Shown piece after piece: positions 1-64,000 of a stretch of 64,000 nucleotides of DNA. Numbering within the stretch: the first letter of the stretch is position 1; every line of letters starts with the position of its first letter. Made by a program: the position numbers and the translations under genes. The stretch lies in sequence record PP620640; one strand, 5' to 3'. Source of the DNA: Escherichia phage fKMPT1. The notes below the pieces were generated by a model. That model had not been told where the DNA came from. It ran no database searches and was given only the letters and a program-made list of their open reading frames with translations.

Positions 1-63
1 CTAGAGGAAGCTTTTAAAAATAATATTGGTGCAATTGTAGTTGGTATTTTTAGTGTTATCGGA

Positions 64-363
64 ATGTATACCACGATGCAGGTTTCAAGTGGTAAACAAG
101 AGGTGTCTGTCAAAACAAAGTTACAACAGTTGGATAATTACACAAGTAGTAACTATTCAGCTATTCGTGATTTACAGTCTGACATTAGGCTTATCCAGTT
201 AGGGATGGAGAACCAGAAAGTCCAGTTAGAGAATGTTAAGGGTGAGAACGCAAAACTTACTAAAACCCTTGATAAATTCTCTGACAGCGTGAACAATCTG
301 GCTCAATCAGTATCAGCCCTCCAAGCTATTACTGAAAAGAACACAAAGAATACTGAAAAGTAA
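64..363 (+). CDS. hypothetical coiled-coil protein (C-terminal fragment of a longer gene possible)
   Basis: 99-aa ORF, heptad-like Q/L/K-rich sequence, followed by a hairpin terminator at 371-396. Confidence 0.5.
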   Translation: MYTTMQVSSGKQEVSVKTKLQQLDNYTSSNYSAIRDLQSDIRLIQLGMENQKVQLENVKGENAKLTKTLDKFSDSVNNLAQSVSALQAITEKNTKNTEK

Positions 364-370
364 AGTTTAA

Positions 371-396
371 GGCTCCTTTTTACGGGAGCCTTTTTG
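371..396 (+). terminator. rho-independent terminator, bidirectional
   Basis: ggctcc-loop-ggagcc hairpin followed by TTTTT; sits between convergent genes. Confidence 0.6.
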
Positions 397-399
397 TTT

Positions 400-1299
400 T
401 TACTTACCTACTGACAGAGGTGCTTCAATCTTACCTGCATGTTGGTAGTTATTAATCCCACCAATAAAGTCACTTGCAGTAAGATGTTTCAGGTCACTTA
501 AAGTATTAAGTGGTAGACCAATCTCAAAAGTTGGTGCATGGAACTCTTCATTGTTCATCAGTTCATAAACCTGCTTCATATGGTTCTGATAAATTTGAGT
601 ATCTCCAAAGACACCTATCAAGTACCGTGGAGTGTATCCGGTCATCTTGCAAAGAACTTCCAGAATAAAACCATAAGAGGCAATATTAAATGGAAGTCCT
701 AAGAAGGTGTCTACTGAACGCTGATACCATTGTAAGTCAACTTCACCCTCGTTAGTGATATAAATCTGAAACAGTACATGACAAGGTGCTAAAGCCATTG
801 AGTTCGCTGCAATATCTGCTGCATTCCAAGCATTAACAAGCATGTAACGGTCTGTGATATCACCCTTCATCTTCGTTACTAAGGTCTCTAGCTGGTCTAC
901 AACACAACCGTTATGACCTTCGAAGTTTCTCCACTGAACCCCATAGATTCTCCCACCTGCATCCTCTAACCAATCTTGTTCAGAAGAATAATTAGAGCTT
1001 AACCAGCGTTTAAAATCATCTGACCAGATAGTCCAGCGTTCTCCGTCATTTTCACCCCAAGTACGGTAACGAAGTTCACCAAGCTTATTCTCACCATTCA
1101 GGAACCATAAAGCTTCCCCAATAACTTGCCGTGTAAACACCTGTTTAGATGTTAATAGCGGGAAACCAGTTCGCATATCAAAACGAAACTGAGGTGGAGC
1201 AAATGCAGAGATAACATCTCCAGTTCGTGTAGTACGCAGTTCACCAACGGATAAAACATGGTTCAGGATATTTTTGTAACTTGTATCTGCTTGTGACAT
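400..1299 (-). CDS. thyA: thymidylate synthase
   Basis: 299 aa; active-site motif ALAPCH and overall ThyA-like sequence. Confidence 0.9.
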   Translation of the reverse strand: MSQADTSYKNILNHVLSVGELRTTRTGDVISAFAPPQFRFDMRTGFPLLTSKQVFTRQVIGEALWFLNGENKLGELRYRTWGENDGERWTIWSDDFKRWLSSNYSSEQDWLEDAGGRIYGVQWRNFEGHNGCVVDQLETLVTKMKGDITDRYMLVNAWNAADIAANSMALAPCHVLFQIYITNEGEVDLQWYQRSVDTFLGLPFNIASYGFILEVLCKMTGYTPRYLIGVFGDTQIYQNHMKQVYELMNNEEFHAPTFEIGLPLNTLSDLKHLTASDFIGGINNYQHAGKIEAPLSVGK

Positions 1300-1300
1300 A

Positions 1301-1846
1301 TCAAAAGTGTCCTTTTACTTGTGGAACATAAATTTCAAAGGTTGCTTTACCATCCTCTGATGGTTTTGACTGTACCTTTGTAAATACACGGTTATCATAC
1401 AGCTTCTCGAAGAAGTTTTCAAAAGGTAAATGCACAGTGGTCTCTTCAGTAACTTTATGGAAAACTGTATGGAAAACTACACCAGCATACGGTAAAGCAT
1501 TGACAAGGACACCTGCACCACCAATTACAAAGACATCTTCATCAATAGAGCTATCAAGATAGTTCAAGAATGCTCCAAAGGATTCTTTGCTGGCCTTAGC
1601 ATACATTACATCATCTTTGCCAAAATCTATGCCTAAATATGGTACAGAATTTGTTAAGATTAGGTTTGCACGTTCTGGTAAAGGTTTACTCCCCAGAGTC
1701 TTGAAAGTTTCATTACCCATCACTACTAAGTTGTTTTTAGTGAGTCTCTTAAACTCTTGCATGTCCTGTTTATGTCGAGGCCACGGCATACCAGTTGGAG
1801 TACCAAACTCACCATTTTCACCACTTGCAAAGATTAATTTAATCAT
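1301..1846 (-). CDS. folA: dihydrofolate reductase
   Basis: 181 aa; MPWP motif, VVMGNETF...PLPER pattern; immediately upstream of thyA as in T4 frd-td. Confidence 0.85.
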   Translation of the reverse strand: MIKLIFASGENGEFGTPTGMPWPRHKQDMQEFKRLTKNNLVVMGNETFKTLGSKPLPERANLILTNSVPYLGIDFGKDDVMYAKASKESFGAFLNYLDSSIDEDVFVIGGAGVLVNALPYAGVVFHTVFHKVTEETTVHLPFENFFEKLYDNRVFTKVQSKPSEDGKATFEIYVPQVKGHF

Positions 1847-2103
1847 TTTGTAAATCCTTTCTTAATGAACCAGTTGACAACATTCTTCACAGCTTTATTG
1901 CTATGATAGATTAAGTGTGGTGTAGGTTGGTATGAACCATAGGCCCAGAAAGCAATAATTTCACTACACCCTGTACACCTTGTACTCTCTTCAGCAATAT
2001 GACCGTTGACTATTTCACTCACCTCACCTTGTAAGTCTGTACATCCACAATGTGGGCAACGGATAGGTGCTCCGTCAGACTCATAGCAGTGTTCAATTTT
2101 CAT
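1843..2103 (-). CDS. small zinc-ribbon protein
   Basis: 86 aa with CPHCGC...CTGC cysteine pairs. Confidence 0.5.
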   Translation of the reverse strand: MKIEHCYESDGAPIRCPHCGCTDLQGEVSEIVNGHIAEESTRCTGCSEIIAFWAYGSYQPTPHLIYHSNKAVKNVVNWFIKKGFTK

Positions 2104-2619
2104 TTATTTAACCTCAAAAACTGGTTCAAGAACCAATATAAAGTCTACACAGTCATCTTCTTCATCCAGAATACCATCAAAGTTCTTAGGAACGAAGTCG
2201 AAGAGACTCATCACAAAGCAGTCAGAAGTAACCCTGATAGTTCCTCCGATGTTCTCTACAGTTAACACTGTACGACTTTCTTTTACCTCTCGCAAAAGAT
2301 TACTCACAAAGTCATCTAAGAAGTACTTCATCAGTGATTTAAAGCCTTTAGGGTAATCTGTACCAGAGTATGTTTCAATCTGAGGTACAAGCTTAACATT
2401 TATACTAGTCTTTGTTAAGAATGTGTTAGAGAACATACTATCAGGTAACTTACAAACAATCTTTCCAGTACCTTCATGTTCAATCTCAACAAAACCAGCT
2501 TCATCGCCACATGTAACTATTTTAAAAGATGCTTCATTCTCACACTGTGAAGCCATAAACTTTTTAAGCATAATTTTAAGGAAATCTGCATGAGCATCTT
2601 GTAAGTAGACATCAATCAT
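2104..2619 (-). CDS. hypothetical protein
   Basis: 171-aa ORF, tight packing in operon. Confidence 0.5.
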   Translation of the reverse strand: MIDVYLQDAHADFLKIMLKKFMASQCENEASFKIVTCGDEAGFVEIEHEGTGKIVCKLPDSMFSNTFLTKTSINVKLVPQIETYSGTDYPKGFKSLMKYFLDDFVSNLLREVKESRTVLTVENIGGTIRVTSDCFVMSLFDFVPKNFDGILDEEDDCVDFILVLEPVFEVK

Positions 2620-2632
2620 AGTTAATCACCTA

Positions 2633-2992
2633 TTATGGGAACAGACACTTAATGTCATCATTTTTGAAAACGAAGCTTGTGTAATTGTGACCATCAACAT
2701 CCAGCCAAACAGCCTGAACATCTACACCATCAAGATTGTGGTAAATCTCTTTGATGAAGTGGTCTTTTACAATCTGGCTACTAGTTGTTTCCAGCTTAAT
2801 GTTTGAGATTGCTGAACCTACAGCCATATAACCCATGACACGTTTCTTCTCAGTATGCTTAATCTTACCATCTTTATAAGCCATAATGAGATTGGAAAGA
2901 ATCTTCACACCATAATACTTTTCAAGGTGAGTAGGTACACCATAAAAGCCTAATGCGAAGTTTTCAGAGTGGATAATGTTTTCACGTTTCAT
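2633..2992 (-). CDS. hypothetical protein
   Basis: 119-aa ORF. Confidence 0.5.
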   Translation of the reverse strand: MKRENIIHSENFALGFYGVPTHLEKYYGVKILSNLIMAYKDGKIKHTEKKRVMGYMAVGSAISNIKLETTSSQIVKDHFIKEIYHNLDGVDVQAVWLDVDGHNYTSFVFKNDDIKCLFP

Positions 2993-2993
2993 A

Positions 2994-3323
2994 TTAATCT
3001 GCCAGCCTTAAATTAAAATTAACACCAAATTTTTCGCATACTTCCAACATATACTCAAGCGAGACATTACCAGTGAGGTGGATTATGTTGGATACGCGAG
3101 CCTGAGAGATACCACAAATTTTAGCAACTTGCTCTTGAGAAAGACCTCTGGATTTAATCTCTCTCTTAAAACGATGTGCAACGAAGTCTCTCATTTCGTC
3201 TACATCCATTGGACAAATATAACTCTCCATTTCAGCCTCTCTGTCAACCTCCCAATCATCTTGTGGAGCATAAGGGTCAAAAGTCTCATTCATCTTTCTT
3301 CTTCCGTTTGCGTGAAGTGTCAA
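2994..3323 (-). CDS. helix-turn-helix (XRE-like) DNA-binding protein
   Basis: SQEQVAKICGISQARVSNI HTH-like segment. Confidence 0.55.
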   Translation of the reverse strand: MTLHANGRRKMNETFDPYAPQDDWEVDREAEMESYICPMDVDEMRDFVAHRFKREIKSRGLSQEQVAKICGISQARVSNIIHLTGNVSLEYMLEVCEKFGVNFNLRLAD

Positions 3324-3498
3324 TCAATGAATCTATGTTTGTAGCCCTAACCTTTTCACGTTCATCGTTAAGATAATCATCAAGAGCCTTTTCAATCTGT
3401 GAATCATCTTGACAGATAACTGTAAAGACTGTAAAGCCGTCTGTATCGTCAATTATCTTACCATAACCGCTTCTGGGGTGTAACTTTTTAAGAGCCAT
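3286..3498 (-). CDS. hypothetical protein
   Basis: 70-aa ORF with basic C-terminus; overlaps neighbour by 38 nt. Confidence 0.35.
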   Translation of the reverse strand: MALKKLHPRSGYGKIIDDTDGFTVFTVICQDDSQIEKALDDYLNDEREKVRATNIDSLIDTSRKRKKKDE

Positions 3499-3499
3499 A

Positions 3500-3883
3500 T
3501 CAAATACCTGTGCAGCTTCTGTTTTCTAAGAAATACTCAACACCATACATAGCTTTTTGCATCAAATCTTCTTTAAACTGGATGCGATGGTTGAGCATAG
3601 CCTGTACATCAATATCATCATGGTGCTTTTCTTTAATATTTGCAGATTGCAGGAAATACTCTCCAAGAACACGATACTGGTAGTCAGTTACCTTATCAGT
3701 CATCTCTGTCAAAGACTCTTCAGAGATTGGTTTAAGTAGCTCACCTTTAGATAGCGCAACACCTTTTACAATCTGGCAAGTGTCTTCTGGAACACCTGAT
3801 AAGTCCACATTTGGAAGTTCTGTTGCATTGACTGGTAAATTCATTGCCATAACCATTGCAGCAGCTAATAAAATCTTTTTCAT
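3500..3883 (-). CDS. secreted/periplasmic small protein
   Basis: N-terminal signal peptide MKKILLAAAMVMAMNLPVNA. Confidence 0.55.
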   Translation of the reverse strand: MKKILLAAAMVMAMNLPVNATELPNVDLSGVPEDTCQIVKGVALSKGELLKPISEESLTEMTDKVTDYQYRVLGEYFLQSANIKEKHHDDIDVQAMLNHRIQFKEDLMQKAMYGVEYFLENRSCTGI

Positions 3884-4468
3884 AATGACCTCAAAGTTAT
3901 ATTAAATTTTGTATTACATTGAGTATAAAAATAAGCTATAACACCTGACTTGTCAACAGATTTTATAGCTTATTTGGCAGATTTTTTATAAGGCTACTGC
4001 CATCCTTCCATACCACACCAAACCACACCTTACCTCACACCACCACACCCAACCGAGCCTGACCTTATTAAAAGACCCTCTTAAAGACCTTTTAAAAAGG
4101 TAAGTCTCATTTTAATGTAGTTGAGACTAACTACCCATACTTTACCGGACCTTACTGGACCATACCTAACACCACCGAACCAAACCATACACCACCGAAC
4201 CGTACCATACCAGACATCACTTAAAAACCCTCTTAGAAAGACTCTTAAGTGATGCTGGTGAGTACCCGTTGGTTTATGCTGCTCAGTATACTCACCAAAT
4301 TTTCTATGTCAACAACTTTTATAAAAAAGTTCTGATAGCTATATGCGTCACGAAACAAAAGATTGTAAACAAGACACCCATTGCAAAAGATGTGTCCAAA
4401 AGCTTACTTGCAACGTATGACAATACAAAGACAACCAGTATAAACAAAATGACTGTACTGAACATAGT

Positions 4469-5569
4469 TTACTCATAATCCCTAATAACTAGCCCAACAG
4501 GAAACTGTAAAGACCCCTTACGAGTCATCTTCTGGAACTGAACCGTTAAAGGTTTCCCGATAAACTCTTCAGGATGCTCAGCAAGATACTGTTTCTTCTC
4601 ATGAGTAGTCTTCCATGAGACATCTACAAAGACGTTAGGAAGCGTCTCTACAACGAACTTGCCATGACCACGTTTATCGGTCTTTACACCAGTTACTTTA
4701 AACTCTTCAGTGTGCATCTTCTTGTGCTTAATCAAGAAGTATGAACGGTGACAACACTCATAGAAGGAGTCTTCAGAAATTGAACGGTACATTGCACCTT
4801 CAAACTTAGCTTCAACCCACTTATCATGGGCTTCATCAAACTCTTCCCAAGAGTTAACACGACGAGATTTAACAGGGACAACTTTACAGCCATCTCTAAA
4901 GTCATTCAATGGTGAAGTCTCAATAATATCTCTACGCTCAGGCCACGTCTTAGTACTGTCACAGATATCATACCAGTAGAACTGGAGTAGATGTCGGTCT
5001 GGATTGTCAGCATTCTTAATCATAGACACAATGTCTTCTAAGTCCCAACCATGAGCATAAATCTCGCCATCAAAGTCTTTAACTTGCGGATGTAATTTAA
5101 GCAACAAAAGTAAATCTGGGATTAGTTCTGCTGGAACGTTGTAAACAGTATTCTCACGAGAATAAGCCGTGAAGCTAACTGAATCAGCATCTCTTGAAAT
5201 TCTACAACGAACACCATCAAGTTTTGGTTGAGCATCAGCAGGGAATATCAAATACTTTGCATGACTAACCTTTGCAGCATCATGCGCAAGCTGTACACCT
5301 ACCTTCTCAGTATTCTGTGCAGACTCTTTTGTGTAAGCATAACCTTTGCGGTCAACCTGCTTTTTATACTTAGCAGCAACTTCAAAGAGAGCTTGCTGTT
5401 CAGCGTTACGCTCATTCTTTTTACCGATGTTTTTAGGTTCTGCTGTATACTCTTCAAACATCATCTTGCCATTCTCTTTACCGTAGGTTGTAATAACTTT
5501 GTCGCCTACAGCAACACATGACCAGACGTTGAAGGAGCCATCTTTATTTTGTTTGTATAGAATTGTCAT
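4469..5569 (-). CDS. ATP-dependent DNA ligase
   Basis: 366 aa; adenylation motif I KLDGVR. Confidence 0.8.
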   Translation of the reverse strand: MTILYKQNKDGSFNVWSCVAVGDKVITTYGKENGKMMFEEYTAEPKNIGKKNERNAEQQALFEVAAKYKKQVDRKGYAYTKESAQNTEKVGVQLAHDAAKVSHAKYLIFPADAQPKLDGVRCRISRDADSVSFTAYSRENTVYNVPAELIPDLLLLLKLHPQVKDFDGEIYAHGWDLEDIVSMIKNADNPDRHLLQFYWYDICDSTKTWPERRDIIETSPLNDFRDGCKVVPVKSRRVNSWEEFDEAHDKWVEAKFEGAMYRSISEDSFYECCHRSYFLIKHKKMHTEEFKVTGVKTDKRGHGKFVVETLPNVFVDVSWKTTHEKKQYLAEHPEEFIGKPLTVQFQKMTRKGSLQFPVGLVIRDYE

Positions 5570-5772
5570 TTTCTCTTACCACCAATTTCTACGTCAATAA
5601 CTTGAATATCACCAGCATCATCAAACTTGTGAATGATGCTTTTCACAGTGTAAGTCCAACCCTCGATGCGAACCAATTCACCTTCTCGTGGAACTATTGG
5701 GTTACGTTGAGCTACCGTTGTAGTGGAGTGAACAACATCATAACAATAGATATAGTTTACTAGGACTTCCAT
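5566..5772 (-). CDS. hypothetical protein
   Basis: 68-aa ORF. Confidence 0.45.
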   Translation of the reverse strand: MEVLVNYIYCYDVVHSTTTVAQRNPIVPREGELVRIEGWTYTVKSIIHKFDDAGDIQVIDVEIGGKRK

Positions 5773-5781
5773 GCCTTTTCC

Positions 5782-6015
5782 TTAAAATGATAAGTCAATA
5801 TTGATACGTTCACCCTTAAGGACTCCTGTACGGTCCCTTGCAATCTTACCGTCAACAATAAGGATATGCGCAGACCTTAAAGATTCACTATTAAAACCTT
5901 TTACGAACTTACTAGGCATAACTACAATAAGCATCTCTTGAATCAACTCTGGAGTGTAGCAGTTGTCGTGAAGTTGCTGAATAACGTCTGCAAGTGTCAT
6001 TTTTGATGTCTCCAA
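5782..6015 (-). CDS. small protein, paralog of 6203-6421
   Basis: 77 aa; shares MTL..E..QL...Y...I..M.IV......K.N.E.LR...I.I..GKIA.D.TG.LKGER.NI with 6203-6421. Confidence 0.5.
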   Translation of the reverse strand: METSKMTLADVIQQLHDNCYTPELIQEMLIVVMPSKFVKGFNSESLRSAHILIVDGKIARDRTGVLKGERINIDLSF

Positions 6016-6206
6016 TACTCAATGTCAATAAGTTCTTGTGCAATGCTTTTCAGATTACCTTTCAAGAAAACCTTCTCAGAATCTGAAAGAGATGAATTGT
6101 CAATTAACCTGTTCATTCTCTCAAACAACTTCTGCTTACGATTCTTGATAGTTTCCTTTGAAGCACCTTTCATCATCGCTGCATGGGTTCTTCCACGGTG
6201 GCTCAT
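5997..6206 (-). CDS. hypothetical basic protein
   Basis: 69-aa ORF between the two paralogs. Confidence 0.45.
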   Translation of the reverse strand: MSHRGRTHAAMMKGASKETIKNRKQKLFERMNRLIDNSSLSDSEKVFLKGNLKSIAQELIDIEYWRHQK

Positions 6207-6421
6207 AGTAAAGTCTCAATGTTTACACGCTCACCTTTTAAGTAGCCTGTCTTGTCTTTTGCGATTTTGCCTCCAGCAATAAAGATATCAACTCTACGTA
6301 GAACTTCAGGGTTTACCTTCAAATTCCTACAGCTACTGCAAAGAACAATAAACATCCCTTCAATCTCTTTTTGAGAGTAACCTGCACATTGCAACTGAAC
6401 TTCAATCTCTGAAAGCGTCAT
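6203..6421 (-). CDS. small protein, paralog of 5782-6015
   Basis: 72 aa; see paralog. Confidence 0.5.
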   Translation of the reverse strand: MTLSEIEVQLQCAGYSQKEIEGMFIVLCSSCRNLKVNPEVLRRVDIFIAGGKIAKDKTGYLKGERVNIETLL

Positions 6422-6472
6422 GTGACCTCCTATATAAGATATTGTATATGGTACTCTTCCATGAGCACCTTG

Positions 6473-6976
6473 TCAAGATAGTTTTGCAAACTCTCCGTGG
6501 AGTTTTATAGCAGCTTCACAGTAAGCTTTATGGGCTTCTTCAGGTGTATCAAATAGACCAAGTGATGACCTTTTACCTCTGCATGTTATAGTCGCCCTCC
6601 ACTTATTGCAGTCTTTAAAGTAATGAACACCCTTGTAACCTGATTTGTTAGTCGTCTGCTTTACCCTGTTTTGAGCGTTTCCATATTTATCGGTCTCCCT
6701 AAGATTAGAAATGTGATTATTACTCCTGTTGCCATCAATGTGGTCTATCATCTTAGTAGGTTTGTAACCATGCTCAAACCACCAAACAAGGTGATGCACT
6801 TTTATTACAACATCTTTGAATTTAAGCACTTTGTAACCATAAGCATCACTTCCTCCGGCAACCTGACCAGCTTTAGCTTGTCTATTCCTATCATACCTGT
6901 TGTAGAAGACCCCTTTATCGGGGTCGTAAATAAAGTTGTCCTTGTAATCTTGAAGTGTTAGTGAACGGCGTACCAT
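6473..6976 (-). CDS. HNH homing endonuclease with AP2-like DNA-binding domain
   Basis: HLVWWFEHGY...DHIDGNRSNNHISNLRE HNH motif plus GYKGVHYFKDCNKWRA AP2-like segment; overlaps 3' end of the polymerase gene. Confidence 0.8.
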   Translation of the reverse strand: MVRRSLTLQDYKDNFIYDPDKGVFYNRYDRNRQAKAGQVAGGSDAYGYKVLKFKDVVIKVHHLVWWFEHGYKPTKMIDHIDGNRSNNHISNLRETDKYGNAQNRVKQTTNKSGYKGVHYFKDCNKWRATITCRGKRSSLGLFDTPEEAHKAYCEAAIKLHGEFAKLS

Positions 6977-7509
6977 GTTTTACCTACCTTACCAGTACCC
7001 GTGACAAGTGTCTTACTCTTTAATCCAAGATTTTTTGATGCTTGACCATACATTCTATCAATAATCTCCTTAACATCTGGTACAGCTTTTGTTGGAACCT
7101 CTAAAGAAACTTCGTCGTGGTAACTACAGACCCATCTAGCACCAATAGCTGGTTTCCTACCATTTAGAACTGTAAGTTTTCGCTCTGTTAACTCTCTATT
7201 AGCCAAGTTAATCCCCTCATTCTGTACCTGCGCCTCACTACCCATGAGTGTGAAATTCAATAACTTATGTGGAGATTTACACCATAACCACGCTCCAGCG
7301 ACTTTGATATAACCACCTTTGGCAATTGCAGAAGTTTTTCCAAAAACCTCTTCAAGTGCTTTCTTAGTTGCTTTGAAGTCTTCCTCTAACCTATCAAGCA
7401 GCTTTTTAATCTTAGGTAGACGTACAAAGTAAGTTTGTTTAGTCAATGCACCTTCTTCCGTAGATGATGCCTTGATAGTTTTTGCAAACTTCTCGTCTCC
7501 AGCACCGAA
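6958..7509 (-). CDS. DNA polymerase (family A), exon 2 / C-terminal segment
   Basis: Begins FGAGDEK (motif B continuation, compare T7 YGAGDEK), contains motif C YHDEV; track ORF starts at a TTG so no obvious independent start. Confidence 0.8.
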   Translation of the reverse strand, partial: FGAGDEKFAKTIKASSTEEGALTKQTYFVRLPKIKKLLDRLEEDFKATKKALEEVFGKTSAIAKGGYIKVAGAWLWCKSPHKLLNFTLMGSEAQVQNEGINLANRELTERKLTVLNGRKPAIGARWVCSYHDEVSLEVPTKAVPDVKEIIDRMYGQASKNLGLKSKTLVTGTGKVGKTWYAVH

Positions 7510-7785
7510 CAATACATCTGGTCAATACACTCGCAAGGTGTACCAGTTCTCTTATGAACTTCTCCGCATTTCTACGGAGTGTCGGACTATATCACGTAGC
7601 AGGATGCTACCGTTGCACTTGGGAATGGTCATTAGCTTACCACCCTACTCTACTCAGTTCATACGTTAAGTATGCTTTTCGATAGTCTCTGAACGTTCCT
7701 CTCAAGAGGCTTCGCTGCTGATTACCGTATCTTCTCAGACTTAGGCTTCCAGCAATTCACAACGTTTTACATGCGCCACTGACGC
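7510..7785 (-). ncRNA. putative group I intron interrupting DNA polymerase motif B
   Basis: 276-nt ORF-less insertion between ...KNGIY and FGAGDEK...; upstream exon ends in U, intron ends in G; GUAAA near intron 5' end could pair with exon UUUAU (P1). Confidence 0.45.
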
Positions 7786-9924
7786 ATAAATGCCATTTTT
7801 GGCTTTCTTACGACCTTTTGTAATCTCGTGGAGAAGTTCCTCATCCTGTGTATACCTACAACGAACAATATCTTCTTCCTTGTTCAGACCAAAGTAAATA
7901 CTGTTCAGTGTATGTGCATCAGTACCTGTGTATACTTCATAGAGGTCATTCTCAGCATCATAACGAAGGTACTTGTCAGTTTCTGGATTGAGGTACTTAT
8001 CAAGATGCTTGCAATAGTATCTTCCATCCTCTTGCTTGGTAAATTCTACTGACTCTTTACCTTGTGTTACCGCTTTAGTGAACTCTTCATCACCCATAAA
8101 GTTACAAAGAAGAACTAGCTGTGCTGAGTTTTGGTCTACAGAGATGATATCTGTCCCCTCTTCACAAGTCCACACCTCCCTCATAGGTGCTCCATAGACA
8201 GCAGCACCAGACGGTACGTTTACAATACCATATTGTGTCATACGTCCAGTTGAAGTACCAAATACCATTGCACCAGCACTAAGGCGACCATCAGGACGAA
8301 TCTGGTTCAACCAACCTTTTTCATCATCCTTTGAGTTCTCAATAGTTCTGCGTCGGTGCATCAAAGTATAGTACTTAGCAATCTTCTGTCCAAGCTCACC
8401 TTCAATCGTATCATAAGATGATTCAGTAAGTTTTGGTGAAGTACGGATTAAGCAAGGTTCAAGCAAATCTGTGTATTTCTTCACAGACCAGTTATGTTCA
8501 ATGTACTGGACACCTTCATGTTCAACATAACTCAAACCACACCTTTCAACCATCTCATCCCACTTAGGATGCTTTGTAATCATCTTTTTGTTGTCTTTGA
8601 AACGACAAACTTTGACAGGACGACCATCTGAGTCTTTCTTGTAGTTCCAGTCATCTGGAATCCAACCAACTGATTTCAAATAGTCTTTCACAACTGCTAC
8701 CTGAGTCATACGAGAAACTTCGAACTCAATTGGTGTATATGGTGCATCAATCAAACCTGTGTAGCGACTTGACTCAAGCTCAAAGTGGTTAACAACATGG
8801 CTGTTATAGTACTTCACAGTTTTAACTGTTTTTACTGGCTTCCAATCTTTGCACTTCTTACCAATCTTTGCATTCAACTCATTGCAAATTGCACGAGCAT
8901 CCTTCATTGCTACAAAACCTTCCTTGTACTCTTCACCAGTTACAGAGTTGGTTGGTGTATAGCAATTCCGCTTTTCAATGTTAAAAATCTTTGTAGTTGG
9001 CTTACCAAATGGCTTGATTTCATATGTCTGCATCTCACCGTTACGTACCTGCTGACGATACTTTGTCTTAGGGTACTTGGTAATTCTCTTCAGTCCATCT
9101 GCGTGACCAAATGCTTCAACATACTCATTCCAAGCTTTTGCAAACTCTTCTCCAGTGACTTTAACTTTGGTCTTGATAGTTGGAGGAAGATGTGGTTCAA
9201 CTTCTGAAGCAAGCTCATTAGTCAACTTGTCAAGTTCCTTTACATGGAACTCCATAAGCTCTTTATCAGCTTTCCAACCATTGATAGCTTGTTGACTCAT
9301 CCAGAAAGATGTTTCTTTAGCTCGCATGTAGGTTTCATAAGTATCTACGCCACACTTCTTCAGCTTGAGATATTCATTATCCAGTGCACGTTTAGTTTTG
9401 GCGTTAATACGGATATCTTCTACAACACGAGTGAAGATTTCTGCATTCCACACACCCCAATGTTCAATCTCTGGTTTACGTACACCGACACGAGCACCCC
9501 ATGCAGCCAAGCCATGAGCACCTTTATAGCCTTTTGGAGTTGGTCTATCCATCCATTGAACACGAGATTGGATAAGAGAATCCTGAAAGAAATTACTCCA
9601 CGGCTTACACTTTGGATTATCAAAGTTCCACAAATCAGGTGCAATGTGATTGAAAACCCACCAGTCATACCCCAGACCATTATGGATGCAAAGTCGTTTT
9701 GCCTTTAACGCAAACTCAACACCTTCACGCAAGCCACCCTTAATGTACTTGGTATACTTGTGACCGAGGATAGGCTCATCTGTAAAGACCCATACAGGTG
9801 GCTCTTCATCGTCAGATTTATAGTCTGCGAAAGCCATTACGTGTACTTTAGTGAACTCAAGGAGTAAACCATCAGTTTCTGTATCGCCAACTAAATGTAA
9901 GTTTTTAAAATCTACGTTTTCCAT
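7786..9924 (-). CDS. DNA polymerase (family A) with 3'-5' exonuclease domain, exon 1
   Basis: DTETDG exo motif; motif A VDQNSAQLVLL; start taken at MENVDF with upstream GGAG RBS; frame runs 14 codons into insertion before stop at 7741. Confidence 0.85.
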
Positions 9925-10181
9925 TTTTACTCCCTCTAAAATCATTAACCACATACATTACTGCAAAAAATTATAAAAAGCAAGTTGACAATGTACTTGA
10001 CAAGGTGTTAATCTTTGCGAAGTGGGTTTTTACTTAAAAGGTTACTTAACAGTTTAACTATACAGATACTTTAAAACTCTTAAAAGATTATTTAATAGTT
10101 TTTAAAAAGCTTTAAAGTATAACGTATAGAATACGTTAAGATAAAAGATTAAAACTTAATAGTTACTTAAAAGAGGCTTAC

Positions 10182-10604
10182 ATGCAGAAAATGTTTGTTC
10201 ACCCAGACATAGCTGACTTTGTTAGAGCTTTGCAGAAGTTGGAAGAACTTGACATTGCTGCTCAACGGGAATATGCTCACCATCACAGGAGAATGGTTGA
10301 TATACAACATGAAATAGAGTTGTCTGAAAACTATGAAGATGACTTAAAATGCTCTGTATTTGAGCATATGAAAGATGTTGCTACAGCGAGACGTAAAGCT
10401 AAAGACACAGTTGCTTTACTAGATTCTCTTAAAAAGAGATTGCAAAGTGGTACAGACCTGTGTAATCTAGCGTCACTGATTAACGATGTTGAAACTTCTT
10501 GGGATAGACATTACTATCCACGTTCTGAAAAGACACTTGACTTTTCTTCATCCGAAAACTTAAAATGTTCTAGAAAGAAACTTAACCAACTGAGAGAGAA
10601 ATAA
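10182..10604 (+). CDS. hypothetical protein
   Basis: 140-aa ORF. Confidence 0.55.
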   Translation: MQKMFVHPDIADFVRALQKLEELDIAAQREYAHHHRRMVDIQHEIELSENYEDDLKCSVFEHMKDVATARRKAKDTVALLDSLKKRLQSGTDLCNLASLINDVETSWDRHYYPRSEKTLDFSSSENLKCSRKKLNQLREK

Positions 10605-10605
10605 T

Positions 10606-11418
10606 ATGAACACTACTGTAGACCAGATGCTTAAAGAAAAAGGTGTTGACGAAGCATTCTTAATCAATGCCGTAGAAAGCATGGCTATGATTCTTCGTGG
10701 AAACAACTATACAGAACAGTTTATGCCTGCAAGCTATAACTTACCTAAAGACAAGTCTGATAACGGTGCTTTTGCAGAACAGGTTAATATGATGCTGTGT
10801 GACAAAAAACTTGCTTTAGCATCTATCGTTGTAGGTGTTGATGCTCTTGCAGAGTTCATTTTTTATGAGATGCAGAAAAATGACTATATTGCCATGACCT
10901 CTGAAGAAAAAGACTCGCTACTACTCTTAGATAATAATGAGTTAGTTGACCTGTTAATTTCGTCAACGAGTGCTGTTATGGCTGCTCTTGAGAAGCGCAT
11001 GGAAGAGAAGCTGTCACGATATGAAAAGCTTGATTGGGGTGTAGAAGAGTTAAACCCACGAATCAAAGAGATTATCCAGCAAACTAAAGAGTCTTTAGAA
11101 GAGGCTGTGAAAGATGATTCCGTAGCTGATGTAGAACCACTACAGGTGAAGGTTGCTCTGATGATTCCAGCTATCTCTACAATGATGAATATCGTTGCAC
11201 TAATCCAACTTTCACAGATGTTGGGTGTAACCATTGAGTTCGTTGAGGAGATGACTGGTGGTGTCAGCATGCAAGCAATCAATGATGTTTTGGTAAACAT
11301 TGGCGCTTCAATCATTGAAGAGAAGCTGCGTATTAACTTTGGCGATGATTTTGTGAAGCAAGTATCAGCTATGGCTGAAAAAGAGTATTCACAGATTAAT
11401 ACCGACCAACTGCACTAA
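10606..11418 (+). CDS. hypothetical protein
   Basis: 270-aa ORF followed by hairpin terminator. Confidence 0.55.
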   Translation: MNTTVDQMLKEKGVDEAFLINAVESMAMILRGNNYTEQFMPASYNLPKDKSDNGAFAEQVNMMLCDKKLALASIVVGVDALAEFIFYEMQKNDYIAMTSEEKDSLLLLDNNELVDLLISSTSAVMAALEKRMEEKLSRYEKLDWGVEELNPRIKEIIQQTKESLEEAVKDDSVADVEPLQVKVALMIPAISTMMNIVALIQLSQMLGVTIEFVEEMTGGVSMQAINDVLVNIGASIIEEKLRINFGDDFVKQVSAMAEKEYSQINTDQLH

Positions 11419-11479
11419 GTCTTTATAAACCTTACAAGCCTCCTTAGTTGGGGGCTTTTTAGTAATTAAGGGAGATAGA

Positions 11480-12223
11480 ATGAGTAGTATTATTGCATTT
11501 ACTGGAAAGGCACGTTCTGGAAAAGACACCTCATGTTCTATTGTTAAGAATATTCTAGAAGATGAGTATGGCTACAATGTTGCAGTAATGGCCTATGCAG
11601 ACAATCTTAAACTTTCTGCATCAAAGATATTTGACTTGACTTGGAATGACCTGTACGGTGAAACTAAAGAAACTCCACAGGTTTTTGATTTATCATACTC
11701 TGAACTTATGCCTAAAGTTACAGAAGCTATTGAGTTCACCTTCAAAGATGAACGTTACCATATGGACTTCAAGCTTATGTCAGAGTTAACCGGACGATTA
11801 ATCATGGAGCTTAAGAAGGTTGCTAAACCAACTCTATTGACACGTCTGGGATTTAGCAAAAAGTATAAATTCTCATCAAGACAAATTCAACAGATTTGGG
11901 GAACTGAAGTTATCCGTAAAGTTATGGGTGACAAATTCTGGGCTAAAGACCTTGAAAAACGAATGGCTCGCTTCTTTGAATCTTGTTCACTTATGAGTCA
12001 AGAGGGTGTTGTTTTAATCAGTGACTTAAGGTTTGACTCTGAAGCTGAGTGGCTGAGTAGATTTGCACACCAGATTATTGAAGTAAAAAGAGACAATGTG
12101 GACAAGGTTTCATCACATGTTTCAGAAAATGGAATTTCTACCAAATATGCGCGTGACATTATCCATAATAATGGTACTCTTGCAGACCTTGAAAACAAGC
12201 TAAGAGCTATCCTGAAAATTTAA
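11480..12223 (+). CDS. deoxynucleoside monophosphate kinase-like P-loop protein
   Basis: N-terminal IIAFTGKARSGKDT resembles T4 gp1 dNMP kinase GVKRSGKDT. Confidence 0.65.
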   Translation: MSSIIAFTGKARSGKDTSCSIVKNILEDEYGYNVAVMAYADNLKLSASKIFDLTWNDLYGETKETPQVFDLSYSELMPKVTEAIEFTFKDERYHMDFKLMSELTGRLIMELKKVAKPTLLTRLGFSKKYKFSSRQIQQIWGTEVIRKVMGDKFWAKDLEKRMARFFESCSLMSQEGVVLISDLRFDSEAEWLSRFAHQIIEVKRDNVDKVSSHVSENGISTKYARDIIHNNGTLADLENKLRAILKI

Positions 12224-12231
12224 AAGAGAGA

Positions 12232-12432
12232 ATGAAGATGAGAGTAAAAGATAATTTCAAAGTTATTGACCATCGTTTAGTGGAACTCTCATCTCTTTCC
12301 AATGAGGTAATGATTGAACGTCTTAAGAGAGTTGAATCACGAAGGAAAGAGATTGCAGATGAAGTCCATGAACTTGACAAGATTGAAAATGGATTGAAGG
12401 CAGAACTACAACGAAGAGGTGCTAATGTCTAA
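12232..12432 (+). CDS. hypothetical small protein
   Basis: 66-aa ORF with RBS. Confidence 0.45.
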   Translation: MKMRVKDNFKVIDHRLVELSSLSNEVMIERLKRVESRRKEIADEVHELDKIENGLKAELQRRGANV

Positions 12433-14410
12433 AGGTCGTAAATTGAAAGAGGCTGGTCAGTTTATTGGTCATTGTGCGTGTCCACGTTGTGGTTCATCAG
12501 ATGCTGGTTCAATCTATCATCATGACGATGATTCTTATTCGATGACTTGCTTTAGTTGTAACAAAGGTTTCCCAGAGTGGGATTTTGATAAAGGACAAAT
12601 CGTGAGCACTTATTCTACTGGTTCAGATAATAAAAACCGTACTTTCCGTGGAATGGATTTAGACGATGTAAAAGAAAACCTTGAAGCAATGGACTTGAAA
12701 GACAGGAAGATTCCTGCAAAAGTTCTTGAACGCTTAGGTATCAAGGTTGACATTGACAGTGATGGTGAAATTGATGCACATTTCTATCCGACTTACAAAC
12801 GTAATGAAGATGGCAAGCTAGAACATGTTGGCTACCGTGTTCGTCACCGTTACCCAGAAGACCATCCAAAAGAACACCTACGTGGTAAACTAAAAGACTT
12901 TTCAGGTGGTGTTGGAGACATTAAAGGCGAACTGGCAATGTTCGGTTCATGGATTGCTCCAGAAGGTGGCAATCGTCTATTCATCTGGGAAGGTGAGATG
13001 GAATGTGCTACAGCAATCTACATGACTTCTCTGGCAATTAAAGATAAGTCTCGTCGTAAGAATTACTGTCACGTATCTGTTCCATCAGGTGCAAACATTA
13101 AGTCTATCAAAGACAACTATCAGTATATCACATCATTTGATGAGATTTACTTGTGCTTTGATAACGATGAAGCAGGTGCTAAAGCTACCAAAGAGGCTGC
13201 TGGTATCCTGCCTATTGAGAAGGTTCGTTTATTCCAGTATCCAGAAGGTGTAAAAGACCTTAATGAATGGTGGACAAAGTTCTATAAAGAGAAAGACACA
13301 GTTCTGGAAGGATTTAAGCAGCGTATCTACAACGCACCTCGTTATTGCCCTGCTGGTATCAAGAACTTTGCAGATGGTTTTGAGGCAATGAAGAATCGTG
13401 GTCAGATTCCATTGATTCCTTTCCCAGAGTCTTTCGGGGATTTGAACAGACTGACTTATGGTGGTTACGGTTTAGGTGAGATTACAACTCTGGCAGCACC
13501 ATCTTCAGTAGGTAAATCAGCGTACACCCGTGAAATGATTTACACTGCTTGGAAGGAAACCGATTATAATATTGGTGTAATTCCTGTAGAAGATACCTAC
13601 GAAGAGTTGATGGAAATGCTCTGTGCAATTCACCTGAGCAAGCAGATTTCTGAGATTCCTTATGACGAACGTGATTGGGATGAATTGAAGGAAGCACACG
13701 CAGAGCTATCTAAAGGTCGTCGTATCCATATCGTTGACCATCAAGGGGCAATTGACCAAGATAACCTGCTGGAGTTTGTTGACTATCTTGTTAATAGTTT
13801 AGACTGTAAGATTATTATTCTTGACCCTATTACGTTGGCTCTGTCACGTTCTGATACGGATGAAGAGGAAGTATTGTCTGAACTATTGCGTCGTTGCAAA
13901 CGCTACCAGTATGCGCAGGTAAACGTGTGTCACGTTCGTAAGAGTGCAGGTGGTCAGAAAGCCAACTCTGAAGGTGGAGATATCTCTGAAGAGGACATTA
14001 AAGGTTCTGGTGCGTATTTCCAGATTTCTATGAACAACATTCTGTTAATGCGTAACAAGGTTGACCCAGACCCTGTTAAGAAAAACTTGACAAAAATCAA
14101 GTTAACTAAGTGTCGTCGTCATGGTAAGTCAACAGGTATTGCTGGTCACACTTGGTACAATCCAGACACAGGACGTCTTATCAAAGCTTCTGGATGTGGT
14201 GTTGATATTGATGGTGCAGCAGAAAATATTCGTCAACAGTTTGGTATTGGTGAAGCTGAAGACCATTACGATGACTCTTTACCTCATTATGAGGATGAAG
14301 TGTTTGACCGTGAGACTGGTGAAGTCTATACTGAAGAACAGCGTCAAAGCTCAACGATTCCACCTGTATTAAGTGAGGATGCAGATGACTGCCCGTTTGA
14401 AACTGAGTGA
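12425..14410 (+). CDS. DNA primase-helicase (T7 gp4-like)
   Basis: Zn-ribbon CPRCGS...CFSCNKG, TOPRIM-like middle, Walker A SSVGKSAY with DnaB-like C-terminus; start at ATG 12425 after AAGAGG. Confidence 0.85.
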   Translation: MSKGRKLKEAGQFIGHCACPRCGSSDAGSIYHHDDDSYSMTCFSCNKGFPEWDFDKGQIVSTYSTGSDNKNRTFRGMDLDDVKENLEAMDLKDRKIPAKVLERLGIKVDIDSDGEIDAHFYPTYKRNEDGKLEHVGYRVRHRYPEDHPKEHLRGKLKDFSGGVGDIKGELAMFGSWIAPEGGNRLFIWEGEMECATAIYMTSLAIKDKSRRKNYCHVSVPSGANIKSIKDNYQYITSFDEIYLCFDNDEAGAKATKEAAGILPIEKVRLFQYPEGVKDLNEWWTKFYKEKDTVLEGFKQRIYNAPRYCPAGIKNFADGFEAMKNRGQIPLIPFPESFGDLNRLTYGGYGLGEITTLAAPSSVGKSAYTREMIYTAWKETDYNIGVIPVEDTYEELMEMLCAIHLSKQISEIPYDERDWDELKEAHAELSKGRRIHIVDHQGAIDQDNLLEFVDYLVNSLDCKIIILDPITLALSRSDTDEEEVLSELLRRCKRYQYAQVNVCHVRKSAGGQKANSEGGDISEEDIKGSGAYFQISMNNILLMRNKVDPDPVKKNLTKIKLTKCRRHGKSTGIAGHTWYNPDTGRLIKASGCGVDIDGAAENIRQQFGIGEAEDHYDDSLPHYEDEVFDRETGEVYTEEQRQSSTIPPVLSEDADDCPFETE

Positions 14411-14663
14411 TAGTTATAAAAGAGAGGGGTTTATACCCTTCTTTGAAGAAAAAAGTTTAAATAAATTTCAGGAAGAGTGTTTGACAAAGGTTGATAGGTT
14501 CTATAGAATGCTCTACATGAAATGTGATGGAGGAGTTGAGGTTGAACAAAAGTCCCATCACAGTATAATAACAGTCACTATTACTATACCTCAACATAAT
14601 ATTGGTTGGCTGTTTATAATTAAAGAAAATGTGTTTGAATATCAAGTATATCGGAGAATATCA

Positions 14664-14813
14664 TGAAACACTCTAAAGCATTTGAAAAAGTTTTTGGGGA
14701 TTCCTTAAAAGCCACTGCTGGTAAACCAGCAAAATACTATGAAGAGAAGCGTGTAAGAACTGGAAAAACTGCACGTAAAGCAGCTTCTAAAGATAAGCAC
14801 AACTTCCAGTAAT
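14664..14813 (+). CDS. hypothetical small basic protein
   Basis: 49-aa ORF with GGAGA RBS, not in six-frame track. Confidence 0.3.
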
Positions 14814-14819
14814 TAATGT

Positions 14820-14848
14820 TTGACAATAGAGTATCAACAAATTAGAAT
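14820..14848 (+). promoter_or_regulatory. sigma70-like promoter
   Basis: TTGACA - 17 nt - TAGAAT upstream of 14885 gene. Confidence 0.55.
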
Positions 14849-14884
14849 TGGTACTCTTCATAAATTGAGATAGAGGTTTAAATA

Positions 14885-15742
14885 ATGTCTAAAGTTGTTA
14901 AAATGAAAGCTCCGGTAGAGAAGTACAATGGTACTGAACGTCAAACTCTGCGTTACCTGCTGAAAGATGTTTGGTTTTATTACCTGAACACTTCACCACG
15001 TCCGGGAAAAGGTAAATCCATTGATAAGAAATTCCCAGGCAAAGACTGTAACTACAGTGTTTCAATTCTGGCAGAAGATGGTAATAAACTATTTAAAGAG
15101 TTTACTAAGTCTAAGAAAAACCCAGAAGGTTGGGATAAAGTTACTACTGAAGCAGTTGATGCAGATGACTTCGAAGAGAAGTTTGGTTGCAAACCACCAT
15201 TTGAAGCAGACACTTACTACATCTTGAAAGTAAGTCGTGCAGCAGCTTATAAAGACGGTGCTGTGTGGACAGCTAAACAGTCATTCCCTGTAATGCTGAT
15301 TGAAGAAGTAAATGGTAAGCGTGTAGCTGTTAAACAGCCGATGAAGAAAATCAAAGCTCAAGCATCTGACAAACATGAAGATGACAAGAACTATGATGTA
15401 ATTCATCCAGATATTGCAGTTGGTAACGGTTCTTTTGGTAGTGTGATTCTGTCTACTCACTTCTACACTTTTGAGAACAATGTTCTGACAAAACCTATTC
15501 AGGAACAGTTTATCATTGACACTCTTGTACCTTACACTGGTGGTAACGGTGCTAACGGTGAACCTGAACTGGATGAAGACGAACTGGCTATGCTTGGTCT
15601 TGATGGTGTTGAAGATAACGGTGAAATCACTGAAGAAGACGCAAAAGACCACAAACCTTCTAATGATTCTGATGATGGTGACGATGAAGACTTGCCAGAC
15701 CCAGATGACGAAGAAGATGAAGACTTCGATACAGAAGACTAA
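14885..15742 (+). CDS. single-stranded DNA-binding protein-like (acidic C-terminal tail)
   Basis: 285 aa ending DDGDDEDLPDPDDEEDEDFDTED, typical of T7 gp2.5-type SSB tails; placed between primase-helicase and exonuclease. Confidence 0.5.
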   Translation: MSKVVKMKAPVEKYNGTERQTLRYLLKDVWFYYLNTSPRPGKGKSIDKKFPGKDCNYSVSILAEDGNKLFKEFTKSKKNPEGWDKVTTEAVDADDFEEKFGCKPPFEADTYYILKVSRAAAYKDGAVWTAKQSFPVMLIEEVNGKRVAVKQPMKKIKAQASDKHEDDKNYDVIHPDIAVGNGSFGSVILSTHFYTFENNVLTKPIQEQFIIDTLVPYTGGNGANGEPELDEDELAMLGLDGVEDNGEITEEDAKDHKPSNDSDDGDDEDLPDPDDEEDEDFDTED

Positions 15743-15804
15743 TCTTTAAAAGTTACTTTAAAGCCCTGTACTTAGTATGGGGCTTTTTCATATGGAGAGC
15801 CACA

Positions 15805-16845
15805 ATGGAGAAGTATACACTAACAAAACTTCCCGATTCAGTTACACATGTCTTTATCGACTCTGACAGTATTGCCTATAAAGGTGCTTGTGTAGTTGAG
15901 AAAGCAAAATATAAGTATGTCAATAAACTCACAGCAGAAGAATCTGAACCATTTGATAATGCAAAAGATGCTGCAAGATGGTTAGCAGACCAGAGAATCC
16001 TTGTGGAAGAACTTGGCCTGACATTTGATGAAGATGAATGGGAAAGACAGACTTGGAAAGAGGCTAAGAGTGAAAAAGAAGCTATCATGGCTACTCAGCA
16101 GGTTCTTCAGGAATGGCTTAAGGTTGTTGGTAAAGAAAGAACTTGGGTAGGTTATTTAACAGAGAAGGGTGTACATAAACATAAAGACATTAAAGGTCTT
16201 GAGCACCAATATCAAGGTAACCGTAAAGATGCTGTCACACCAACACACTTAGTTGCTTGCCGTGAATATCTTCTGTCAAGACCAGAGTTTAAGCTTCTCC
16301 GTGGAGGATTTGAAGCCGATTCCATCGTAATTGCTAAAGCTGAAAAGATGGGTAAGAAGGCCGCTCTTATGAGTATTGACAAAGACCTTCGACAAGCTGA
16401 AGGGACTTATTGTATTGATATGACTTATGAAAAATCACCACTAATTTTTATCGCTGATAATAATGTTGGTAACATCTGGGATTGCCCTATCAAATCAAAA
16501 CCAAAAGCTGCAAAAACAGTTGGTGTAGGTTTTAAATTCTTGTGTTATCAGGCTGTTGCTGGAGATAATGCAGATAACTACTTCGGTCTTAAAGGTGCTG
16601 GAAAAGTAGCTGTGATGAATGCTTTAGATGGTAAAGAGACCTATAAAGAGTGCCTTGACGCTATCTATGAACTCTATGCTAAAAAAGAGTCTTACACCTA
16701 TGTATCATGGGATGGGCAGACTGTTACAAAAACACCATTAGAGTTAATGGAGCAGCATTTCTGGGTGGCATATCAAGAGAGAAATCCAAAAGATAATTTC
16801 TCTTTTAAGAAATATAATTGGGAGCCGTGTATGAATGAAGATTAA
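15805..16845 (+). CDS. 5'-3' exonuclease / flap endonuclease
   Basis: GNRKD, GFEADS, SIDKDL and AVAGDNADNYFGLKGAGKV segments resemble T5 D15-type FEN motifs. Confidence 0.7.
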   Translation: MEKYTLTKLPDSVTHVFIDSDSIAYKGACVVEKAKYKYVNKLTAEESEPFDNAKDAARWLADQRILVEELGLTFDEDEWERQTWKEAKSEKEAIMATQQVLQEWLKVVGKERTWVGYLTEKGVHKHKDIKGLEHQYQGNRKDAVTPTHLVACREYLLSRPEFKLLRGGFEADSIVIAKAEKMGKKAALMSIDKDLRQAEGTYCIDMTYEKSPLIFIADNNVGNIWDCPIKSKPKAAKTVGVGFKFLCYQAVAGDNADNYFGLKGAGKVAVMNALDGKETYKECLDAIYELYAKKESYTYVSWDGQTVTKTPLELMEQHFWVAYQERNPKDNFSFKKYNWEPCMNED

Positions 16846-17332
16846 AGGATTTGGCAATTGTCCCACCTATGGTCATTGGGTATCTTTGTGTGGGGAAGTT
16901 GACCCCACTAAACATTTTGGTTTTGTCTATTTAGTATACTGTAAGAAAACCGGACAATATTATATCGGAAAGAAACAGCTTAATAGTGTGACCAAAAGAA
17001 AAGTTGCTGGCAAGACTCGGAAGAAGGTAGTCACTAAGGAAAGTGATTGGATGACTTATGAGACTTCTTCTGAGTATGTTAAAAAAGATATTGAGAGCTT
17101 TGGAAAAGAATTTTTTGACTTTTACATTATTCAAACCTACTACACAAAAGGTGGTCTAGTTTATGGTGAAGCAAACCTTCAACATAAATTCGATGTAATG
17201 ACAAAAAGGATTGACTCTAAGCTCAGACTCTTCTACAATGCCAACATTGCAGCAATTAAGTTTATCACTAAAGAAACTTATGAAGATGCTGAAAAAAGAA
17301 TCCATAAGGTAATGAAAGCAAATTGTGCTTGA
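16835..17332 (+). CDS. hypothetical protein (weak GIY-YIG-like N-terminal motif)
   Basis: VYLVYCKKTGQYYIGKK resembles GIY...YIG but downstream catalytic residues not evident. Confidence 0.45.
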   Translation: MKIKGFGNCPTYGHWVSLCGEVDPTKHFGFVYLVYCKKTGQYYIGKKQLNSVTKRKVAGKTRKKVVTKESDWMTYETSSEYVKKDIESFGKEFFDFYIIQTYYTKGGLVYGEANLQHKFDVMTKRIDSKLRLFYNANIAAIKFITKETYEDAEKRIHKVMKANCA

Positions 17333-17338
17333 TAACTA

Positions 17339-17602
17339 TTGAGAGAGAATAAAATGTTTAACAAAAGTAAAGCTGTGAGTCATGTAGCAAAAGTTGACAG
17401 CAAGATTGAAGAACTTGAGCGCATTCTTGCAAATGTCAGAGAGTCAATAATTAAAGAAGTTGAAGCTGTTGAATCTCAAATGCAGCACCTAATGCTTAAA
17501 CGTCAAGAGCTACGTGAGCATCTGGAATATATTGAAACACGAGAGCTAAAGGTTAACAGATATTTTAAGGAGTCCGAATGTTTAACTCAAGAGAATCAGT
17601 AA
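17339..17602 (+). CDS. hypothetical coiled-coil protein
   Basis: 87-aa ORF. Confidence 0.45.
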   Translation: MRENKMFNKSKAVSHVAKVDSKIEELERILANVRESIIKEVEAVESQMQHLMLKRQELREHLEYIETRELKVNRYFKESECLTQENQ

Positions 17603-18333
17603 AAAACTGGAATCTTCGTTGTGGAAACACCCAAAAGCATCCTTACAGTGACGAGTATTGGGAATCTTTAAAGTCTCAATCTTTATGTATGCTTGAAGAA
17701 GCAAAAGAGCTTGTGAAGGCAATTGAAGAGAAAGACCCCATTGAGACACTGGATGCTCAGGCAGATTTGCAATATGTTCTTGATGGTTTGATTTACCTGT
17801 CACAACATGACCATAACGGTGCTATGAAAGCTGTTTGCCATAACAATGACCTGAAGTACACAGACGACTATGAAGAAGCTTTAAAACGTCTTGCAGATAT
17901 TGAGAAGCGTACTGGTCAAGAGTGTATCATCAGAATGTCAGTAGTTGATGGCAAAGAATGGTATGCAATTGCTCGTGCAGCCGATGGGAAGATTATGAAG
18001 CAATCTAATCTCCCTAAAGTTCAGCTTGGTGAATACATTGTAGAACTTGAAAGCCAAGAACTTTTTGTGGTAGTATCTGACACATGCGTTATCTGCAAAG
18101 GTATTGTATGTAGCTTAAAGGATTTGGGTGTAGATGGTTTTGTAGAAGTTAATCCAATTACCTCTAAAGCAGATAAAGATTTCTGTAAAGAGAATGGACT
18201 ATGGATTGCAGATATTGTCTACTATGATGGTGAGCAGTTCCATGTAACCTCATACCCGAAACTTAATTATGATGCTAATAACCTGAAGTGCTGGTTAAAA
18301 GGGGTTGGTTATAATGGATTCACAGAACATTAA
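17578..18333 (+). CDS. hypothetical protein
   Basis: 251-aa ORF. Confidence 0.5.
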   Translation: MFNSRESVKNWNLRCGNTQKHPYSDEYWESLKSQSLCMLEEAKELVKAIEEKDPIETLDAQADLQYVLDGLIYLSQHDHNGAMKAVCHNNDLKYTDDYEEALKRLADIEKRTGQECIIRMSVVDGKEWYAIARAADGKIMKQSNLPKVQLGEYIVELESQELFVVVSDTCVICKGIVCSLKDLGVDGFVEVNPITSKADKDFCKENGLWIADIVYYDGEQFHVTSYPKLNYDANNLKCWLKGVGYNGFTEH

Positions 18334-18637
18334 TAAAGAAGGTGTGGCTCAGAAGAGCCACTTCTCAAACTACAATATCTCTATGACGGTGTTTATGAAT
18401 GACCCGTTACTTGAGAAGTATGGTGAGACTCCAGATACACTTCTGGATAATGAACAAGTTTTAAAAGCAGTTCTGTACAAATACGGGATTGATATTGAGA
18501 AAGAGTATTCTTTTGAAATCTGTCAACACAGGAATACTTTTGGTAAAGTTGTAATGGCTCCACTCTTCATGGGTGTAGAAAGAACTGACTATGGTTGGTT
18601 ATATCTAAAAAGAAACTTGGAGAAATACCGTGTCTAA
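18305..18637 (+). CDS. hypothetical protein
   Basis: 110-aa ORF. Confidence 0.45.
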   Translation: MVIMDSQNINKEGVAQKSHFSNYNISMTVFMNDPLLEKYGETPDTLLDNEQVLKAVLYKYGIDIEKEYSFEICQHRNTFGKVVMAPLFMGVERTDYGWLYLKRNLEKYRV

Positions 18638-18968
18638 AGCAAAAAAGCTATCTTATGATGACATTATCTCAGGTGCTAAATTAGGTGTTGATAGTATCGG
18701 ACAAGATGTTAAGCACGGAGACACAGTTATGTACTGTGATGACCGAAGAGGGAGAAGTGCAATCTTGTTTGGAAGAATTGTTTGCAAGATGCGAGGTAAT
18801 TACGTTGTTGCAGACATGGATGTGAACGTTACACAAAAACTTGAAACACTTATGGATGATAATACATCATCATGGTTCTCCCTGAATTGTATGCACACTT
18901 CTTCAGTCACAAAAGTAAGTGATAAGTTTTACGATATGTGGCAGAATGAGCAAATTTTCAAGATTTAA
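18630..18968 (+). CDS. hypothetical protein
   Basis: 112-aa ORF followed by terminator. Confidence 0.5.
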   Translation: MSKAKKLSYDDIISGAKLGVDSIGQDVKHGDTVMYCDDRRGRSAILFGRIVCKMRGNYVVADMDVNVTQKLETLMDDNTSSWFSLNCMHTSSVTKVSDKFYDMWQNEQIFKI

Positions 18969-18971
18969 ACT

Positions 18972-18997
18972 AGGGAGCCTCTTCGGAGGCTCTTTTC
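18972..18997 (+). terminator. rho-independent terminator
   Basis: ggagcctc-ttcg-gaggctc hairpin + TTTT. Confidence 0.6.
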
Positions 18998-19014
18998 ATC
19001 TGTAGGATTTAAAA

Positions 19015-21249
19015 ATGATTAAGACAATTAAAAAATCAAACGGTACAGTAGTAAGCTTTGACCCAGAAAGACTGAATAAGTGGGCATCATGGGCAGATAA
19101 GCGTGGAATTATCTGGTCAGAAGTCACTATGGAAGCCATGAAGCGTGTCTATGAGGGTTGCACTACAAAAGAGATGCACCAAGCCATGATTGATGTTTGT
19201 GTTGATAAGCAAACTCAAGAGTACTCAGATATGGCTGGGCGGCTACTTCTGGGGATTATCTACAAAGAAGCCTTTGGAGGTTTTACTAAGGTTCCTACGC
19301 TGGTTACCTTCGTTAAAAATATGGAGAGAGCAGGACTTTGGGAGAAAATGGACTATTCTCAGGAAGAGCTTGAATATCTGCAAGGGTACATTGTGCACTC
19401 AAAAGATATCTCTTACGGTTATGCAGTATTGAAACAGTTTAGAGACAAGTATGGTATCCGTGATATTAAAACGGGAAGACTTTTTGAGTCACCACAATTT
19501 ATGTTTATGGGTATGGCTATGAAAGCCTTCGAGAAGCAACCAAAGCACCGTAGGCTGCAAGATGTTATCAAGCTGTACACTTACCTATCTGACCTGAAGA
19601 TTAACGCTCCTACGCCTTATCTGAATGGTTTAAGAGCTACTAAATCAGGTTATGCGTCATGCTGTTTGATTAAGGCAAATGATACTGCCGAATCACTTGG
19701 TATTGCTGCAAAGGTTGCTTATGATATGACTACAAAGCAAGCTGGTATTGGTATGCTTATGGAGACTCGCACTATTGGTGATGGTATCCGTCAAAACACG
19801 ATTGAGCACATGGGTAAGCTGCCTTATTACAAGCTTGTACGTTCATCTGTAGAGGCAAATAAACAGAAGAGTCGTGGTGGTTCAGCTAACAACTTCTACA
19901 CCGCTCTAGACCCGCAGATTGAAGATTTACTGCGTTTGAAGCACCCTACAACAGTTCCTTCGAAACGTATTAACGAGATGGACTACTCATTCGGTACAAA
20001 TGATTATTTCTGGCAGTGTGTTCAGTATGATACAGATTGGTTGCTATTCTCTTACAAGGATGCACCAAAACTTTATGATATGTTCTACACCGCATCTGCT
20101 GATGAGTTTGCTATGGCAGTTGGTCACGCAGTACATTCTGGTGTTAAACACAGACGAGTAAAGGCTCGTGAAATTGCTAAACTGTTTATCCAGCAGCGTT
20201 ACGCAACAGGTCGTGTGTATCCATTCTTCACAAACAATGCAAACACACATACACCATTTAAAGAGCCTTTGAAGATGTCAAATCTGTGTATGGAAATTGT
20301 GTTGCCAGTATACGGCTTTGAGAAAGAGACAGACCTTTACAGAGATGATGCTGTGAAAGAGGATGGTGAGGTAGCTCTTTGCTTCCTAGCTAGTTTGGTT
20401 GCAGGGAGAATTTCAGAAGATGAATACGCTGACGTTGCTTATTATGCTCTTGCAATGGTTGACTCCGTTATTGACCTTATGGATTATCCGTATCCGTCGA
20501 TGCGCAACCATGTTCAGAAGCGTCGCTCTGTTGGTATTGGCCTTACAAATGTGGCTCATTACCTTGCGAAAAACTATGTGAACTATTCTTCAAGAGCAGG
20601 TAAGACAAAGCTTCATGAGCTTGCAGAGATGCACTCTTACTACTTACACGAAGCTTCTTTAAGACTTGCTAAAGAACGTGGTGTACCTGAGTATATGCAG
20701 TTCACTAAATATCCTGAAGGTTGGGTTCCTCCGAAGACAGCTAACAGGAAGATTGATGAAAAGCATGATGCAAAACTACGATATGATTGGGATGACTTAG
20801 CACAACGTATCAAAGAAAATGGTGGAATCCGAAACTCTGTATTAGAAGCTTACATGCCTAATGAAAGTTCTTCACTAGCAACTAATACGACAAATGGCTT
20901 GTACCCAATTCGTGACTTTATTTTAACTAAAAAGTCTGCAACTGGTAACGTACTGTTTATTGTTCCAGATTACGAAGAGTTGAAGTATGTCTATGAAATT
21001 GCTTGGGATATTGACACCTTTGACCTGATAGATTGTTATGCAATTGTTCAAAAGTTCACTGGTCAAGCTATCTCTTCAGATTTCTATGTTGACTATGCAA
21101 AGTCTAAGAAGGTATCATTGGCTCAAGCTCTGAAGTACATGATTTATGCCAACTCGGTAGGTATGAAAACCATGTACTACCTTAACAGTCGCATCGGTGT
21201 AGGTAAATCTGCACTGCAAGATGCTTATTGCGAGGGTTGTGGTGTTTAG
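19015..21249 (+). CDS. nrdA: ribonucleotide reductase class I large subunit
   Basis: 744 aa; N-terminal ATP-cone-like region, active-site SNLCMEI motif. Confidence 0.9.
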   Translation: MIKTIKKSNGTVVSFDPERLNKWASWADKRGIIWSEVTMEAMKRVYEGCTTKEMHQAMIDVCVDKQTQEYSDMAGRLLLGIIYKEAFGGFTKVPTLVTFVKNMERAGLWEKMDYSQEELEYLQGYIVHSKDISYGYAVLKQFRDKYGIRDIKTGRLFESPQFMFMGMAMKAFEKQPKHRRLQDVIKLYTYLSDLKINAPTPYLNGLRATKSGYASCCLIKANDTAESLGIAAKVAYDMTTKQAGIGMLMETRTIGDGIRQNTIEHMGKLPYYKLVRSSVEANKQKSRGGSANNFYTALDPQIEDLLRLKHPTTVPSKRINEMDYSFGTNDYFWQCVQYDTDWLLFSYKDAPKLYDMFYTASADEFAMAVGHAVHSGVKHRRVKAREIAKLFIQQRYATGRVYPFFTNNANTHTPFKEPLKMSNLCMEIVLPVYGFEKETDLYRDDAVKEDGEVALCFLASLVAGRISEDEYADVAYYALAMVDSVIDLMDYPYPSMRNHVQKRRSVGIGLTNVAHYLAKNYVNYSSRAGKTKLHELAEMHSYYLHEASLRLAKERGVPEYMQFTKYPEGWVPPKTANRKIDEKHDAKLRYDWDDLAQRIKENGGIRNSVLEAYMPNESSSLATNTTNGLYPIRDFILTKKSATGNVLFIVPDYEELKYVYEIAWDIDTFDLIDCYAIVQKFTGQAISSDFYVDYAKSKKVSLAQALKYMIYANSVGMKTMYYLNSRIGVGKSALQDAYCEGCGV

Positions 21250-21304
21250 TTTTAATAACTATGAGGGTCGTAAAAGACCCTCTAAAATTAACTTTGGAGA
21301 AACT

Positions 21305-21562
21305 ATGAAAGATTTGATAGCGAATCACGAATGGCCCATATACTTGCTCCACAAACCTCGGAAAACGATGTACTATGTGAGTAGCACAGACATGATGATA
21401 AAACAAAATGATGACTCATGGGTCGAGGGTGTCTCTTACATCTCTACAGCAGATGGTAAAATCTATGCAAGACCTTATGACATGTTTAACAAAGAAAATT
21501 GGGAAGTTTTAGACAGAAAACAAGCCTTAGAGATGATAAAGAAAGGAGAAATCACACTATGA
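21305..21562 (+). CDS. hypothetical protein
   Basis: 85-aa ORF between nrdA and nrdB, start MKDLIANHEW after GGAGA. Confidence 0.4.
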   Translation: MKDLIANHEWPIYLLHKPRKTMYYVSSTDMMIKQNDDSWVEGVSYISTADGKIYARPYDMFNKENWEVLDRKQALEMIKKGEITL

Positions 21563-22632
21563 TTAACCAACACCCAATCTTTTTAGGTGGTGAGAGAAAG
21601 ACATTTGACTCACTTAACAAGCACTACCCAAAAATCTTTGAACTCTATAAACAACAAAAAGCACAAGACTGGTCAGAAGATGAGTTCCCTTTTGAACAAT
21701 CACGTCTTGATTTTGAGAGTGTGCCAGCATCAATGTCAGGTGTAATGCTTGAGATTCTTAAGTGGCAGTGGGAAGCAGATACCCAAGTTGCTAAGAGTTT
21801 AGCGTTTGCTTTTGCACCATTCATCTCTGATGACATTTATGCAACTGCAATTATGAAGCAGTCTGAGATTGAAAACCTACATGCTCTTACTTACTCAGAG
21901 ATTGTAAGGCAATGTATTAAAAATCCTGAGACAATCTTAGATGAGATTAACCAGAACGTTGCTGTACAAGACCGATTAAAAACTGTGAATCGTGTTCTTG
22001 AAGAATTACTGGATGAAGGTATAAACTATCGGCTGAGTTATGTCCGTGACTCACTTCTGGACAAAGACCCTTTACACTTCCATAAAGTGATTCTAAAAGG
22101 TCTATTTGCAGTGACTGCACTTGAAGGTATTTCTTTTATGGCATCCTTTGCATGTACTTTTGCACTTGATGCTCAAGATAAATTTCAGGGTATTGCTCAA
22201 GCTGTCCAGAAAATTATGCTTGATGAAATTCTTCACACTAAAATTGATATTGAAGTTTTAAAAGAAACTTTAAGAGATGATGAGTGGCAAAAAGCTTTCC
22301 AACAAATTCTTCCAGAGATTAAAGTAATCTTAGATGAAGTAGTTGAAAGTGAAGAAAAATGGTCGTATTATATCTTCTCCGAAGGACGTGCTGTAGTTGG
22401 TTTAAATACAAAGCTTCTTCATGAGTGGGTTTACTATAATGCTGCCCCACTGTATGATATGTTTGGCATTCCCAGAGATTTTGTAGCTCCTAAAGAACCA
22501 CCTTTGAAGTATATGATTAAGAAGATGGAAATTGATAAAGAGCAGAATGCTAATCAGGAGCAACAGAACGGTGCGTACTTATTGAATACTGTTGTAGATG
22601 ATTTGAATAGTGGATTTTTAGAGGTTCCTTAA
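21559..22632 (+). CDS. nrdB: ribonucleotide reductase class I small subunit
   Basis: Start MINQHPIF after AAAGGAG; di-iron ligand-like E...H segments. Confidence 0.85.
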   Translation: MINQHPIFLGGERKTFDSLNKHYPKIFELYKQQKAQDWSEDEFPFEQSRLDFESVPASMSGVMLEILKWQWEADTQVAKSLAFAFAPFISDDIYATAIMKQSEIENLHALTYSEIVRQCIKNPETILDEINQNVAVQDRLKTVNRVLEELLDEGINYRLSYVRDSLLDKDPLHFHKVILKGLFAVTALEGISFMASFACTFALDAQDKFQGIAQAVQKIMLDEILHTKIDIEVLKETLRDDEWQKAFQQILPEIKVILDEVVESEEKWSYYIFSEGRAVVGLNTKLLHEWVYYNAAPLYDMFGIPRDFVAPKEPPLKYMIKKMEIDKEQNANQEQQNGAYLLNTVVDDLNSGFLEVP

Positions 22633-22874
22633 TGACTTATGTAATTTACTCCAAAACTGGATGCCCTCAGTGTGAGACTGCAAAGAATTTTGCAAAAGCT
22701 CGTGGTATTGACCATGTTGTGAGAATGTTAGGGCAGGATTATGAACTGTCAGACCTGATGGATATTGCACAGATGCCAGTTCGTCAGATGCCATTCATCA
22801 TGAAGACTGATGGTCAAAATCTAAAACCTGTTGGGACGCTACAGAATTTTATGGCAGAGGTGAATAATGCTTAA
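22632..22874 (+). CDS. glutaredoxin-like (NrdH/NrdC-type) redoxin
   Basis: 80 aa with CPQC active site. Confidence 0.75.
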   Translation: MTYVIYSKTGCPQCETAKNFAKARGIDHVVRMLGQDYELSDLMDIAQMPVRQMPFIMKTDGQNLKPVGTLQNFMAEVNNA

Positions 22875-23073
22875 ACGCCTTTGGGAAGGTTTGGTTGTTG
22901 ATGCACCAGCCATTGTGATTGGTATGCTTGTTGTTAACCTATTTACTGATTTTGAACAAGGTTCATTGTTTGGAGCCATGCTATTATGGGTTATCTTTGA
23001 AATATTAGAGATACAGCTAGGCATCACTGAAAAACTAAGAAAACTCGTTTCAAAGTTTTCTAAAAAGATTTAA
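22867..23073 (+). CDS. small membrane protein
   Basis: 68 aa, two hydrophobic segments. Confidence 0.4.
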   Translation: MLKRLWEGLVVDAPAIVIGMLVVNLFTDFEQGSLFGAMLLWVIFEILEIQLGITEKLRKLVSKFSKKI

Positions 23074-23081
23074 AATGAAAG

Positions 23082-23104
23082 GGTCTCTTCGGAGACCTTT
23101 TTAG
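23082..23104 (+). terminator. rho-independent terminator
   Basis: gggtctc-ttcg-gagacc hairpin + TTTT. Confidence 0.6.
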
Positions 23105-23121
23105 CATGTAAAGGGGCAATA

Positions 23122-25266
23122 ATGAACAAAGTACAGATTATTAAAAAGAATGGCTCACTTGAAGAACCTGATATCAAAAAAGTTTTAGCAGCAGTAACTA
23201 AGTCAGCTAATAGGGTTGGGTATAAAGAACTCCCACCAGATGTTACCCAAGCTCTTGAGTCAGCATTCATGAGGATTCTGGTGAAGTCCACTAAGCAGAA
23301 TAATTTGCTCATCTCGGTAAATGACATTCACAGTATTGTTGAGGGTGCTTTGGCAGAAGTCAATCACGAGATTTACGAGTCTTACTCAACATATAGAAAT
23401 TACCGTAAAGAGGTTGCTCAAAATTGGGATGAGCTTTACCAAAAGACTAGAGACACACTCTTCTTAGGTGACCGTGAAAATGCTAACTTTGACAGCAGTT
23501 TAATCTCTACAAAAGGCTCAATTATTCGTGGTTATCTGACTAAAGAAATCTTTAAACAGTACCATTTAACACCAGAAGAACTCGAAGCCATTGAACAAGG
23601 GTTTATCTACATCCATGACTTAAGAGACCTAATTTTTGGTGGTATTAACTGTTGCTTGTTTGACATTGGTAAAGTACTGAAAGGTGGCTTTGAAATGTCT
23701 GGCATCGAATACTGTGAACCGAAGTCTGTACTGTCAGCCTTACAAGTCATCGGTGATGTAGTTCTTTCAGCAACTGCACAGCAATTTGGTGGCTTTACTT
23801 TAGCAGAGATTGATAAGGTACTTGTACCGTATGCTAAGAAGTCTCTACGCTATCATGCTGAGAAAGCAGCATCTTACGGTATTCCTAAAGAACATTACCA
23901 TAACTATGTCATGGAGCAGCTACAGATTGAATTAACTCAAGGCTTCCAGTCACTAGAGATGAAGCTAAATACTGTACCTTGTAGCCGTGGTGATTTCGCA
24001 TTCACAACTTTAACATTTGGGTTGCTCGACTCAGATATGTCTAATGAAGACAACAGACTGCAATACATGATTGCAAGTACTCTCCTAGATGTTCGTATGA
24101 ATGGGCAAGGTAAGAGCAAAAAACCTGTTGTATTCCCTAAACTGGTTTATATCTACGACCAGAAGAGACATGATGAAAATATCTGTCAAGGTCACCTGTA
24201 CAGTAAAGCTATCGAGTGTTGCTCTAAAGCAATGTATCCAGATTTCTTAAGTGTATCTGGTCACGGTGCTGTAGCAGAGGCTTTTGAGCGTTCTGGTAAG
24301 GTAATTTCACCGATGGGTTGCAGAGCTTTCTTGTCTCCATATCTTAACGATGATGGGGAAGAGTTCTACGTTGGTCGTGCTAACATTGGTGCTGTGTCTT
24401 TGAACTTGCCAATGATTTACCAGTATTCTAAAGAGAATGGTTTAGATTTCTGGAAAGAGCTTGATAAGTACCTAGAGATGATTCGCAGCTTCCACAAGAA
24501 ACGCTACGAAATGATTGCTAATATGCCAGCAAGTTCTAACCCTCTTGCATTCACACAAGGTGGTCTGTACAAAGGTACTAAGAAATCTACTGACAAGGTT
24601 GGCTGGGATATCGTGAAGTCCTTCACAGCTTCTTTTGGGGTTACTGCACTTGATGAGTTATCTGTTCTTGCTGAAGGTAAACGACTTCATGAAGTTGGAA
24701 GCTATAGTTTCGCATACGATGTTCTGGCATACATCAACATGAAAACTGAAGAGTTTAAAAATGAAGATGGCTTCTTATATGCTGTCTATGGTACTCCAGC
24801 AGAATCACTTTGTGGAACTCAGCTAAAACAGTTCAGAGATATGTTTGGCGTTATTAAAGGCGTTTCTGACAAGGAATACTTCACAAACAGTTTTCATATG
24901 AATGTTGCAGCAGACATCTCACCATTTGAGAAGCAGGACTTAGAAGAGCCATTCTTCCATATCTGTAGAGGCGGTAGAATCCAGTATGTAAGGGTAGCTA
25001 ACCCAGAAAACTTAACAGCACTTAAAAGTTGTATTACAAGAGGGATGTTGAAGGGTTTTTATCAGGGACTTAACTTTGACTTAGCAATCTGTGAACATTG
25101 TGGTAGCAGACCAAAGGCTGATGTTGAAGAATGTGAGGTTTGCCATTCACATGATATCTCTGTGATTAACAGGGTGTGCGGGTACTTGGGGTGGACTAAG
25201 ATTAAAGGTGAATCCCGAATGAATGATGCAAAAATTGCTGAGATTCGTGATAGAGTATCTATGTAA
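23122..25266 (+). CDS. nrdD: anaerobic ribonucleotide reductase (class III)
   Basis: 714 aa; C-terminal Zn site CEHCGS...CEVCHS and glycyl-radical motif RVCGYLG. Confidence 0.9.
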   Translation: MNKVQIIKKNGSLEEPDIKKVLAAVTKSANRVGYKELPPDVTQALESAFMRILVKSTKQNNLLISVNDIHSIVEGALAEVNHEIYESYSTYRNYRKEVAQNWDELYQKTRDTLFLGDRENANFDSSLISTKGSIIRGYLTKEIFKQYHLTPEELEAIEQGFIYIHDLRDLIFGGINCCLFDIGKVLKGGFEMSGIEYCEPKSVLSALQVIGDVVLSATAQQFGGFTLAEIDKVLVPYAKKSLRYHAEKAASYGIPKEHYHNYVMEQLQIELTQGFQSLEMKLNTVPCSRGDFAFTTLTFGLLDSDMSNEDNRLQYMIASTLLDVRMNGQGKSKKPVVFPKLVYIYDQKRHDENICQGHLYSKAIECCSKAMYPDFLSVSGHGAVAEAFERSGKVISPMGCRAFLSPYLNDDGEEFYVGRANIGAVSLNLPMIYQYSKENGLDFWKELDKYLEMIRSFHKKRYEMIANMPASSNPLAFTQGGLYKGTKKSTDKVGWDIVKSFTASFGVTALDELSVLAEGKRLHEVGSYSFAYDVLAYINMKTEEFKNEDGFLYAVYGTPAESLCGTQLKQFRDMFGVIKGVSDKEYFTNSFHMNVAADISPFEKQDLEEPFFHICRGGRIQYVRVANPENLTALKSCITRGMLKGFYQGLNFDLAICEHCGSRPKADVEECEVCHSHDISVINRVCGYLGWTKIKGESRMNDAKIAEIRDRVSM

Positions 25267-25328
25267 AACTTGACAAGGTGGTGTGGGTCTTGGTAGGCTT
25301 ACATCACCTTTTTTATTGGAGTTGCATT

Positions 25329-25673
25329 ATGGGCTTATGGCTTTATGTAGCAGTTGGTGGACTTGCATGTGTTATAATCTTAGTTGTTCTTGGAGTAATG
25401 CGATTCAAAGACATCATACGGTCAGATTTTTGGCCTGATTTTATTTTAAAATCTGTAGCAGTTGTGGTCATTATACTTTGTGTTTTTGTTGTGTACTACG
25501 CATATAAAACTATAATATGGATGGACACAAGCAACTGTGTAAAAACCTCTCAACATCGTGAAGTTACCTACTTTGTAAGTGTGTTAAGTGGGAGCACCAC
25601 TATACTTGTTCCACAAACTTCTGTAGAGTATCTTTACACATGTGATAATGGTAAAACTATATGGTGGAATTAA
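25329..25673 (+). CDS. membrane protein
   Basis: multiple hydrophobic helices; start after GGAG. Confidence 0.45.
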   Translation: MGLWLYVAVGGLACVIILVVLGVMRFKDIIRSDFWPDFILKSVAVVVIILCVFVVYYAYKTIIWMDTSNCVKTSQHREVTYFVSVLSGSTTILVPQTSVEYLYTCDNGKTIWWN

Positions 25674-25675
25674 CA

Positions 25676-25876
25676 ATGACAACACTCTTAAAGGTATTGA
25701 CACCCATACTACACATAGCAATCTTCTTCTTTGGTGTTAGTGTTATGGTGTGGGGTTTTTCAGACCCACAATGGGGTTTCTCATATCATGGTCAGATGGA
25801 TTTATGGTCATGCTTCAAACCATTCTTAGGGTTAGCTATAGCATTCAGTGCATTACCAACTAAGGTGAAATTATGA
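25676..25876 (+). CDS. small membrane protein
   Basis: 66 aa hydrophobic. Confidence 0.4.
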   Translation: MTTLLKVLTPILHIAIFFFGVSVMVWGFSDPQWGFSYHGQMDLWSCFKPFLGLAIAFSALPTKVKL

Positions 25877-26268
25877 TTAAGTTGAACAAAAAACAGCTAG
25901 AGTGGATTAAAGATTACGCCTCAGAGTGTGGCTCTTGCGAAAAGAATCACGTAAGATATTCAGCATTCCATACGACCTTCACATTGTACATCAGTGACAA
26001 CGTTCTAAGTGATTCCGTAGAAGATGGTGTAGCGTTGCCTAATGAATTACTTGATAAATTAGCTATAGTCACTGGAACTTGGTCTGAAGAAGACGGTCAT
26101 GAATTATTTGACAATGTTGTCTTCTACAGTCTTGAAAACATTATGAATCCAGAGTACATTATGCTAATGACTTGTGCACAAGACTGTGTGCCATTACAAA
26201 ACTTCATTAAAGAGCACTGTGAAGAGTTTATTACTAAACAGGTTCCTTGTCAGGTGGTGTTTGAATGA
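25873..26268 (+). CDS. hypothetical protein
   Basis: 131-aa ORF. Confidence 0.5.
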   Translation: MIKLNKKQLEWIKDYASECGSCEKNHVRYSAFHTTFTLYISDNVLSDSVEDGVALPNELLDKLAIVTGTWSEEDGHELFDNVVFYSLENIMNPEYIMLMTCAQDCVPLQNFIKEHCEEFITKQVPCQVVFE

Positions 26269-26564
26269 GTAAAACAATTCGAAGAAAAGGTTTAAAGAAC
26301 GTTCATGGACTTTATGAGTGGAGAAATGAGGTACGTAACAGAGAAAATGCTTCAGAGGTCTACTACCACTCTGATATGATGTCCAGAAAAGGTGGCTCTT
26401 ACGACTTCACAAGTCAGCCTTGTAGAGAGATTAAGAAGGCTACTAAACGTCTTACAAGAACACAAATAAGGCAGCTTTCTAAGACATCCTACTTAGATGA
26501 AGACTTTGACATTGATAGTAAGTCTCCAAAGAAAGCTGCTCAGAGCACTTATATGTATTGGTGA
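26265..26564 (+). CDS. hypothetical protein
   Basis: 99-aa ORF. Confidence 0.5.
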   Translation: MSKTIRRKGLKNVHGLYEWRNEVRNRENASEVYYHSDMMSRKGGSYDFTSQPCREIKKATKRLTRTQIRQLSKTSYLDEDFDIDSKSPKKAAQSTYMYW

Positions 26565-26573
26565 GGTAACTAG

Positions 26574-27059
26574 ATGAATTACATGGAGATTCGGCCATTT
26601 GACACAGCTAATGGTGAAGGGGTTCGTGTAAGCCTCTTTGTAGCTGGTTGTAAGCACCACTGTGAAGGCTGCTTTAACAGGGAATCTTGGAAGTTTAATG
26701 CTGGTAAAGAGTTTACTTATGCAAACCTCTACGGCATCATTAAGTTAATGGATGATGAGGCCATCAGTGGTTTGTCAATACTTGGTGGAGAACCTCTGGA
26801 TGATAGAAATATTCAAGAGGTTACCAACATATGCAAACGTATTAAAACTGTTTATCCAGAAAAGTCTATATGGCTTTGGACTGGTTTTCAACTGCACGAA
26901 AAAATCCACTTAGATGTAATGAAATATGTTGACGTGGTGATTGATGGTAAGTATGATTCATCTAAACCAACAGTTAAACCATATCGTGGTTCTGATAACC
27001 AAAACCTCTGGAGAAAAGAGTATGGGTGGCAAGGTGATTGTCAATGGCGAGCAGAATGA
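26574..27059 (+). CDS. nrdG: anaerobic RNR activating protein (radical SAM)
   Basis: 161 aa; CKHHCEGC radical-SAM-type cysteine cluster. Confidence 0.85.
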   Translation: MNYMEIRPFDTANGEGVRVSLFVAGCKHHCEGCFNRESWKFNAGKEFTYANLYGIIKLMDDEAISGLSILGGEPLDDRNIQEVTNICKRIKTVYPEKSIWLWTGFQLHEKIHLDVMKYVDVVIDGKYDSSKPTVKPYRGSDNQNLWRKEYGWQGDCQWRAE

Positions 27060-27297
27060 TTATTCTGGCAAGTGGACTTACGACATCAACAAGTTAGATG
27101 CTTGGATGATTTACACAAGAGAAAAATTTGGCGAACGTTCATTATGTGCTCTTGCAACGATGGTGAAGAACGTTACCTTTGTCATTCATGAATCAGATAA
27201 GTTTGGAGACTTCTACAGGATTCAAAACATCAGAGAAGGTATAACTCCAATCGGTATCACTGAAGAAGAACTTCATAAGTTCTGTATTAAACTTTAA
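27022..27297 (+). CDS. hypothetical protein
   Basis: 91-aa ORF overlapping nrdG 3' end. Confidence 0.35.
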   Translation: MGGKVIVNGEQNDYSGKWTYDINKLDAWMIYTREKFGERSLCALATMVKNVTFVIHESDKFGDFYRIQNIREGITPIGITEEELHKFCIKL

Positions 27298-27312
27298 TGA
27301 GAGAGACTAAAA

Positions 27313-27579
27313 ATGGGAATTTTAGGTAATATGAAAGCTGGCTTCTTGAAGGCACTGGCAAAAGCAGCAGCAATCATTTCTATGACTGGGAAGCAGGTTG
27401 GTGTAGATGCTTCAGCAATTGCACAGGTTCTTGCAAGCCAAATTGAACAGCAGCCTTACATCCACGTTGGACGTGGTAAAGGTGGTAAGAAGCAGGCTCA
27501 TCGTAAATCTGGTGCAGCAGCTATTAAACGAGCAGCTAAAAAAGCTCGTAACCGTAAACGTAACAAGAAGGTTAAATAA
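27313..27579 (+). CDS. small protein with highly basic C-terminus
   Basis: C-terminal KRAAKKARNRKRNKKVK. Confidence 0.5.
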   Translation: MGILGNMKAGFLKALAKAAAIISMTGKQVGVDASAIAQVLASQIEQQPYIHVGRGKGGKKQAHRKSGAAAIKRAAKKARNRKRNKKVK

Positions 27580-27581
27580 TC

Positions 27582-27893
27582 ATGAGCAAAGTTTATAACA
27601 CTCGCAAGATTCAGATTTTAGCACTTTGTCAGTTCATGCTTGACAAACATAATGCTCACTATTGTGGGACTGGCTTCTTGTGTTTTGACCGAAAGTATAT
27701 ACCTTTCAAAGAGGCTGTAAAGCTCTACAATGAGCATGATGAAAGTGACAAAGAGTTAAAACAACTTAAGCTGACTTATGACAAGAAGCATAAGAAGATT
27801 GTTTGCCTGAACAATTATATCAAGCCAACTGAAGTACTGAAGTCAACGCTTGGTGAAGGTGAATTTGAAAAAGTCTTGAAGGCTATCCAATAA
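27582..27893 (+). CDS. hypothetical protein
   Basis: 103-aa ORF, terminator follows. Confidence 0.5.
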   Translation: MSKVYNTRKIQILALCQFMLDKHNAHYCGTGFLCFDRKYIPFKEAVKLYNEHDESDKELKQLKLTYDKKHKKIVCLNNYIKPTEVLKSTLGEGEFEKVLKAIQ

Positions 27894-27945
27894 GCTTGTA
27901 TGATTAGGGAACTGTAAAAGGTTCCCTTTTTATTTTGGAGAAAAT

Positions 27946-28479
27946 ATGTATCTGGCAAACCTTAAGCGCTCTGCTGCAATGTCTGTCCTTCGTCTTGACT
28001 TTGATGAGCGTCAAGAATTTATAGACTCCCACAAGTATGACCCTTCAAATTCTAATCACATGGTTCTTTGGAATCGTGGAAGCTTCCGTGATAAATCCCT
28101 CTTCAGATACTACCCACATTACACCATTGATAACCTGTATGAGTACTGCGTTGTCAAAAACACTATTACAGTACTTAATAAACTATGCAAATACTCTGAC
28201 AAGAGAGCCTTCACATTAGGTCACCACACACCTGTTACAAAAGGTGGCGAGCATCACTGTACAAACTGGTTTATCCAAACTAAAGCTGATAATCAGAAGC
28301 AAGGGGATAACCTACTAAGTACTCCTAAGATGACCTATGAAGAGCAAGAGAAATATATCAAAAATAATATGCCAGATGTGCTTGACAACAACTATACAGA
28401 TTTGGCAATATCTCTCCTGTTGAAGTTCGAGACAGTTTATAGGGCAACTTACAATGGCAGTAACAAACGTAACTTTTGA
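27946..28479 (+). CDS. HNH endonuclease
   Basis: GHHTPVTKGGEHHCTNWFIQTKADNQKQGDN HNH motif. Confidence 0.7.
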   Translation: MYLANLKRSAAMSVLRLDFDERQEFIDSHKYDPSNSNHMVLWNRGSFRDKSLFRYYPHYTIDNLYEYCVVKNTITVLNKLCKYSDKRAFTLGHHTPVTKGGEHHCTNWFIQTKADNQKQGDNLLSTPKMTYEEQEKYIKNNMPDVLDNNYTDLAISLLLKFETVYRATYNGSNKRNF

Positions 28480-28494
28480 TTGAGAGAGAAAACT

Positions 28495-28950
28495 ATGATT
28501 TTTTGCAGCTTCCAAAAAAGAATTATTGAGATTCTATACAATAAGTTTGGGACAGATAACACATTTGACTCAAATGAAGCTATTGAAGCCCTACAAGAAG
28601 GAAGTGATTACATCAAAAAACAGCCAATAGCAAACATCAGGTACTACTTGACTCAGATGAGAAAGTGGGGTGTGCTCATCGTGGTAGGACAGATTAAGCA
28701 ACAAGGGAGGATGCTCATCAACCAATTAAATAGGGGTTTTATTGAGAAGCACATTCAGCTAGAATATTTACTTAAAGAGCCACGAAACCAACGTGAAGAA
28801 CAGCAAAAAGACTTAAGTGATGGTGTAGGTGTGTCTCCAGACATAAAATTCTTTATTGGTGAGTTGATGTTTGATACACTCCAAGACGCTGTCGAACACT
28901 GCAAAAAGTATATTATCAAAGTAAAACGTGCAAAAATTATTTGGGAGTAA
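28495..28950 (+). CDS. paralog family member A1 (unknown function)
   Basis: MIFCSFQKRIIEILY...EAVEHCKKYIIKVKRAKIIWE; tandem paralog set. Confidence 0.6.
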   Translation: MIFCSFQKRIIEILYNKFGTDNTFDSNEAIEALQEGSDYIKKQPIANIRYYLTQMRKWGVLIVVGQIKQQGRMLINQLNRGFIEKHIQLEYLLKEPRNQREEQQKDLSDGVGVSPDIKFFIGELMFDTLQDAVEHCKKYIIKVKRAKIIWE

Positions 28951-28954
28951 TAAC

Positions 28955-29350
28955 ATGTTTGAGCTTCTGAAGGTTCTGTATATAACTTTTGGCTATGATA
29001 AAACATTTTCTGGCTCACAGCTAACTAAGGTTTTTAATAAATATCTACCACATGCTTCAATCAGGGATAAAGCTAATTGGTCTCACAGATTACGTAAAAG
29101 TGGGTATATTAGCGTTGTTGGAGCGACAGGCTTTAATAATGAGTATCTTATGAGAATCAATGAAAGCAAAGCTAAAAAGGTGCTTTTAAATTGTAATGAC
29201 CATCAACAAAAGTATGAAGAGGCTAGTGTAGGTGAAGTAGGGTACTTCATAGGTGACATACACTTTACCAGTATGGAGGCAGCAGTTGAGCATTGTAAGA
29301 AAACGGTTATCCAAACAAAAAGAAAGCGTATTGTTTGGGAAGAAGTTTAA
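28955..29350 (+). CDS. paralog family member B1 (unknown function)
   Basis: MFELLKVLYITFGYD...AVEHCKKTVIQTKRKRIVWE. Confidence 0.6.
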   Translation: MFELLKVLYITFGYDKTFSGSQLTKVFNKYLPHASIRDKANWSHRLRKSGYISVVGATGFNNEYLMRINESKAKKVLLNCNDHQQKYEEASVGEVGYFIGDIHFTSMEAAVEHCKKTVIQTKRKRIVWEEV

Positions 29351-29371
29351 ACATTTGATTAGGAATACACT

Positions 29372-29836
29372 ATGATTTTTTGCAATTTACAGAAGCACGT
29401 AATAGAGATTTTATACAAAACCTTCGGGACAGAAAACACTTTTGACTCTAATGAAGCAATTGACGCATTAAGAGAGAATAGTCTTTTTATACGAGGCCAG
29501 TCAATCAGTAATACCCGTGGGTATCTAACAATGTTAAGACAGTCTGGTGTACTGCTGACTGTAGGGCAGGTAAAAAGCAAAGGTAGGCTAAGTATTAATC
29601 AATTAAATCGAGCCTTTATGGAGAAGCACATACAACTGTCAAGGATGCTAGATAATACGCGTGAAGAGTTGGGGAGTTCACAAAAAGCAAGTTCATCTGA
29701 TGTTAAAGATGTGGATGTACAACCTGACGTAAGATACTTTATCGCAGATGTTATGTTTAAAACACTTGATGAAGCTGTTGAGCACTGCAAAAAGCATCTT
29801 ATTAAAGTTAAACATGCAAAAGTTATTTGGGAGTGA
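29372..29836 (+). CDS. paralog family member A2 (unknown function)
   Basis: MIFCNLQKHVIEILY...EAVEHCKKHLIKVKHAKVIWE. Confidence 0.6.
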   Translation: MIFCNLQKHVIEILYKTFGTENTFDSNEAIDALRENSLFIRGQSISNTRGYLTMLRQSGVLLTVGQVKSKGRLSINQLNRAFMEKHIQLSRMLDNTREELGSSQKASSSDVKDVDVQPDVRYFIADVMFKTLDEAVEHCKKHLIKVKHAKVIWE

Positions 29837-29840
29837 TGTT

Positions 29841-30221
29841 ATGATTGAACTGTTAAAAGTCCTATATAATAAGTTTGGTTATGATGAAACTTTTACTTGT
29901 TCACAGATACGTAGTATCCATGATAAGGAATTTCCAAATGTATCCAAGACAAACAAGTCAACTCGGTTCAATCGTCTTCGCCAGAGGGGTTACATTAAAA
30001 TAGTTGGATACAAGAATAACTCTTTTGAGTATGTAATGCAGATTAACAGAGAAGTATCAAGTAAAATACTTGAAGAGCCAACAGCCGAAGAACAAAAGAT
30101 ACAAGATGGTGAAGTTCGCTTCTTTGTGGAGAAGGAAAGTTTTGGGTCAATAGACGAAGCTATCGAATATTGCAAAAAGAACATTATCCAGATAAAGCGT
30201 AGAAAGGTTATTTGGGAATAA
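29841..30221 (+). CDS. paralog family member B2 (unknown function)
   Basis: MIELLKVLYNKFGYD...EAIEYCKKNIIQIKRRKVIWE. Confidence 0.6.
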   Translation: MIELLKVLYNKFGYDETFTCSQIRSIHDKEFPNVSKTNKSTRFNRLRQRGYIKIVGYKNNSFEYVMQINREVSSKILEEPTAEEQKIQDGEVRFFVEKESFGSIDEAIEYCKKNIIQIKRRKVIWE

Positions 30222-30240
30222 AGAGAAAGAGAGAGAAACT

Positions 30241-31122
30241 ATGAAAACATCTATCCGCGTTACAGTTCATTCACCAACTAAAGGAACTTATGAAGAAGAG
30301 TTTAACATCATCCAATTCCCTTCTGGTGAGATTGGTGGACACTTTTCACCAGAGTTTGTTGACTTCACTACTTATGCAGCATCATCTATCAACAATGTGA
30401 TTATGATTGTAAAAGGTTATGATAAAGATACATTGTTTGCTGTGGCACTTGCTAAAGAGGCGGTGGACAACTTAGTACCTCATAAGTTTGCTATGAAGAC
30501 CATTATCTTTTACTATTTGCCAAATGCACGTTATGACCGTCACATGTTTAAAGGTGATGCAGCAGCTTTGAAAGTGTTTGCACAACAGGTTAATGCAATG
30601 GGTTTTGATGCAGTCTGTGCAGTTGACCCTCACAGCTATGTACCAGATAACCTGTTTAACTGCTTCCAAAGTATCCCTCAAAATGAAGTTGCAGTTCACT
30701 ATGCAAATGACCCTCTGGTTGATTACTTAGTAGCCCCAGATGCAGGTGCTTCTAAGAAGATTGCAGAGACTGCTAAAGAGGTGGATAAACCATATATCAC
30801 AATGTCTAAGGTGCGTAACCTTAAGACTGGTGAAATTACTGGTATGCGAATCCTTGATGATGTTGATTTGACAGATAAAACCGTCATGATTCTGGATGAT
30901 ATTTGTGATGGAGGACGAACCTTCATAGAAGCAGCTAAACATCTTCGTGAAGCAGGTGCAAAACGTGTGGAACTCTATGTAACTCATGGTATTTTCTCTA
31001 AAGGGGTTGAAAACTTGCTTGACAATGGTATTGACCATATCTACACTACAAACTCTTTAGGGGAAGCTAAAGACCGTGGCTTAACACATTATGCTCAAGT
31101 TACTGTAGCAAACCTTGATTAA
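30241..31122 (+). CDS. ribose-phosphate pyrophosphokinase (PRPP synthetase) family enzyme; candidate ADPR-pyrophosphate synthetase
   Basis: 293 aa; PRPP/phosphoribosyl-binding loop VMILDDICDGGRTF. Confidence 0.75.
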   Translation: MKTSIRVTVHSPTKGTYEEEFNIIQFPSGEIGGHFSPEFVDFTTYAASSINNVIMIVKGYDKDTLFAVALAKEAVDNLVPHKFAMKTIIFYYLPNARYDRHMFKGDAAALKVFAQQVNAMGFDAVCAVDPHSYVPDNLFNCFQSIPQNEVAVHYANDPLVDYLVAPDAGASKKIAETAKEVDKPYITMSKVRNLKTGEITGMRILDDVDLTDKTVMILDDICDGGRTFIEAAKHLREAGAKRVELYVTHGIFSKGVENLLDNGIDHIYTTNSLGEAKDRGLTHYAQVTVANLD

Positions 31123-31167
31123 AACTTTATAGGGGCTTACAAGCCCCATTTTGAGAGAGATTAAAAG

Positions 31168-32949
31168 ATGACTAAATCACTTTATGCAGTACCAGCAGGT
31201 TTAAACGCAGACGCTTACAAATCTGGTCACATCTACCAGTATCCTAGTGCAATAGAGTACTTGATGTTCAACCTGACACCACGTAGTGATAAATGGTTTA
31301 ACAGCCCCTTAGCAATTGACGGTGTAGTGGCTTTTGGTATTCAACGTTTTGTTAAAGATTACCTGATAGACCACTGGAACGCCACCTTCTTCGAACGTGA
31401 CAAAAAAGAAGCAATTGACGAAATCTTAGAAGTCATGAACGGTGTTCTGGGTAAAGATGCTATTGGTCGAGAACATTGGGAAGCACTCCACGACTTAGGT
31501 TATCTACCAGTTGAAGTATACGCTGTAGAAGAAGGCACAGTTGTCCCTATGCGTGTACCAATGATTGTCTTCCAGAACACTGTTTCAGGTTTCCATTGGG
31601 TAGCGGGGTATCTGGAAGATGCTTTCTCTGCTGAGATTTGGAAGGCTTGTACCATTGCAACTATTGCATTGCACTACAAACGTATCTGTAAGAAGTGGTC
31701 TGACCTTACTTGTGACAATGACTTGCATTTACCTTATCAGTGCCATGACTTTGCTATGCGTGGTATGTCTGGCTTTACTGATGACGCATTTAATGCTGTA
31801 GGCCACTTAACCAGCTTTAAAGGGACTGATAGCTTCCCTGCTGTATACACGGCTAAACGCATCTATGGACAGCCCTACCCAATCTCTGATATTGGTAGTT
31901 CTGTACCAGCCACTGAACACTCTGTAATGTGTGCAAACATTGCTTGGGAAGGTGGTAATGAGTTGATTGAAGAAGAAAGACGCTTTAAAGGTGAGTTACA
32001 AACCTTCCGTCGTTTCTTAACAGAAACTTACCCAACTGGTATTGCAAGTGTTGTTTCAGACACTTATAATTTCTGGAAAACTGTATCAGAAATCTTACCA
32101 GCACTTCGCAAAGAGATTATGGAACGTGACGGAAAACTGGTAATTCGTCCTGACTCTGGCGACCCTGTACATATTGTCACAGGTTATAAAGCAATCCACT
32201 TAGAGTGCGCTAAAAAAGCTTATTACGAACACCTAAGCAAGCTGGAAGCCAGCGACACAAAGTTGAATGCTGTTCTGAACATGAATCTTGAAGACATTCA
32301 CTATATTATGGCTGGGTGGTTACGTACAGAAGGCTATGAAATGGTGGTTGACAGAGAAGACTTTGAAGTAGCTGATACAGTGCTTCTGAAAGATGCCTAC
32401 ATCAACGGCTCTGCAAACGTTGTAACACGTCCTGTAGCAGAGATTGATGGAGCTATTAAGACCCTGTATAACATCTTTGGAGGGACTATCAACGCTAAAG
32501 GTTTTAAAGTACTGGATGAGCACATTGGACTTATTTATGGTGACTCTATCACGTTGGAACGTGCAAACGAAATCCTTAAGCGTTTGTATGAAATGGGTTT
32601 TGCAAGCTCTAACGTAGTGTTTGGTGTAGGTTCTTACACTTACCAGTACATGACTCGTGACACCTTTGCATTTGCTGTTAAAGCAACTCTGGCAAGCATT
32701 GGTGGCAAAGAGATTATGCTTGCAAAAGACCCTAAAACAGATAGTGGTGTTAAGAAGTCTGCTTTTGGTGGTGTAGCACCTATGTGGGATGGTGATAAGC
32801 TGAAAGCTGTAGATGGCTATGGGTTCCAGAGCTTTGCAGATGTGCTTGAACATCCAGCTTGTGCTTTACGTTTAGTCTTTAGTGACTCTGAGCAGTTTGG
32901 TTACACAAATCTTGGTGATATTCGAAATAATATTGACAAGCAGCTTTAA
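31168..32949 (+). CDS. nicotinamide phosphoribosyltransferase (NAMPT) family enzyme; candidate nicotinamide ADPR transferase
   Basis: 593 aa with NAMPT-like core; directly downstream of PRPS-like gene; terminator follows. Confidence 0.75.
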   Translation: MTKSLYAVPAGLNADAYKSGHIYQYPSAIEYLMFNLTPRSDKWFNSPLAIDGVVAFGIQRFVKDYLIDHWNATFFERDKKEAIDEILEVMNGVLGKDAIGREHWEALHDLGYLPVEVYAVEEGTVVPMRVPMIVFQNTVSGFHWVAGYLEDAFSAEIWKACTIATIALHYKRICKKWSDLTCDNDLHLPYQCHDFAMRGMSGFTDDAFNAVGHLTSFKGTDSFPAVYTAKRIYGQPYPISDIGSSVPATEHSVMCANIAWEGGNELIEEERRFKGELQTFRRFLTETYPTGIASVVSDTYNFWKTVSEILPALRKEIMERDGKLVIRPDSGDPVHIVTGYKAIHLECAKKAYYEHLSKLEASDTKLNAVLNMNLEDIHYIMAGWLRTEGYEMVVDREDFEVADTVLLKDAYINGSANVVTRPVAEIDGAIKTLYNIFGGTINAKGFKVLDEHIGLIYGDSITLERANEILKRLYEMGFASSNVVFGVGSYTYQYMTRDTFAFAVKATLASIGGKEIMLAKDPKTDSGVKKSAFGGVAPMWDGDKLKAVDGYGFQSFADVLEHPACALRLVFSDSEQFGYTNLGDIRNNIDKQL

Positions 32950-32962
32950 AAGTATATGATAA

Positions 32963-32986
32963 GAGGCTCCTACGGGAGCCTTTTTA
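32963..32986 (+). terminator. rho-independent terminator
   Basis: ggctcc-tac-gggagcc hairpin + TTTTT. Confidence 0.6.
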
Positions 32987-33002
32987 ATTTCTGGAGAAGA
33001 TT

Positions 33003-33338
33003 ATGAAAATCAAAGAAATGAATATCAATATTGTCTTAGAAGAACGTTGGGAGAACATCAAGAAGCCTGAAAATGGTCATAAGTTCCTCAACAAAATCTT
33101 AGTAGCAGCTAAAGAAGAACTGACTGGCAAGGTTGCAGCAGCAATTACAATAAAGGTGTGTGTAAAAGGTCTTCCAGACAATCACCAATTTGCACTTGAC
33201 GAGTTTAAAGAAAGCTTCTACAATCCAAACAAACAGATGCTTGAAAGTAATTTTGCAGTATCTACAAGTATCGTCCATGACAGAAGCTTTATCCTTTACA
33301 AGAATATGAGAGGTGAGTCATGCAAGCATATTGGATAG
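33003..33338 (+). CDS. hypothetical protein
   Basis: 111-aa ORF. Confidence 0.5.
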   Translation: MKIKEMNINIVLEERWENIKKPENGHKFLNKILVAAKEELTGKVAAAITIKVCVKGLPDNHQFALDEFKESFYNPNKQMLESNFAVSTSIVHDRSFILYKNMRGESCKHIG

Positions 33339-33496
33339 AAATTTTACTGTCACTTGGTAGTGTAGCAGTATTTGTTTACCTTCTTTGCAAGTACTATGCA
33401 GAACACAAAAAATGTGACTTCTGTAACGGAGAGGGTTATACAAGAGCAGGTTGTTGCCCTATGTGTGGTGGTTCTGGTAAAATGTTTAATAAGTAA
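33320..33496 (+). CDS. small membrane-anchored protein with DnaJ-type zinc finger repeats
   Basis: 58 aa; hydrophobic N-terminus then CDFCNGEGY...CPMCGGSGK (CxxCxGxG x2). Confidence 0.4.
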   Translation: MQAYWIEILLSLGSVAVFVYLLCKYYAEHKKCDFCNGEGYTRAGCCPMCGGSGKMFNK

Positions 33497-33524
33497 TTTA
33501 ACAGTAAACTAAGAGGAAAGTATT

Positions 33525-35891
33525 ATGCGCATGGTAAACGACCACGCAGAAGTGATTAAGAGTTCAACTTCTTTAGAGACGTCGCAAGCACAGATTACAA
33601 TGACACCTGAAATGTTCAGCCTTTTGAGTTCTGGTGTATATACCTTTAAAGAAAGGGCAGTGATTCGTGAACTGTCATGTAACGCAGTAGATGCTCAGAA
33701 AGAAGCTGGAAAAGAGAATATCCCGTTCCATGTGCATTTACCTACTCGTTTTGAGCCTTACTTTGAAGTTCGTGATTTTGGAACTGGATTAACTCATGAT
33801 AAAGTTATGAGTTTGTACCTAAACTATGGGGCTTCTACGAAGAATGACTCTAATGACTACATTGGTGCAATGGGTATCGGCTCAAAATCACCATTTGCAA
33901 TTGCTCAGTCATTCACAGTGTCTAGCTATGTTGACGGTGTTGTTAATAAGTACTCTGTTTATCTTGAGAATGGTATCCCTCAAGTAACTAAACTGACCAC
34001 TAACCCAACAAAAGAACCTAATGGTTTAGCTGTACGTGTGGCAGTTGCTGACCACCGTATTTCAAAGTTCTTTGAAGAGGCTGGTAATGTATACTCATAC
34101 TTTGCTGTAAAACCAGAAAGTAACATCGAGTATGACGATGTACTAGCAGATATGAATGTCATTGCCCGTGAAGAAGGTGTCTATGATGCCATGATTCATA
34201 AGCAAAGCTGGCGTTCTAGTGGTAACAGGACAGAGTTTAATGTGGTGATGGGTAATATCGCCTATCCAGTTAACATGGAAGCATTACTTGGAGATGATTT
34301 CTTCAAAGTCTTGCCAGAATTTTTCCGTAGGAGCGTAGACCTTGTAAACATCTACATGCCTATTGGTTCAGTCGCTATTGCAGCTTCTCGTGAAGCATTG
34401 CAGATGAATGATACGACAAAAAATGTTATCATTGAGGCTACTAAAAAGATAACTGAAGCAATTACAAAGGATGTTATCAAGAAAGTTAATAGCCAACCTA
34501 CACTCATGGATGCTGCACAGGCTTATGCTGAGTTACGTTTGAACTCACGAGAGATGTTCAATGCTGTGTGTCCAAAGCTAGAGTGGGGTGGTGTTAAGCT
34601 TGATTCTCTGGAAGAAGAATTACTAAACATTCGTCGTGGAATTATCTACGCAGAAGACGGCTCAGTCATTTACGAACGTGACGGCAAAGGCAATATTAAG
34701 GTTGATAGGAACGGGAACAATATCCCTAAAGTAGATTATCTTTATGACCCAGTTGCTTACGTCAAGTTCAACTCTTTAGAGAGTAAGATTCGTGCAACAT
34801 CGCTTTCCTACACTCAAGAGGCAAGTATGTTCAATATCTTTGGCGCAATGCGTAAAAGCCAAATTGAACAGTTTTTGTTTGTTATAAATGACCGTCGCAA
34901 TAAAAATGGTACTGAGAAGACTGTAGGACGCAATCAAATTTTGCGTGGTGCATGTCGAGACTATGCCAATGAGTCAAGTCTGTTTCACAGATACAATGGT
35001 ATTGTCTTTGTATTCTCTACAGAGAAAGAGCTAGACGACTTAATCAATTTGCACAAACTTGATAAAAGCTTGTTAAAGATTGTGAAGATGTCTGATAAGG
35101 AACACCATTATCAGCGTAAAGAAGCTGTAAGAGGTGTTGTAAAACTTTGGAAAGCTGTTCCAGCAGAAGGTGTAGCTTCCTATAAAGAGGTTTCAGAGGA
35201 CTTTGATACAATTGAAGAACCTCAGCTTTACATTAAGGCAGTCGGCGACACAGTTGACGGTGAATGTTTTTGCTCATCTCCAGAAGATGTAGCTAAGTCA
35301 GTTGCAAATGTCATTGGGAAGACAGTCTATGTTTTCCGAAAAGCAAATTGGAAAAAGATACCAGAAGACTGGATTGAAGTAGATGAGAAGCTCTTGAACG
35401 ACAGCTTAACTGATGTTCACTGGATTAACCATAATAGGTATATGACACGCATCTATATGAATGGTGTCCTTGACCTCACAAGCAGTTGGATTATTGCCAG
35501 AAACTTTACGTTCAATAACAGGAAGATTTCTCGTGGCTATTGTTATTCACGGGATACAAACAAAACTATCTTCCTAGAAGGCAATGAGGATGCTGTTGAG
35601 GCAATGTTTGGTAAAATCCAATACGTTGCTGCACCGTTTGCATACACTTACACTATTAGTAGACTGCAAACTTTGAAAGAATGCCTTGATAACGATACAA
35701 AGCTGTACAAGAAAATCAAGAAAGCTGGTGACCGTATGGTCATTAAGGTGACAAACTACCTTTCAAAAAGGAAACAAGAAAACTTCTTGCTTTCTCATTT
35801 AGATTGGGATAAAGTGTCACCCATCGAAGTGAGTAAGTTCTTAGGCTTTGATGTGAAGTGTGTTCCAGAAGGGACTACAATTTACGATTAA
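33525..35891 (+). CDS. rIIA: rIIA-like protein (GHKL ATPase-like N-terminal domain)
   Basis: 788 aa; N-terminal ELSCNAVDA...GAMGIGSKSPF resembles HATPase-like motifs of phage rIIA. Confidence 0.55.
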   Translation: MRMVNDHAEVIKSSTSLETSQAQITMTPEMFSLLSSGVYTFKERAVIRELSCNAVDAQKEAGKENIPFHVHLPTRFEPYFEVRDFGTGLTHDKVMSLYLNYGASTKNDSNDYIGAMGIGSKSPFAIAQSFTVSSYVDGVVNKYSVYLENGIPQVTKLTTNPTKEPNGLAVRVAVADHRISKFFEEAGNVYSYFAVKPESNIEYDDVLADMNVIAREEGVYDAMIHKQSWRSSGNRTEFNVVMGNIAYPVNMEALLGDDFFKVLPEFFRRSVDLVNIYMPIGSVAIAASREALQMNDTTKNVIIEATKKITEAITKDVIKKVNSQPTLMDAAQAYAELRLNSREMFNAVCPKLEWGGVKLDSLEEELLNIRRGIIYAEDGSVIYERDGKGNIKVDRNGNNIPKVDYLYDPVAYVKFNSLESKIRATSLSYTQEASMFNIFGAMRKSQIEQFLFVINDRRNKNGTEKTVGRNQILRGACRDYANESSLFHRYNGIVFVFSTEKELDDLINLHKLDKSLLKIVKMSDKEHHYQRKEAVRGVVKLWKAVPAEGVASYKEVSEDFDTIEEPQLYIKAVGDTVDGECFCSSPEDVAKSVANVIGKTVYVFRKANWKKIPEDWIEVDEKLLNDSLTDVHWINHNRYMTRIYMNGVLDLTSSWIIARNFTFNNRKISRGYCYSRDTNKTIFLEGNEDAVEAMFGKIQYVAAPFAYTYTISRLQTLKECLDNDTKLYKKIKKAGDRMVIKVTNYLSKRKQENFLLSHLDWDKVSPIEVSKFLGFDVKCVPEGTTIYD

Positions 35892-35970
35892 AGTGTTTGA
35901 CAAGGGGCTTCAAAGCCCCTTAGAATAGTCTTACAAAATGATTTATTAACTAACAAGAGAGAGTAATAAG

Positions 35971-37080
35971 ATGACTACTAAAACTAAAGCACAGATTGAC
36001 GCAGAAATTTACGAACTGGTTAAAGAAGGTAAGCTGACTAAAACAGCTATTGCACAGAAGTTCAATACTTCAACCCGTTCAGTTGGTCGTGCTGTAGAGC
36101 GTCATGAAGCAACCTTAAAAGGTAAGAAGAAGACGACTTCTAATCCAGCTAAGAAGACCCTAAAGCAAGTTGCTAAGTCAGTTAAAAAGAAAGCTGGAAA
36201 ACCAGTTGAAAAGGTTGTTAAAAAGGCTGTACAAAAAGCTCCGGTAAATAAACTACACGAAGCTATGCAGAAAGATGACAAGATTGAGTACATGATTACT
36301 GGTGACTCTGTAATTATGACTTACGGTTCAGAATCTGAAATTGTTGAGTCTACTCATCCGAACTATCAAGAGATTGTAGTTCATGTTGTGAAAGGTGAGT
36401 TCAAGAAAGCCTTTGAACTGATGAACATTCGTAAGTCTATCGAAAACTTCACTCAGGGTGCTATCACAATCAAAGGTGACAAGTTATTCTACGGTGCTGT
36501 TGAGATGCGTTCTACTCTGGTTGACCGTATTCTTCACATGATGAAGACTGGTGATAAAGGTTTTGAACGACTTGTAATGTTCTTCGAAAAACTGATGGAA
36601 AACCCATCTAAAGACTCTGTAGAACAACTTTGGGGATTTGTATCTCACCTTGATGTTGAGATTGATGAAGAAGGCTTCATCATTGGTTGGAAGAAAGTCT
36701 CTACTCGTGAAGGTAAGCTGGTTGACTCCCACACCTACAAAGTACCTAATGATTTGGGTAACATTGTAGAAATGCCACGTTGGATGGTTGATAACAACCG
36801 TAACGTAACTTGTTCTCAAGGTCTTCATGTTGGTGCTTGGGATTATGTTCGTTACTTCTCAGGTGATACCATCCTGAAGGTTCGTGTCCATCCACGAGAT
36901 GTTGTATCTGTTCCAACTGATTACAACGATATGAAGATGCGTTCATCCCGTTATGAAGTTGCAGCAATCGTTGATAATCAGCGTAAAGTACTGAAAGCGT
37001 GGGATGGTAAGACTGAGGCTTTGCATGTCATCGTTGGCACTGCTGGTGAACTCATCTCCCAACGTAAACGTGAAATCTAA
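35971..37080 (+). CDS. hypothetical protein (rIIB-like by position only)
   Basis: 369 aa, lysine-rich N-terminal region, immediately downstream of rIIA-like gene. Confidence 0.5.
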   Translation: MTTKTKAQIDAEIYELVKEGKLTKTAIAQKFNTSTRSVGRAVERHEATLKGKKKTTSNPAKKTLKQVAKSVKKKAGKPVEKVVKKAVQKAPVNKLHEAMQKDDKIEYMITGDSVIMTYGSESEIVESTHPNYQEIVVHVVKGEFKKAFELMNIRKSIENFTQGAITIKGDKLFYGAVEMRSTLVDRILHMMKTGDKGFERLVMFFEKLMENPSKDSVEQLWGFVSHLDVEIDEEGFIIGWKKVSTREGKLVDSHTYKVPNDLGNIVEMPRWMVDNNRNVTCSQGLHVGAWDYVRYFSGDTILKVRVHPRDVVSVPTDYNDMKMRSSRYEVAAIVDNQRKVLKAWDGKTEALHVIVGTAGELISQRKREI

Positions 37081-37096
37081 TAAGTAATTTCTTAAA

Positions 37097-37120
37097 AGGC
37101 TGCTTCGGCGGCCTTTTTTA
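37097..37120 (+). terminator. rho-independent terminator
   Basis: ggctgc-ttcg-gcggcc hairpin + TTTTTT. Confidence 0.6.
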
Positions 37121-37180
37121 TTTGTATTTTGTGCAGAGTGCTGTATAATTGTTGTCACGATAAACTAAACAGGAGAACCA

Positions 37181-37729
37181 ATGAAGAATTTGATTCTAGG
37201 TTTGTGCTTAATGTTTACAGCACACTTATCTTATGCAGTTGACTGCCCAGAGCTATCAATTAGCCAAAAAGTAAACATGTTAAAAGCTTACCAGTATGGT
37301 GAGAACAACATGGGTAAAGGTTGGGGTATCACTCTAGCAGCTATAGCCTTACAAGAGTCAGAGTTAGGTCTGAAGGTAGAGAATAAAAAGACCCATGACT
37401 ATGGTATTTTCCAGAATCACTTGAAGACTGTTGTAAAGCGTAACAAAATCAGTCCTAATGTGGCTAAAAAGAAACTCTTAAAAGATTTTGACTATGCTGC
37501 AAAAGAGACACATAAAGAGCTTGAGTTTTGGACTAAGGTACATGGTCACCCGAAGTCAAAGAAGACTTTACAAAAAGTTTTGGCATCATATAATGCTGGG
37601 TATTCGTACAAAATCCCTAAAGCTAAGAAATACTCTCAAGATGTCTATAACAATATGAAAGTTATTGCTCAATGTGAATTTGCAACAAACATTTCTAAGG
37701 TAAATCATGAAAAAATTAAGAAAGTCTGA
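37181..37729 (+). CDS. secreted lytic-transglycosylase-like protein
   Basis: signal peptide MKNLILGLCLMFTAHLSYA; LAAIALQESELG resembles SLT catalytic region. Confidence 0.45.
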   Translation: MKNLILGLCLMFTAHLSYAVDCPELSISQKVNMLKAYQYGENNMGKGWGITLAAIALQESELGLKVENKKTHDYGIFQNHLKTVVKRNKISPNVAKKKLLKDFDYAAKETHKELEFWTKVHGHPKSKKTLQKVLASYNAGYSYKIPKAKKYSQDVYNNMKVIAQCEFATNISKVNHEKIKKV

Positions 37730-38402
37730 TGAAGTCCTGTGCCACGCTTATGACTTGCATCCTCATGAGTTAGGTCTTGATTCCTGTGTATGGACTCCAG
37801 AACAGTGCAGGGATTTTGAAGACACTGCAAGAGAAGTTGTATGTTCACTTGAAGAGTTCCACACATCAGAACCAATTGTGAACGTTGTGGATAAAGAAAC
37901 TGGACAAGCTATAGGTGTAAGTCGTGATAGTTTAGTCATAGTCAATGAAGACCTTGTAGAAAAAGGTAACCTCATCTTAGCAGATATTGATGGTGTTCTT
38001 ACAAATTTTAATCACGAAGATTGCTCAACGGAATTGACTGACGGGTCATTTTCACAGTACACTAATCTTCTTGACTCTGTAAGAGCAAAACCAACATATA
38101 TTTTCAGTATCATTGATGCAATTGCTAATCATGCTGCCATTGGCCTCTTAACAGCAAGAGGTGAAACTCAGAGAATACCTACTGAGATGTTCTTGAGGCA
38201 CAATATAGAGCATGATTACATGCTTTTTATGCGTGGTTTTGGAACTAACTCTCTAAGTGCAGAAAGTTTAAAAGTGAGGATGATTCAGTCTTGCATTCTT
38301 CCTTACTTTAATATAGTATGTTTTATAGAAGATACAGAGAAGAATGTTCAGAAGGTTAACAGAATCCTTCCACACATCAAAACCATGCTAGTTAAACATT
38401 GA
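37707..38402 (+). CDS. HAD-like phosphatase/nucleotidase candidate
   Basis: LILADIDGVLT resembles HAD motif I DxDGT. Confidence 0.4.
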   Translation: MKKLRKSDEVLCHAYDLHPHELGLDSCVWTPEQCRDFEDTAREVVCSLEEFHTSEPIVNVVDKETGQAIGVSRDSLVIVNEDLVEKGNLILADIDGVLTNFNHEDCSTELTDGSFSQYTNLLDSVRAKPTYIFSIIDAIANHAAIGLLTARGETQRIPTEMFLRHNIEHDYMLFMRGFGTNSLSAESLKVRMIQSCILPYFNIVCFIEDTEKNVQKVNRILPHIKTMLVKH

Positions 38403-38412
38403 GAGAAAACTT

Positions 38413-38877
38413 ATGAACAATATCATTACGGTAGCACTGGACGTTACGGAAAACAAATCTGCAGTAGTTCGTAACATTATCAAGAGCAACTTTGAGGGTA
38501 AAATCTTCCGTGCTGTCAATGTAAAAGCAGACGGGAACATTCGGGAGTATCGTGCTCTTCTGAATGTTAAGAAACATGTCAAAGGTGCTGGTTCAACGAC
38601 TGCACACAAAGAAAACCTGATGACTATCTATGATATGGGTATGGCTTCAGAGTTAGGTGCTGAAGGTATCGTTAAAGAAGGTGCTCCGTATCGCTCTTTC
38701 AATCTGGAAACTGCTCTTATGCTTTCCTTTACAAGTGGTTCTAAAACAACTACTTATCTCTTTACTGATGCTGCAACGGTATCTGCTATTAAGGATAGCA
38801 CTGTCAAAGCTGGGGTAGCTGCTGCTGCAAAAGCTTCTTCGATGGCTGCAAATGTCCTTGCTAAAGTCCTCAGTTAA
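38413..38877 (+). CDS. hypothetical protein
   Basis: 154-aa ORF followed by strong terminator. Confidence 0.5.
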   Translation: MNNIITVALDVTENKSAVVRNIIKSNFEGKIFRAVNVKADGNIREYRALLNVKKHVKGAGSTTAHKENLMTIYDMGMASELGAEGIVKEGAPYRSFNLETALMLSFTSGSKTTTYLFTDAATVSAIKDSTVKAGVAAAAKASSMAANVLAKVLS

Positions 38878-38888
38878 GGTTAAGATAC

Positions 38889-38911
38889 AGGCTCCTTCGG
38901 GAGCCTTTTTC
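38889..38911 (+). terminator. rho-independent terminator
   Basis: ggctcc-ttcg-ggagcc hairpin + TTTTT. Confidence 0.6.
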
Positions 38912-38929
38912 ATTTCAGGAGATTGTTAA

Positions 38930-39277
38930 ATGACATTTAAAGAGTTTTGTCAAGCTACTTTCATAATTGTTTTCTTAGTTGGGGCAGGTGTCTGGGGAGG
39001 ATACTCTTACAGAGACTACCAAGTTGCTGAAGCTGAGCTAAATAATGAGAAACTAATAAGTGTCGCTAAAGATGCTTATCAGGAAGGTTTAGTCACACTC
39101 AGCACCAATTACAAAAATGATTTGAAAGACGTGCTTGCTAAGAATAAGCATACAAAAGAGGTACTAACATATGAAAAAACTAAGCCAGAGTTTTATAATG
39201 TTTGTGTTACTGATAATTATGTCAGGGTGTTCAACGAACAAAGTGAACAGTACATTCAAAAACTCCCAAGTAAGTGA
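38930..39277 (+). CDS. i-spanin-like protein (N-terminal TM, periplasmic coiled-coil)
   Basis: TM segment FIIVFLVGAGVWGG then charged helical region; overlapped by lipoprotein ORF. Confidence 0.45.
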   Translation: MTFKEFCQATFIIVFLVGAGVWGGYSYRDYQVAEAELNNEKLISVAKDAYQEGLVTLSTNYKNDLKDVLAKNKHTKEVLTYEKTKPEFYNVCVTDNYVRVFNEQSEQYIQKLPSK

Positions 39278-39440
39278 GAGTGACAAGTACACTCAAGAAG
39301 AATCAAGATTCACTGTCAAAGGCAACACTGGTAGTGATGTGGCAGCAGCCCTTGAGTTTTATCGTGATGGTTTTTACCAGTGCACAATCAAAGCTAATAA
39401 CCTTATTGATATGATTTTATTAGGAAACAAACAGCAATGA
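39171..39440 (+). CDS. o-spanin-like lipoprotein
   Basis: lipoprotein signal with lipobox IMSGC; starts inside 38930-39277 in another frame. Confidence 0.45.
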   Translation: MKKLSQSFIMFVLLIIMSGCSTNKVNSTFKNSQVSESDKYTQEESRFTVKGNTGSDVAAALEFYRDGFYQCTIKANNLIDMILLGNKQQ

Positions 39441-39706
39441 CAGAGAATGAAGACACTTTCTATGTAGAAGGGTACTTACTACTACCACGACCAAAAGAAA
39501 CTTATATACGGGTTGATTTCTCACCAACCATTATGGATAACGTGATGTGTCATATCTTTATGCAAGGTGTCACAGCACAACTTAAGCATGTTGGTAAAGA
39601 GTGCAAAATAAAGGTTGACACTCATCCAGAAATCAAAGAGAATCACTACACATGGTTCTTGCCAGACTCTAAAGAAATCTTAGCAGTTCTTAAAACGAGG
39701 AAATGA
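39437..39706 (+). CDS. hypothetical protein
   Basis: 89-aa ORF. Confidence 0.5.
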   Translation: MTENEDTFYVEGYLLLPRPKETYIRVDFSPTIMDNVMCHIFMQGVTAQLKHVGKECKIKVDTHPEIKENHYTWFLPDSKEILAVLKTRK

Positions 39707-40017
39707 TTATGCAATTCCAGCCAACAAATCGTGGATTTTCTTATGCAGAATTTAAAGATGCTAAAGGAGAGATTTGTACTTTACAAGAAAGTTCATCATA
39801 TGAACCATGTATCTGGTTAGGTGCTAAAGAGGTCTCTGTTCAGTACCTAGATGGTGGCTGGAAAACACTTGATATCCAAGCGTTAGTAGGCAAAGATTTT
39901 GTAGGTAACCAAAGAATGAAACTCAACCAAGAACAGGTGAAAGAGTTATTGCCATACCTTCAGTACTTTGCTGAAAATGGTGAATTACCAACAGAGGAAC
40001 TTACAAATGCAGATTAA
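39703..40017 (+). CDS. hypothetical protein
   Basis: 104-aa ORF. Confidence 0.5.
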   Translation: MIMQFQPTNRGFSYAEFKDAKGEICTLQESSSYEPCIWLGAKEVSVQYLDGGWKTLDIQALVGKDFVGNQRMKLNQEQVKELLPYLQYFAENGELPTEELTNAD

Positions 40018-40333
40018 TGGAAGAGACTTTGTAGCCGTTTACTACGAGAAAGATAAAGAAGTTGGCGTAGCACAAGTATCTTATGGTAATGGTAAGTGGT
40101 TATATGGCACAATCGCAGTAGTAGGAACAAGAAGTGATACAAAAACTTTTAAAGACTGTGTTGACCTTCTTGAAGAATCCATCCACAATCATTGGTGTCT
40201 GATATGGATGACTGACAACGAAGTGATAGAACGCTTCAAAAAGATTGGTATCAACATTGATAGCATTGAGCATGTTGACTTGTATGAGCTAACTGAGAAG
40301 GTAAATTATGAAAGTAATACTAGCCAGAGATAA
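39968..40333 (+). CDS. hypothetical protein
   Basis: 121-aa ORF. Confidence 0.5.
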   Translation: MLKMVNYQQRNLQMQINGRDFVAVYYEKDKEVGVAQVSYGNGKWLYGTIAVVGTRSDTKTFKDCVDLLEESIHNHWCLIWMTDNEVIERFKKIGINIDSIEHVDLYELTEKVNYESNTSQR

Positions 40334-40527
40334 AAAGACACGGAAAATTATCCGGTCAGCAGTATTCATTGGAAGAAATAAAGTGATTCCATTTACAGCA
40401 AATGATGTAATAGCCTACAGGGAAAAATTAGCATTTAGTTATTGCTTGCGTGGCTTCATCTCACAACCATTGGAAGACTTCAAAAGTCGTTGTGGCAAAG
40501 GTATCATCATTCAAGAGGCAATTATTC

Positions 40528-40728
40528 ATGGCTGACTTCTGCAAAGATTGTGCTATCGAAATGTTCGGGCGGGATACAGGAGACTTAAAAGGTCTTATCA
40601 CTGAAGATGACTTTAAAGCTGGCTATGCAATGCCAGTAATCTGTGAAGGCTGTGGATGTATCTGGGTAGACCACGAAGGACAACGTGTAAAACCTTCAGA
40701 AGATAAAGAATCTTGGGAGAGATGTTAA
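40528..40728 (+). CDS. small zinc-ribbon protein
   Basis: MADFCKDCAIE...CEGCGC; start after AAGAGG. Confidence 0.45.
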   Translation: MADFCKDCAIEMFGRDTGDLKGLITEDDFKAGYAMPVICEGCGCIWVDHEGQRVKPSEDKESWERC

Positions 40729-41514
40729 ATGGGTATTGTAAAAATCATCAATGGTGATATCTTTGCAGCATTTGATAAAGGTAAGTTTGACATCATCGGT
40801 CACGGTTGCAACTGTATGAACTTAATGGGTGCAGGTATCGCTGACAAGATTTCTAAACTTTACCCAAAAGCATATGAGACCGATACAGAAGTTTATCTGT
40901 ATGCAGGTGGTATAGGTCACAAACCCTGTGAAAATTTACTAGGCAATTTCTCTGTAGCACGTTTAGAACAAGGCCGTATAGCTAACCTTTACACTCAGCT
41001 TAAGACTGGTAAAGATGCCCGATACAGTGCTTTAGAGTCATCTTTGAAACAGCTTAACAGATACTGTGAAGTTAACCAGTTGAAGAAAGTTGGTTTACCT
41101 ATGATTGGTGCAGGTATCGGTGGACTGGACCCTCAAGCCGTTACCGTTATCATTAATCAGGTGATGAAGAGTGTAGATGTGTATCTGTATGTCTACGAAG
41201 GGGAGATGTACCACGAGTTACGCTCAGGTTGGAAGAACTACTGTGAACCAGAATACTTTGCAGGTGTAGTAACGTTCACTGATGATGCAGTTACCCTCTT
41301 CAGACGAAGAAAAGGTAAGATACATCAAAGTAACCCTCCGGTTGAAAAGATGTCTCTAAGTAACGCTCTAGTTACCCACCTGTCGAAGAGCAATCACAGA
41401 ATTGCCGTGACATTTGGTAGCGATGCAGATACATATATCTATGCAAGAACTGATGAGGATGTTGAGGAAATTTTCTCTTCACCAGAAGTTACCTTCTTAG
41501 ACGCAAAGAACTAA
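40729..41514 (+). CDS. macro-domain (ADP-ribose binding/hydrolase) protein
   Basis: N-terminal IINGDIF...DIIGHGCNCMNLMGAGIADKI resembles macro-domain Gly-rich ADP-ribose pocket. Confidence 0.6.
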   Translation: MGIVKIINGDIFAAFDKGKFDIIGHGCNCMNLMGAGIADKISKLYPKAYETDTEVYLYAGGIGHKPCENLLGNFSVARLEQGRIANLYTQLKTGKDARYSALESSLKQLNRYCEVNQLKKVGLPMIGAGIGGLDPQAVTVIINQVMKSVDVYLYVYEGEMYHELRSGWKNYCEPEYFAGVVTFTDDAVTLFRRRKGKIHQSNPPVEKMSLSNALVTHLSKSNHRIAVTFGSDADTYIYARTDEDVEEIFSSPEVTFLDAKN

Positions 41515-41544
41515 GAAACTCTGTATAATATTCACAATAGACTA

Positions 41545-41590
41545 AGCCTTCCTTATCTGGTAAATTTTTTAGGTAAGGAGGGCTTTTTCA
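41545..41590 (+). terminator. rho-independent terminator
   Basis: ccttcctta...taaggaggg hairpin + TTTTT. Confidence 0.55.
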
Positions 41591-41768
41591 TTTTAGAATT
41601 GTGCAGGTAGAGTTCTGGACAGAAATCTGTAGAGAGAATTTTGAACTCCAAAGAGAAAATTCATTTTCAAACTGTGCAGGTAATCTCCAAAGAGCTTTTT
41701 CATTTTCAAAACGTGCAGAGAAAAATCAGGTCGGGCAAGAAAAATCATTTTCGAATTGTGCAGGTAGG
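41588..41768 (+). repeat. four direct repeats (iteron-like) cattttcNaaNtgtgcaggta
   Basis: copies at about 41588, 41659, 41700, 41745 with variable spacers; followed by AT-rich tract 41915-41945. Confidence 0.6.
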
Positions 41769-41945
41769 TGGGTGCAGGTGGGGATGTCGCCATTTCTCAC
41801 AAGGCTACCACATCTGAAAAGAAAAGTCAACAGAAAAATTTGTAGCGGATTGAAAAATAATTCTTGATTGTAGTTCTGTTTTGTGGTAGTCGCGTGCGCC
41901 CGTTTCATTACAGTTTTTTGAAAAAAAATATTTTTAAAATTTTTA

Positions 41946-41974
41946 TTGACTCCTCGAACGGGTTTTTATAGTAT
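41946..41974 (+). promoter_or_regulatory. sigma70-like promoter feeding the small-ORF array
   Basis: TTGACT - 17 nt - TAGTAT. Confidence 0.5.
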
Positions 41975-41980
41975 TTGCAT

Positions 41981-42035
41981 CAACGGGGAGGGAATGAACT
42001 TCCCACTAACTAACCTTAAACTAGGAGATTCTAAA
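41981..42035 (+). repeat. type-B conserved leader (hairpin + Shine-Dalgarno); copies also at 44043, 44906, 46128, 46696, 47291
   Basis: caacGGGGAGGgaatgaCCTTCCCCactaagtaaaacccttaaactaggagattcaaaaATG repeated 6 times. Confidence 0.8.
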
Positions 42036-42242
42036 ATGATTTACAGCCGTGAATTGATGGTCACAACTAACGTTAACACAAAGGTAAAACGTTTTTATAT
42101 GCAAGTATGCGGCGCATGGCGTAGAATATCAGAATCTGATTATTGCAACTATGTAGAAACGGCTATTAATTCTAATTGCTATCTTACAAAGAATACAAAG
42201 CGACATATAAAACAGACAGCGGTTTACTATTACGATATATAA
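42036..42242 (+). CDS. cassette small protein 1
   Basis: 68 aa; ATG after conserved leader; track ORF 41946 is a spurious upstream extension. Confidence 0.55.
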   Translation: MIYSRELMVTTNVNTKVKRFYMQVCGAWRRISESDYCNYVETAINSNCYLTKNTKRHIKQTAVYYYDI

Positions 42243-42332
42243 AAAGTACTTTACAAGGGGCTTATAGTTCGATAAAGTAAGCCCCAGATAAAAAGCTTTA
42301 TCACATTAACCTTAAACTAGGAGATTCAAAAA
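42243..42332 (+). repeat. type-A conserved intergenic element (8-bp hairpin + Shine-Dalgarno); copies also at 42717, 43058, 44373, 45166
   Basis: tttacaaGGGGCTTAtagttcgataaagTAAGCCCCagataaagagctttac...aaactaggagattcaaaaATG repeated 5 times. Confidence 0.8.
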
Positions 42333-42716
42333 ATGGCTTATCGTGCACCTAAATTCATCAACAAAGACAACTTCCGCAACGCACTGGAAAAATCACTTGG
42401 TGAGAACTTTACAGGTCAGATTATTGTTGTTCACGCATATAATTTTAAGTATGATATTAACGGGAACAGAATCAACCATTACACGGCAACCATGTTAGAT
42501 GGTGCGCTTTCAAGTGAAAAAGCCGTACTGAATGCACTTGCTGGACGTGGCAAAAACCTGATAAAATGCGATAAGAGACGTTATCAAGGTGGCGCATATG
42601 GTTATGATGATGCTGTTTACCATCTTGAAAATATGGGCTATCAGGTGGAAAAAGCCGGAGTGTCTCAAATAATCGGCAGTGATGGTTATGTGACAATTTT
42701 CAAAATTAACGGATAA
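42333..42716 (+). CDS. cassette small protein 2
   Basis: 127-aa ORF behind type-A leader. Confidence 0.6.
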   Translation: MAYRAPKFINKDNFRNALEKSLGENFTGQIIVVHAYNFKYDINGNRINHYTATMLDGALSSEKAVLNALAGRGKNLIKCDKRRYQGGAYGYDDAVYHLENMGYQVEKAGVSQIIGSDGYVTIFKING

Positions 42717-42801
42717 AGTACTTTACAAGGGGCTTATAGTTCGATAAAGTAAGCCCCAGATAAAGAGCTTTACCACTCAATCCTAAATTGGAGATTCTAA
42801 A

Positions 42802-43059
42802 ATGGCTATTATCAAAAACGTTGTAATTACTGCAAAAACTCGCGATGACGCTCGCATCATGGCGAAAAAGTTAGGCGGGAAAGTTGTTGACAACGGAAAA
42901 CAATCTGCTGTAAGGTGGGGCGTGAAGGCTGATAAACAACTAACCTTAAAACGCAGTTCAAACAATCTTTTTAAAGGTGTAAAATCACTCGGTAAAGTGA
43001 ACGTGTTTACCAAAAAAGGCTATAAAATGCACTTATCATTAACTGGCAATTTAATCTGA
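42802..43059 (+). CDS. cassette small protein 3 (basic)
   Basis: 85-aa ORF behind type-A leader. Confidence 0.6.
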   Translation: MAIIKNVVITAKTRDDARIMAKKLGGKVVDNGKQSAVRWGVKADKQLTLKRSSNNLFKGVKSLGKVNVFTKKGYKMHLSLTGNLI

Positions 43060-43149
43060 TAAAGTACTTTACAGGGGGCTTAAAAGCTGATATCTTAAGC
43101 CCCAGATAAAGAGCTTTACTACATTAACCTTAAACTAGGAGATTCAAAA

Positions 43150-43662
43150 ATGAAAACTGTAGACGCTACCTTTGAAGTTGTAAAAGAAAAATTTTCCATC
43201 ATTTACGAAGCTGTTAACTGCTACGAAGCAAGCCATAGCCTTGATAATTGGGAATTTACAGATAATCATCAAGGCGGTGTGACTATTAAAAACCCCAACT
43301 ATCGTTATAATGCTTTTAAATATGCAATCCCTTTACATTACAGCCTTAAACAGCTTTCAAGCGACTATGCAAAACAAGGCCGGGAAAATCCATCAAAAGC
43401 GGCCTATATCAGCTTGCAGAGAGAACTAGAAAGGGATTTAGAAGCATCATCATATAATATTGCCGCAAAAGTTGTAGACGCAAACGGGAAAACGGTTTTA
43501 GATAGTTTTTCTGTTGGTTACGCTTTCGATTGGTGCTATAGCGACGGCGTCGATTTAGCGGATAGACTAAAAGAGGAAGTGAGCAATTCAGGTGCAGAAT
43601 CTGAAGTTATGGAACAATTGGAAGCCTTAAAAGATTCAGTGATGAATATCTTTAAAAATTAA
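43150..43662 (+). CDS. cassette protein 4
   Basis: 170-aa ORF behind type-A leader. Confidence 0.6.
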   Translation: MKTVDATFEVVKEKFSIIYEAVNCYEASHSLDNWEFTDNHQGGVTIKNPNYRYNAFKYAIPLHYSLKQLSSDYAKQGRENPSKAAYISLQRELERDLEASSYNIAAKVVDANGKTVLDSFSVGYAFDWCYSDGVDLADRLKEEVSNSGAESEVMEQLEALKDSVMNIFKN

Positions 43663-43678
43663 ATTAAGAGGAAACACC

Positions 43679-44011
43679 ATGTTAATGATGGGTATCACTG
43701 CAAGCATTGCCATTATAGCACTTTATAAGGCATATAAAGCCTATAATCTGGCAAGTAAGGCAATCACACAACAGGTCAATAATAGTCTTGTAATGAGCTT
43801 TCTGGAGCGTTTAAGTGATGAGCAATTGAAACGGTTAGAAATGAGCTTCAGATTTCAATCAAAAACTTATCAAATCAGCGACATTTTCAAAGAGGATTTT
43901 CAGCTTGTCGATGATTATAACTCACTGATAAATGCTTTAAATATCAGTGACTTAAAAGATTATTACACTGTAATTGTTCAAGAATTAAACAAACGAAAAA
44001 ATTTCTCTTGA
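43679..44011 (+). CDS. cassette protein 5 (N-terminal TM)
   Basis: 110 aa; own RBS AAGAGGAAA. Confidence 0.55.
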   Translation: MLMMGITASIAIIALYKAYKAYNLASKAITQQVNNSLVMSFLERLSDEQLKRLEMSFRFQSKTYQISDIFKEDFQLVDDYNSLINALNISDLKDYYTVIVQELNKRKNFS

Positions 44012-44098
44012 TTTTGGTTTTAAAAGCAAGTAAATTACTAATCAACGGGAGGGATGACCTCCCCACTAAGTAAAACCCTTAAACTAGGAGATTCTAAA

Positions 44099-44371
44099 AT
44101 GTATACTACTAACAACGGTCGCACCTTAAACGTAACCCTGCGCCACTATGTAAACGGGGTGATGCACTTCGAGGATTTACGGGCTGAACAGCACATTTTG
44201 GATTGGCAACTTGCAGGATTCCAAAAAACTGCTACCGGATACGGGAAAAAGATTCCAACTAGTTGGAAAGTATACTACGAAGGACGTTTGCGCAGAATTT
44301 ATCAGGATGTATATAGCAATAGCGCATCAACTTACATCATGGTAAAAGGTAAAAAATTACACTTAGTGTAA
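44099..44371 (+). CDS. cassette small protein 6
   Basis: 90 aa; ATG after type-B leader. Confidence 0.55.
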   Translation: MYTTNNGRTLNVTLRHYVNGVMHFEDLRAEQHILDWQLAGFQKTATGYGKKIPTSWKVYYEGRLRRIYQDVYSNSASTYIMVKGKKLHLV

Positions 44372-44456
44372 AGTACTTTACAGGGGGCTTATAGTTCGAT
44401 AAAGTAAGCCCCAGATAAAGAGCTTTACTACTCAATCCTAAATTGGAGATTCTAAA

Positions 44457-44861
44457 ATGGCTATTAATAACCGTGAATTATCAATCTTAAAAGCACGTTT
44501 GACCGTTAACCGGATTAATGTTATTACGTCATCAGCACCAGACGAGACACTGCACAACATTATTGGGAAGATTCAAAGTGTTGTCTTAGACGTTGAAAAC
44601 GTGAAAAACTCATTAACTGACGTTGCAGCAGGTATCACGCTAGACGGTGCACAATATGAAATGGCTGACATGTTGGGCAAATCTAAGGTAATGAATAGGG
44701 AGTTAGATTTGAAAATGTTTCGTTTTGCTGTTAAAGTGTGGCTATCTGTCGAATATGACGCAAATTTTGCAATCGCTGACTTTTTTGCAACATGGTTGCA
44801 ACGTAATTTAACAAATCACGATTTTCGTAGTATCTGTGATGCAATCTATGCAGAACTTTAA
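44457..44861 (+). CDS. cassette protein 7
   Basis: 134-aa ORF behind type-A leader. Confidence 0.6.
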   Translation: MAINNRELSILKARLTVNRINVITSSAPDETLHNIIGKIQSVVLDVENVKNSLTDVAAGITLDGAQYEMADMLGKSKVMNRELDLKMFRFAVKVWLSVEYDANFAIADFFATWLQRNLTNHDFRSICDAIYAEL

Positions 44862-44961
44862 AAAATTTTGTTGACACTGGTTTTTAAATAGATTAAATTA
44901 CACATCAACGGGAGGGATGACCTCCCCACTAAGTAAAACCCTTAAACTAGGAGATTCTAAA

Positions 44962-45165
44962 ATGGCTATTATCAACGGTTTAAACATTGAAACTACTCAC
45001 ATCAAAGATATCAAAGTTGGCGATATAGTCCTTTTTCACGGTGTAGAGAAAACTGTTACCGCAAAAGATATCAAAGAGAGTTCATTCATGGGCCGGACCC
45101 TCTTCGGTGATTCGTATTGCTTAGGTTACCGTGCAGTTTTAAAAGTTGTCAAAAATAACAGATAA
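44962..45165 (+). CDS. cassette small protein 8
   Basis: 67 aa; ATG after type-B leader. Confidence 0.55.
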   Translation: MAIINGLNIETTHIKDIKVGDIVLFHGVEKTVTAKDIKESSFMGRTLFGDSYCLGYRAVLKVVKNNR

Positions 45166-45252
45166 AGTGCTTTACAAGGGGCTTAAAAGCTGATATCTTA
45201 AGCCCCAGATAAAGAACTTTACCACTCAATCCTTAAACTAGGAGATTCAAAA

Positions 45253-45795
45253 ATGAAATGCTTTCACGGTACTACTCAAGAAAACTTTATCAACCTGATT
45301 AATAACGGCGATAAGCCATCAGGTGCATGGAATTGTTCGGATATGGATGGAAATTTTTACGTTTATCCAGAAAATAAAATCTATGGCGACGATGAGGAAG
45401 AGATAGCATCTGAAGGTATCCAGCAAGCGTTAGGCAATGCAGCTATCACCGCAGCTTTTCAGATGAAAACCCAAAATATTGTTATCTTAGAACTTGATAT
45501 CCCAGAAGATGAGTTAAATGATGATTATTCTTGTGATAATATGTCTGGCGTGGCAAGTTTTACAGAATATTTCGATTTAAACTGGATTAAAAAGGTTTAC
45601 ATCACTGAATTTAATGCTATGTTTTCACCATTTTGTCTGCCTTCACTGGATAACCCAAATTTAAATTATATTGATGAGTCTCTGGAACTTCTCGCTAAAA
45701 GTGTTCAACAGTCCGACAGTATTCAGGTTTTTTGTGACATCATGGACACACTAACAGGAAACATTATAGAAAGCGATTTAAAGGGCTTTTTATAA
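45253..45795 (+). CDS. cassette protein 9 (acidic)
   Basis: 180-aa ORF behind type-A leader; terminator follows. Confidence 0.6.
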   Translation: MKCFHGTTQENFINLINNGDKPSGAWNCSDMDGNFYVYPENKIYGDDEEEIASEGIQQALGNAAITAAFQMKTQNIVILELDIPEDELNDDYSCDNMSGVASFTEYFDLNWIKKVYITEFNAMFSPFCLPSLDNPNLNYIDESLELLAKSVQQSDSIQVFCDIMDTLTGNIIESDLKGFL

Positions 45796-45861
45796 TAACC
45801 TATACAATCACCTTATAAACACTGATTAGCCCCTTCTAGGGGCTTTTAAGGAGCTTTAATC

Positions 45862-46095
45862 ATGCTTACAACCGTTTATCTTATCCTTTCTATTTGTAAC
45901 GGTCATTCATGCGATTTTAAAGGGCTTGAGGAGTTTACAGGGAGTAAAGAAAATGCTATTCAAGTTTGCCAGATAGCAAGGCAAGACTACCCCGCCAGTG
46001 ATGATATACAATGTTATTTTAAGACAGAAGACAGCGACGGCGTTTATTTTGATAGCGTTGATGGTCAATATGAAATTATCATTGATAAAGATTAG
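45862..46095 (+). CDS. cassette small protein 10
   Basis: 77 aa, hydrophobic N-terminus. Confidence 0.5.
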   Translation: MLTTVYLILSICNGHSCDFKGLEEFTGSKENAIQVCQIARQDYPASDDIQCYFKTEDSDGVYFDSVDGQYEIIIDKD

Positions 46096-46188
46096 ACAAG
46101 CCGGATAAAAGCCTGTAAATTGTCAATCAACGGGGAGGGGATGACCTTCCCCCACTAAGTAAAACCCTTAAACTAGGAGATTCAAAAA

Positions 46189-46530
46189 ATGGCTTATGTA
46201 ACCGTCATTACTGATAAAGCTGGGTCATCTTGGTCAACTCAAGTAAGTGATAAGATGACACCTATGCAGTGCCTAAAATACTTTGAGCAATGGAATAAAG
46301 GCGAGGATGTAAGCCCCTTCCAAGTGATGCAGATTATCCATACAGACAACGAAGGGAATAAAACGACCTTGAACAGTGAATACTACGCAAGCCGTTTTGA
46401 AACGAGAAGTAAAACGATGAAACTATTACGTGAATCCGGTTATTCTCATATTGCTGCGCTAATCTGGGATGACTTGCTAAAAAATCAGCGTATCAGCTAC
46501 GTAAAACCTGAAAAAATATTCATCAGTTAA
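46189..46530 (+). CDS. cassette protein 11
   Basis: 113-aa ORF behind type-B leader. Confidence 0.6.
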   Translation: MAYVTVITDKAGSSWSTQVSDKMTPMQCLKYFEQWNKGEDVSPFQVMQIIHTDNEGNKTTLNSEYYASRFETRSKTMKLLRESGYSHIAALIWDDLLKNQRISYVKPEKIFIS

Positions 46531-46750
46531 TCAATAACTTACAAAAAACTTTCAAAAAAGTGTTGACAATACCCCTTGACATTGGTAATGTTGTTCGAGG
46601 GGGTTTATCTTAAAGGGATTCACTTAAAAGATTTCTTTAAAGATAAACTGAAAAAATTGCTTGCAAAGGCAAATCAAATCCAGTAAATTACTAATCAACG
46701 GGGGGATAACCTCCCCACTAAGTAAAGTCCTTAAACTAGGAGATTCAAAA

Positions 46751-47281
46751 ATGAACAAGTTCAAAGCCATCAATTACATCCGCTCAAATGCTGTAATGTC
46801 TAAGCCTGTAAAAGATACCTACGAATTTCGTTGTAATGGTGTACACTTTGCAACAATCACCAAATCAGAAAACGGGGCTTATTACGTCCATCGTCGTAAT
46901 GTTGCAACCGTTGTTGTCTCTCATTTTATGCAAGCTGTCGCGGAGCTTCTCCCGATGTTTTTAGGGCTTTACTTAGATGAGTGTAAAAACGTTCACAGTC
47001 ACGTTAAAAACCTTTTAAATAGTTATAAAATGGCTTACGAGCGTTCTCTCAAGTACTTAAACAAGTTTTATAAAGCCCCTGTAAACACTGTTTCAATGGC
47101 TTACACTGTAAGCGGTGAGCTGGTTAGTCTCTTCGAAGTGGAAGAAATCGAACTGCATGACTTACGCCCTGAAGGTTATTCTAAGACCATCGGCGAAGGT
47201 TTAACGTTCAATATCAAGAACCTAGAAAAAACTTTAAAAGATATCGAAAAAGATATTGACGAGACCATCAAAAATCTGTAA
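46751..47281 (+). CDS. cassette protein 12
   Basis: 176 aa; ATG after type-B leader. Confidence 0.55.
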   Translation: MNKFKAINYIRSNAVMSKPVKDTYEFRCNGVHFATITKSENGAYYVHRRNVATVVVSHFMQAVAELLPMFLGLYLDECKNVHSHVKNLLNSYKMAYERSLKYLNKFYKAPVNTVSMAYTVSGELVSLFEVEEIELHDLRPEGYSKTIGEGLTFNIKNLEKTLKDIEKDIDETIKNL

Positions 47282-47349
47282 ATTGTCAATCAACGGGGAG
47301 GGAATGACCTTCCCCACTAAGTAAAACCCTTAAACTAGGAGATTCAAAA

Positions 47350-47598
47350 ATGGCAACTATCCGCGCAACTGTTAACGAATTCGGCTTCTACTCTCTGGAC
47401 GTTAAATTTGACCTTGTAGGTACTGGTAACGCCTTTGAAATGGTGAAAGGCCTTATCAGTCAGACCATTAAAGACTATAACCCTTCTGATGAGTTCTGGG
47501 AGGAAACAAAACAGGAAGTTTTTACGCATGGACACACCTATCACTATTGGGGTGAAAAAATTGTCTCCCTGTACTATGATAAAGAAGGCACTAACTAA
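47350..47598 (+). CDS. cassette small protein 13
   Basis: 82-aa ORF behind type-B leader. Confidence 0.6.
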   Translation: MATIRATVNEFGFYSLDVKFDLVGTGNAFEMVKGLISQTIKDYNPSDEFWEETKQEVFTHGHTYHYWGEKIVSLYYDKEGTN

Positions 47599-47599
47599 T

Positions 47600-49330
47600 C
47601 AACGCAACGGGGCTAAATAGCCCCAGATACCTTTACAGCCCCTTTATATTGATTCGATAGAATCTATCTCATAGGGGCTTTTTTACATCTCTGTAATAGC
47701 CTCTATACAATCCCTTTCCTTCCCTTTCCAGAATCTATCCCACTAATTCGATAGAATCTTACCAGACCTTAAAAGTAATAACTCTATAGCTTACTCTATA
47801 GCCCCTTATCAAATCAACTTAAATAAAAGCCCATAACCCGAAAGGGAAGGGCAACCACTAAAACGCTATATAAAGCTCTATAACAGCCTTATCAACCTAA
47901 CTTAAGGGATTGCATTACCTCACCCTTAAAAGCCCTTTATAAAGCTTTCTAGGGGGGCTTAAAAGAGTCTTAAAAGAATCTTATAAGGGTGTAAGCTTTA
48001 TCATCTCGTTAGCTATCCTGTGAATAACTAAAAAGGGCTTGTTAGTGTCTTAAAAGTATGTTATAGGGGGCTGTGAAGTTACTTCAAAGTTACGTGAAAG
48101 AGGCTATAAAGTTACGTAAATGCTAGCCCCCTTAACATTTTCTTAACAATTTCTTAACAATCCCTACATAGTTATGCTTGTTAGCAACTTGTTAGCCCCT
48201 TGTTAAATCTCTGTTAAGACCACGTAAAAGCCTTGTAAGAGTCTTTGGCATAGCCTTTAAAGCCCCTGTAAAGCTCTATAAAGAGGTGTCTGTATAGTTG
48301 GGGTGTAATTACTAGGAAGAGGCTTAAAAGAGCTTACAAGGGGCTATAGAGAGCTTTTAAGAGGTATGTTTAAAGAATCACTAAGAGGGAAAGGGAACTA
48401 TAGACCAAGAGATAGTGACCATGTTAATAGCTTGTTAAAAAGATTAAACACTTGTTAGGAATTTGTTAATTATCTTAACAAAATAACTCTTAAAAATTAA
48501 CTTGTTAGCTCTTATTAGTCATCTGTTAAGACTCTGTAAAGCCTATGTATCAACTGTTAAGAAACTGTTACCCTCTTGTTAAAACTGTTAAGAAACTGTT
48601 AAGACCTCTGAAGAGATGTTAAAAAGGTGTAGTATCTGTTAAGAGATTGTTAAGGATATTTTAAAATTCTGCAAAGGGGATGTTACAGGGATGTTAAGGG
48701 CTACCAAGCAGATATACATCTTCTACAGATATTTTTCAGTTCCTTCAAAGACCCTAAAAAATGACTTGATAGTCCTATTTTATAAAAATTTTAAAATTCT
48801 GAATAATTACCTAGACAGTCTTCTAAAAATACAGGCATAAACAGGCTTATAAGATACCTTGTTAGTACCGTGTTAGACCTTGTGAGATAAGGCCTGTAAA
48901 GATATTCCTGTTAAGTTTGTTAAAACAGTCTATATAGAGGCTTAGTAATACCTAGTGAACACCTATAGAGGGTAACATATCTAACCTAGAGATTAAGAGG
49001 TGTATAGGAGCTTCTAAGAGGGTGTAGAGAGATGGTTAAGGTGATTGTATAGGCTGTTAAGAAGGCTTGTTAGAGGGCTTGTTAGAGGGCTATTTAGAAG
49101 GTTTATACAGAGGAGCTATTAAGACCACTAGATAGAGACTAAGATACTATATAGTACTATATAACTATATATATAGAGAGTAAGCTTAAGAAGGATGTTA
49201 AGAAGGATAGATATTTTATTCACATATGATGGTGACCCAGAGGTTGGGACAACCGATAAAATTTTATAAAAATTATAAATTTCGTAAAATTTACTCAATA
49301 AAAAGCCCCCAATTAAGGAGGCTCTTAAGA
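47600..49330. repeat. ORF-free repeat-dense region (TGTTAAG / CTTGTTAG motif clusters)
   Basis: no ORF of 60 aa or more on either strand for 1.7 kb; dozens of short direct repeats; lies between convergent transcription units. Confidence 0.7.
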
Positions 49331-49334
49331 TATT

Positions 49335-49928
49335 TTAAACCAGTGTTTCCAGAACTGTCTTCAGTGATGACTTTGTTGTCTGATAAAAATGAGTAAATCC
49401 ATTGTTGTTATCAAATACCTGCATCATGATATCATCTCCCTTGATTGGGTACACTCGGATATCATAGTGAAAACCATTAAATACAGCAGAACCATTACAG
49501 AATGCTCGAAAGTCATCCACTGAGATATACTCTTCATGACCTGTGATTTTTATACAAACACCTTTACTCGGTCTCTTAGGGTTGATATCTTCCATCACAG
49601 ACATACTCTGTCCACCAAGAGATACCAGAGTGACCACTTTACGGTTCTTCTGTCTAAAGTACATCTTAACTTTCTGCAAAGTGTGTTCATAGAACGGATA
49701 AGATTTCTCTACAAATATTCCTTCAAGTGGCTCTTTACCATTTACAATACCCCTAGTATGCCGTACTGCGAAGATAAGTTGCTTTAGTGTGTCAAGATTT
49801 TCTTCGGATAGTGCTTCCCGAATATCATTCCAGTCAAGGACTAGGTAGTTACCTTCAACATCTTTTAAATTATCTTTTTCCATAGCTATCACACCATTAT
49901 CGTAAAACTTGGTAAGCTGGTACTGCAA
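49335..49928 (-). CDS. hypothetical protein
   Basis: 197-aa ORF. Confidence 0.55.
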   Translation of the reverse strand: MQYQLTKFYDNGVIAMEKDNLKDVEGNYLVLDWNDIREALSEENLDTLKQLIFAVRHTRGIVNGKEPLEGIFVEKSYPFYEHTLQKVKMYFRQKNRKVVTLVSLGGQSMSVMEDINPKRPSKGVCIKITGHEEYISVDDFRAFCNGSAVFNGFHYDIRVYPIKGDDIMMQVFDNNNGFTHFYQTTKSSLKTVLETLV

Positions 49929-50361
49929 ACTTGTTGCCGTTGTTCTTAATGAGGTCTTCTTCTGTTACTAGGAATGTAATCCCACACAAGTGTGTGTATT
50001 GGCTGTCATACTCAAATATTTTAAGTAAGTATTTACCATCGTGATAAACAAATTCTACTACACCTTTTGCAACAATCTTTCCAGTCTTGAAATCTTTAAG
50101 AGAGTATACATTACCAACTTCAGGGGCTGTTTTCATCTCAGGTTCTTTTAGTTTCTCACTAACTTCTACATCACCTAGTAAGTTAGAACTTTCAAAAGCT
50201 CTGAATCTCATATAAGCTTCTGAACATTCCCAGATAAAACAATGTACAAGAACCTTAGCAGCATGTCTTGAGCAATTCAACTCATCACAGATTTCTTTGT
50301 ACATTTCATCTTTAGTTGAATTGGTAAGCATTGCTTTTCGAACTGTTTCTTTAATTTTCAT
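49897..50361 (-). CDS. hypothetical protein
   Basis: 154-aa ORF with AGGAGG RBS. Confidence 0.55.
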   Translation of the reverse strand: MKIKETVRKAMLTNSTKDEMYKEICDELNCSRHAAKVLVHCFIWECSEAYMRFRAFESSNLLGDVEVSEKLKEPEMKTAPEVGNVYSLKDFKTGKIVAKGVVEFVYHDGKYLLKIFEYDSQYTHLCGITFLVTEEDLIKNNGNKFAVPAYQVLR

Positions 50362-50414
50362 TTTGCTACCTCCTAAGTTTCTATAAAGGGGCTATCAAGT
50401 AACCCCTCAAGTTA

Positions 50415-50639
50415 CTACTCAGACTTTTCAGTCTTCTTATCGGATTTCTTACTAGTCTTCTTCTCAGCTTTCTGCTCAGGTTCCTTCTCAGAAGTTGCCT
50501 TGATAACCATATCAAGAAGCTCTGATACGTCACTCTTCAGCAGAGTAACAGGCTGCTCATTGTAGAAGTTTTTGTCAAGATAAACTTTGAACTCTTCAAT
50601 AGAAGGAAATCCAAAAATTGGTACAGGTGTCTTAATCAT
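50415..50639 (-). CDS. hypothetical small protein with lysine-rich C-terminus
   Basis: 74-aa ORF. Confidence 0.45.
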   Translation of the reverse strand: MIKTPVPIFGFPSIEEFKVYLDKNFYNEQPVTLLKSDVSELLDMVIKATSEKEPEQKAEKKTSKKSDKKTEKSE

Positions 50640-50715
50640 TACTTAGTCTCTCCATAGGCATCTTTCAAGATTGCCTTGTTAATCATTTCAGCGATTGCAA
50701 AACGAACACATACAG

Positions 50716-51249
50716 CTATAATTGTAGGTTGCATTCTTTACTTACCTCTTCAAGTTTAACCTCAGAGTCCTTAAGTCGTTTCTTATGAACTCTGAATCTC
50801 ATTAGTGCGATGATGATACCAACTAAAGGGACAACATACAAGTACCAAACATCATATACCTTTGCAGTAATCTGTGTAATGGTTAAGTCTTGAGCTATGG
50901 AACTGATTGTTGATACTGCCAGTAATGTTGCTAGGAAAAATGCCAGTACCATTACCGTACTTAAACAACCTCTGGCATGGTGTTCATGCTTAATGCACTT
51001 ATTCTTTTCGTCAACAACCCTGTTGTAGTCATTTGTAAAGTCTCTGTAGAAAGCTTTCAAGTATTCTTGACTGTAGCCTTCAAAGCAACCTGTACCGTAC
51101 CAATAATCACCACCAAAGTGTGCTATGATACCGGTATCCCCATTCGGTTTGGTTACTCTTAGGGAGACATGATGACCAGTCTTCTGGTAATCTATTTTGT
51201 ATCTTTCTTCGTAAATCATTTCCCAACCCCTCTCAATCGTTTGTTCCAC
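50716..51249 (-). CDS. membrane protein
   Basis: 177 aa; two central hydrophobic helices. Confidence 0.5.
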   Translation of the reverse strand: MEQTIERGWEMIYEERYKIDYQKTGHHVSLRVTKPNGDTGIIAHFGGDYWYGTGCFEGYSQEYLKAFYRDFTNDYNRVVDEKNKCIKHEHHARGCLSTVMVLAFFLATLLAVSTISSIAQDLTITQITAKVYDVWYLYVVPLVGIIIALMRFRVHKKRLKDSEVKLEEVSKECNLQL

Positions 51250-51449
51250 TCAAGGTCAACAAGTCTTTGCAGGACTTTCCCTCTAGGTGTTACACCTTTT
51301 AAATCTGCATCATAGCAATGGTAAAAGTCACCTTCAGCGTGTTTACCATAACATTTTCTGATATTCTGACTTCTACGATATTGTTCTAATAGGGACAGCT
51401 TGTAGTAATCTTCAACTGTAGTTAGTTTTTTCATTCTTTCACCACGCAT
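51216..51449 (-). CDS. hypothetical small protein
   Basis: 77-aa ORF. Confidence 0.4.
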   Translation of the reverse strand: MRGERMKKLTTVEDYYKLSLLEQYRRSQNIRKCYGKHAEGDFYHCYDADLKGVTPRGKVLQRLVDLEWNKRLRGVGK

Positions 51450-51507
51450 CTTCTCCAGAAACTAAAAAGGGAACTACCTCTCGATAGCTCCCATTATAGA
51501 TAATATT

Positions 51508-52098
51508 TTATACTCTGCAAGAGTATTTCTTAGGCATTAATGCACTACGTTTGCTGCTCTCTTCACTCAACAATGCGATAAAGTCATCACCTTTACCTTT
51601 CCACGGGCTGAATGAAGGGATATGCTCACGAATAGCCTCAATAACCGTCTTAAGTGCTGTATTTTTCATCCACCAGTCAGAGTCTGCTGATGCCACTACG
51701 TAGTATCCACCGTCATCAGTAAGGATTGGCTCTGAGATACATGGAGAAATCAAAGTTGTGACGATTGAACCATTGTTCATGTAGTATGTACGCTTAATAA
51801 CCTTTTCAAGAAGCTTGTGAAGGTCACCAAACAGTGTTACAAGTTCTTTATGGTCAATATCTTTTTCGAGACTAGCTCGATACTTCAATAGTGCAGCATC
51901 AACTTCTCTGTCATTAAACTTGAAGTACTGGACTTCATCAACAAGACAGACACTAATGTTATTAACATTCATAGTCAACTTACAGACTTTTGCAGGAGAA
52001 TTGATACTTGGTTGAAAAAGTGCAACACAACCTTCAATGTTCCCAAAATGTTGGACTAGTGTTACTTGTGGGATAATATCCTGTTGCTCTTCAGACAT
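51508..52098 (-). CDS. hypothetical protein
   Basis: 196-aa ORF. Confidence 0.55.
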   Translation of the reverse strand: MSEEQQDIIPQVTLVQHFGNIEGCVALFQPSINSPAKVCKLTMNVNNISVCLVDEVQYFKFNDREVDAALLKYRASLEKDIDHKELVTLFGDLHKLLEKVIKRTYYMNNGSIVTTLISPCISEPILTDDGGYYVVASADSDWWMKNTALKTVIEAIREHIPSFSPWKGKGDDFIALLSEESSKRSALMPKKYSCRV

Positions 52099-52442
52099 TA
52101 CAGTTTCCTCATTAAATACTTTTTAAGTTGTGTGTTAGGTTTCTCAAAAACTTCTATAGAAGATATCTTAACAGATTCACCACGCATACCAGTATGTTTG
52201 AAAATATAGTACTCTAACATACCTATGTACTTTGCTGGTAAGTCGTGTTTGACATACACCGTTACAGAATCTTCAAATTCAACAACCTTTGTACCATCTT
52301 TGTAGTTAAACTCTTTAGGATGGCTGTAGTTGTCGATATCATACATTAAAAAGAGTCTTTTCCGTTGCATGTCAAGCTTATTGGTTAAAGACTCTTTGAT
52401 ATCTGAGAAGTTTTTGTACACTGTGACATGGAGCTTACTCAT
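52098..52442 (-). CDS. hypothetical protein
   Basis: 114-aa ORF. Confidence 0.5.
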   Translation of the reverse strand: MSKLHVTVYKNFSDIKESLTNKLDMQRKRLFLMYDIDNYSHPKEFNYKDGTKVVEFEDSVTVYVKHDLPAKYIGMLEYYIFKHTGMRGESVKISSIEVFEKPNTQLKKYLMRKL

Positions 52443-52728
52443 CGTTAAACTCTCTGACGAAGAAATAGTTGACTTTGTTGTTACCTACCATAAGGTCAAA
52501 GCAGGTGTTCTCAAAAGGTTTGTTGTAGGCATCATATGAAGTGTACGTATCAGCTACTTGTTTAGTATTGAGCTTTTTACTTGATGGGTTTAAGAGGCCA
52601 CCATACAGTTTCTTGATAGCCTCTTCTACAACAGACCAGATAATTTCGTCAGTAATTTCTTCGTACAGGTCAAGTTCACGCTCTAGTGAGAAGTCACAAA
52701 TAGGGAAGATAACCTGCACTTTACTCAT
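52435..52728 (-). CDS. hypothetical protein
   Basis: 97-aa ORF. Confidence 0.5.
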   Translation of the reverse strand: MSKVQVIFPICDFSLERELDLYEEITDEIIWSVVEEAIKKLYGGLLNPSSKKLNTKQVADTYTSYDAYNKPFENTCFDLMVGNNKVNYFFVREFNDE

Positions 52729-53123
52729 TAACGAATAACCTGTGTGACTTGAATTGCTTCAGTTACGGACAATTCACCCACTTTCTCTTCTTTGATAAAA
52801 GTGAAGGTGAGTTCAACAGGTTCTTCCTCTTCTTGCTCAACTGGAACACCATTAAGTTCATCAAAGATTGATTGAGTTGTCCAGTCTTCACCACCATCTG
52901 GGTAGTGGATGGCATAAAGAGGAAACTCTAAATTGTACCAAGCAAAAACAGGGCAACCATCTGCATCATCTCGGCATCTGTGGAGATATGTGTTTGTACC
53001 TTCAAAATGCAAATGGAGATTACCATTCTTCTCAAAGAGAAGAGCATCTTGCAGGTCTAGTTCCTCATTTTCGCTGTAACGACTGACATCAACTTTAACG
53101 TGGATATGACTGTTATTATTCAT
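52728..53123 (-). CDS. hypothetical protein
   Basis: 131-aa ORF. Confidence 0.5.
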   Translation of the reverse strand: MNNNSHIHVKVDVSRYSENEELDLQDALLFEKNGNLHLHFEGTNTYLHRCRDDADGCPVFAWYNLEFPLYAIHYPDGGEDWTTQSIFDELNGVPVEQEEEEPVELTFTFIKEEKVGELSVTEAIQVTQVIR

Positions 53124-53514
53124 AAAAACCTCTCTCTGCTTGTTCGATTTTCGCTTTTAGAACTTCACACCGTTCAATGTGATATCTGGCTTCATGTTCA
53201 TGTGTCGCCAAAGTTCTTTCAAGAATGGTTTTATAGTAACCTGCAAGTTGCTCTCTTGTCAATGGATTCTCTGAAATAATATCGAGACCGCTTTCACCCA
53301 GAGTATTAAACTGCCCATGTTCATTTACATGATAAGTCTCAAACTTGAATAAACCATTATTAGCAGCTTCAATAGGTGAGAGTTCAACCAACTCAACGGT
53401 GAACATTGTATGCACTCTATCACCAACTGTAACAATGTTACTTCCAATGATGCGTACAAGCGAACCATTACGAGTGTACTTAAAAGTCCCAAAGTCACTA
53501 GCCCAAAGCTTCAT
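53116..53514 (-). CDS. hypothetical protein
   Basis: 132-aa ORF. Confidence 0.5.
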   Translation of the reverse strand: MKLWASDFGTFKYTRNGSLVRIIGSNIVTVGDRVHTMFTVELVELSPIEAANNGLFKFETYHVNEHGQFNTLGESGLDIISENPLTREQLAGYYKTILERTLATHEHEARYHIERCEVLKAKIEQAERGFYE

Positions 53515-53533
53515 AGTTTTCTCCTTAGAAAAT

Positions 53534-53556
53534 AAAAAAGGCTCCCGAAGGAGCCT
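53534..53556 (-). terminator. rho-independent terminator
   Basis: on minus strand ggctcc-ttcg-ggagcc + TTTTTT just downstream of lysozyme gene. Confidence 0.6.
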
Positions 53557-53565
53557 ATGAAGATA

Positions 53566-54030
53566 TTACTTTGGGTATACGCTGTCAAGATAAATGTCAG
53601 CTTCCATTCTACGTCTGTTTTTAAGACCGTTTGAGGTGACCTTCTTACCTTTGACTGTAACCTTGTTCCACCACTGCATAGCTTCTGCACAACCTACCTT
53701 ATTACAAGCATTGTGGCGCTTGATAAATGTAGAATCCTGCATAGCTGTGATACCGATGTTGTATGTTTCACTTACAAGTGCATCGAACTCATTCTGAGAA
53801 GTTGGAACCTTGATAGCTTTGTTCACTGCTGCAACAAACTTTTCAACATCTGCGAGAAGATACTGTTCGGCTTGTTCAGCAGTAATTTTCATACCCATCT
53901 TAACAGGTTTACCAGAAATACTGGTTGTCCCATACCCAATTGTAGGGATTCCAGCAGAGTCTTCGTAAGCCTCTAACTTCAGACCTTCAAAGAACTTAAT
54001 AGCTTCTAAACCTTTTCTTGAGAGTTGCAT
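53566..54030 (-). CDS. lysozyme (T4 e-type, GH24) endolysin
   Basis: KGLEAIKFFEGLKLEAYEDSAGIPTIGYGT matches catalytic N-terminus of T4-type lysozymes. Confidence 0.8.
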   Translation of the reverse strand: MQLSRKGLEAIKFFEGLKLEAYEDSAGIPTIGYGTTSISGKPVKMGMKITAEQAEQYLLADVEKFVAAVNKAIKVPTSQNEFDALVSETYNIGITAMQDSTFIKRHNACNKVGCAEAMQWWNKVTVKGKKVTSNGLKNRRRMEADIYLDSVYPK

Positions 54031-54914
54031 TATGCCTCCCCTGTTGGGTTAACTGTAACTGTTGCCGCATTAGATGTTACAGAGCCACCTGCACCAGTTA
54101 CTACACAAGTGTAGCTCCCTGCATCAGCAGCAGTTGCACCTTCTTTGGTGTAAGTTGCAGCAGTTGCGTCTGGGATGACTTCCTCACCTTTCTTCCACTG
54201 GTAACCTGTTGCACCAGTTGCCACAACATTCAGCGTTAAGGTCTCACCTTCAGTGATTTCTTGATTTGCTGGCTGTTGAGTGATTACAGGAAGAGCATTC
54301 ACAGTAACTGTTGCCGCATCTGAAGTAACACTTGTCCCAGCCTCTCCAGATACAACACAAGTGTATGAACCAGCATCGGCAGGTACTACAGATTGTTTTG
54401 TGTAAGTTGCAGAAGTGGCACTAGGGATGTCCTCACCACCCTTCTTCCACTGATATCCAGTGGCGTTAGTTGCGACAACGCTTAAGGTAAGTGTGCCACC
54501 CTCATTGACTGTTTGGTTTGTTGGTTGCTGAGTGATTGCTGGTGGCTTAATGGCATCCTTCAACTTAGCATTCAACATTGAGAACGGTTTAACCCTTGCC
54601 AGCCATTCACAATAAACTGTATCAACATCTTTACCATTGATAATTGCATACTGTAAATCCATGAAGAAATCAGCAGTTCTCATCTGTGCACCAACACTGT
54701 AAAGGAGTTCATCACTAAAAGGAACTTTGTAGTCTGGTTTGTAGTCAAACTTCTTAACCTCTGCAATATCAGCTTCAGGCCAATATGAGCTATAGGTTAG
54801 TGGTAAAATAGCTTCTTGATACGCTCTAAAATCATATCTCTTACCAGCTTTTACGTTTGCAACGAAACCTTTTACAAACTCTTTGAAGTCTGGGTAAGTC
54901 TTTGCTTTAATCAT
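54030..54914 (-). CDS. Ig-like repeat protein (possible virion decoration/adhesin)
   Basis: two tandem ~85-aa repeats QQP.NQ...EG.TLTL.VVATGATGYQWKKG...YTCVV...VTVN. Confidence 0.55.
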   Translation of the reverse strand: MIKAKTYPDFKEFVKGFVANVKAGKRYDFRAYQEAILPLTYSSYWPEADIAEVKKFDYKPDYKVPFSDELLYSVGAQMRTADFFMDLQYAIINGKDVDTVYCEWLARVKPFSMLNAKLKDAIKPPAITQQPTNQTVNEGGTLTLSVVATNATGYQWKKGGEDIPSATSATYTKQSVVPADAGSYTCVVSGEAGTSVTSDAATVTVNALPVITQQPANQEITEGETLTLNVVATGATGYQWKKGEEVIPDATAATYTKEGATAADAGSYTCVVTGAGGSVTSNAATVTVNPTGEA

Positions 54915-55106
54915 TTCTTTTTAGCCTCTAAATGTGCGTTTAATCTCAAATAAACTTTATGTAGTGGGACACATCACCAACAATGATGTTCTTCACTATT
55001 TCACGGAATTGATGTGTAGTTGTGGGAGCAATAAAAGTCTTTTACACTTTTACCTTTATAGGGTGTGCTTATAAATAATTAAAGGGGCATCAGCCCCTAT
55101 TCACAC

Positions 55107-55697
55107 TTAAGCTTTAGTCTTAAGTAGGTTCTTAAGTTTTTTGAGATTCATACTCTCATCAAACTTAAAACCAAATCCATTGACATAATCAATGAACTCG
55201 GATTTCTTACTGAGTGACAATGCGTAACTCATATCAAAGTTCTTACTTGTTTCTGCGTCTGGACTAGAGTTCACATCAAATGAAATTTCTGTAGGCTCAA
55301 GCTTGCCACTTCCCATATTATCAATTAATAGACATGTATAGTTTGCTGGATAGAAGTTTACACTGCCATCAACGTAGCTGTACTTATTATTATGGATAAG
55401 GTTGGAAAATACCTTAAGAAATGTTTCTGAGTCGTGGCATACAAGCTTGAATTGACTACTTTCTCCAAGAGCCACTAAAGAGTAAGGGCTTTCACTATCA
55501 ATGTCATAGTTTGGATTTGATGTTGTAACCGTTACACGCATCAAGTTATTAGCAATAGTCTTCTGCTTAAAAGAATTTGGAACATAGTGAAGACCTCTAT
55601 CACACTGGTTAACTAACTCTTTCAAGAGGTCATTAGCATACGGTGAATTAATTGATACAGAGCCATCACTATTATAATTAAAACTTACTGTTAACAT
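55107..55697 (-). CDS. hypothetical protein
   Basis: 196-aa ORF. Confidence 0.5.
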   Translation of the reverse strand: MLTVSFNYNSDGSVSINSPYANDLLKELVNQCDRGLHYVPNSFKQKTIANNLMRVTVTTSNPNYDIDSESPYSLVALGESSQFKLVCHDSETFLKVFSNLIHNNKYSYVDGSVNFYPANYTCLLIDNMGSGKLEPTEISFDVNSSPDAETSKNFDMSYALSLSKKSEFIDYVNGFGFKFDESMNLKKLKNLLKTKA

Positions 55698-55924
55698 TTT
55701 TCAGTTCTCCTGCGGTTTATAATTTTGCTGCAATAGAGAAACGAAGTAAACTCACTGGAAGAAACCATTAAGTGTTGTTCACTAGATTGAGCCATTGCCC
55801 TGAAATACATTCCAGTCAAAGCATCGTAGTGACTATTCTTTCCAATTGAGGTTATATAGCCATGACTCTTTGCAGTTTTATATAAATCTATAATATCTGC
55901 GATTTCTAATTGGGAACTACACAT
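55691..55924 (-). CDS. hypothetical small protein
   Basis: 77-aa ORF. Confidence 0.4.
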   Translation of the reverse strand: MCSSQLEIADIIDLYKTAKSHGYITSIGKNSHYDALTGMYFRAMAQSSEQHLMVSSSEFTSFLYCSKIINRRRTEKC

Positions 55925-56316
55925 AGATAATCCTCTTGTCTTCTGTAATTTTGAAAGAACAGGTACAGACCAATTTCAGAGGATGAATAGTAGAGTAACT
56001 CTACCCTTTTTGATTCCTTACAGTGATTGGTATTTTTACCTTTCTTCGGGTTATTTGATTTTCTCATTAAGTCTCCTTTGTAGAACAAGGCAGACCCACA
56101 GCTTTAAGTAAGATGGTACAGTAATCCATACAACAAGTCAAGAACTATTGCAAGTTAAAAAAGTTGTTGACAAAGGACTTGACAAGGTGTAGGCTTCTAA
56201 ATACTTAGAAGATAACTTAAAAGGTTCCTCTAAAAAGGCTATTTAAACAGATATCTTTCTGGATATCTATCTTTTATCTTAAAAGCCTTTTAAGAGGTCT
56301 TATAAGAGGCATACCA

Positions 56317-56688
56317 ATGAAAAACAGAACAAACAAAGGCCAGTTTAAAAAAGGCCAATCTGGAAACCCATCTGGAAGACCAAAAGGCTCTCGTAACAAA
56401 AGCTCACTTGTAAAAGCTCAACTGACCATTGATAATTCTGCTGAGTTTGCTGCAAAGTTGTTTGAGGCGATTGTTACAAGGGATGCTGCTAAGCTTGCAG
56501 AGTTCGGTTTGACGACTGACGATGTAAACCTGAAGTCGATGATGGAAGCTGGTAAAACTATCATGACTCACTCAGCAGGTGAGATGAAAGCCATTGCAGC
56601 AGACACTAAGAAGACTCCTGATAACGGTGGTCAGTCTCAGACAGAAAACAAACCAACGTTCTCTGCTGTTGCAACGCTTAAAAAATAA
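56317..56688 (+). CDS. hypothetical protein with basic N-terminal GNPSGRPKG motif
   Basis: 123-aa ORF. Confidence 0.5.
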   Translation: MKNRTNKGQFKKGQSGNPSGRPKGSRNKSSLVKAQLTIDNSAEFAAKLFEAIVTRDAAKLAEFGLTTDDVNLKSMMEAGKTIMTHSAGEMKAIAADTKKTPDNGGQSQTENKPTFSAVATLKK

Positions 56689-56769
56689 TTTTAAAAGGTG
56701 TTGACAGACTCTATAAAGCTACTCTAAAGTCTGTCACATCAAACAACAAATGAGAGAAGAGAGTAAAAT

Positions 56770-58185
56770 ATGAGCGAATTATTTAAACATGCGCACCTTC
56801 ATGCAGGTCGAACTGAAAATGGTGCTGTAAACCATACTTCATCAATGTCTGCTCTTGTAGACTTTTACAAAGCTGCTGGTTCAAGCCGTAGCAATGTAGA
56901 AATCTTACCAGACTTGTTCTACAAAGCTTTGCGTGAGGATGTTGATGTTGCAGTTCGTATTTTGCTTCACATGCGAGATGTACGAGAAGGTATGGGTGAG
57001 CGTAAAGCCTTCAGAACTGTTTTACTTCAAGCAATCGAAGATAAAGTTTTAGAGCCTACACAGGTTCTTCGTATTATGGATAAGATTGCAGAACTTGGTC
57101 GTTTTGATGACTTCAAAATCTTCGTAGGTACTCGTTTTGAGACAGATGCCTTTAAGCATTTAGAAGCAGCATTACTAGACCCTGAGACAGCAGGTTTAGC
57201 AGCTAAGTGGTTACCACGAGTAAAACCACGACACAAACAGTTTGTAAAACGTTTCTGTAAGTTTGCTAACTTGAGTGAGAGAGAGTATCGCACACTGTTA
57301 TCTGTACTGTCTGATACTGTTGAGCAAAAAATCTCTGCTAATGAGTTTGGTAAGATTGACTACAGCAAGATTCCTTCACTCGCTGCTGCACGTTACCAAA
57401 AACTCTTTAACCGTAAAGATGGTGAACGCTACAAAGCTTACATCGAGTCACTCTCAAAAGGTGAGGCTAAGATTAACGCTGGTGCTGTTTACCCATACGA
57501 TGTGATTAAGTCTATCAAGTATGGTAATGCAGATGTTGCTAATGAGCAGTGGAAAGCACTACCAAACTGGATGGCAGAAGGTGAAAACATTTTGTGTATG
57601 ACTGATGTTTCAAGCTCAATGTCTTGGGTGAATCTTGGTTCAATCACTGCTCTTGATATTGGTGTATCTCTTGCCTTGTATGTAGCAGAACGCAACACTG
57701 GTTGCTTTAAGAATGAGTTAATGGTTTACTCAACAAACCCTCACTTCATCGAACTGAGTGGTGATTTACGAAACCGTCATCGTCAGGTAATGCGTCACGT
57801 TGAATATGGTTCAACTAACTTACAAGCAGCTTTTGACCGTATTCTTGAGGTAGGTAAGAGAAACAACTTGACTCAGAAAGATATGCCAAGTAAGCTTATT
57901 ATCTTCTCTGATATGGAGTTTAATCAGGTTGACGGTGCAAATGGTCGTACAAACTTTGAAGCAATTCAGAGTAAGTACAAAAAAGCTGGATACGAAATGC
58001 CACAACTGGTATTCTGGTACTTAGCAAACCGTAATGGTACTTGCGAAGTATCTGTTAAGGATAACGGTGTAGCAATGGTATCAGGGTTCTCTCCAGCCAC
58101 TTTAAAAGCTCTGCTTGGTGGTGAGAAGTTTGACCCAATCAGCGTAATGCTCAAAGCAGTAATGATTGACCGTTACATCTGGTAA
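56770..58185 (+). CDS. vWA-domain protein with helical N-terminal domain (TROVE/Ro60-like or DUF2828-like candidate)
   Basis: 471 aa; helical N-terminus, then MIDAS-like DVSSSM and SDMEF vWA features. Confidence 0.5.
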   Translation: MSELFKHAHLHAGRTENGAVNHTSSMSALVDFYKAAGSSRSNVEILPDLFYKALREDVDVAVRILLHMRDVREGMGERKAFRTVLLQAIEDKVLEPTQVLRIMDKIAELGRFDDFKIFVGTRFETDAFKHLEAALLDPETAGLAAKWLPRVKPRHKQFVKRFCKFANLSEREYRTLLSVLSDTVEQKISANEFGKIDYSKIPSLAAARYQKLFNRKDGERYKAYIESLSKGEAKINAGAVYPYDVIKSIKYGNADVANEQWKALPNWMAEGENILCMTDVSSSMSWVNLGSITALDIGVSLALYVAERNTGCFKNELMVYSTNPHFIELSGDLRNRHRQVMRHVEYGSTNLQAAFDRILEVGKRNNLTQKDMPSKLIIFSDMEFNQVDGANGRTNFEAIQSKYKKAGYEMPQLVFWYLANRNGTCEVSVKDNGVAMVSGFSPATLKALLGGEKFDPISVMLKAVMIDRYIW

Positions 58186-58203
58186 AAAGTTTTAAAAAGG
58201 GTA

Positions 58204-58232
58204 TTGACAATGTGTTTAATACCCTTTAATAT
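58204..58232 (+). promoter_or_regulatory. sigma70-like promoter upstream of tRNA array
   Basis: TTGACA - 17 nt - TAATAT. Confidence 0.5.
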
Positions 58233-58350
58233 GTTCTACATAGAAACGAAATGAGAGCTTTTCTAAGATACTGAAAAATATTTTAAAAAAGTTCTTGACA
58301 ACCACTAAAAAATAATGTTAAAGTGGTTACATAGAGTTTGAAAAGTTTAT

Positions 58351-58427
58351 CTCTGTTTAGCTCAGCTTGGTAGAGCGTTCCGTTTGGGGCGGTAAGGCCG
58401 GAGGTTCAAGTCCTCCAACAGAGACCA
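58351..58427 (+). tRNA. tRNA-Pro (anticodon TGG)
   Basis: hand-folded cloverleaf, GGTTCAAGTCC T-arm, encoded CCA. Confidence 0.7.
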
Positions 58428-58434
58428 AATTAAT

Positions 58435-58512
58435 GTTCCAGTAGACAAAATGGTAAAGTCACCACTCTTTCAAAGTGGATATTTGAGGGTTCAAATCCCT
58501 TCTGGAACGCCA
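58435..58512 (+). tRNA. tRNA-Glu (anticodon TTC)
   Basis: perfect acceptor and anticodon stems, encoded CCA. Confidence 0.7.
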
Positions 58513-58603
58513 GTTTTGACAGAAGACCAATTGCAGCAAACTTAATCTTATTCATCTGACACGAAATCGGACAAAGAAGAGATTTGGTCTGGTCATTAAG
58601 AAT

Positions 58604-58680
58604 TGCGGGTATAGAGAAAGGGCGTCTCACATGTCTCATTAGCATGGTATCGGCAGGTTCGACTCCTGCACCCGCCTCCA
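58604..58680 (+). tRNA. tRNA-Met (anticodon CAT), 1:72 mismatch
   Basis: T-arm and anticodon arm clear; acceptor 5' boundary uncertain. Confidence 0.55.
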
Positions 58681-58763
58681 AATTTACAGAAGACCGTTTA
58701 CAGCAATATTTATTAAATTTTTAGCGGAAAAATTGAAAGATACGGTCTGGTAATACTAAACAT

Positions 58764-58840
58764 GGTTAGGAAGCACATAAGGTATGTGCGGTCGCCTGTT
58801 AAGCGAATGGCACAGGGTTCGAATCCCTGACTAACCGCCA
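58764..58840 (+). tRNA. tRNA-Asn (anticodon GTT)
   Basis: cloverleaf with perfect T-stem, CCA encoded. Confidence 0.65.
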
Positions 58841-58909
58841 AATTTAGGAGAGAAGCGATTGCTCACCGATTTGTAAGGTGCAAGTCCTTAGCCTGAATAG
58901 AAATTAAAT

Positions 58910-58997
58910 GTGTCGTTATCCCGTAGATGGTAGCGGTGGGGACTGTAAATCCCTTGTCATTGAGACTCGGTAGGTTCGACTCCTACACGGCACACCA
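58910..58997 (+). tRNA. tRNA-Tyr (anticodon GTA), long variable arm
   Basis: 88 nt type II structure, anticodon loop CTGTAAA. Confidence 0.7.
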
Positions 58998-59003
58998 AAT
59001 AAA

Positions 59004-59081
59004 GGTTATGTAGTTTAATCTGGTTAAAATACTCCCCTGTCACGGGAGATGATGAGGGTTCGAATCCCTTCGTAACCGCCA
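59004..59081 (+). tRNA. tRNA-Asp (anticodon GTC)
   Basis: anticodon arm ctccc-CTGTCAC-gggag. Confidence 0.7.
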
Positions 59082-59537
59082 AATTATAATAAGTATTTCA
59101 AAATGATGTTTTGAGAGGGCTATTTAGCCCCTCCCTTAAAGAGTTCTTACGAGTATTCTTTAAAGGAGCAGAAGACCAAATTCAGCAAGAACGTATGAAA
59201 TTTCAAGCCAATTTAATTTTGAAAATTTAAAACTTGGTCTGGCTCAACAAATTTACAGAAGACCGTTTACAGCAAAACTTAAACAATCTATTTCTCGGTA
59301 AAGAAAAGGCGAAGGTTCGATTCCTTCACTCGGCAGATGTCGAGTTGGTGTAATGGTAGCACTTAAGATGATAAACAACGGTCTGGTAATTGTCTTTGCA
59401 GTAGCTTATGTGGCTAATTATGTCGTCCCATGAGTGCCGATGAATTTCCTTAGCATGATTCTAGATTAGCTTAATAGGAAATGACTCTACAGACCCTTTA
59501 GCAAGGTCTGCGTAGGTTACTGCAAAGATAATTTAAT

Positions 59538-59613
59538 GGAAGTGTAGCAGAATGGTGATGCGGCAGACTTTTAATCTGACAGGCGATGGGTTCGAATCCC
59601 TCCACTTCTACCA
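59538..59613 (+). tRNA. tRNA-Lys (anticodon TTT)
   Basis: cloverleaf; weak T-stem; paralogous to 60859-60934. Confidence 0.55.
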
Positions 59614-59617
59614 ATAT

Positions 59618-59694
59618 GGTTCAGTCGCAGATAAGGTAATGCAGGGGTTTCATAAGCCCTATGAATGTGGGTTCGATTCCCATCTGAACCTCCA
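59618..59694 (+). tRNA. tRNA-Met/Ile2 (anticodon CAT)
   Basis: perfect acceptor stem, anticodon loop TTCATAA. Confidence 0.65.
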
Positions 59695-59696
59695 AT

Positions 59697-59771
59697 TGTG
59701 GGTTAGCATAAATGGTAATGCAAACGGCTGATAACCGTTAGAAGAGGGTTCGATACCCTCACCTACAACCA
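59697..59771 (+). tRNA. tRNA-Ile (anticodon GAT)
   Basis: anticodon arm aacgg-CTGATAA-ccgtt perfect. Confidence 0.7.
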
Positions 59772-59786
59772 ATTTCAATAAAGTTG

Positions 59787-59815
59787 TTGACATTGAGATG
59801 TGACTACTTTATAGT
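59787..59815 (+). promoter_or_regulatory. sigma70-like promoter inside tRNA region
   Basis: TTGACA - 17 nt - TATAGT. Confidence 0.55.
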
Positions 59816-60109
59816 AACTGAAAATGATTCAGCATATGTATAATTCAAACACCAATACATGAGCGTTAGACGTAACACAATGTGGGGAAATTTGTTGTAC
59901 ATATTCTGAATAGTTTTCGTTGCGTAGCGTCTATTTTGCAAAGTTAAAATAAATGCAAACGACAATGTTTTTCTGGCAGTAGCTTGATAGGCTAAACACC
60001 AGTGAGGTCTTCCAACCCCTCATCAAAGAATTTGGCGTACTAGCCCACGGTATGATTAATAAGGTGGGCATCTTTAAGGGCTTTCTAAGAGAGTCTTTAA
60101 AGATAATTA

Positions 60110-60191
60110 CGGGGCGTATCTCAGCTGTCTTCTAAACAGCCGTTAACCGAGTAAGTGGAGTATGCGGGTTCGAGTCCTGCCGCCTCGACCA
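60110..60191 (+). tRNA. tRNA-like gene, non-canonical (no D-arm; anticodon-like hairpin with TCT)
   Basis: perfect acceptor and T-arm with CCA; internal hairpin gctgt-CTTCTAA-acagc; only 7 nt where D-arm should be. Confidence 0.4.
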
Positions 60192-60334
60192 ATTTAGTTA
60201 GCAGATTACTTAGACGACCTTATCGGGTCTTCCTGTAGGGAGGTGGTCTGTATCTCATGTTTTCCAGAACATGTAAATAATCTGAGAAGGGGCTTTACAG
60301 TGTTGTGAAAATACGGTAAGCTTCGAACTATAAT

Positions 60335-60417
60335 GTGGGACGATGTTAAGACTCTAAGGCATGAGCAACGGCTTCCAACACCGTTTCAAAGGGGTTCAAA
60401 TCCTCCGTCCCATGCCA
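60335..60417 (+). tRNA. tRNA-like gene, isotype undetermined (9-nt loop hairpin containing CCA/TCC)
   Basis: acceptor/T-arm/CCA canonical; internal hairpin aacgg-CTTCCAACA-ccgtt; D region irregular. Confidence 0.4.
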
Positions 60418-60430
60418 AAGTCTTATTAGG

Positions 60431-60518
60431 GGTAGGTAGCGGCTAATGGTAGCCAAACTGTCTTGAAAACAGTTGCCACTGTAGAGATACGGTGAGGGTT
60501 CGACTCCTTTACTTACCG
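60431..60518 (+). tRNA. tRNA-Ser (anticodon TGA), long variable arm; CCA not encoded
   Basis: anticodon arm actgt-CTTGAAA-acagt perfect; 20-nt variable arm. Confidence 0.65.
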
Positions 60519-60773
60519 CCTAATAAGATTTACACCGTCCATGCTCGCTCGCATTTTCGGTTTATCCCTCGTGTTGTCGTACACTTTGATAAAGCACCTA
60601 GTAGGTGTCACGGAGAAGAGATAATATCAAGCTCTCCAAAGGTTCTAGTCACCGGATTAAACAAGACTATGCAAAGACCTATTTAGGTCTTTTTAGAGGG
60701 CTTCTAAGGTTATTACAGCTTGTTGTGGAACCTTGTTGCTTAGGTTCTTAGAAGTTCTCTAAAAAGATTTAAT

Positions 60774-60851
60774 GGGAGATTGACGGTAATTGGTAAACCT
60801 ATCTCGCTTAGAACGAGATGTTTGAGGGTTCGAATCCCTTGTCTCCTACCA
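60774..60851 (+). tRNA. tRNA with Leu anticodon TAG, short variable arm
   Basis: anticodon arm tctcg-CTTAGAA-cgaga perfect; type I length; A73. Confidence 0.55.
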
Positions 60852-60858
60852 AATTAAT

Positions 60859-60934
60859 GCAGGTGTAGCAAAATGGTTATGCGGCTGACTCTTAATCAGT
60901 AAGACGATGGGTTCAATTCCCTCCACCTGTACCA
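60859..60934 (+). tRNA. tRNA-Lys (anticodon CTT)
   Basis: anticodon loop CTCTTAA; encoded CCA. Confidence 0.6.
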
Positions 60935-60940
60935 AACATT

Positions 60941-61016
60941 GGGGTCATAGTTTATATGGTTAAAATTCGAGTTTTGCAAACTTGGGAACTGAGTTCAATT
61001 CTCAGTGACTCCACCA
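60941..61016 (+). tRNA. tRNA-Ala (anticodon TGC)
   Basis: G3:U70 wobble in acceptor stem, anticodon loop TTTGCAA, perfect T-stem. Confidence 0.75.
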
Positions 61017-61022
61017 ATTAGT

Positions 61023-61097
61023 GCATCCATAGTTTAAACGGGAAAATTACAGTCTTCCAAACTGAGGTTGAGGGTTCGATTCCCTCTGGATGCTCCA
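61023..61097 (+). tRNA. tRNA-Gly (anticodon TCC)
   Basis: perfect acceptor stem, U73 discriminator, anticodon loop CTTCCAA. Confidence 0.7.
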
Positions 61098-61103
61098 AAC
61101 AAT

Positions 61104-61180
61104 GCTGCTTTCGTATAATTGGCTATTACACATCCCTTGTAAGGATGGAGATGCGGGTTCAAGTCCTGTGAGCAGCACCA
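61104..61180 (+). tRNA. tRNA-Thr (anticodon TGT)
   Basis: anticodon arm catcc-CTTGTAA-ggatg perfect. Confidence 0.7.
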
Positions 61181-61275
61181 ATTTAGAGGTCAAGTGAAAG
61201 ACCGCTGGTGTCAACTGAAGACCGTAACAAATTCCACGGAGTTGAGTTAGCGGCACAACTTCAGACCTCTTTCAT

Positions 61276-61350
61276 ACTCGCTTAGTTTATATGGTAAAAC
61301 ATCACCCTTACAAGATGAAGAAAAAGGTTCAAGTCCTTTAGTGAGTACCA
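61276..61350 (+). tRNA. tRNA-Val (anticodon TAC)
   Basis: perfect D- and T-stems, anticodon loop CTTACAA. Confidence 0.65.
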
Positions 61351-61351
61351 T

Positions 61352-61429
61352 GTTCCAGTATCCCAATTGGCAGAGGATGCAAGCTCAAACCTTGTACTAG
61401 TGACGGTTCGAATCCGTCTTGGAACACCA
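61352..61429 (+). tRNA. tRNA with Leu anticodon CAA, short variable arm
   Basis: anticodon arm gcaag-CTCAAAC-cttgt; type I length; A73. Confidence 0.55.
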
Positions 61430-61543
61430 ATTTTAGGAGAGCACTATGAGTGATAAGTCAATAGCAAAAAAGTTTAGAGCGTCATACCTAAACAGACGTA
61501 AAAACAAAGATTGTGAAAAACTGTATGGTGTTCTTGTAGGTAA

Positions 61544-61619
61544 GCAGGATTAGTTCAAATGGATAGAGCAGCAGTCTACGAAGCTGTTAATAGGGGTTCG
61601 AATCCCTTATCCTGCGCCA
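61544..61619 (+). tRNA. tRNA-Arg (anticodon ACG)
   Basis: perfect acceptor stem; anticodon loop CTACGAA. Confidence 0.65.
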
Positions 61620-61638
61620 ATTTAAAGAGGCTATTTAG

Positions 61639-62196
61639 ATGAGATATTTGAAGTATGCTTCATGGATTTTCTTAGCTTTGTTAGAGCCATTTGCAGCAAT
61701 CTTAGCAGTTATCTTAGCACCTTTCGTGGTTCCATTCTACAGTGAGAAGAAAGGACATCTACCTTTCGGCTTCAGATGGATGGAGACATACGACAACCCA
61801 ATTGATGGTGATGAAGGTCATGTCGAACGATGGGCTAAGATTAGAAAGATTGGTAAGCTGGGTGTCTACATGCAGAGAGTTGGATGGCTCTGGAGAAACA
61901 AAGCTTATAACTTCTCTTACCATGTATTAGGAAGAGATGTAAAAGATGTTACTAAGTGGAAAGGCAATATCAACGTAAGTTCTAACCCTGAAGATAATCA
62001 GACAGGTTATCTCCTAATGTGGAACAGTAATGCTTGGGGATTATTCGCTTTTATCCCATCAATTAAAGTCTTTGGTAAACAATTCTACTGGAGAATTTAT
62101 ATTGGGTGGAAGCTAAAAAGTGTTGTCCCAGAAGAAAGAGCATTCTCAAGGGAAAGAGTTATGTTGGCATTCTTTATTCATCCACTAAGAAAGTAA
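61639..62196 (+). CDS. membrane protein embedded in tRNA array
   Basis: 185 aa; N-terminal hydrophobic helix, aromatic-rich C-terminus, AAAGAGG RBS. Confidence 0.55.
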   Translation: MRYLKYASWIFLALLEPFAAILAVILAPFVVPFYSEKKGHLPFGFRWMETYDNPIDGDEGHVERWAKIRKIGKLGVYMQRVGWLWRNKAYNFSYHVLGRDVKDVTKWKGNINVSSNPEDNQTGYLLMWNSNAWGLFAFIPSIKVFGKQFYWRIYIGWKLKSVVPEERAFSRERVMLAFFIHPLRK

Positions 62197-62204
62197 AGAT
62201 TTAA

Positions 62205-62280
62205 AGGGGATTAGTTTACAAGGTTAAAACCTCGGTCTTTGAAATCGAAGAAGTTGGTTCAATTCCAACATCCCCCGCCA
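62205..62280 (+). tRNA. tRNA-Gln (anticodon TTG)
   Basis: perfect D-, anticodon and T-stems; 1:72 mismatch. Confidence 0.65.
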
Positions 62281-62282
62281 AT

Positions 62283-62361
62283 GCTCCATTACTCCAATTG
62301 GCAGAGAGGCCAGACTTAAAATCTGTGTTATGTATCGGTTCGAATCCGATATGGAGTACCA
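62283..62361 (+). tRNA. tRNA with Leu anticodon TAA, short variable arm
   Basis: anticodon loop CTTAAAA; perfect T-stem; A73. Confidence 0.55.
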
Positions 62362-62366
62362 AATTT

Positions 62367-62442
62367 AGCGGTATAGCATAACTGGCAATGCAGCAGTCTC
62401 TGAAGCTGTCCTATTAAGGTTCAAATCCTTATGCCGCTGCCA
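62367..62442 (+). tRNA. tRNA-Gln (anticodon CTG)
   Basis: perfect D- and T-stems; anticodon loop CTCTGAA. Confidence 0.65.
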
Positions 62443-62473
62443 CTTCTAAGGGTTCTTACGAGAGTCCTTAAAT

Positions 62474-62549
62474 GTGGCCTTATCATAAACGGTAATGACC
62501 CATGCTGTGAACATGGTCTATACGGGTTCAAATCCCGTAGGTCACCCCA
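62474..62549 (+). tRNA. tRNA-His (anticodon GTG)
   Basis: all four stems near-perfect; C73 discriminator. Confidence 0.75.
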
Positions 62550-62554
62550 ATTTA

Positions 62555-62631
62555 TAGTCCAAGTAGCTTATATGGTTAAAGCGCGTGTCTGAAAAACATG
62601 AGAAGAGGGTTCAAATCCCACTGGACTACCA
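62555..62631 (+). tRNA. tRNA-Phe (anticodon GAA), boundaries approximate
   Basis: anticodon arm cgtgt-CTGAAAA-acatg; acceptor/D junction irregular. Confidence 0.5.
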
Positions 62632-62646
62632 ATTTCAAAGGTGCTT

Positions 62647-63382
62647 AATGAAAGAGATGACAGAACAAGGTAAGGAGATTTTTAATCTCTTAAAAACTGG
62701 TAAAGGGTTTTCTAACCCCCTTATTACTGGTGCAGCAGTTCTCGGTGGAACCGTAGCTGCCTCTACATCACTTGTAAGCTCTATTAGCTCTGTAACAGAC
62801 CCTACAATAAAAGATAAGCTTGTTGCTGCTGGGCTTACAACAGTTCTGCTTAGCAGCTTTACAACGAGTCTGACAAGCACTACAGCAACTACTAAGACCC
62901 TAACAGACTATGGTCAAAAGTCCATTGATGAGTTTTCATCACGTATGCAGGTAGCAAAAGGTTATTCTAATGCTATGGGTGCAGCAGGTGAACAAGTTGG
63001 CTGTACACCATTTAGTGGTATTATGGGTGTTGCTACAGAGTATGGTCAAAAAGCTATGGATACGATTAACAGCGCACTAGATGGCGTTAATGATGTATTA
63101 AGCGACTTACAAGATGCTATTGACAAAGGTCTTGATACTGTTTCTGATTTAGCTAACCAAGCTGTTAGCAAGATTAATGAAGGTATCTCGAAGATTACAG
63201 CTTATGCAGATGAAGTTGTGCAGATGATTGAAGAAGAAGCTGCCCTTATTGCAGAGTACCTTAAAACGAATATCAATGGGTTCTTAGCAGGTATCTTACC
63301 AGACTGGTTTGATGATGCTTGTAAAACTGGTGTGATTGATACTATTGCAACACCAGAAATGAAGAACGCATTACAGAAATAA
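62647..63382 (+). CDS. hypothetical Ser/Thr/Ala-rich protein
   Basis: about 245 aa from ATG after AAAGG; track ORF start 62585 overlaps tRNA-Phe and is unlikely. Confidence 0.5.
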
Positions 63383-63383
63383 C

Positions 63384-63476
63384 GGAAGATTAACCCTAAA
63401 AGGTAAGGGAGCAGTTTGCTAAACTGCCAGTAGCTGAGAAATCGGTGTACCAGTTCAAGTCTGGTATCTTCCTCCA
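63384..63476 (+). tRNA. tRNA-Ser (anticodon GCT), long variable arm
   Basis: 93 nt; anticodon arm gcagt-TTGCTAA-actgc perfect; T-stem perfect; CCA encoded. Confidence 0.7.
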
Positions 63477-63480
63477 ATTT

Positions 63481-63556
63481 GAATCCGTGACAGAAATGGC
63501 TATGTGCCTGTCTGCAAAACAGGTTTATAAGGGTTCGAGTCCCTTCGGATTCTCCA
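63481..63556 (+). tRNA. tRNA-Cys (anticodon GCA)
   Basis: perfect acceptor stem, U73, anticodon arm cctgt-CTGCAAA-acagg. Confidence 0.7.
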
Positions 63557-63778
63557 AGTTATTTTACTCTCTCTCAATTAAAATAATAATAATGCCCTGC
63601 TATAAGTATTCTTCCTTTCGCTACCGAAGAGTATTTTTAGACAGGGCTTTTTTACAGAGTTATACTTTATAAGAAGCCTTATACAGTATGTCTCTGACGT
63701 ACATTGTGGTTTCTCCTTGACGGTCTCTGTGCCGTCTTTTTTAAGGGGAAACAAGATTAATTATTTGGAGAAAACATA

Positions 63779-63979
63779 ATGAGCGAGAACGTTTATAAAG
63801 AACTTTATGAAGCTAACAAGAAGCTAGAATTTATGCAGAATACTATCATGGCAATTGCAGACAGATTATCTGTAGCAACAGGCATTGATATTAAAGAAGC
63901 ATCTATGGATGCACTTCTTGATGCTGTTGATGCAAAGTTCGAAGTTAAGAAAGAAGAGACTGCTACAGACTCTGAATAA
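63779..63979 (+). CDS. hypothetical small acidic protein
   Basis: 66-aa ORF with GGAGAAAA RBS. Confidence 0.5.
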   Translation: MSENVYKELYEANKKLEFMQNTIMAIADRLSVATGIDIKEASMDALLDAVDAKFEVKKEETATDSE

Positions 63980-64000
63980 TTCTATTTGCGGAGGTGCTTA

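What the first reader, a model, noticed from the sequence alone, without database searches (positions are those of the whole stretch)
3884..4468. G-depleted C/A-rich non-coding region with nested inverted repeats
About 580 bp without a credible ORF between two minus-strand genes. The plus strand is almost devoid of G for over 200 nt (ccacaccaaaccacacc..., accaccgaacc x2). It carries clear inverted repeats: agtctca...tgagact (about 4102-4128) and catcacttaa...ttaagtgatg (about 4212-4250). Strand-asymmetric composition plus palindromes suggests a regulatory or replication-related site or a structured leader.
Basis: seen in the sequence. Interest (0 to 1): 0.45.

Follow-up and report, generated by a model that had tools for sequence, protein, structure and literature searches.

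The report
Orphan VIPR guide RNA genes
The C/A-rich "non-coding" stretch encodes, on the opposite strand, two guide RNAs (vrRNAs) of the phage VIPR RNA-guided DNA-silencing system described in 2026. This Felix O1-like phage has no detectable gene for the Vipr protein that uses them.

Summary
Window 3976-4254 holds two modules. Each is a hairpin, then a run of GGYNN pentamers (16 and 11 units), then a conserved 3' pseudoknot tail. They lie between two sigma70-type promoters.

The fixed parts match the vrRNA locus of Escherichia phage SUSP1, the experimental model of the VIPR system (bioRxiv 10.64898/2026.04.26.720920 and .720927). There, one RAMP-like Vipr protomer binds each GGY, and the NN dinucleotides read double-stranded DNA while skipping every third base.

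They are not replication or operator sites.

The new point is that this phage (100% identical over the 2.1 kb compared to Salmonella phage fBSPA4) has no detectable vipr or vap gene. Roughly half of Felixounavirus records lack vipr, Felix O1 (FO1a) among them. The orphan guides are nevertheless intact. Both match genes of an E. coli satellite element at 82-84% of NN positions, with the skipped base on the codon wobble position. Guides from vipr-less phages match as often as guides from vipr-carrying relatives.

Most likely the vipr-vap cassette was lost by recombination between repeated modules. Action in trans is not excluded. This is a known kind of element in an undescribed orphan configuration.

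The parts
4285..4312 (-). Promoter P1 (TTGACA-16 nt-TATACT). It would start transcription near 4278, reading into the two vrRNA modules.
   Evidence: Consensus scan, 11 of 12 matches. The same sequence sits upstream of SUSP1 vrRNA1 and in FO1a. Function as a promoter is inferred, not shown.
4256..4297 (.). 9-bp inverted repeat TGGTGAGTA/TACTCACCA bracketing the -10 hexamer and the start site of P1. Possibly an operator.
   Evidence: the repeat finder pair I7. Conserved in SUSP1, wV8, humlepung and FO1a. Role not tested.
4215..4254 (-).
   Evidence: the repeat finder pair I4. Conserved in all Felixounavirus loci and in SUSP1. Role unknown: it could be a 5' handle, a processing signal or a boundary.
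4137..4216 (-). vrRNA-B repeat tract of 16 pentamers (TGTCT GGTAT GGTAC GGTTC GGTGG TGTAT GGTTT GGTTC GGTGG TGTTA GGTAT GGTCC AGTAA GGTCC GGTAA AGTAT). The NN guide reads CT AT AC TC GG AT TT TC GG TA AT CC AA CC AA AT.
   Evidence: Homologous position and flanks as SUSP1 vrRNAs. Predicted target matches 27 of 32 NN bases in satellite locus L156.
4099..4136 (-). vrRNA-B 3' tail, GGGTAGTTAGTCTCAACTACATTAAAATGAGACTTACC. It forms an H-type pseudoknot with stem 1 GTAG/CTAC and stem 2 AGTCTCA/TGAGACT. A T5 run follows at 4094-4098.
   Evidence: Alignment A1 of 17 tail variants: 90.9% of cells paired, 9 of 11 pairs with compensatory changes, slid controls at most 37%. One base differs from the SUSP1 vrRNA2/3 tails. 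This is part of the 58-bp repeat annotated 'DR_4' in phage wV8.
4068..4095 (-). Leader hairpin 2 (TTAAAAG / CTTTTAA stem, loop GTCTTTAAGAGGGT), 5' of tract A. Its loop is homologous to the loop of leader hairpin 1.
   Evidence: Read from the sequence. Direct repeat D3 links the two loops. Conserved in relatives.
4010..4064 (-). vrRNA-A repeat tract of 11 pentamers (GGTCA GGCTC GGTTG GGTGT GGTGG TGTGA GGTAA GGTGT GGTTT GGTGT GGTAT). The NN guide reads CA TC TG GT GG GA AA GT TT GT AT.
   Evidence: Predicted target matches 18 of 22 NN bases in the Dam methyltransferase gene of satellite locus L177.
3976..4009 (-). vrRNA-A 3' tail, GGAAGGATGGCAGTAGCCTTATAAAAAATCTGCC. It has the same pseudoknot architecture, with stem 1 AAGG/CCTT and stem 2 GGCAG/CTGCC.
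   Evidence: Identical to the tail of the last SUSP1 vrRNA. Covaries with the other tail types.
3928..3956 (-). Promoter P2 (TTGACA-17 nt-TATTTT) for the downstream 127-aa gene. A 19-nt inverted repeat flanks it (3929-3947 / 3957-3975).
   Evidence: pair I2. Conserved in SUSP1 and FO1a.
4319..4465 (-). 48-codon hydrophobic ORF (MFSTVILFILVVFVLSYVASKLLDTSFAMGVLFTIFCFVTHIAIRTFL). It lies inside the finding's coordinates but is not part of the vrRNA element.
   Evidence: Annotated as orf107 (48 aa) in UAB_Phi87. Absent from FO1a and replaced by other sequence in SUSP1.

Best explanation
Window 3976-4254 (minus strand) carries two vrRNA genes of a type II (SUSP1-clade) VIPR system.

Anatomy: each gene is a run of GGY-NN pentamers followed by an invariant pseudoknot tail. 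Both probably come from promoter P1 as one transcript that is terminated or processed into RNAs of about 90-120 nt.

Known mechanism in relatives (from the two preprints): one Vipr (Cas7-like RAMP) protomer binds each repeat and sequesters G-G-Y. This presents the NN dinucleotides, which pair with double-stranded DNA while skipping every third base. The result is transcriptional silencing of a competing satellite element.

This phage: no vipr or vap gene is detectable, so the two guides are orphans. The most likely history is loss of the vipr-vap cassette, together with two further vrRNA modules, by homologous recombination between the repeated tail-plus-leader units (the 58-bp 'DR_4' of wV8). 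That leaves promoter-leader-tract-tail-leader-tract-tail.

The guides keep every feature of working guides and are aimed at genes of an E. coli satellite. On their own they should be inert. They could act only if a matching Vipr is supplied in the same cell.

Shown here: the anatomy, homology and synteny with SUSP1, absence of vipr/vap, tail covariation, and target matches. Inferred: transcription and processing, the deletion route, and the present lack of activity.

The confidence of 0.9 is for the identity as orphan vrRNA genes. My confidence that they are currently inactive is only about 0.55.
For: 1. Repeat anatomy. The tracts have 16 and 11 in-register units. Across 65 distinct homologous tracts delimited by anchors, Y is a pyrimidine in 99% of units, G2 is G in 97%, G1 is G in 81%, and the NN positions are near-uniform. 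Length between anchors fell in the expected residue class mod 5 in 52 of 53 tracts.

2. Match to the published definition. vrRNAs are 9-16 YNNGG repeats plus an invariant 3' tail, with a pseudoknot in the SUSP1 clade. One Vipr protomer binds per repeat, the Y pocket excludes purines, and G2 is held by R138/W178.

3. Direct homology and synteny. SUSP1 has ligase, promoter+vrRNA1, agp039, agp038, three vrRNAs, then the homologue of the 127-aa gene. Its promoter and last-vrRNA tail are identical to the window's and its leader is near-identical. The vrRNA2/3 tail differs by one base.

5. Tail pseudoknot covariation.

6. Absence of vipr and vap. tblastn over the window and the other 23 kb of the genome gives best E = 0.23. 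A 26-sequence profile HMM gives best E = 0.064.

7. Targets. vrRNA-B matches 27 of 32 NN bases and vrRNA-A 18 of 22, in satellite genes, with the skipped base at codon position 3. As a control, 39 of 71 guides reach 80% or more at a 1-nt skip. None of the 71 does so at skips 0, 2 or 3, and in the 58-guide run none does with shuffled unit order.

8. Architecture series consistent with recombinational deletion: four modules plus vipr-vap (wV8, SUSP1), two modules without them (this window, humlepung), and one module (FO1a).
Against: No expression data exist for this phage, so promoter use, RNA ends and processing are inferred from SUSP1.

The orphan guides show no decay. GGY conformity equals that of vipr-carrying genomes. 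They match satellites as often as well: 10 of 19 against 29 of 52. That fits a very recent loss, but it also fits continued use, which would contradict 'inert'.

The vrRNA-A match is only marginally beyond chance: about 0.03 expected in the 129 kb searched, before the frame criterion.

The targets found are in E. coli elements, whereas the matching GenBank phage was isolated on Salmonella.

The direction of the event, deletion versus cassette insertion, was not resolved phylogenetically.
Confidence: 0.9

Rival explanations
1. The orphan vrRNAs are still functional in trans. They are maintained by selection because a compatible Vipr is often present in the same cell, for example during co-infection with a vipr-carrying Felixounavirus. 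Alternatively they serve as a reservoir of guides that recombination returns to vipr-carrying genomes.
For: There is no sign of decay: GGY conformity is 0.98/0.83/0.96 in vipr-less genomes against 0.99/0.81/0.97 in vipr-carrying ones. Promoter, leader hairpins and tails are identical or nearly identical to SUSP1's. Target matching is as frequent as for vipr-linked guides, 10 of 19 against 29 of 52. There is a precedent for guides used in trans: satellite L181 carries a 12-unit vrRNA with a helper-type tail but no vipr, and the preprint reports satellites with their own vrRNAs. Related guides occur in both vipr-less and vipr-carrying genomes. L007 shares one with L013/L022, and L017 with L004/L013, which shows ongoing exchange.
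Against: Co-infection by two related virulent phages may be too rare to maintain the locus. No Vipr more than 50% identical turned up outside phage or unnamed metagenomic sequences, and none is present in the seven satellites. The same data fit recent, repeated loss.
Confidence: 0.3
2. The phage does encode a Vipr-like effector, but one too divergent, or of another fold, to be detected by sequence. In that case the locus is a complete system with a relocated protein gene.
For: The preprint describes seven VIPR types with little sequence similarity, found by structure rather than sequence. Many ORFs of this phage are uncharacterised.
Against: The tails and leaders belong to the SUSP1 clade, whose Vipr is 97-100% conserved among relatives. 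A partner protein would therefore be expected to be close. tblastn and a 26-member profile HMM spanning 20-50% identity found nothing. The syntenic slot where vipr-vap sits in relatives is empty.
Confidence: 0.05
3. The orphan vrRNAs act as decoys. They soak up the Vipr of a competing phage, or redirect it to targets that benefit the vipr-less phage (an 'anti-VIPR' or hijacking role).
For: The tails are the same types as those of vipr-carrying relatives, so a competitor's Vipr should load them. They sit behind a strong consensus promoter.
Against: This is purely speculative. The guides point at the same satellite family as the guides of vipr-carrying phages, not at rival phages. No self or rival Felixounavirus target was found in the sequences held.
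Confidence: 0.05
4. One reading: a DNA-level regulatory or replication element (an origin, or a protein-binding palindrome cluster), or a G-quadruplex or R-loop-forming leader.
For: The G-rich non-template strand lies downstream of a promoter, next to replication genes (ligase, DNA polymerase). There are several palindromes. GG-N3 spacing could in principle form two-tetrad quadruplexes.
Against: The conservation pattern is invariant G2, 99% pyrimidine at the next base, a tolerated loss of G1 in 19% of units, and free NN. It matches the Vipr contacts seen by cryo-EM, not the requirements of a quadruplex or an R-loop. The NN dinucleotides encode matches to foreign genes only under the 1-nt skip rule. 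Homologous RNAs are expressed and co-purify with Vipr in SUSP1. The palindromes covary as RNA stems.
Confidence: 0.03

Closest known systems
vrRNAs of the type II VIPR system of Escherichia phage SUSP1 (bioRxiv 10.64898/2026.04.26.720920; structures in 10.64898/2026.04.26.720927)
   Same: Same genomic slot, between the DNA ligase gene and the 127-aa gene. Same promoter, near-identical leader hairpin, GGY/NN pentamer tracts of 11-16 units, and the same tail types (one base differs in the vrRNA2/3-type tail). Same satellite family as predicted target, under the 1-nt skip rule with wobble skipping.
   Different: No vipr (RAMP) gene and no vap gene are detectable anywhere in the phage. It has two modules instead of four. 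The NN guide sequences are unique to this phage among those examined. The preprint's pipeline started from Vipr proteins and does not mention vipr-less loci (no occurrence of 'orphan').
Orphan CRISPR arrays and phage- or satellite-borne mini-arrays that rely on Cas proteins encoded elsewhere
   Same: Guide-RNA genes without the cognate effector in the same genome. Possible use in trans, or a remnant after loss of the effector cassette.
   Different: There are no CRISPR repeats or spacers. Targeting information is interleaved (NN every 5 nt) rather than contiguous, and the effector is a single small RAMP filament.
TRAP (trp RNA-binding attenuation protein) binding sites: 9-11 (G/U)AG triplets separated by 2-3 nt spacers (from my own knowledge)
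   Same: Conserved triplets at about 5-nt spacing with free spacers, read by one protein subunit per repeat on single-stranded RNA. This analogy pointed to a one-protomer-per-pentamer reader before the literature was found.
   Different: TRAP is an 11-mer ring that regulates attenuation and its spacers carry no information. Here the spacers are the guide, the protein is a RAMP helical filament, and the output is DNA binding.
PeSL (promoter-early stem-loop) cassette boundaries of T4-type phages (from my own knowledge: Arbiol et al. 2010)
   Same: Repeated promoter and stem-loop modules flank a small mobile gene cassette and probably mediate its gain and loss by recombination. Here the vipr-vap cassette lies between DR_4 repeats.
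   Different: The repeated modules here are themselves functional RNA genes. There is no sequence relationship.

Membership tests
VIPR system / vrRNA (type II, SUSP1 clade) | A tract of 9-16 tandem YNNGG (GGY-NN) pentamers, with GGY conserved and NN hypervariable | tested here: met
   16 and 11 in-register units. In 65 homologous tracts, Y is a pyrimidine in 99% of units, G2 is G in 97%, G1 in 81%, and NN is near-uniform. Tract length differs by whole 5-nt units in 52 of 53 tracts.
VIPR system / vrRNA (type II, SUSP1 clade) | An invariant 3' tail with conserved secondary structure (a pseudoknot in the SUSP1 clade) | tested here: met
   Tails at 4099-4136 and 3976-4009. The A tail is identical to that of the last SUSP1 vrRNA, and the B tail differs by one base from SUSP1 vrRNA2/3. 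The H-type pseudoknot has 90.9% of cells paired and 9 of 11 pairs with compensatory changes.
VIPR system / vrRNA (type II, SUSP1 clade) | Sequence homology and synteny with an experimentally characterised vrRNA locus | tested here: met
   The SUSP1 locus NC_028808 27.5-29.5 kb has the same flanking genes, promoter and tails, with a near-identical leader.
VIPR system / vrRNA (type II, SUSP1 clade) | A vipr gene (about 20 kDa RAMP homologue) next to the vrRNAs | tested here: not met
VIPR system / vrRNA (type II, SUSP1 clade) | A vap accessory gene (vap1 in SUSP1) | tested here: not met
   tblastn with wV8 gp095 (99.3% identical to SUSP1 agp038) gives best E = 0.33 in the window and 3.2 in the rest of the genome.
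VIPR system / vrRNA (type II, SUSP1 clade) | The NN dinucleotides specify natural targets under the 1-nt skip rule (at least 80% NN match), mostly in coding sequence with the skip on the wobble base | tested here: met
   vrRNA-B matches 27/32 (84%) and vrRNA-A 18/22 (82%) in satellite genes, both with the skipped base at codon position 3. Control: 39 of 71 guides reach 80% at skip 1. None of the 71 does at skips 0, 2 or 3, and none of 58 does with shuffled order. 25 of 29 ORF hits are in the wobble frame. The vrRNA-A match alone is only marginally significant.
VIPR system / vrRNA (type II, SUSP1 clade) | Expressed as small RNAs of about 100 nt that co-purify with Vipr and direct transcriptional silencing | not testable with these tools
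   Shown for SUSP1 in the preprint. For this phage it needs sRNA-seq, pull-down and reporter assays.
Any Rfam RNA family | A covariance-model match at or above the gathering score | tested here: not met
   Only chance-level matches, E about 9. Rfam 15 has no matching family.
G-quadruplex-forming element | Four or more G-runs whose loops are free to vary, with selection acting on the G-runs only | tested here: not met
   GG runs are present, but the first G is replaced in 19% of units. The base after GG is constrained to a pyrimidine in 99% of units. A quadruplex does not require that; the Vipr Y pocket does.

The most novel reading that the evidence does not exclude
Effector-less vrRNA loci are a maintained, functional state rather than debris. 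About half of Felixounavirus records, including Felix O1 (FO1a), carry only guides. These guides would be loaded onto Vipr supplied by a co-infecting relative, as the satellites' own vrRNAs appear to be. Guides and effector would then form a shared 'public good' that separate genomes exploit, with the repeated tail and leader modules acting as recombination handles that let the vipr-vap cassette and the guides move independently.
Probability: 0.25. Interest if true: 0.7.

Novelty: new member of a known kind. Interest (0 to 1): 0.5.

Why it matters
VIPR was described only in April-June 2026, as an RNA-guided DNA-recognition system with a non-contiguous code and a proposed ancestor of CRISPR RAMP effectors. 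This finding places two such guide genes in a Felix O1-type phage.

Starting from the DNA pattern alone, I reproduced the main published claims:
- the GGY/NN code;
- the tail pseudoknot;
- the RAMP fold of Vipr;
- the 1-nt skip rule with wobble skipping;
- convergence of targets on an E. coli satellite.

The work also adds observations not stated in the preprint.
- Many Felixounaviruses, Felix O1 (FO1a) among them, carry intact, target-matched vrRNAs but no vipr or vap.
- vipr presence is strongly host-biased: 77 of 119 Escherichia phage records against 17 of 77 Salmonella phage records.
- The repeated modules flanking vipr-vap offer a simple route for loss and gain of the cassette.

This matters for three reasons: annotation, since these regions are currently blank or labelled 'repeat_region'; understanding how guide and effector co-evolve; and choosing therapeutic Felix O1-like phages, whose interactions with satellites may differ.

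Tried and rejected
Ideas considered before the literature match, all dropped:
- A TRAP-like ring-protein binding site. It was a useful analogy, but it is not the family.
- An R-loop or replication origin resembling ColE1, T4 oriF or immunoglobulin switch regions.
- A two-tetrad G-quadruplex.
- A cluster of primase recognition sites (T7-type GGGTC/TGGTC).
- A series of RNA polymerase elemental pause sites (G-10, T-3, G+1 fit a period of 5).
- A rut site on the plus strand.
- A RecA-preferred GT-rich recombination hotspot or a Chi-like sequence.
- A boxA-like motif in the hairpin loops.
- SD-like 'ribosome sponge' repeats.
- Short peptides encoded by the modules. The reading frames are inconsistent between modules in L059.

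All were rejected because the GGY/NN pattern, the homology to SUSP1 and the target matches explain the data fully.

Searches that gave nothing:
- Rfam.
- Pfam for Vipr and Vap.
- The Felix O1 and UAB_Phi87 genome papers, which do not mention this element.
- blastn of the whole module against 5,426 E. coli genomes, no match.
- A genome-contig scan with 10 guide units, which returned one chance hit in a Lachnospiraceae MAG.
- IMG/VR scans with vrRNA-A units 1-8 and 4-11 and vrRNA-B units 1-8, which gave only chance-level extensions.
- A self-target search in the phage and in all held loci, which found nothing.
- Supplementary data of the preprint, which are not held.

Full report
**What is in the sequence**

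The window is a Felixounavirus. Positions 3500-5600 are 100% identical to Salmonella phage fBSPA4 (OR711204), and 259 phage records match the region.

The finding lies between a 127-aa minus-strand gene (3500-3883) and the DNA ligase gene (4469-5569). Inside it, 4319-4465 (minus) is a 48-codon hydrophobic ORF that one relative annotates. The truly non-coding part is therefore about 3884-4318.

The plus strand is G-poor in two blocks rather than continuously: 6 G in 77 nt at 3990-4066 and 8 G in 80 nt at 4137-4216.

**The decisive feature: a period of 5**

On the minus strand, which is the strand of all neighbouring genes and of two sigma70-type promoters (4312-4285 and 3956-3928), the two blocks are runs of pentamers.
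- Tract B has 16 units: TGTCT GGTAT GGTAC GGTTC GGTGG TGTAT GGTTT GGTTC GGTGG TGTTA GGTAT GGTCC AGTAA GGTCC GGTAA AGTAT.
- Tract A has 11 units: GGTCA ... GGTAT.

These are the only such runs in the window and in the remaining 23 kb of the matching fBSPA4 genome.

In wV8, humlepung and 20 IMG/VR relatives, the sequences flanking the tracts are nearly invariant. The last two bases of each pentamer differ freely. In 53 distinct tracts, the length between anchors fell in the expected residue class mod 5 in 52 of 53, so tracts differ by whole 5-nt units. With tracts delimited by anchors rather than by pattern:
- the base after GG is a pyrimidine in 99% of units;
- the second G is G in 97% of units;
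- the first G is G in 81% of units;
- the NN positions are near-uniform.

This is the signature of a reader that contacts a triplet every five nucleotides.

**The pattern is widespread**

Besides plain microsatellites, it returned many unrelated viral contigs with clusters of degenerate GGTNN tracts, each followed by a fixed motif. I noted an analogy with TRAP binding sites and considered several DNA-level ideas (listed under tried and rejected) before searching the literature.

**Identification**

A full-text search for pentanucleotide repeats in phages returned a 2026 bioRxiv preprint describing VIPR systems. According to that preprint and a structural companion:
- VIPR systems are phage-encoded and consist of a Vipr protein of about 20 kDa (a RAMP homologue), an accessory Vap protein, and vrRNAs of about 100 nt.
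- vrRNAs are built of 9-16 YNNGG repeats plus an invariant 3' tail, which forms a pseudoknot in the SUSP1 clade.
- One Vipr protomer binds each repeat and sequesters G-G-Y.
- The NN dinucleotides pair with double-stranded DNA while skipping one target base per repeat, usually the codon wobble base. This silences transcription.
- SUSP1-clade guides converge on a satellite phage of E. coli.

The experimental model, Escherichia phage SUSP1, belongs to the same subfamily as this window. I fetched its syntenic region. Its order is ligase, promoter plus vrRNA1, agp039 (195 aa), agp038 (146 aa), three vrRNAs, then the homologue of the 127-aa gene.

The promoter and the GGAAGGATGGCAG... tail are identical to the window's, and the leader hairpin is near-identical. 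The GGGTAGTTAGTCTCA... tail differs by one base. The window's two modules are therefore vrRNA genes of that clade.

**Independent checks of the family's features**

*Tail structure.* Seventeen tail variants align without gaps. An H-type pseudoknot has 90.9% of cells paired and 9 of 11 pairs with compensatory changes. Slid controls reach at most 37%.

*Targets.* An IMG/VR scan with eight central units of vrRNA-B under the 1-nt skip rule gave 22 seeds. One extended to 27 of 32 NN matches. That locus (L156) is a roughly 12-kb island of E. coli. It is usually integrated in yecE and encodes a Dam methylase, an HNH protein, a 236-aa protein annotated 'transposase', a tape measure protein, a baseplate protein and a serine recombinase. 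In other words, it is a satellite. The target gene is present in 376 of 5,426 complete E. coli genomes and is highly variable.

Against seven variants of the island (129 kb):
- 39 of 71 distinct Ounavirinae guides reach at least 80% NN match at a 1-nt skip;
- none of the 71 does so at skips 0, 2 or 3, and in the 58-guide run none does with shuffled unit order;
- 25 of 29 hits inside long ORFs place the skipped base at codon position 3 (binomial 6e-9).

vrRNA-B matches antisense to the 'transposase' ORF, with an expected number of 5e-6 in this search space. vrRNA-A matches 18 of 22 in the Dam methylase gene, with an expected number of 0.03 before the frame criterion. Both are in the wobble frame.

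**The orphan state**

The window has no vipr or vap. tblastn gives best E = 0.23 in the window and 1.1 in the other 23 kb of the genome. A profile HMM built from 26 Vipr homologues of 20-50% identity gives best E = 0.064 against all ORFs.

Relatives show a series of architectures:
- four modules plus vipr-vap (wV8 as 2+2, SUSP1 as 1+3);
- two modules without the genes (this window, humlepung, several Salmonella phages);
- one module (FO1a, that is Felix O1).

In wV8 the cassette is bracketed by two copies of a 58-bp repeat annotated DR_4 since 2009. That repeat is the tail plus the next leader. Recombination between the copies yields exactly the window's arrangement. Recombination between the two leader-1 copies of a SUSP1-like locus yields the Felix O1 arrangement. 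This route is inferred.

About 118 phage records carry a Vipr at least 90% identical, against 259 with the ligase region. By host name the split is 77 of 119 Escherichia phages against 17 of 77 Salmonella phages (Fisher 6e-9). The counts come from two different searches, so the fractions are approximate.

**Are the orphans dead?**

I found no decay.
- GGY conformity is 0.98/0.83/0.96 in vipr-less genomes against 0.99/0.81/0.97 in vipr-carrying ones.
- Promoter, leaders and tails are intact.
- 10 of 19 orphan guides match the satellites, against 29 of 52 vipr-linked guides.
- Some orphan guides are variants of guides found in vipr-carrying genomes, so exchange is recent or ongoing.
- One satellite (L181) carries its own 12-unit vrRNA with a helper-type tail and no vipr. 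This is a precedent for guides that depend on a Vipr encoded elsewhere, as the preprint also implies.

These data do not separate a very recent, recurrent loss from maintained use in trans. I rank loss with present inactivity first, because no source of Vipr other than a co-infecting relative is evident. I give the trans-acting reading about 0.25-0.3.

**Verdict**

The interpretation as a regulatory or replication site or a G-quadruplex is replaced by a specific and now known one: vrRNA guide genes of a VIPR system.

As a kind of element it is already described, so novelty is limited to a new member in an orphan configuration that the preprint does not discuss. Interest is moderate. The class is important and very new. 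The vipr-less state of Felix O1-type phages, its host bias and the recombination-prone architecture are concrete, testable additions.

Noticed in passing
window 47700-49300: A stretch of about 1.5 kb with many short tandem repeats of period 10-14, mostly 11-12 nt (for example TGTTAGAGGGCT x3 at 49055-49091 and CTTAACAATTT x2.8 at 48131-48161). Its composition is strand-asymmetric: C-rich and G-poor at 47700-47769, G-rich and C-poor at 48984-49103. It could be a terminal-repeat, packaging or origin region.
   Followed up: no
L181 4988-5047 (minus strand); E. coli M11 chromosome NZ_CP010206: A satellite island carries its own 12-unit GGYNN tract followed by a tail (GGGTGGATTATCGTAGCCACGTTAAAAATCGAC) resembling the phage vrRNA1 tail. 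No vipr or vap homologue is present in any of the seven satellites examined. Several satellites also have 2-3 kb without annotated genes upstream of their first ORFs.
   Followed up: partly
L059 2200-3400; L047; L045; L055; L068; L074 (IMG/VR contigs): Unrelated viral contigs carry arrays of up to about 14 GGTNN tracts, each followed by a fixed spacer or tail. In L059 that is AAGGAATGGTTTAATGAATTTAATT. In L047 the tracts are separated only by 'GGCTAATG'. In L045 each tract has its own TTGCAA-17-TATAAT promoter. Most have a Vipr homologue nearby. These are probably other VIPR types or array architectures.
   Followed up: partly
window 4319-4465 (minus): A 48-aa, strongly hydrophobic ORF immediately downstream of the ligase gene. 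It is present in some relatives (orf107 of UAB_Phi87), absent from FO1a, and replaced by unrelated sequence in SUSP1.
   Followed up: partly
window 4256-4297 and 3929-3975: Both promoters are bracketed by inverted repeats: TGGTGAGTA/TACTCACCA around the -10 hexamer of P1, and a 19-nt repeat of 89% complementarity around the -35 hexamer of P2. They are conserved in SUSP1 and FO1a and may be operators, perhaps for the nearby 'transcriptional regulator' gene.
   Followed up: no
phage records: vipr presence is host-biased: 77 of 119 records named Escherichia phage against 17 of 77 named Salmonella phage (Fisher 6e-9). A record named 'Staphylococcus phage SA1' (GU169904, 147 kb) contains a 99.5% identical vipr, which looks like a chimeric or contaminated record.
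   Followed up: partly
window 7472-7685 region / fBSPA4 annotation: The DNA polymerase of this phage is annotated as split by an HNH endonuclease gene (ASP4_00042-00044), as in humlepung.
   Followed up: no

What the first reader, a model, noticed from the sequence alone, without database searches (positions are those of the whole stretch)
5782..6421. Pair of paralogous about 75-aa proteins downstream of polymerase and HNH endonuclease
The ORFs 5782-6015 and 6203-6421 are clearly homologous, separated by a basic 69-aa ORF. A local duplication of a small gene with conserved GKIAKDKTGYLKGERVNIE core next to a homing endonuclease may be an interacting or inhibitor pair.
Basis: seen in the sequence. 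Interest (0 to 1): 0.35.

Follow-up and report, generated by a model that had tools for sequence, protein, structure and literature searches.

The report
Two old paralogues of a phage ORFan
The two small genes are real but anciently diverged copies of a small protein family found only in Felix O1-like phages; its function is unknown, its one tested orthologue is dispensable in the laboratory, and the pairing is ordinary phage mosaicism with no link to the neighbouring homing endonuclease.

Summary
On the minus strand of this Salmonella phage fBSPA4 window, gene B (6203-6421) and gene A (5782-6000) encode 72-aa proteins that are 45% identical (E=7e-18). Both match phrog_4230. They flank a basic 69-aa helical protein (5997-6206).

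- **Not a recent local duplication.** Nucleotide identity is 55-60% and dS is saturated.
- **Copies occur separately.** About 72% of 254 related phage records carry only A. About 14% carry only an upstream B-type or C-type copy, and about 13% carry both.
- **No link to the HNH gene.** Its presence varies independently of B.

All three genes are under purifying selection (dN/dS 0.07-0.13). They overlap by ATGA and sit in a conserved sigma70-type promoter-driven operon that ends in DNA ligase. The family is tiny, with 11 cluster representatives among 1.84 billion. It has no Pfam, PDB or fold match, although the AF2 model is confident (pLDDT 90).

Published knockout data for phage Bas63 score the A orthologue and the basic protein as non-essential.

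Best reading: accessory early proteins of unknown biochemistry, present as two old allelic types reassorted by recombination. Interest is low.

The parts
6203..6421 (-). Gene B: upstream paralogue, 72 aa, phrog_4230 (B clade)
   Evidence: ORF. phrog_4230 E=7e-37. dN/dS 0.07-0.17 among orthologues. AF2 pLDDT 90.3. GenBank ASP4_00041, hypothetical protein.
5997..6206 (-). Basic 69-aa protein (phrog_5180), pI 10.2, predicted all-helical. Overlaps B and A by ATGA at both ends.
   Evidence: Helices seen in the fusion model. dN/dS median 0.07. 73-98% identity in all 42 database homologues.
5782..6000 (-). Gene A: downstream paralogue, 72 aa from the ATG at 6000 (maximal ORF reaches the TTG at 6015), phrog_4230 (A clade)
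   Evidence: phrog_4230 E=5e-42. Median dN/dS 0.13 over 77 pairs. 93% identical over 70 aa (tblastn, locus L005) to a protein whose sequence equals Bas63 g44.
6448..6476 (-). Sigma70-type promoter TTGACA-17-TACCAT that would drive the small-gene/ligase operon. The HNH stop codon TGA lies inside the -35 hexamer.
   Evidence: Scan hit with 10/12 matches. The same promoter and RBS are conserved upstream of the first small gene in eight relatives, whichever gene comes first.
6426..6430 (-). Shine-Dalgarno GGAGG, ending 4 nt before the ATG of B
   Evidence: Read from the sequence. Conserved in relatives.
5566..5772 (-). 68-aa protein (phrog_4427), same operon. Overlaps the ligase start by ATGA.
4469..5569 (-). 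ATP-dependent DNA ligase, last gene of the operon
6473..6976 (-). Free-standing HNH_3+AP2 endonuclease (context only, not part of the family's system)
   Evidence: Pfam HNH_3 3.7e-12 and AP2 1.5e-10. Present or absent independently of B.

Best explanation
SHOWN. A and B are two anciently diverged members of a very small protein family (phrog_4230) that is restricted to Felix O1-like (Ounavirinae-type) phages. Every member whose genomic position was examined lies downstream of the DNA polymerase gene, and upstream of DNA ligase wherever the contig reaches that far.

In this phage the genes form one translationally coupled string: B, then the basic 69-aa protein, then A, then a 68-aa protein, then ligase. 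A conserved sigma70-type promoter precedes the string, which would make them early or middle genes read by host RNA polymerase.

The copies behave like two old allelic types of one cassette. Related phages carry A only, B only, a third A-like type in B's slot, or both. The flanks stay 92-98% identical while the family gene drops to 58%.

INFERRED (likely). The two-copy state arose by recombination among co-infecting relatives at the conserved promoter/RBS and the conserved basic-protein gene. It did not arise by duplication in place.

INFERRED (mechanism, weak). The proteins are dispensable accessory factors. Each is a compact alpha/beta domain whose invariant hairpin, GK-I-x-K-D-x-T-G-x-L-K-G-E, is the likely binding surface. 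They would bind a host or phage protein to tune infection in particular hosts, as a host-takeover or counter-defence factor. A and B would be two specificity variants. The basic helical protein is co-expressed with them and may or may not be a partner.
For: - **Homology and family:**
- **Real genes under purifying selection:** dN/dS is 0.13 for A, 0.11 for B and 0.07 for the basic protein.
- **Narrow distribution:** 11 cluster representatives among 1.84e9. All tblastn hits are Felix O1-like records.
- **Fixed position after pol:** this holds even in distant relatives that lack the basic protein.
- **ATGA overlaps:** at 6203-6206, 5997-6000 and 5566-5569.
- **Conserved promoter and RBS:**
- **Old divergence:** 55-60% nucleotide identity, dS 1.28.
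- **Phylogeny:** A groups with Michonne's upstream copy at 98% bootstrap.
- **Island of divergence, Moogle vs Michonne:** pol 3' end 95.5%, intergenic region 92%, family gene 58%, basic-protein gene 96.7%.
- **Architecture counts:** A-type in 217 of 254 records, no A-type in 35, both in about 34.
- **B+69+A occurs on two different pol/HNH backgrounds:** the window and L007.
- **Dispensability:** PhageMaP knockouts in Bas63 (bioRxiv 10.1101/2024.10.10.617714). g44 (the A orthologue) scores +0.04 to +0.33 and g45 (the basic protein) +0.50 to +0.85. Polymerase scores -0.7 to -2.6. The authors call fitness <0 essential.
- **Defence interplay in the same cluster:** Bas63 g40, in this small-gene cluster, is a validated trigger of the hhe defence system.
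Against: - No biochemical or genetic evidence for any target.
- No match to any Pfam, NCBIfam or PADLOC family or to any solved structure.
- g44 and g45 fitness did not change in the two stored Bas63 defence-strain sheets I read, nor between two lab hosts. The paper does not list them among its validated counters or triggers.
- The invariant position between pol and ligase, and the translational coupling, would equally fit a non-essential replication or repair helper.
- The basic protein does not co-vary with the family type: Moogle and Michonne have zero amino-acid differences there despite 42% identity in the neighbouring gene. This argues against a type-specific complex with it.
- The AF2 fusion of B with the basic protein was not confident: pTM 0.41 from a two-row alignment.
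Confidence: 0.45

Rival explanations
1. Non-essential accessory subunits of the phage replication/repair machinery, for example helpers of the Pol A-type polymerase or of the minimal ATP-dependent ligase. They would be made in fixed ratio with ligase through translational coupling.
For: A family member follows the pol gene and precedes ligase wherever the contig reaches that far. This includes a minimal arrangement of pol, a 75-aa protein, the family member and ligase, with the family stop overlapping the ligase start. There are ATGA overlaps down to ligase. Purifying selection is strong. At least one copy is present in 254 of about 259 records that match this region.
Confidence: 0.25
2. One reading: a recent local tandem duplication next to a homing endonuclease, producing an interacting or inhibitor pair functionally tied to the HNH gene.
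For: The two genes are homologous, 200 bp apart, and 50 bp downstream of an HNH gene. Homing-endonuclease activity could in principle co-convert neighbouring markers.
Against: dS is saturated and nucleotide identity is 55-60%. A is closer to Michonne's upstream gene than to B. Single-copy genomes predominate. HNH presence and type vary independently of B, and both A-only and B-carrying loci occur in phages without HNH. The family is present in distant relatives with no HNH.
Confidence: 0.04
3. Small DNA-binding regulators that control timing of phage transcription. The N-terminal helix-turn-helix-like segment would contact DNA, with the basic protein as co-factor.
For: The N-terminus is predicted as helix, a GY turn, then a short helix. 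The neighbouring protein is basic (pI 10.2). The genes are placed as if early, behind a sigma70-type promoter. There is a very weak PHROG hit to a transcriptional repressor family for one distant member (E=0.33).
Against: There is no significant match to any HTH family by sequence or fold. The second helix is only about 5 residues. A and B themselves are near neutral, with pI 6.0 and 7.7. They are non-essential in Bas63.
Confidence: 0.1
4. The ORFs are not real genes: chance ORFs or decaying pseudogene remnants.
For: They are short, have no known domain and are annotated only as hypothetical.
Against: dN/dS is about 0.1 over dozens of orthologue pairs. Length and start are conserved. An RBS and coupled starts are present. 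The AF2 fold is confident at pLDDT 90.
Confidence: 0.01

Closest known systems
PHROG family phrog_4230 (unknown function); Felix O1 ORF93 / Felix01p173, JH2 gp060 and gp062, Bas63 g44
   Same: Both window proteins match the profile over their full length (E=5e-42 and 7e-37). They have the same length, the same position after pol and the same invariant hairpin motif.
   Different: Nothing differs in kind. What is added here is that the family splits into two deep clades (A/C and B), and that about 13% of the related phage records carry one of each, flanking the basic protein.
Small host-directed proteins embedded in the T7 DNA-metabolism gene cluster (gp5.5, gp5.7, gp5.9, downstream of the DNA polymerase gene). 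From my own knowledge, not tested here.
   Same: Small, non-essential, early/middle-expressed proteins located next to a Pol A-type polymerase gene. The analogy concerns genomic placement and dispensability only.
   Different: No sequence or fold similarity was detected to any solved structure. No target is known. A and B are near neutral rather than acidic DNA mimics.
phiEco32 gp100 (UniProt B0FIR2, 73 aa, unknown function)
   Same: It is the best non-family structural match in BFVD (Foldseek prob 0.97, TM 0.61). It is also the top hit of the family HMM among phiEco32 ORFs (E=0.008). The motif HYLIIDGVLVKSRHG aligns to aHILIvDGKIaKDRTG.
   Different: hhalign probability is only 46% and PHROG E is 0.067. 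The genomic context differs: it sits among small early genes next to a D5-like regulator, not next to pol. Homology is not established.

Membership tests
phrog_4230 (Ounavirinae small protein of unknown function) | Full-length match to the family profile | tested here: met
   A: E=5e-42 over residues 1-70 of 72. B: E=7e-37 over residues 1-72 of 72.
phrog_4230 (Ounavirinae small protein of unknown function) | Conserved residues M1, Q9, L10, Y15, I20, I46, L61, G63 and the G-K-I-x-K-D-x-T-G-x-L-K-G-E hairpin | tested here: met
   A 35-sequence alignment lists the invariant and near-invariant columns. Both window proteins carry them.
phrog_4230 (Ounavirinae small protein of unknown function) | Genomic position downstream of the Pol A gene, and upstream of DNA ligase where the contig extends that far | tested here: met
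   The window, 22 related loci and four distant metagenomic loci. L025 is too short to show a ligase.
Toxin-antitoxin or inhibitor/target gene pair | The two partners co-occur obligatorily and are usually non-homologous | tested here: not met
   A and B are homologous. About 85% of related records carry only one type.
Homing-endonuclease cassette (endonuclease plus associated cargo or immunity gene) | Co-distribution of the cargo gene with the endonuclease gene | tested here: not met
   HNH+/B+ (window, Sf13), HNH+/B- (Felix O1, L005, L013, L018), HNH-/B+ (L007, Moogle) and HNH-/B- (L008, L009, L011, L014) all occur.
Recent tandem gene duplication | High nucleotide identity or low dS between copies, with the copies being each other's closest relatives | tested here: not met
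   55-60% nucleotide identity and dS 1.28. A is sister to Michonne's upstream copy at 98% bootstrap.
Helix-turn-helix / winged-helix DNA-binding proteins | Sequence or fold match to an HTH family | tested here: not met
Known defence or defence-related protein families (PADLOC) | Profile match | tested here: not met
   No hit for A or B. There is a weak hit, probably by chance, for the basic protein (E=0.0028, 14 bits). No anti-defence protein library was available.
Essential phage replication proteins | Loss of the gene abolishes phage growth | tested here: not met
   Published Bas63 knockout fitness is positive for g44 (A orthologue) and g45 and negative for pol, primase/helicase and ligase. 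The B type has not been tested in any phage.

The most novel reading that the evidence does not exclude
A and B are two specificity variants of a new-fold, phage-encoded inhibitor of a host factor or defence sensor, kept as ancient alleles by balancing or arms-race selection. Phages that carry both, like this one, thereby cover two host variants. The sharp island of divergence between near-identical flanks, and the presence of a validated defence trigger (Bas63 g40) in the same small-gene cluster, would then mark the pol-ligase interval of Ounavirinae as a counter-defence hotspot.
Probability: 0.18. Interest if true: 0.5.

Novelty: new member of a known kind. Interest (0 to 1): 0.2.

Why it matters
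The finding has modest value.

It shows that a catalogued but uncharacterised ORFan family (phrog_4230) has two deep allelic classes with a confidently predicted fold that matches no solved structure. It also shows that the pol-ligase interval of Felix O1-like phages is a recombination-driven mosaic of small early genes. These phages are widely used for Salmonella typing and biocontrol.

If the family proves to be a host-specificity or counter-defence factor, the A/B polymorphism would be a ready-made natural experiment. As it stands, it is an ordinary case of phage small-gene mosaicism, and the suggested link to the homing endonuclease does not hold.

Tried and rejected
**Searches that found nothing relevant**
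- Pfam, NCBIfam and PADLOC scans of A, B, the basic protein and the 68-aa protein.
- Relaxed PHROG scan, E up to 10, including distant members.
- Profile search of PDB sequences. Only sub-threshold similarity of the N-terminal 'QLxxaGYsxxEI' segment to DotG/IcmE repeats (E=0.15), which I treat as chance.
- Foldseek against PDB: nothing.
- Foldseek against BFVD: only the family itself plus weak phiEco32 and EP335 hits.
- Literature searches on Felix O1 early genes, CRISPRi and RNA-seq. The Felix O1 genome paper and the Felixounavirus comparative paper do not discuss these genes.

- The afdb50 library was not available.

**Inconclusive or contradicted**
- A two-row fusion alignment built from window sequences only ran, but gave pTM 0.41 and pLDDT 68.8, which is inconclusive.
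- I tested whether the window's basic-protein gene is a chimera marking a recent crossover with a Mooglevirus-type parent. It is Felix-type throughout: 4 differences from Felix O1 against 27 from Sf13.
- No terminator-like site lies between the promoter at 6476 and the ligase start.

Full report
**Source and layout.** The window is 100% identical over the queried 3.2-kb stretch (4400-7600) to Salmonella phage fBSPA4 (OR711204), a Felix O1-like myovirus. All genes in this stretch are on the minus strand. In the direction of transcription they are:
- DNA polymerase, in two ORFs (7741-9954 and 6958-7512)
- an HNH_3+AP2 endonuclease (6473-6976)
- gene B (6203-6421, 72 aa)
- a basic 69-aa ORF (5997-6206)
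- gene A (5782-6000 from the ATG; the maximal ORF reaches a TTG at 6015)
- a 68-aa ORF (5566-5772)
- DNA ligase (4469-5569)

**Check of the observation.** A and B align without gaps over 69 residues at 45% identity, E=7e-18. Both match phrog_4230 end to end, at E=5e-42 and 7e-37. A family HMM finds only these two copies in the 64-kb window. The quoted core is the conserved C-terminal hairpin of B. The intervening protein has pI 10.2. A most likely starts at the ATG at 6000. That ATG overlaps the preceding stop as ATGA and restores the family's invariant M-T-L N-terminus.

**Are they real genes?** Yes. Nei-Gojobori dN/dS has a median of 0.13 for A (77 pairs), 0.11 for B and 0.07 for the basic protein. 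AlphaFold2 with a 35-sequence alignment gives a confident compact alpha/beta model for B. Its pLDDT is 90.3 and pTM 0.77, with two N-terminal helices, a strand, a helix, a beta-hairpin and a short C-terminal helix.

**Operon anatomy.**
- B and the basic gene, the basic gene and A, and the 68-aa gene and ligase each overlap by ATGA.
- The 51-nt spacer upstream of B holds TTGACA-17-TACCAT and a GGAGG Shine-Dalgarno.
- The same promoter and RBS lie upstream of the first small gene in eight relatives, whether that gene is B or the basic gene. A distant relative has TTGACA followed at 16-17 nt by TATAAT.
- The presence or absence of B is therefore exact, running from its ATG to the ATGA junction.
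- No terminator-like site lies between this promoter and ligase.

I infer a host-RNA-polymerase-driven early or middle operon that ends in ligase. This is not shown experimentally.

**Distribution.** The family is tiny. An exhaustive profile search of 1.84 billion cluster representatives returns 11. All tblastn hits in 50,697 phage records are Felix O1-like genomes.
- Of 254 records with a family member, 217 have an A-type copy (>=80% identity).
- 35 have no A-type copy.
- 34 have two copies.

Inspection of 22 related loci shows four arrangements:
- pol-(HNH)-basic-A: Felix O1 and most others
- pol-(HNH)-B-basic-other gene: Moogle, Sf13
- pol-HNH-C-basic-other gene: Michonne, where C is 54% identical to A and 42% to B
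- pol-(HNH)-B-basic-A: the window and UAB_Phi87

More distant metagenomic relatives have a single family gene after pol and no basic protein. One shows pol, a 75-aa protein, the family member and ligase.

**Origin of the pair.**
- A and B share 55-60% nucleotide identity and dS is saturated at 1.28.
- In an NJ tree, A groups with Michonne's upstream copy C at 98% bootstrap, apart from the B clade. Deeper nodes are unresolved.
- Moogle and Michonne are 95.5% identical in the pol 3' end, 92% in the promoter spacer and 96.7% in the basic-protein gene (zero amino-acid changes). They are only 58% identical in the family gene between those flanks.
- The two-copy arrangement occurs on two different backgrounds. 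The window has HNH type 1 and its pol C-terminal allele. L007 has no HNH and a 75%-identical pol C-terminus.
- The window's basic-protein gene is Felix-type throughout, so there is no trace of a recent crossover with a Sf13-like parent.

Together these point to old allelic types reassorted by recombination at conserved flanks, not to duplication in place. The exact history (ancestral pair with losses, or later combination) is not resolved.

**Relation to the endonuclease.** All four combinations of HNH and B presence occur, at least three HNH types occupy the site, and A-only as well as B-carrying loci occur in phages without HNH. The suggested functional link is not supported.

Direct genetic evidence exists for an orthologue. 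In the PhageMaP knockout screen of Felixounavirus Bas63 (bioRxiv 10.1101/2024.10.10.617714; genome MZ501086), g44 is an A-type protein and g45 is the basic protein. The authors call fitness <0 essential.

| Gene | Fitness range | Sheets read |
|---|---|---|
| g44 (A orthologue) | +0.04 to +0.33 | S17, MG1655, two defence strains |
| g45 (basic protein) | +0.50 to +0.85 | same |
| polymerase | -0.7 to -2.6 | same |
| ligase | mostly negative | same |

Both small genes are therefore dispensable in the laboratory. Neither is mentioned among the validated counters or triggers, and neither shifted in the two defence sheets read. In the same cluster, Bas63 g40 is a Zn-ribbon protein absent from this position in the window, and it is a validated trigger of the hhe defence system.

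It gave pTM 0.41, which is inconclusive. It predicts the basic protein as three helices. The lack of co-variation between the basic protein and the family type argues against a type-specific complex.

**Conclusion.** The pair is real, and I regard that as ordinary. It consists of two ancient paralogues, or alleles, of an Ounavirinae-restricted ORFan family in a mosaic early operon. My preferred mechanism is a dispensable accessory factor that binds a host or phage protein through the invariant hairpin, with A and B as specificity variants. I hold this with modest confidence. A non-essential replication or ligation helper is the main rival. The identity and evolutionary statements are well supported. 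The biochemical role is inference only.

Noticed in passing
window 7515-7781 (- strand); Rfam hit 7562-7844: The DNA polymerase gene is interrupted by an ORF-less group I intron (Rfam RF00028, 59.9 bits against gathering score 50, E=4.9e-14). Removing 267 nt joins the two pol ORFs in frame and restores KNGIYALLFGAGDEK exactly as in the uninterrupted Felix O1 polymerase. GenBank annotates two separate 'putative DNA polymerase' CDSs. The Felix O1 genome paper reports no introns in that phage. The same sequence (>=95% identity in 94 records) occurs in 96 phage records.
   Followed up: partly
L006 about 2067-2882 and L011 about 2566-3384: Two related phages have an insertion of about 800 nt at the same place in pol. 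Its last 190 nt match the window's intron at 97%. This is possibly the same intron carrying an ORF such as a homing endonuclease; I did not examine it.
   Followed up: no
window 6471-6476 and 6958-7512; loci L002, L005, L013, L018 versus the others: The TGA stop codon of the HNH gene lies inside the -35 hexamer TTGACA of the downstream promoter. The C-terminal 184 aa of pol are 98-100% identical to the window only in phages that carry the same HNH type, and 75-78% identical in all others. The upstream pol segment stays at 88-99%. This linkage is what co-conversion or target-site divergence around a free-standing homing endonuclease would produce.
   Followed up: partly
window 5566-5772 / 4469-5569 junction; L029 (Bas63) 8883-9101: The window lacks the 72-aa Zn-ribbon gene (Felix O1 ORF89, Bas63 g40) that sits just before ligase in many relatives. 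Bas63 g40 is reported as a trigger of the hhe defence system and scores strongly negative in fitness.
   Followed up: partly
L028 (phiEco32) 14520-14741: phiEco32 gp100 (73 aa, unknown function) may be a distant relative of the family. It is the top BFVD fold match outside the family and the top HMM hit within the phiEco32 genome, with a shared 'ILIvDG..vK.r.G' motif.
   Followed up: partly
phage database records GU169904 (Staphylococcus phage SA1), MG065668 (Campylobacter phage A126): Records labelled as Staphylococcus and Campylobacter phages contain a Felix O1-like stretch carrying this family. The SA1 record matches this pol-ligase region at about 93% identity; for A126 only a family-protein hit (about 42% identity to B) was seen. 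This probably reflects contamination, chimeric assembly or mislabelling rather than true host range.
   Followed up: no
window 6203-6421, N-terminal residues 8-24 of B: The N-terminal 'vQLqcaGYsqeeIe' segment weakly resembles the repeated 'QLKaAGYtakELk' units of Legionella DotG/IcmE (E=0.15). I judge this a chance similarity between short helix-GY-helix motifs.
   Followed up: no

What the first reader, a model, noticed from the sequence alone, without database searches (positions are those of the whole stretch)
6958..9924. Family-A DNA polymerase interrupted inside motif B by a 276-nt ORF-less insertion (candidate group I intron)
The upstream frame reaches ...RKKAKNGIY and then runs into unrelated sequence and a stop. 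The downstream ORF resumes with FGAGDEK... and motif C YHDEV, and starts only at a TTG. Joining after the U at 7786 and the G at 7510 restores ...KNGIY|FGAGDEK..., matching the T7 pol motif B pattern. The intron-side GUAAA could pair with exon UUUAU to form P1. An HNH-AP2 homing endonuclease lies immediately downstream, overlapping the polymerase 3' end.
Basis: partly seen in the sequence, partly recalled or inferred. Interest (0 to 1): 0.7.

Follow-up and report, generated by a model that had tools for sequence, protein, structure and literature searches.

The report
Group I intron in phage polymerase
The DNA polymerase gene of this Felix O1-like Salmonella phage is interrupted by a small self-splicing group I intron with no gene of its own; the call is correct but the splice sites were off by a few bases, and the same intron was already noted in a sister phage, so it is an ordinary, well-understood kind of element.

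Summary
The window is 100% identical to Salmonella phage fBSPA4 (genus Felixounavirus). Its family-A DNA polymerase gene (minus strand) is split inside motif B by a group I intron: Rfam RF00028 scores 59.9 bits against a cut-off of 50. The true intron is 267 nt, 7781..7515. It follows U7782, which forms a U·G wobble in a 6-bp P1 (exon AUGCGU with intron GCGCAU), and it ends at G7515. A 5-bp P10 also forms. Splicing gives a 906-aa product that aligns gap-free with FelixO1 polymerase. A hand-built P1–P10 model has only standard pairs and is supported by compensatory changes. P7.1/P7.2 indicate subgroup IA. About 96 of about 259 Felix-like records carry the intron in three forms: 801–802 nt with an Endonuclease_7/HNH gene in loop L6a, 311 nt (gene deleted), and 267–268 nt (this one). 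Compared with near-isogenic intron-less P219, the window shows a short block of silent changes around the junction that is needed for P1/P10. The downstream HNH-AP2 gene is real but not linked to the intron. The phage Meda genome announcement (2019) already reports this intron. Splicing itself is untested.

The parts
7782..9945 (-). DNA polymerase exon 1. GenBank starts it at 9945. The ATG at 9924 has the better Shine-Dalgarno sequence, AGAGGGAG. The exon ends ...AAU GGC AUU UAU GCG U.
7515..7781 (-). Group I intron, 267 nt, ORF-less, subgroup IA-like (has P7.1/P7.2, no P2). It starts CAGUGGCGCAU and ends ...CCAGAUG.
   Evidence: Rfam RF00028 59.9 bits; boundaries from intron-less alleles; structure
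6958..7514 (-). DNA polymerase exon 2. It starts UA UUG UUC GGU GCU GGA GAC GAG (..LLFGAGDE..), contains motif C YHDEV, and includes the stop codon.
7771..7787 (-). P1: exon AUGCGU (7787..7782) pairs with the internal guide GCGCAU (7776..7771). The splice-site U7782 forms a U.G wobble with G7776. The loop CAGUG (7781..7777) is the P10 strand.
   Evidence: invariant in 5 Felix variants
7510..7514 (-). P10 exon strand: UAUUG pairs with intron CAGUG (7781..7777), 5 bp.
7693..7754 (-). P4-P6 domain: P4 7754..7749 with 7721..7716; P5 with an 11-nt-receptor-like motif CCUAAG (7745..7740) / UACGG (7729..7725); P5a with GNRA loop GAGA (7736..7733); P6 7715..7713 with 7695..7693; P6a 7709..7706 with 7701..7698; loop L6a UUGA (7705..7702), which is where sibling introns carry the endonuclease gene.
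7611..7764 (-). P3: CGUUGUG (7764..7758) pairs with UGCAACG (7617..7611). It encloses P4-P6, the 5' strand of P7, P7.1 (7674..7660) and P7.2 (7645..7621).
7584..7689 (-). P7 (guanosine-binding helix, pseudoknotted with P3): GAGACUA (7689..7683, A7688 bulged) pairs with UAGUCC (7589..7584). P8 hairpin at 7610..7596 lies between the strands.
7515..7579 (-). P9 hairpin with GAAA tetraloop (7579..7562, loop 7572..7569), P9.1 (7559..7546), P9.2 (7545..7519), terminal G at 7515.
6473..6976 (-). Free-standing HNH_3 + AP2 endonuclease gene (167 aa) overlapping the polymerase stop by 19 nt. It is a neighbour of the intron, not part of it.
   Evidence: Pfam; weak match to I-HmuI 1u3e; distribution

Best explanation
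Window 7781..7515 (minus strand) is a 267-nt ORF-less group I intron of the IA type. It interrupts the essential family-A DNA polymerase gene of a Felixounavirus inside motif B (the O-helix), after the first base of the Leu codon equivalent to T7 F528 (E. coli Pol I L764). Inferred mechanism: the pre-mRNA folds into P1 and P3-P9.2. An external guanosine bound in P7 attacks after U7782, which sits in a U.G wobble of P1. The terminal G7515 then replaces it, P10 aligns exon 2, and the exons ligate to ...UAU GCG U|UA UUG UUC..., giving an uninterrupted 906-aa polymerase (899 aa from the ATG at 9924). The intron has no endonuclease gene. It is the minimal form of an intron that in sister phages carries an Endonuclease_7/HNH homing-endonuclease gene in loop L6a. 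It most likely spreads or persists by DNA recombination, either homing driven in trans by the endonuclease of ORF-bearing siblings or ordinary recombination during co-infection, carrying a short exon tract with it. Shown here: the sequence features, fold, covariation, reading-frame restoration, distribution and recombination tract. Inferred: catalysis and mobility.
For: (1) Rfam RF00028 scores 59.9 bits vs a gathering score of 50, E=1.1e-12, and is the only such hit in the 64 kb. (2) Intron-less FelixO1 and P219 define the excision exactly: the spliced CDS is 2721 nt, the same length as in FelixO1, and the 906-aa product aligns with no gaps at 98.3% and 99.0% identity. (3) The homology-defined sites have the canonical chemistry: U.G at the 5' splice site within a 6-bp P1, a terminal G, and a 5-bp P10. 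(4) All 81 pairs of the hand-built model are standard. Across 5 Felix variants 100% of cells pair, against 27-46% when partners are slid, with compensatory C-G to U-A changes in P6a and P8. Against the related N4-like phage RNAP2 introns (Rfam 92-94 bits), 10 of 38 core pairs show double compensatory changes and 1 of 152 cells is non-standard. (5) A GAAA loop in L9 plus a CCUAAG/UA(U/C)GG receptor in P5 is conserved in all. (6) Without splicing, exon 1 stops 13 codons into the intron. The 'TTG start' of exon 2 is simply the Leu codon and has no Shine-Dalgarno sequence, and motif B would be cut between Y526 and Y530 (T7 numbering). (7) The same intron occurs at the same site in about 96 of about 259 Felix-like records. 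One of them (Meda) is annotated as a joined CDS and described as an intron. (8) Five of the 11 exon bases in P1/P10 differ silently from intron-less alleles, and the intron-less versions would break P1 (2 of 6 pairs lost, U.G lost).
Against: No experimental evidence of splicing exists for this phage or, as far as I could find, for any Felixounavirus. The minimum-free-energy fold of the intron alone is not unusually stable (z = -1.39), as expected for a pseudoknotted, tertiary-structure-dependent ribozyme. The Rfam alignment misplaces P1/P2 into exon 1 with low confidence, because the intron lacks P2. In the window the P5 receptor reads UACGG where most relatives have the canonical UAUGG, which could weaken the L9-P5 contact. 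Helices in the distant relatives were assigned by hand.
Confidence: 0.9

Rival explanations
1. The intron fold is real but the RNA needs a protein cofactor, or splices inefficiently, so that splicing limits or times polymerase expression instead of being phenotypically neutral.
For: The window's P5 receptor deviates from the canonical UAUGG seen in relatives. The intron lacks P2. Bastillevirinae polymerase introns splice at different times in the infection cycle (PMC11878797).
Against: The core, P1, P10, the terminal G and the tertiary-contact motifs are all intact. The phage was isolated as a viable lytic phage with this essential gene.
Confidence: 0.05
2. The polymerase is a genuinely split gene that makes two polypeptides (737/735 aa and 184 aa) which assemble without RNA splicing. 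This is how fBSPA4 and most GenBank records annotate it.
For: GenBank annotates two 'DNA polymerase' CDSs in fBSPA4, tootiki, REP5, BPS15S6 and others.
Against: The break falls in the middle of the O-helix. The second ORF starts at a TTG that is simply the Leu codon and has no ribosome-binding site. The intervening 267 nt is a conserved ribozyme fold with compensatory changes. Intron-less alleles are colinear.
Confidence: 0.03
3. The splice sites are those proposed by the first reader (after U7786 and G7510; 276-nt intron; P1 = UUUAU/GUAAA), giving ...KNGIY|FGAGDEK....
For: That join is in frame and also follows a U and a G. UUUAU/GUAAA can pair on paper.
Against: It deletes Ala-Leu-Leu, which is present in every intron-less homologue and in T7 motif B (G527-F528-L529). 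The alternative site gives a longer P1 and a 5-bp P10.
Confidence: 0.01

Closest known systems
DNA polymerase intron of Salmonella phage Meda (MH586731; Neff et al. 2019, PMC6486253)
   Same: It is the same element: 97.4% identical over 267 nt, at the same site and with the same flanking codons. [quoted passage not shown]
   Different: The Meda paper gives only that sentence, with no intron class, boundaries, structure, insertion-site mapping or distribution. fBSPA4 itself is annotated as two separate CDSs.
Group I introns in family-A DNA polymerase genes of SPO1/SP82/Bastille/Pf-WMP3 (site 674, E. coli numbering), phiL7 (676) and T7-like PhiI/W31 (881)
   Same: They are group I (IA2 for Pf-WMP3) introns in a conserved, functionally critical part of a phage Pol I-type polymerase. 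They are associated with HNH-family endonucleases and occur in ORF-bearing and ORF-less versions (PMC3428280; PMC3984707).
   Different: The insertion site here is in motif B (equivalent to T7 F528 / E. coli L764; plus the textbook equivalence T7 Y526 = E. coli F762). It is none of the three sites listed in PMC3428280. The endonuclease in sibling introns is an Endonuclease_7-type (PF02945) protein with N-terminal zinc ribbons, not an I-HmuI-type enzyme.
Group I introns in RNAP2 genes of N4-like phages (Escherichia phage vB_EcoP-ZQ2, Erwinia phage MIF8)
   Same: They are the closest sequence relatives of the catalytic core outside Felixounavirus (74-78% identity over about 120 nt). They share the P3-P9 architecture, P7.1/P7.2, the GAAA L9 loop and the CUAAG/UAUG receptor.
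   Different: They sit in a different host gene, have a P2, and carry an HNH_3-AP2 ORF downstream of P9. They are not annotated as introns in GenBank.
Phage T4 introns (td, nrdB, nrdD/sunY) and trans-homing of the defunct nrdB intron by MobE (PMC2790892)
   Same: They are small IA-type phage introns in nucleotide-metabolism genes. An intron with a missing or defunct endonuclease can be mobilised by a neighbouring free-standing HNH endonuclease. From memory, the sunY intron likewise lacks P2 and has an extended P9 region.
   Different: There is no evidence here that the neighbouring HNH-AP2 gene acts on the polymerase gene, and its allele is mostly found with intron-less polymerases.

Membership tests
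Group I intron (Rfam RF00028) | Covariance-model score at or above the curated gathering score | tested here: met
   59.9 bits vs 50, E=1.1e-12, minus strand 7844..7562
Group I intron (Rfam RF00028) | Conserved core helices P3-P8, including the P3/P7 pseudoknot and a P7 with a bulged base | tested here: met
   All pairs are standard. 100% of cells pair in 5 variants with 2 compensatory pairs. 10 of 38 core pairs are compensatory against the N4-like relatives.
Group I intron (Rfam RF00028) | 5' splice site after a U that forms a U.G wobble in P1 with an internal guide sequence | tested here: met
   U7782.G7776 within AUGCGU/GCGCAU
Group I intron (Rfam RF00028) | Terminal guanosine at the 3' end, and a P10 pairing with exon 2 | tested here: met
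   G7515; CAGUG/UAUUG, 5 bp
Group I intron (Rfam RF00028) | Excision restores an uninterrupted reading frame colinear with intron-less homologues | tested here: met
   906 aa, no gaps against FelixO1 and P219
Group I intron (Rfam RF00028) | GTP-dependent self-splicing | not testable with these tools
   Needs an in-vitro transcription/splicing assay or RT-PCR
Subgroup IA (IA2-like) group I introns | Extra hairpins P7.1 and P7.2 between the 5' strand of P7 and the 3' strand of P3 | tested here: met
   P7.1 at 7674..7660 and P7.2 at 7645..7621, all standard pairs. The same elements are present in ZQ2 and MIF8. Not scored against subgroup-specific models.
Mobile group I intron with an intron-encoded homing endonuclease | An endonuclease ORF inside a peripheral loop of the intron | tested here: not met
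   There is no ORF of 30 aa or more in the window's intron. Sibling introns (JH2, Si3) carry an intact 160-aa Endonuclease_7 ORF in L6a.
Collaborative homing pair (ORF-less intron plus adjacent free-standing endonuclease, as in PhiI) | A free-standing endonuclease gene next to the intron-containing gene | tested here: met
   The HNH_3+AP2 ORF 6473..6976 overlaps the polymerase stop codon
Collaborative homing pair (ORF-less intron plus adjacent free-standing endonuclease, as in PhiI) | The endonuclease cuts intron-less alleles at or near the intron insertion site, and the intron co-occurs with the endonuclease | tested here: inconclusive
   Cleavage specificity is not testable here. Co-occurrence is not seen: 15 of 17 records with this allele are intron-less, and intron-bearing phages carry other HNH-AP2 alleles or none.
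Family A (Pol I-type) DNA polymerase | Motif B (R..K...Y/F...Y/F G) and motif C (HDE) | tested here: met
   phmmer against T7 DNA polymerase, E=3.8e-5. GRKKAKNGIYALLFGAGDEK aligns to T7 517-536, and YHDEV aligns to VHDEI.

The most novel reading that the evidence does not exclude
The ORF-less intron is still an active mobile element. It would be driven in trans, during co-infection, by the Endonuclease_7-type homing endonuclease of ORF-bearing sibling introns, or by a neighbouring free-standing HNH-AP2 enzyme. The block of silent codon changes at the junction would then serve both as the P1/P10 pairing partner and as the immunity determinant against that endonuclease. On this reading, the near-isogenic pair fBSPA4 (intron-plus) and P219 (intron-minus) records a very recent homing or loss event with a co-conversion tract of roughly 37 to 160 nt, at an insertion site (motif B, O-helix) not among the three catalogued for family-A polymerases.
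Probability: 0.35. Interest if true: 0.4.

Novelty: already known. Interest (0 to 1): 0.22.

Why it matters
The practical value is for annotation. Most of the roughly 96 Felix-like phage genomes that carry this intron, including this one, list the essential polymerase as two separate genes. The exact splice junction given here (U7782|U7514) allows a correct joined CDS. Felixounaviruses are widely used as biocontrol and therapy candidates, so correct gene models matter. Biologically, the genus offers a compact natural series: empty site, endonuclease-bearing intron, endonuclease-deleted intron and minimal intron, plus a near-isogenic intron-plus/intron-minus pair. That series could be used to study the homing cycle and trans-mobilisation. 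This extends well-known phage intron biology and is not a new kind of element.

Tried and rejected
(2) Rfam's hit coordinates (7844..7562) are not the intron boundaries. The model forces P1/P2 into exon 1 at low posterior probability and stops before P9.1/P9.2. (3) Thermodynamic folding alone is uninformative: the intron's MFE z-score is only -1.39, and MFE cannot represent the P3/P7 pseudoknot. With exons added, MFE does recover P1, P3-P6, P7.1, P7.2, P8 and P9. (4) A MAFFT alignment with the distant RNAP2 introns misaligned P7.2, P3' and P8, so I assigned helices by hand. A context-anchored regex check for P5 failed to match because of my pattern design; the P6 3' strands were confirmed. (5) I considered linking the downstream HNH-AP2 gene to the intron and rejected it on distribution. 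(6) I looked for intron-less alleles with intron-type flanks, which would be the footprint of RNA-mediated precise loss, and found none among the 40 best junction matches. (7) I looked for the same interruption in more distant Ounavirinae (Erwinia, Pectobacterium, Citrobacter, Shigella phages), and all are uninterrupted. (8) The Flavobacterium phage Fpv20 polymerase intron is at a different site and has no Rfam gathering-score hit. (9) Literature searches for Felixounavirus or VpaE1 plus intron, and for motif B plus group I intron, found nothing beyond the Meda note. (10) A permissive Rfam scan found no second intron in the window.
Full report
IDENTITY OF THE WINDOW. The region 6400..10000 is 100% identical to Salmonella phage fBSPA4 (OR711204.1). 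It matches 259 Felix O1-like phage records at 80-100% identity. In fBSPA4 the polymerase is annotated as two separate 'putative DNA polymerase' CDSs followed by a 'putative HNH endonuclease'.

CHECK OF THE OBSERVATION. On the minus strand, ORF 7741..9954 ends ...GRKKAKNGIYASVAHVKRCELLEA*. ORF 6958..7512 starts at TTG with MFGAGDEKFAK... and contains SYHDEV. ORF 6473..6976 overlaps the polymerase stop codon. Pfam finds HNH_3 (E=3.7e-12) and AP2 (E=1.5e-10) in that last ORF. These parts of the observation are correct.

The boundaries of the insert are not correct. FelixO1 (NC_005282) and P219 (PV659053) have uninterrupted 2721-nt polymerase genes. Across the site they read AAT GGC ATC TAC GCC CTG TTA TTT GGA GCC GGA GAC GAG, which translates to NGIYALLFGAGDE. 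Joining U7782 to U7514 gives a 2721-nt CDS whose 906-aa product aligns without gaps to FelixO1 (98.3%) and P219 (99.0%). The intron is therefore 7781..7515, 267 nt. No other register both restores Ala-Leu-Leu and puts a U before the 5' splice site and a G at the 3' end.

WHAT IT IS. Rfam's group I intron model RF00028 matches the minus strand at 59.9 bits (gathering score 50, E=1.1e-12). It is the only intron hit in the 64 kb, even at E<=0.01. Rfam's coordinates (7844..7562) are not the boundaries. The intron has no P2, so the model's P1/P2 is forced into exon 1 at low posterior probability, and the model ends before P9.1/P9.2.

I built the structure by hand on the homology-defined boundaries:
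- P1: exon AUGCGU (7787..7782) with intron GCGCAU (7776..7771), with U7782.G7776 at the splice site.
- P10: intron CAGUG (7781..7777) with exon-2 UAUUG (7514..7510).
- P3: 7764..7758 with 7617..7611.
- P4: 7754..7749 with 7721..7716.
- P5, P5a, P6 and P6a follow within the P4-P6 domain.
- P7: GAGACUA (7689..7683, one bulged A) with UAGUCC (7589..7584).
- P7.1: 7674..7660.
- P7.2: 7645..7621.
- P8: 7610..7596.
- P9: 7579..7562, with a GAAA tetraloop.
- P9.1 and P9.2 follow, and the terminal G is at 7515.

All 81 pairs are standard pairs. P7.1 and P7.2 lie between P7 and P3', which is the hallmark of subgroup IA, the usual phage type. This is an inference from topology; I did not run subgroup-specific models. 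P5 carries CCUAAG...UACGG. Most relatives have CCUAAG...UAUGG, the canonical 11-nt GAAA-tetraloop receptor, which suggests an L9-P5 tertiary contact (the motif identification is from general knowledge).

TESTS OF THE FOLD AGAINST VARIATION. Across five Felix-type variants, 100% of 405 cells are paired, against 27-46% when partners are slid by 1-3 columns. There are two compensatory C-G to U-A changes (P6a and P8, in phage garuso). Loop L5a varies only among GNRA tetraloops (GAGA, GUAA, GGAA). These variants are close relatives, so the statistics are weak (23 of 500 shuffles reach the observed value).

More divergent relatives exist. The closest cores outside the genus are unannotated group I introns in the RNAP2 genes of N4-like phages ZQ2 and MIF8 (Rfam 91.8 and 94.4 bits). 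With helices assigned by hand from the conserved context, 10 of 38 core pairs (P3, P5, P5a, P6, P6a, P9) show double compensatory changes and only 1 of 152 cells is non-standard. The MFE z-score of the intron alone is unremarkable (-1.39). I give that little weight for a pseudoknotted ribozyme.

WHERE IN THE PROTEIN. phmmer aligns the spliced protein to T7 DNA polymerase (E=3.8e-5). GRKKAKNGIYALLFGAGDEK aligns to T7 517-TRDNAKTFIYGFLYGAGDEK-536, which is motif B, the O-helix carrying R518, K522, Y526 and Y530. The intron lies after the first base of the Leu codon aligned with T7 F528. By the textbook equivalence T7 Y526 = E. coli Pol I F762, this is codon 764. Published intron sites in family-A polymerase genes are 674 (SPO1, SP82, Bastille, Pf-WMP3), 676 (phiL7) and 881 (PhiI, W31) (PMC3428280). 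This site is none of those. I could not exclude that it has been reported in work outside the searchable library.

WHY SPLICING IS REQUIRED. Unspliced, exon 1 reads 13 further codons into the intron and stops at UAA 7743..7741. The TTG at 7512 is just the second Leu codon of Ala-Leu-Leu and is preceded by GACCAGAUGUA, with no Shine-Dalgarno sequence. By contrast, the ATG at 9924 is preceded by AGAGGGAG. No promoter-like site lies in the intron. A two-polypeptide enzyme would be cut in the middle of the O-helix. Together with the conserved ribozyme, this makes the split-gene reading very unlikely.

DISTRIBUTION AND FORMS. The intron sequence is found over at least 80% of its length in 96 phage records, all Felix-like. 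These include some records labelled Campylobacter phage. More distant Ounavirinae (Erwinia, Pectobacterium, Citrobacter, Shigella phages) are uninterrupted at the site.

Three forms exist:
- 801-802 nt (JH2, Si3, VpaE1, BPS15Q2 and others). These have an intact 160-aa ORF at intron positions 109-591, with zinc ribbons plus Pfam Endonuclease_7 (E=1e-19). Its best solved relatives are Hpy99I and T4 endonuclease VII, which are His-Me/HNH-type nucleases. The ORF sits in the loop of an extended P6a/P6b stem.
- 311 nt (garuso, EC106, S19cd). These retain both ends of that cassette and the GUUAGGA/UCCUAAC stem but have lost the ORF between short CTAA repeats.
- 267-268 nt (this window, tootiki, Meda, REP5, BPS15S6 and others). 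These have a minimal L6a loop.

The 311-nt form is clearly a deletion derivative of the ORF-bearing form. Whether the minimal form is a further deletion or the ancestral state is not resolved.

FOOTPRINT OF DNA-LEVEL EXCHANGE. Within +-15 nt of the junction the window differs from FelixO1 and P219 at 9 positions, all silent, in 8 consecutive codons. Every intron-bearing locus examined has ...TATGCGT|TATTGTT... and every intron-less one has ...TACGCCCTGTTATTT.... Among the 40 best database matches to the spliced junction, all are intron-containing, and no empty site with intron-type flanks was seen.

Five of the 11 exon bases that pair in P1/P10 are among these differences. With FelixO1-type exons, P1 would lose 2 of 6 pairs and the U.G wobble. 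The flanks are therefore functionally tied to the intron.

Phage P219 is near-isogenic with the window. Identity is 96-100% per 100 nt along the polymerase and HNH genes, except for 88% in the block containing the junction. From -23 to +13 the window instead matches intron-bearing REP5, and from +87 onward it is again P219-like and unlike REP5. This is the pattern expected for intron gain or loss by recombination with a short co-conversion tract. The minimum tract is about 37 nt of exon and the maximum about 160 nt.

THE DOWNSTREAM HNH-AP2 GENE. The gene is real and resembles homing endonucleases (weak match to I-HmuI), but it is not intron-linked. Its allele is full-length in 17 records, and, 15 of those have intron-less polymerase genes (FelixO1, P219, ESCO45/50/56, momo, nataliec and others). 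Other intron-bearing phages have different HNH-AP2 alleles (BPS15S6, REP5, garuso) or none (JH2) at that position. The slot after the polymerase gene appears to be an independent hot spot for free-standing endonuclease genes. A role in trans-mobilisation, as described for collaborative homing (PMC3984707) and for T4 MobE with the nrdB intron (PMC2790892), cannot be excluded but has no support here.

WHAT IS KNOWN. The Felix O1 genome paper reports no introns (PMC3185647). That is consistent, because FelixO1 has the empty site. [quoted passage not shown] Meda's intron is 97.4% identical to the window's. I found no paper giving its class, structure, splice junction, insertion-site mapping or distribution.

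VERDICT. The splice sites, intron length, P1 pairing and implied endonuclease link needed correction. The element is a typical phage group I intron that has already been noticed in a sister phage. Interest is low. The modest added value is an exact gene model, a fourth insertion site relative to those catalogued, and a natural series of intron states with a recent exchange footprint.

Noticed in passing
window 58351..63553 (+): A dense cluster of 23 tRNA genes above the Rfam gathering score, typical of Felix O1-like phages. One long-arm tRNA at 60431..60518 scores only 33 bits as tRNA and weakly resembles the tRNA-Sec model (39 bits, below its cut-off).
   Followed up: no
window 9922..9945 (-): GenBank and FelixO1 annotation start the polymerase at the ATG at 9945, which has no Shine-Dalgarno sequence upstream. 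The ATG at 9924 is preceded by AGAGGGAG at good spacing and is the start used in the JH2, Si3 and REP5 records, so the true start is probably 9924 (899 aa).
   Followed up: partly
window 7852..7854 (-): A codon specific to this phage: TAT (Tyr) where FelixO1, P219, tootiki, REP5, Meda and others have GAG (Glu), 24 codons upstream of the intron. It is a two-base non-synonymous change of unknown significance.
   Followed up: no
window 7725..7729 (-): The 3' half of the P5 tetraloop-receptor motif reads UACGG in this phage, whereas tootiki, BPS15S6, Meda, garuso and the N4-like introns have the canonical UAUG(G/C). This may slightly weaken the L9-P5 contact.
   Followed up: partly
window 5782..6015 and 6203..6421 (-): Two small neighbouring ORFs (77 and 72 aa) between the HNH gene and the DNA ligase gene look like paralogues of each other. 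Both end in ...GGKIAKD(K/R)TG.LKGER(V/I)NI.... The number of such small ORFs varies between Felix-like phages.
   Followed up: no
L011 460..1408 (Escherichia phage vB_EcoP-ZQ2) and L012 2455..3394 (Erwinia phage MIF8): Unannotated group I introns (Rfam 92-94 bits) split the RNAP2 genes of these N4-like phages, each with an HNH_3-AP2 ORF after P9. They are the closest relatives of the Felix intron core outside the genus.
   Followed up: partly
L013 2493..3436 (Flavobacterium phage Fpv20): This phage's DNA polymerase is annotated in two pieces separated by about 940 nt containing a GIY-YIG ORF. A 130-nt stretch resembles the Felix intron core (73% identity), but no Rfam hit reaches the gathering score. 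It is probably a divergent group I intron at a different site.
   Followed up: partly
database records GU169904.1 (Staphylococcus phage SA1), MG065664.1 and MG065668.1 (Campylobacter phages A132/A126): These records, attributed to unrelated hosts, contain Felix O1-like polymerase sequence at 94-99% identity. They are most likely mis-assembled, contaminated or mislabelled entries.
   Followed up: no
L003 6137..6575 (Escherichia phage tootiki): In tootiki the DNA ligase is annotated as two overlapping CDSs (64 aa plus the main ORF), so other split or frameshifted genes exist in this phage group. Separately, Meda's paper reports an HNH gene interrupting nrdD and a split polynucleotide kinase.
   Followed up: no
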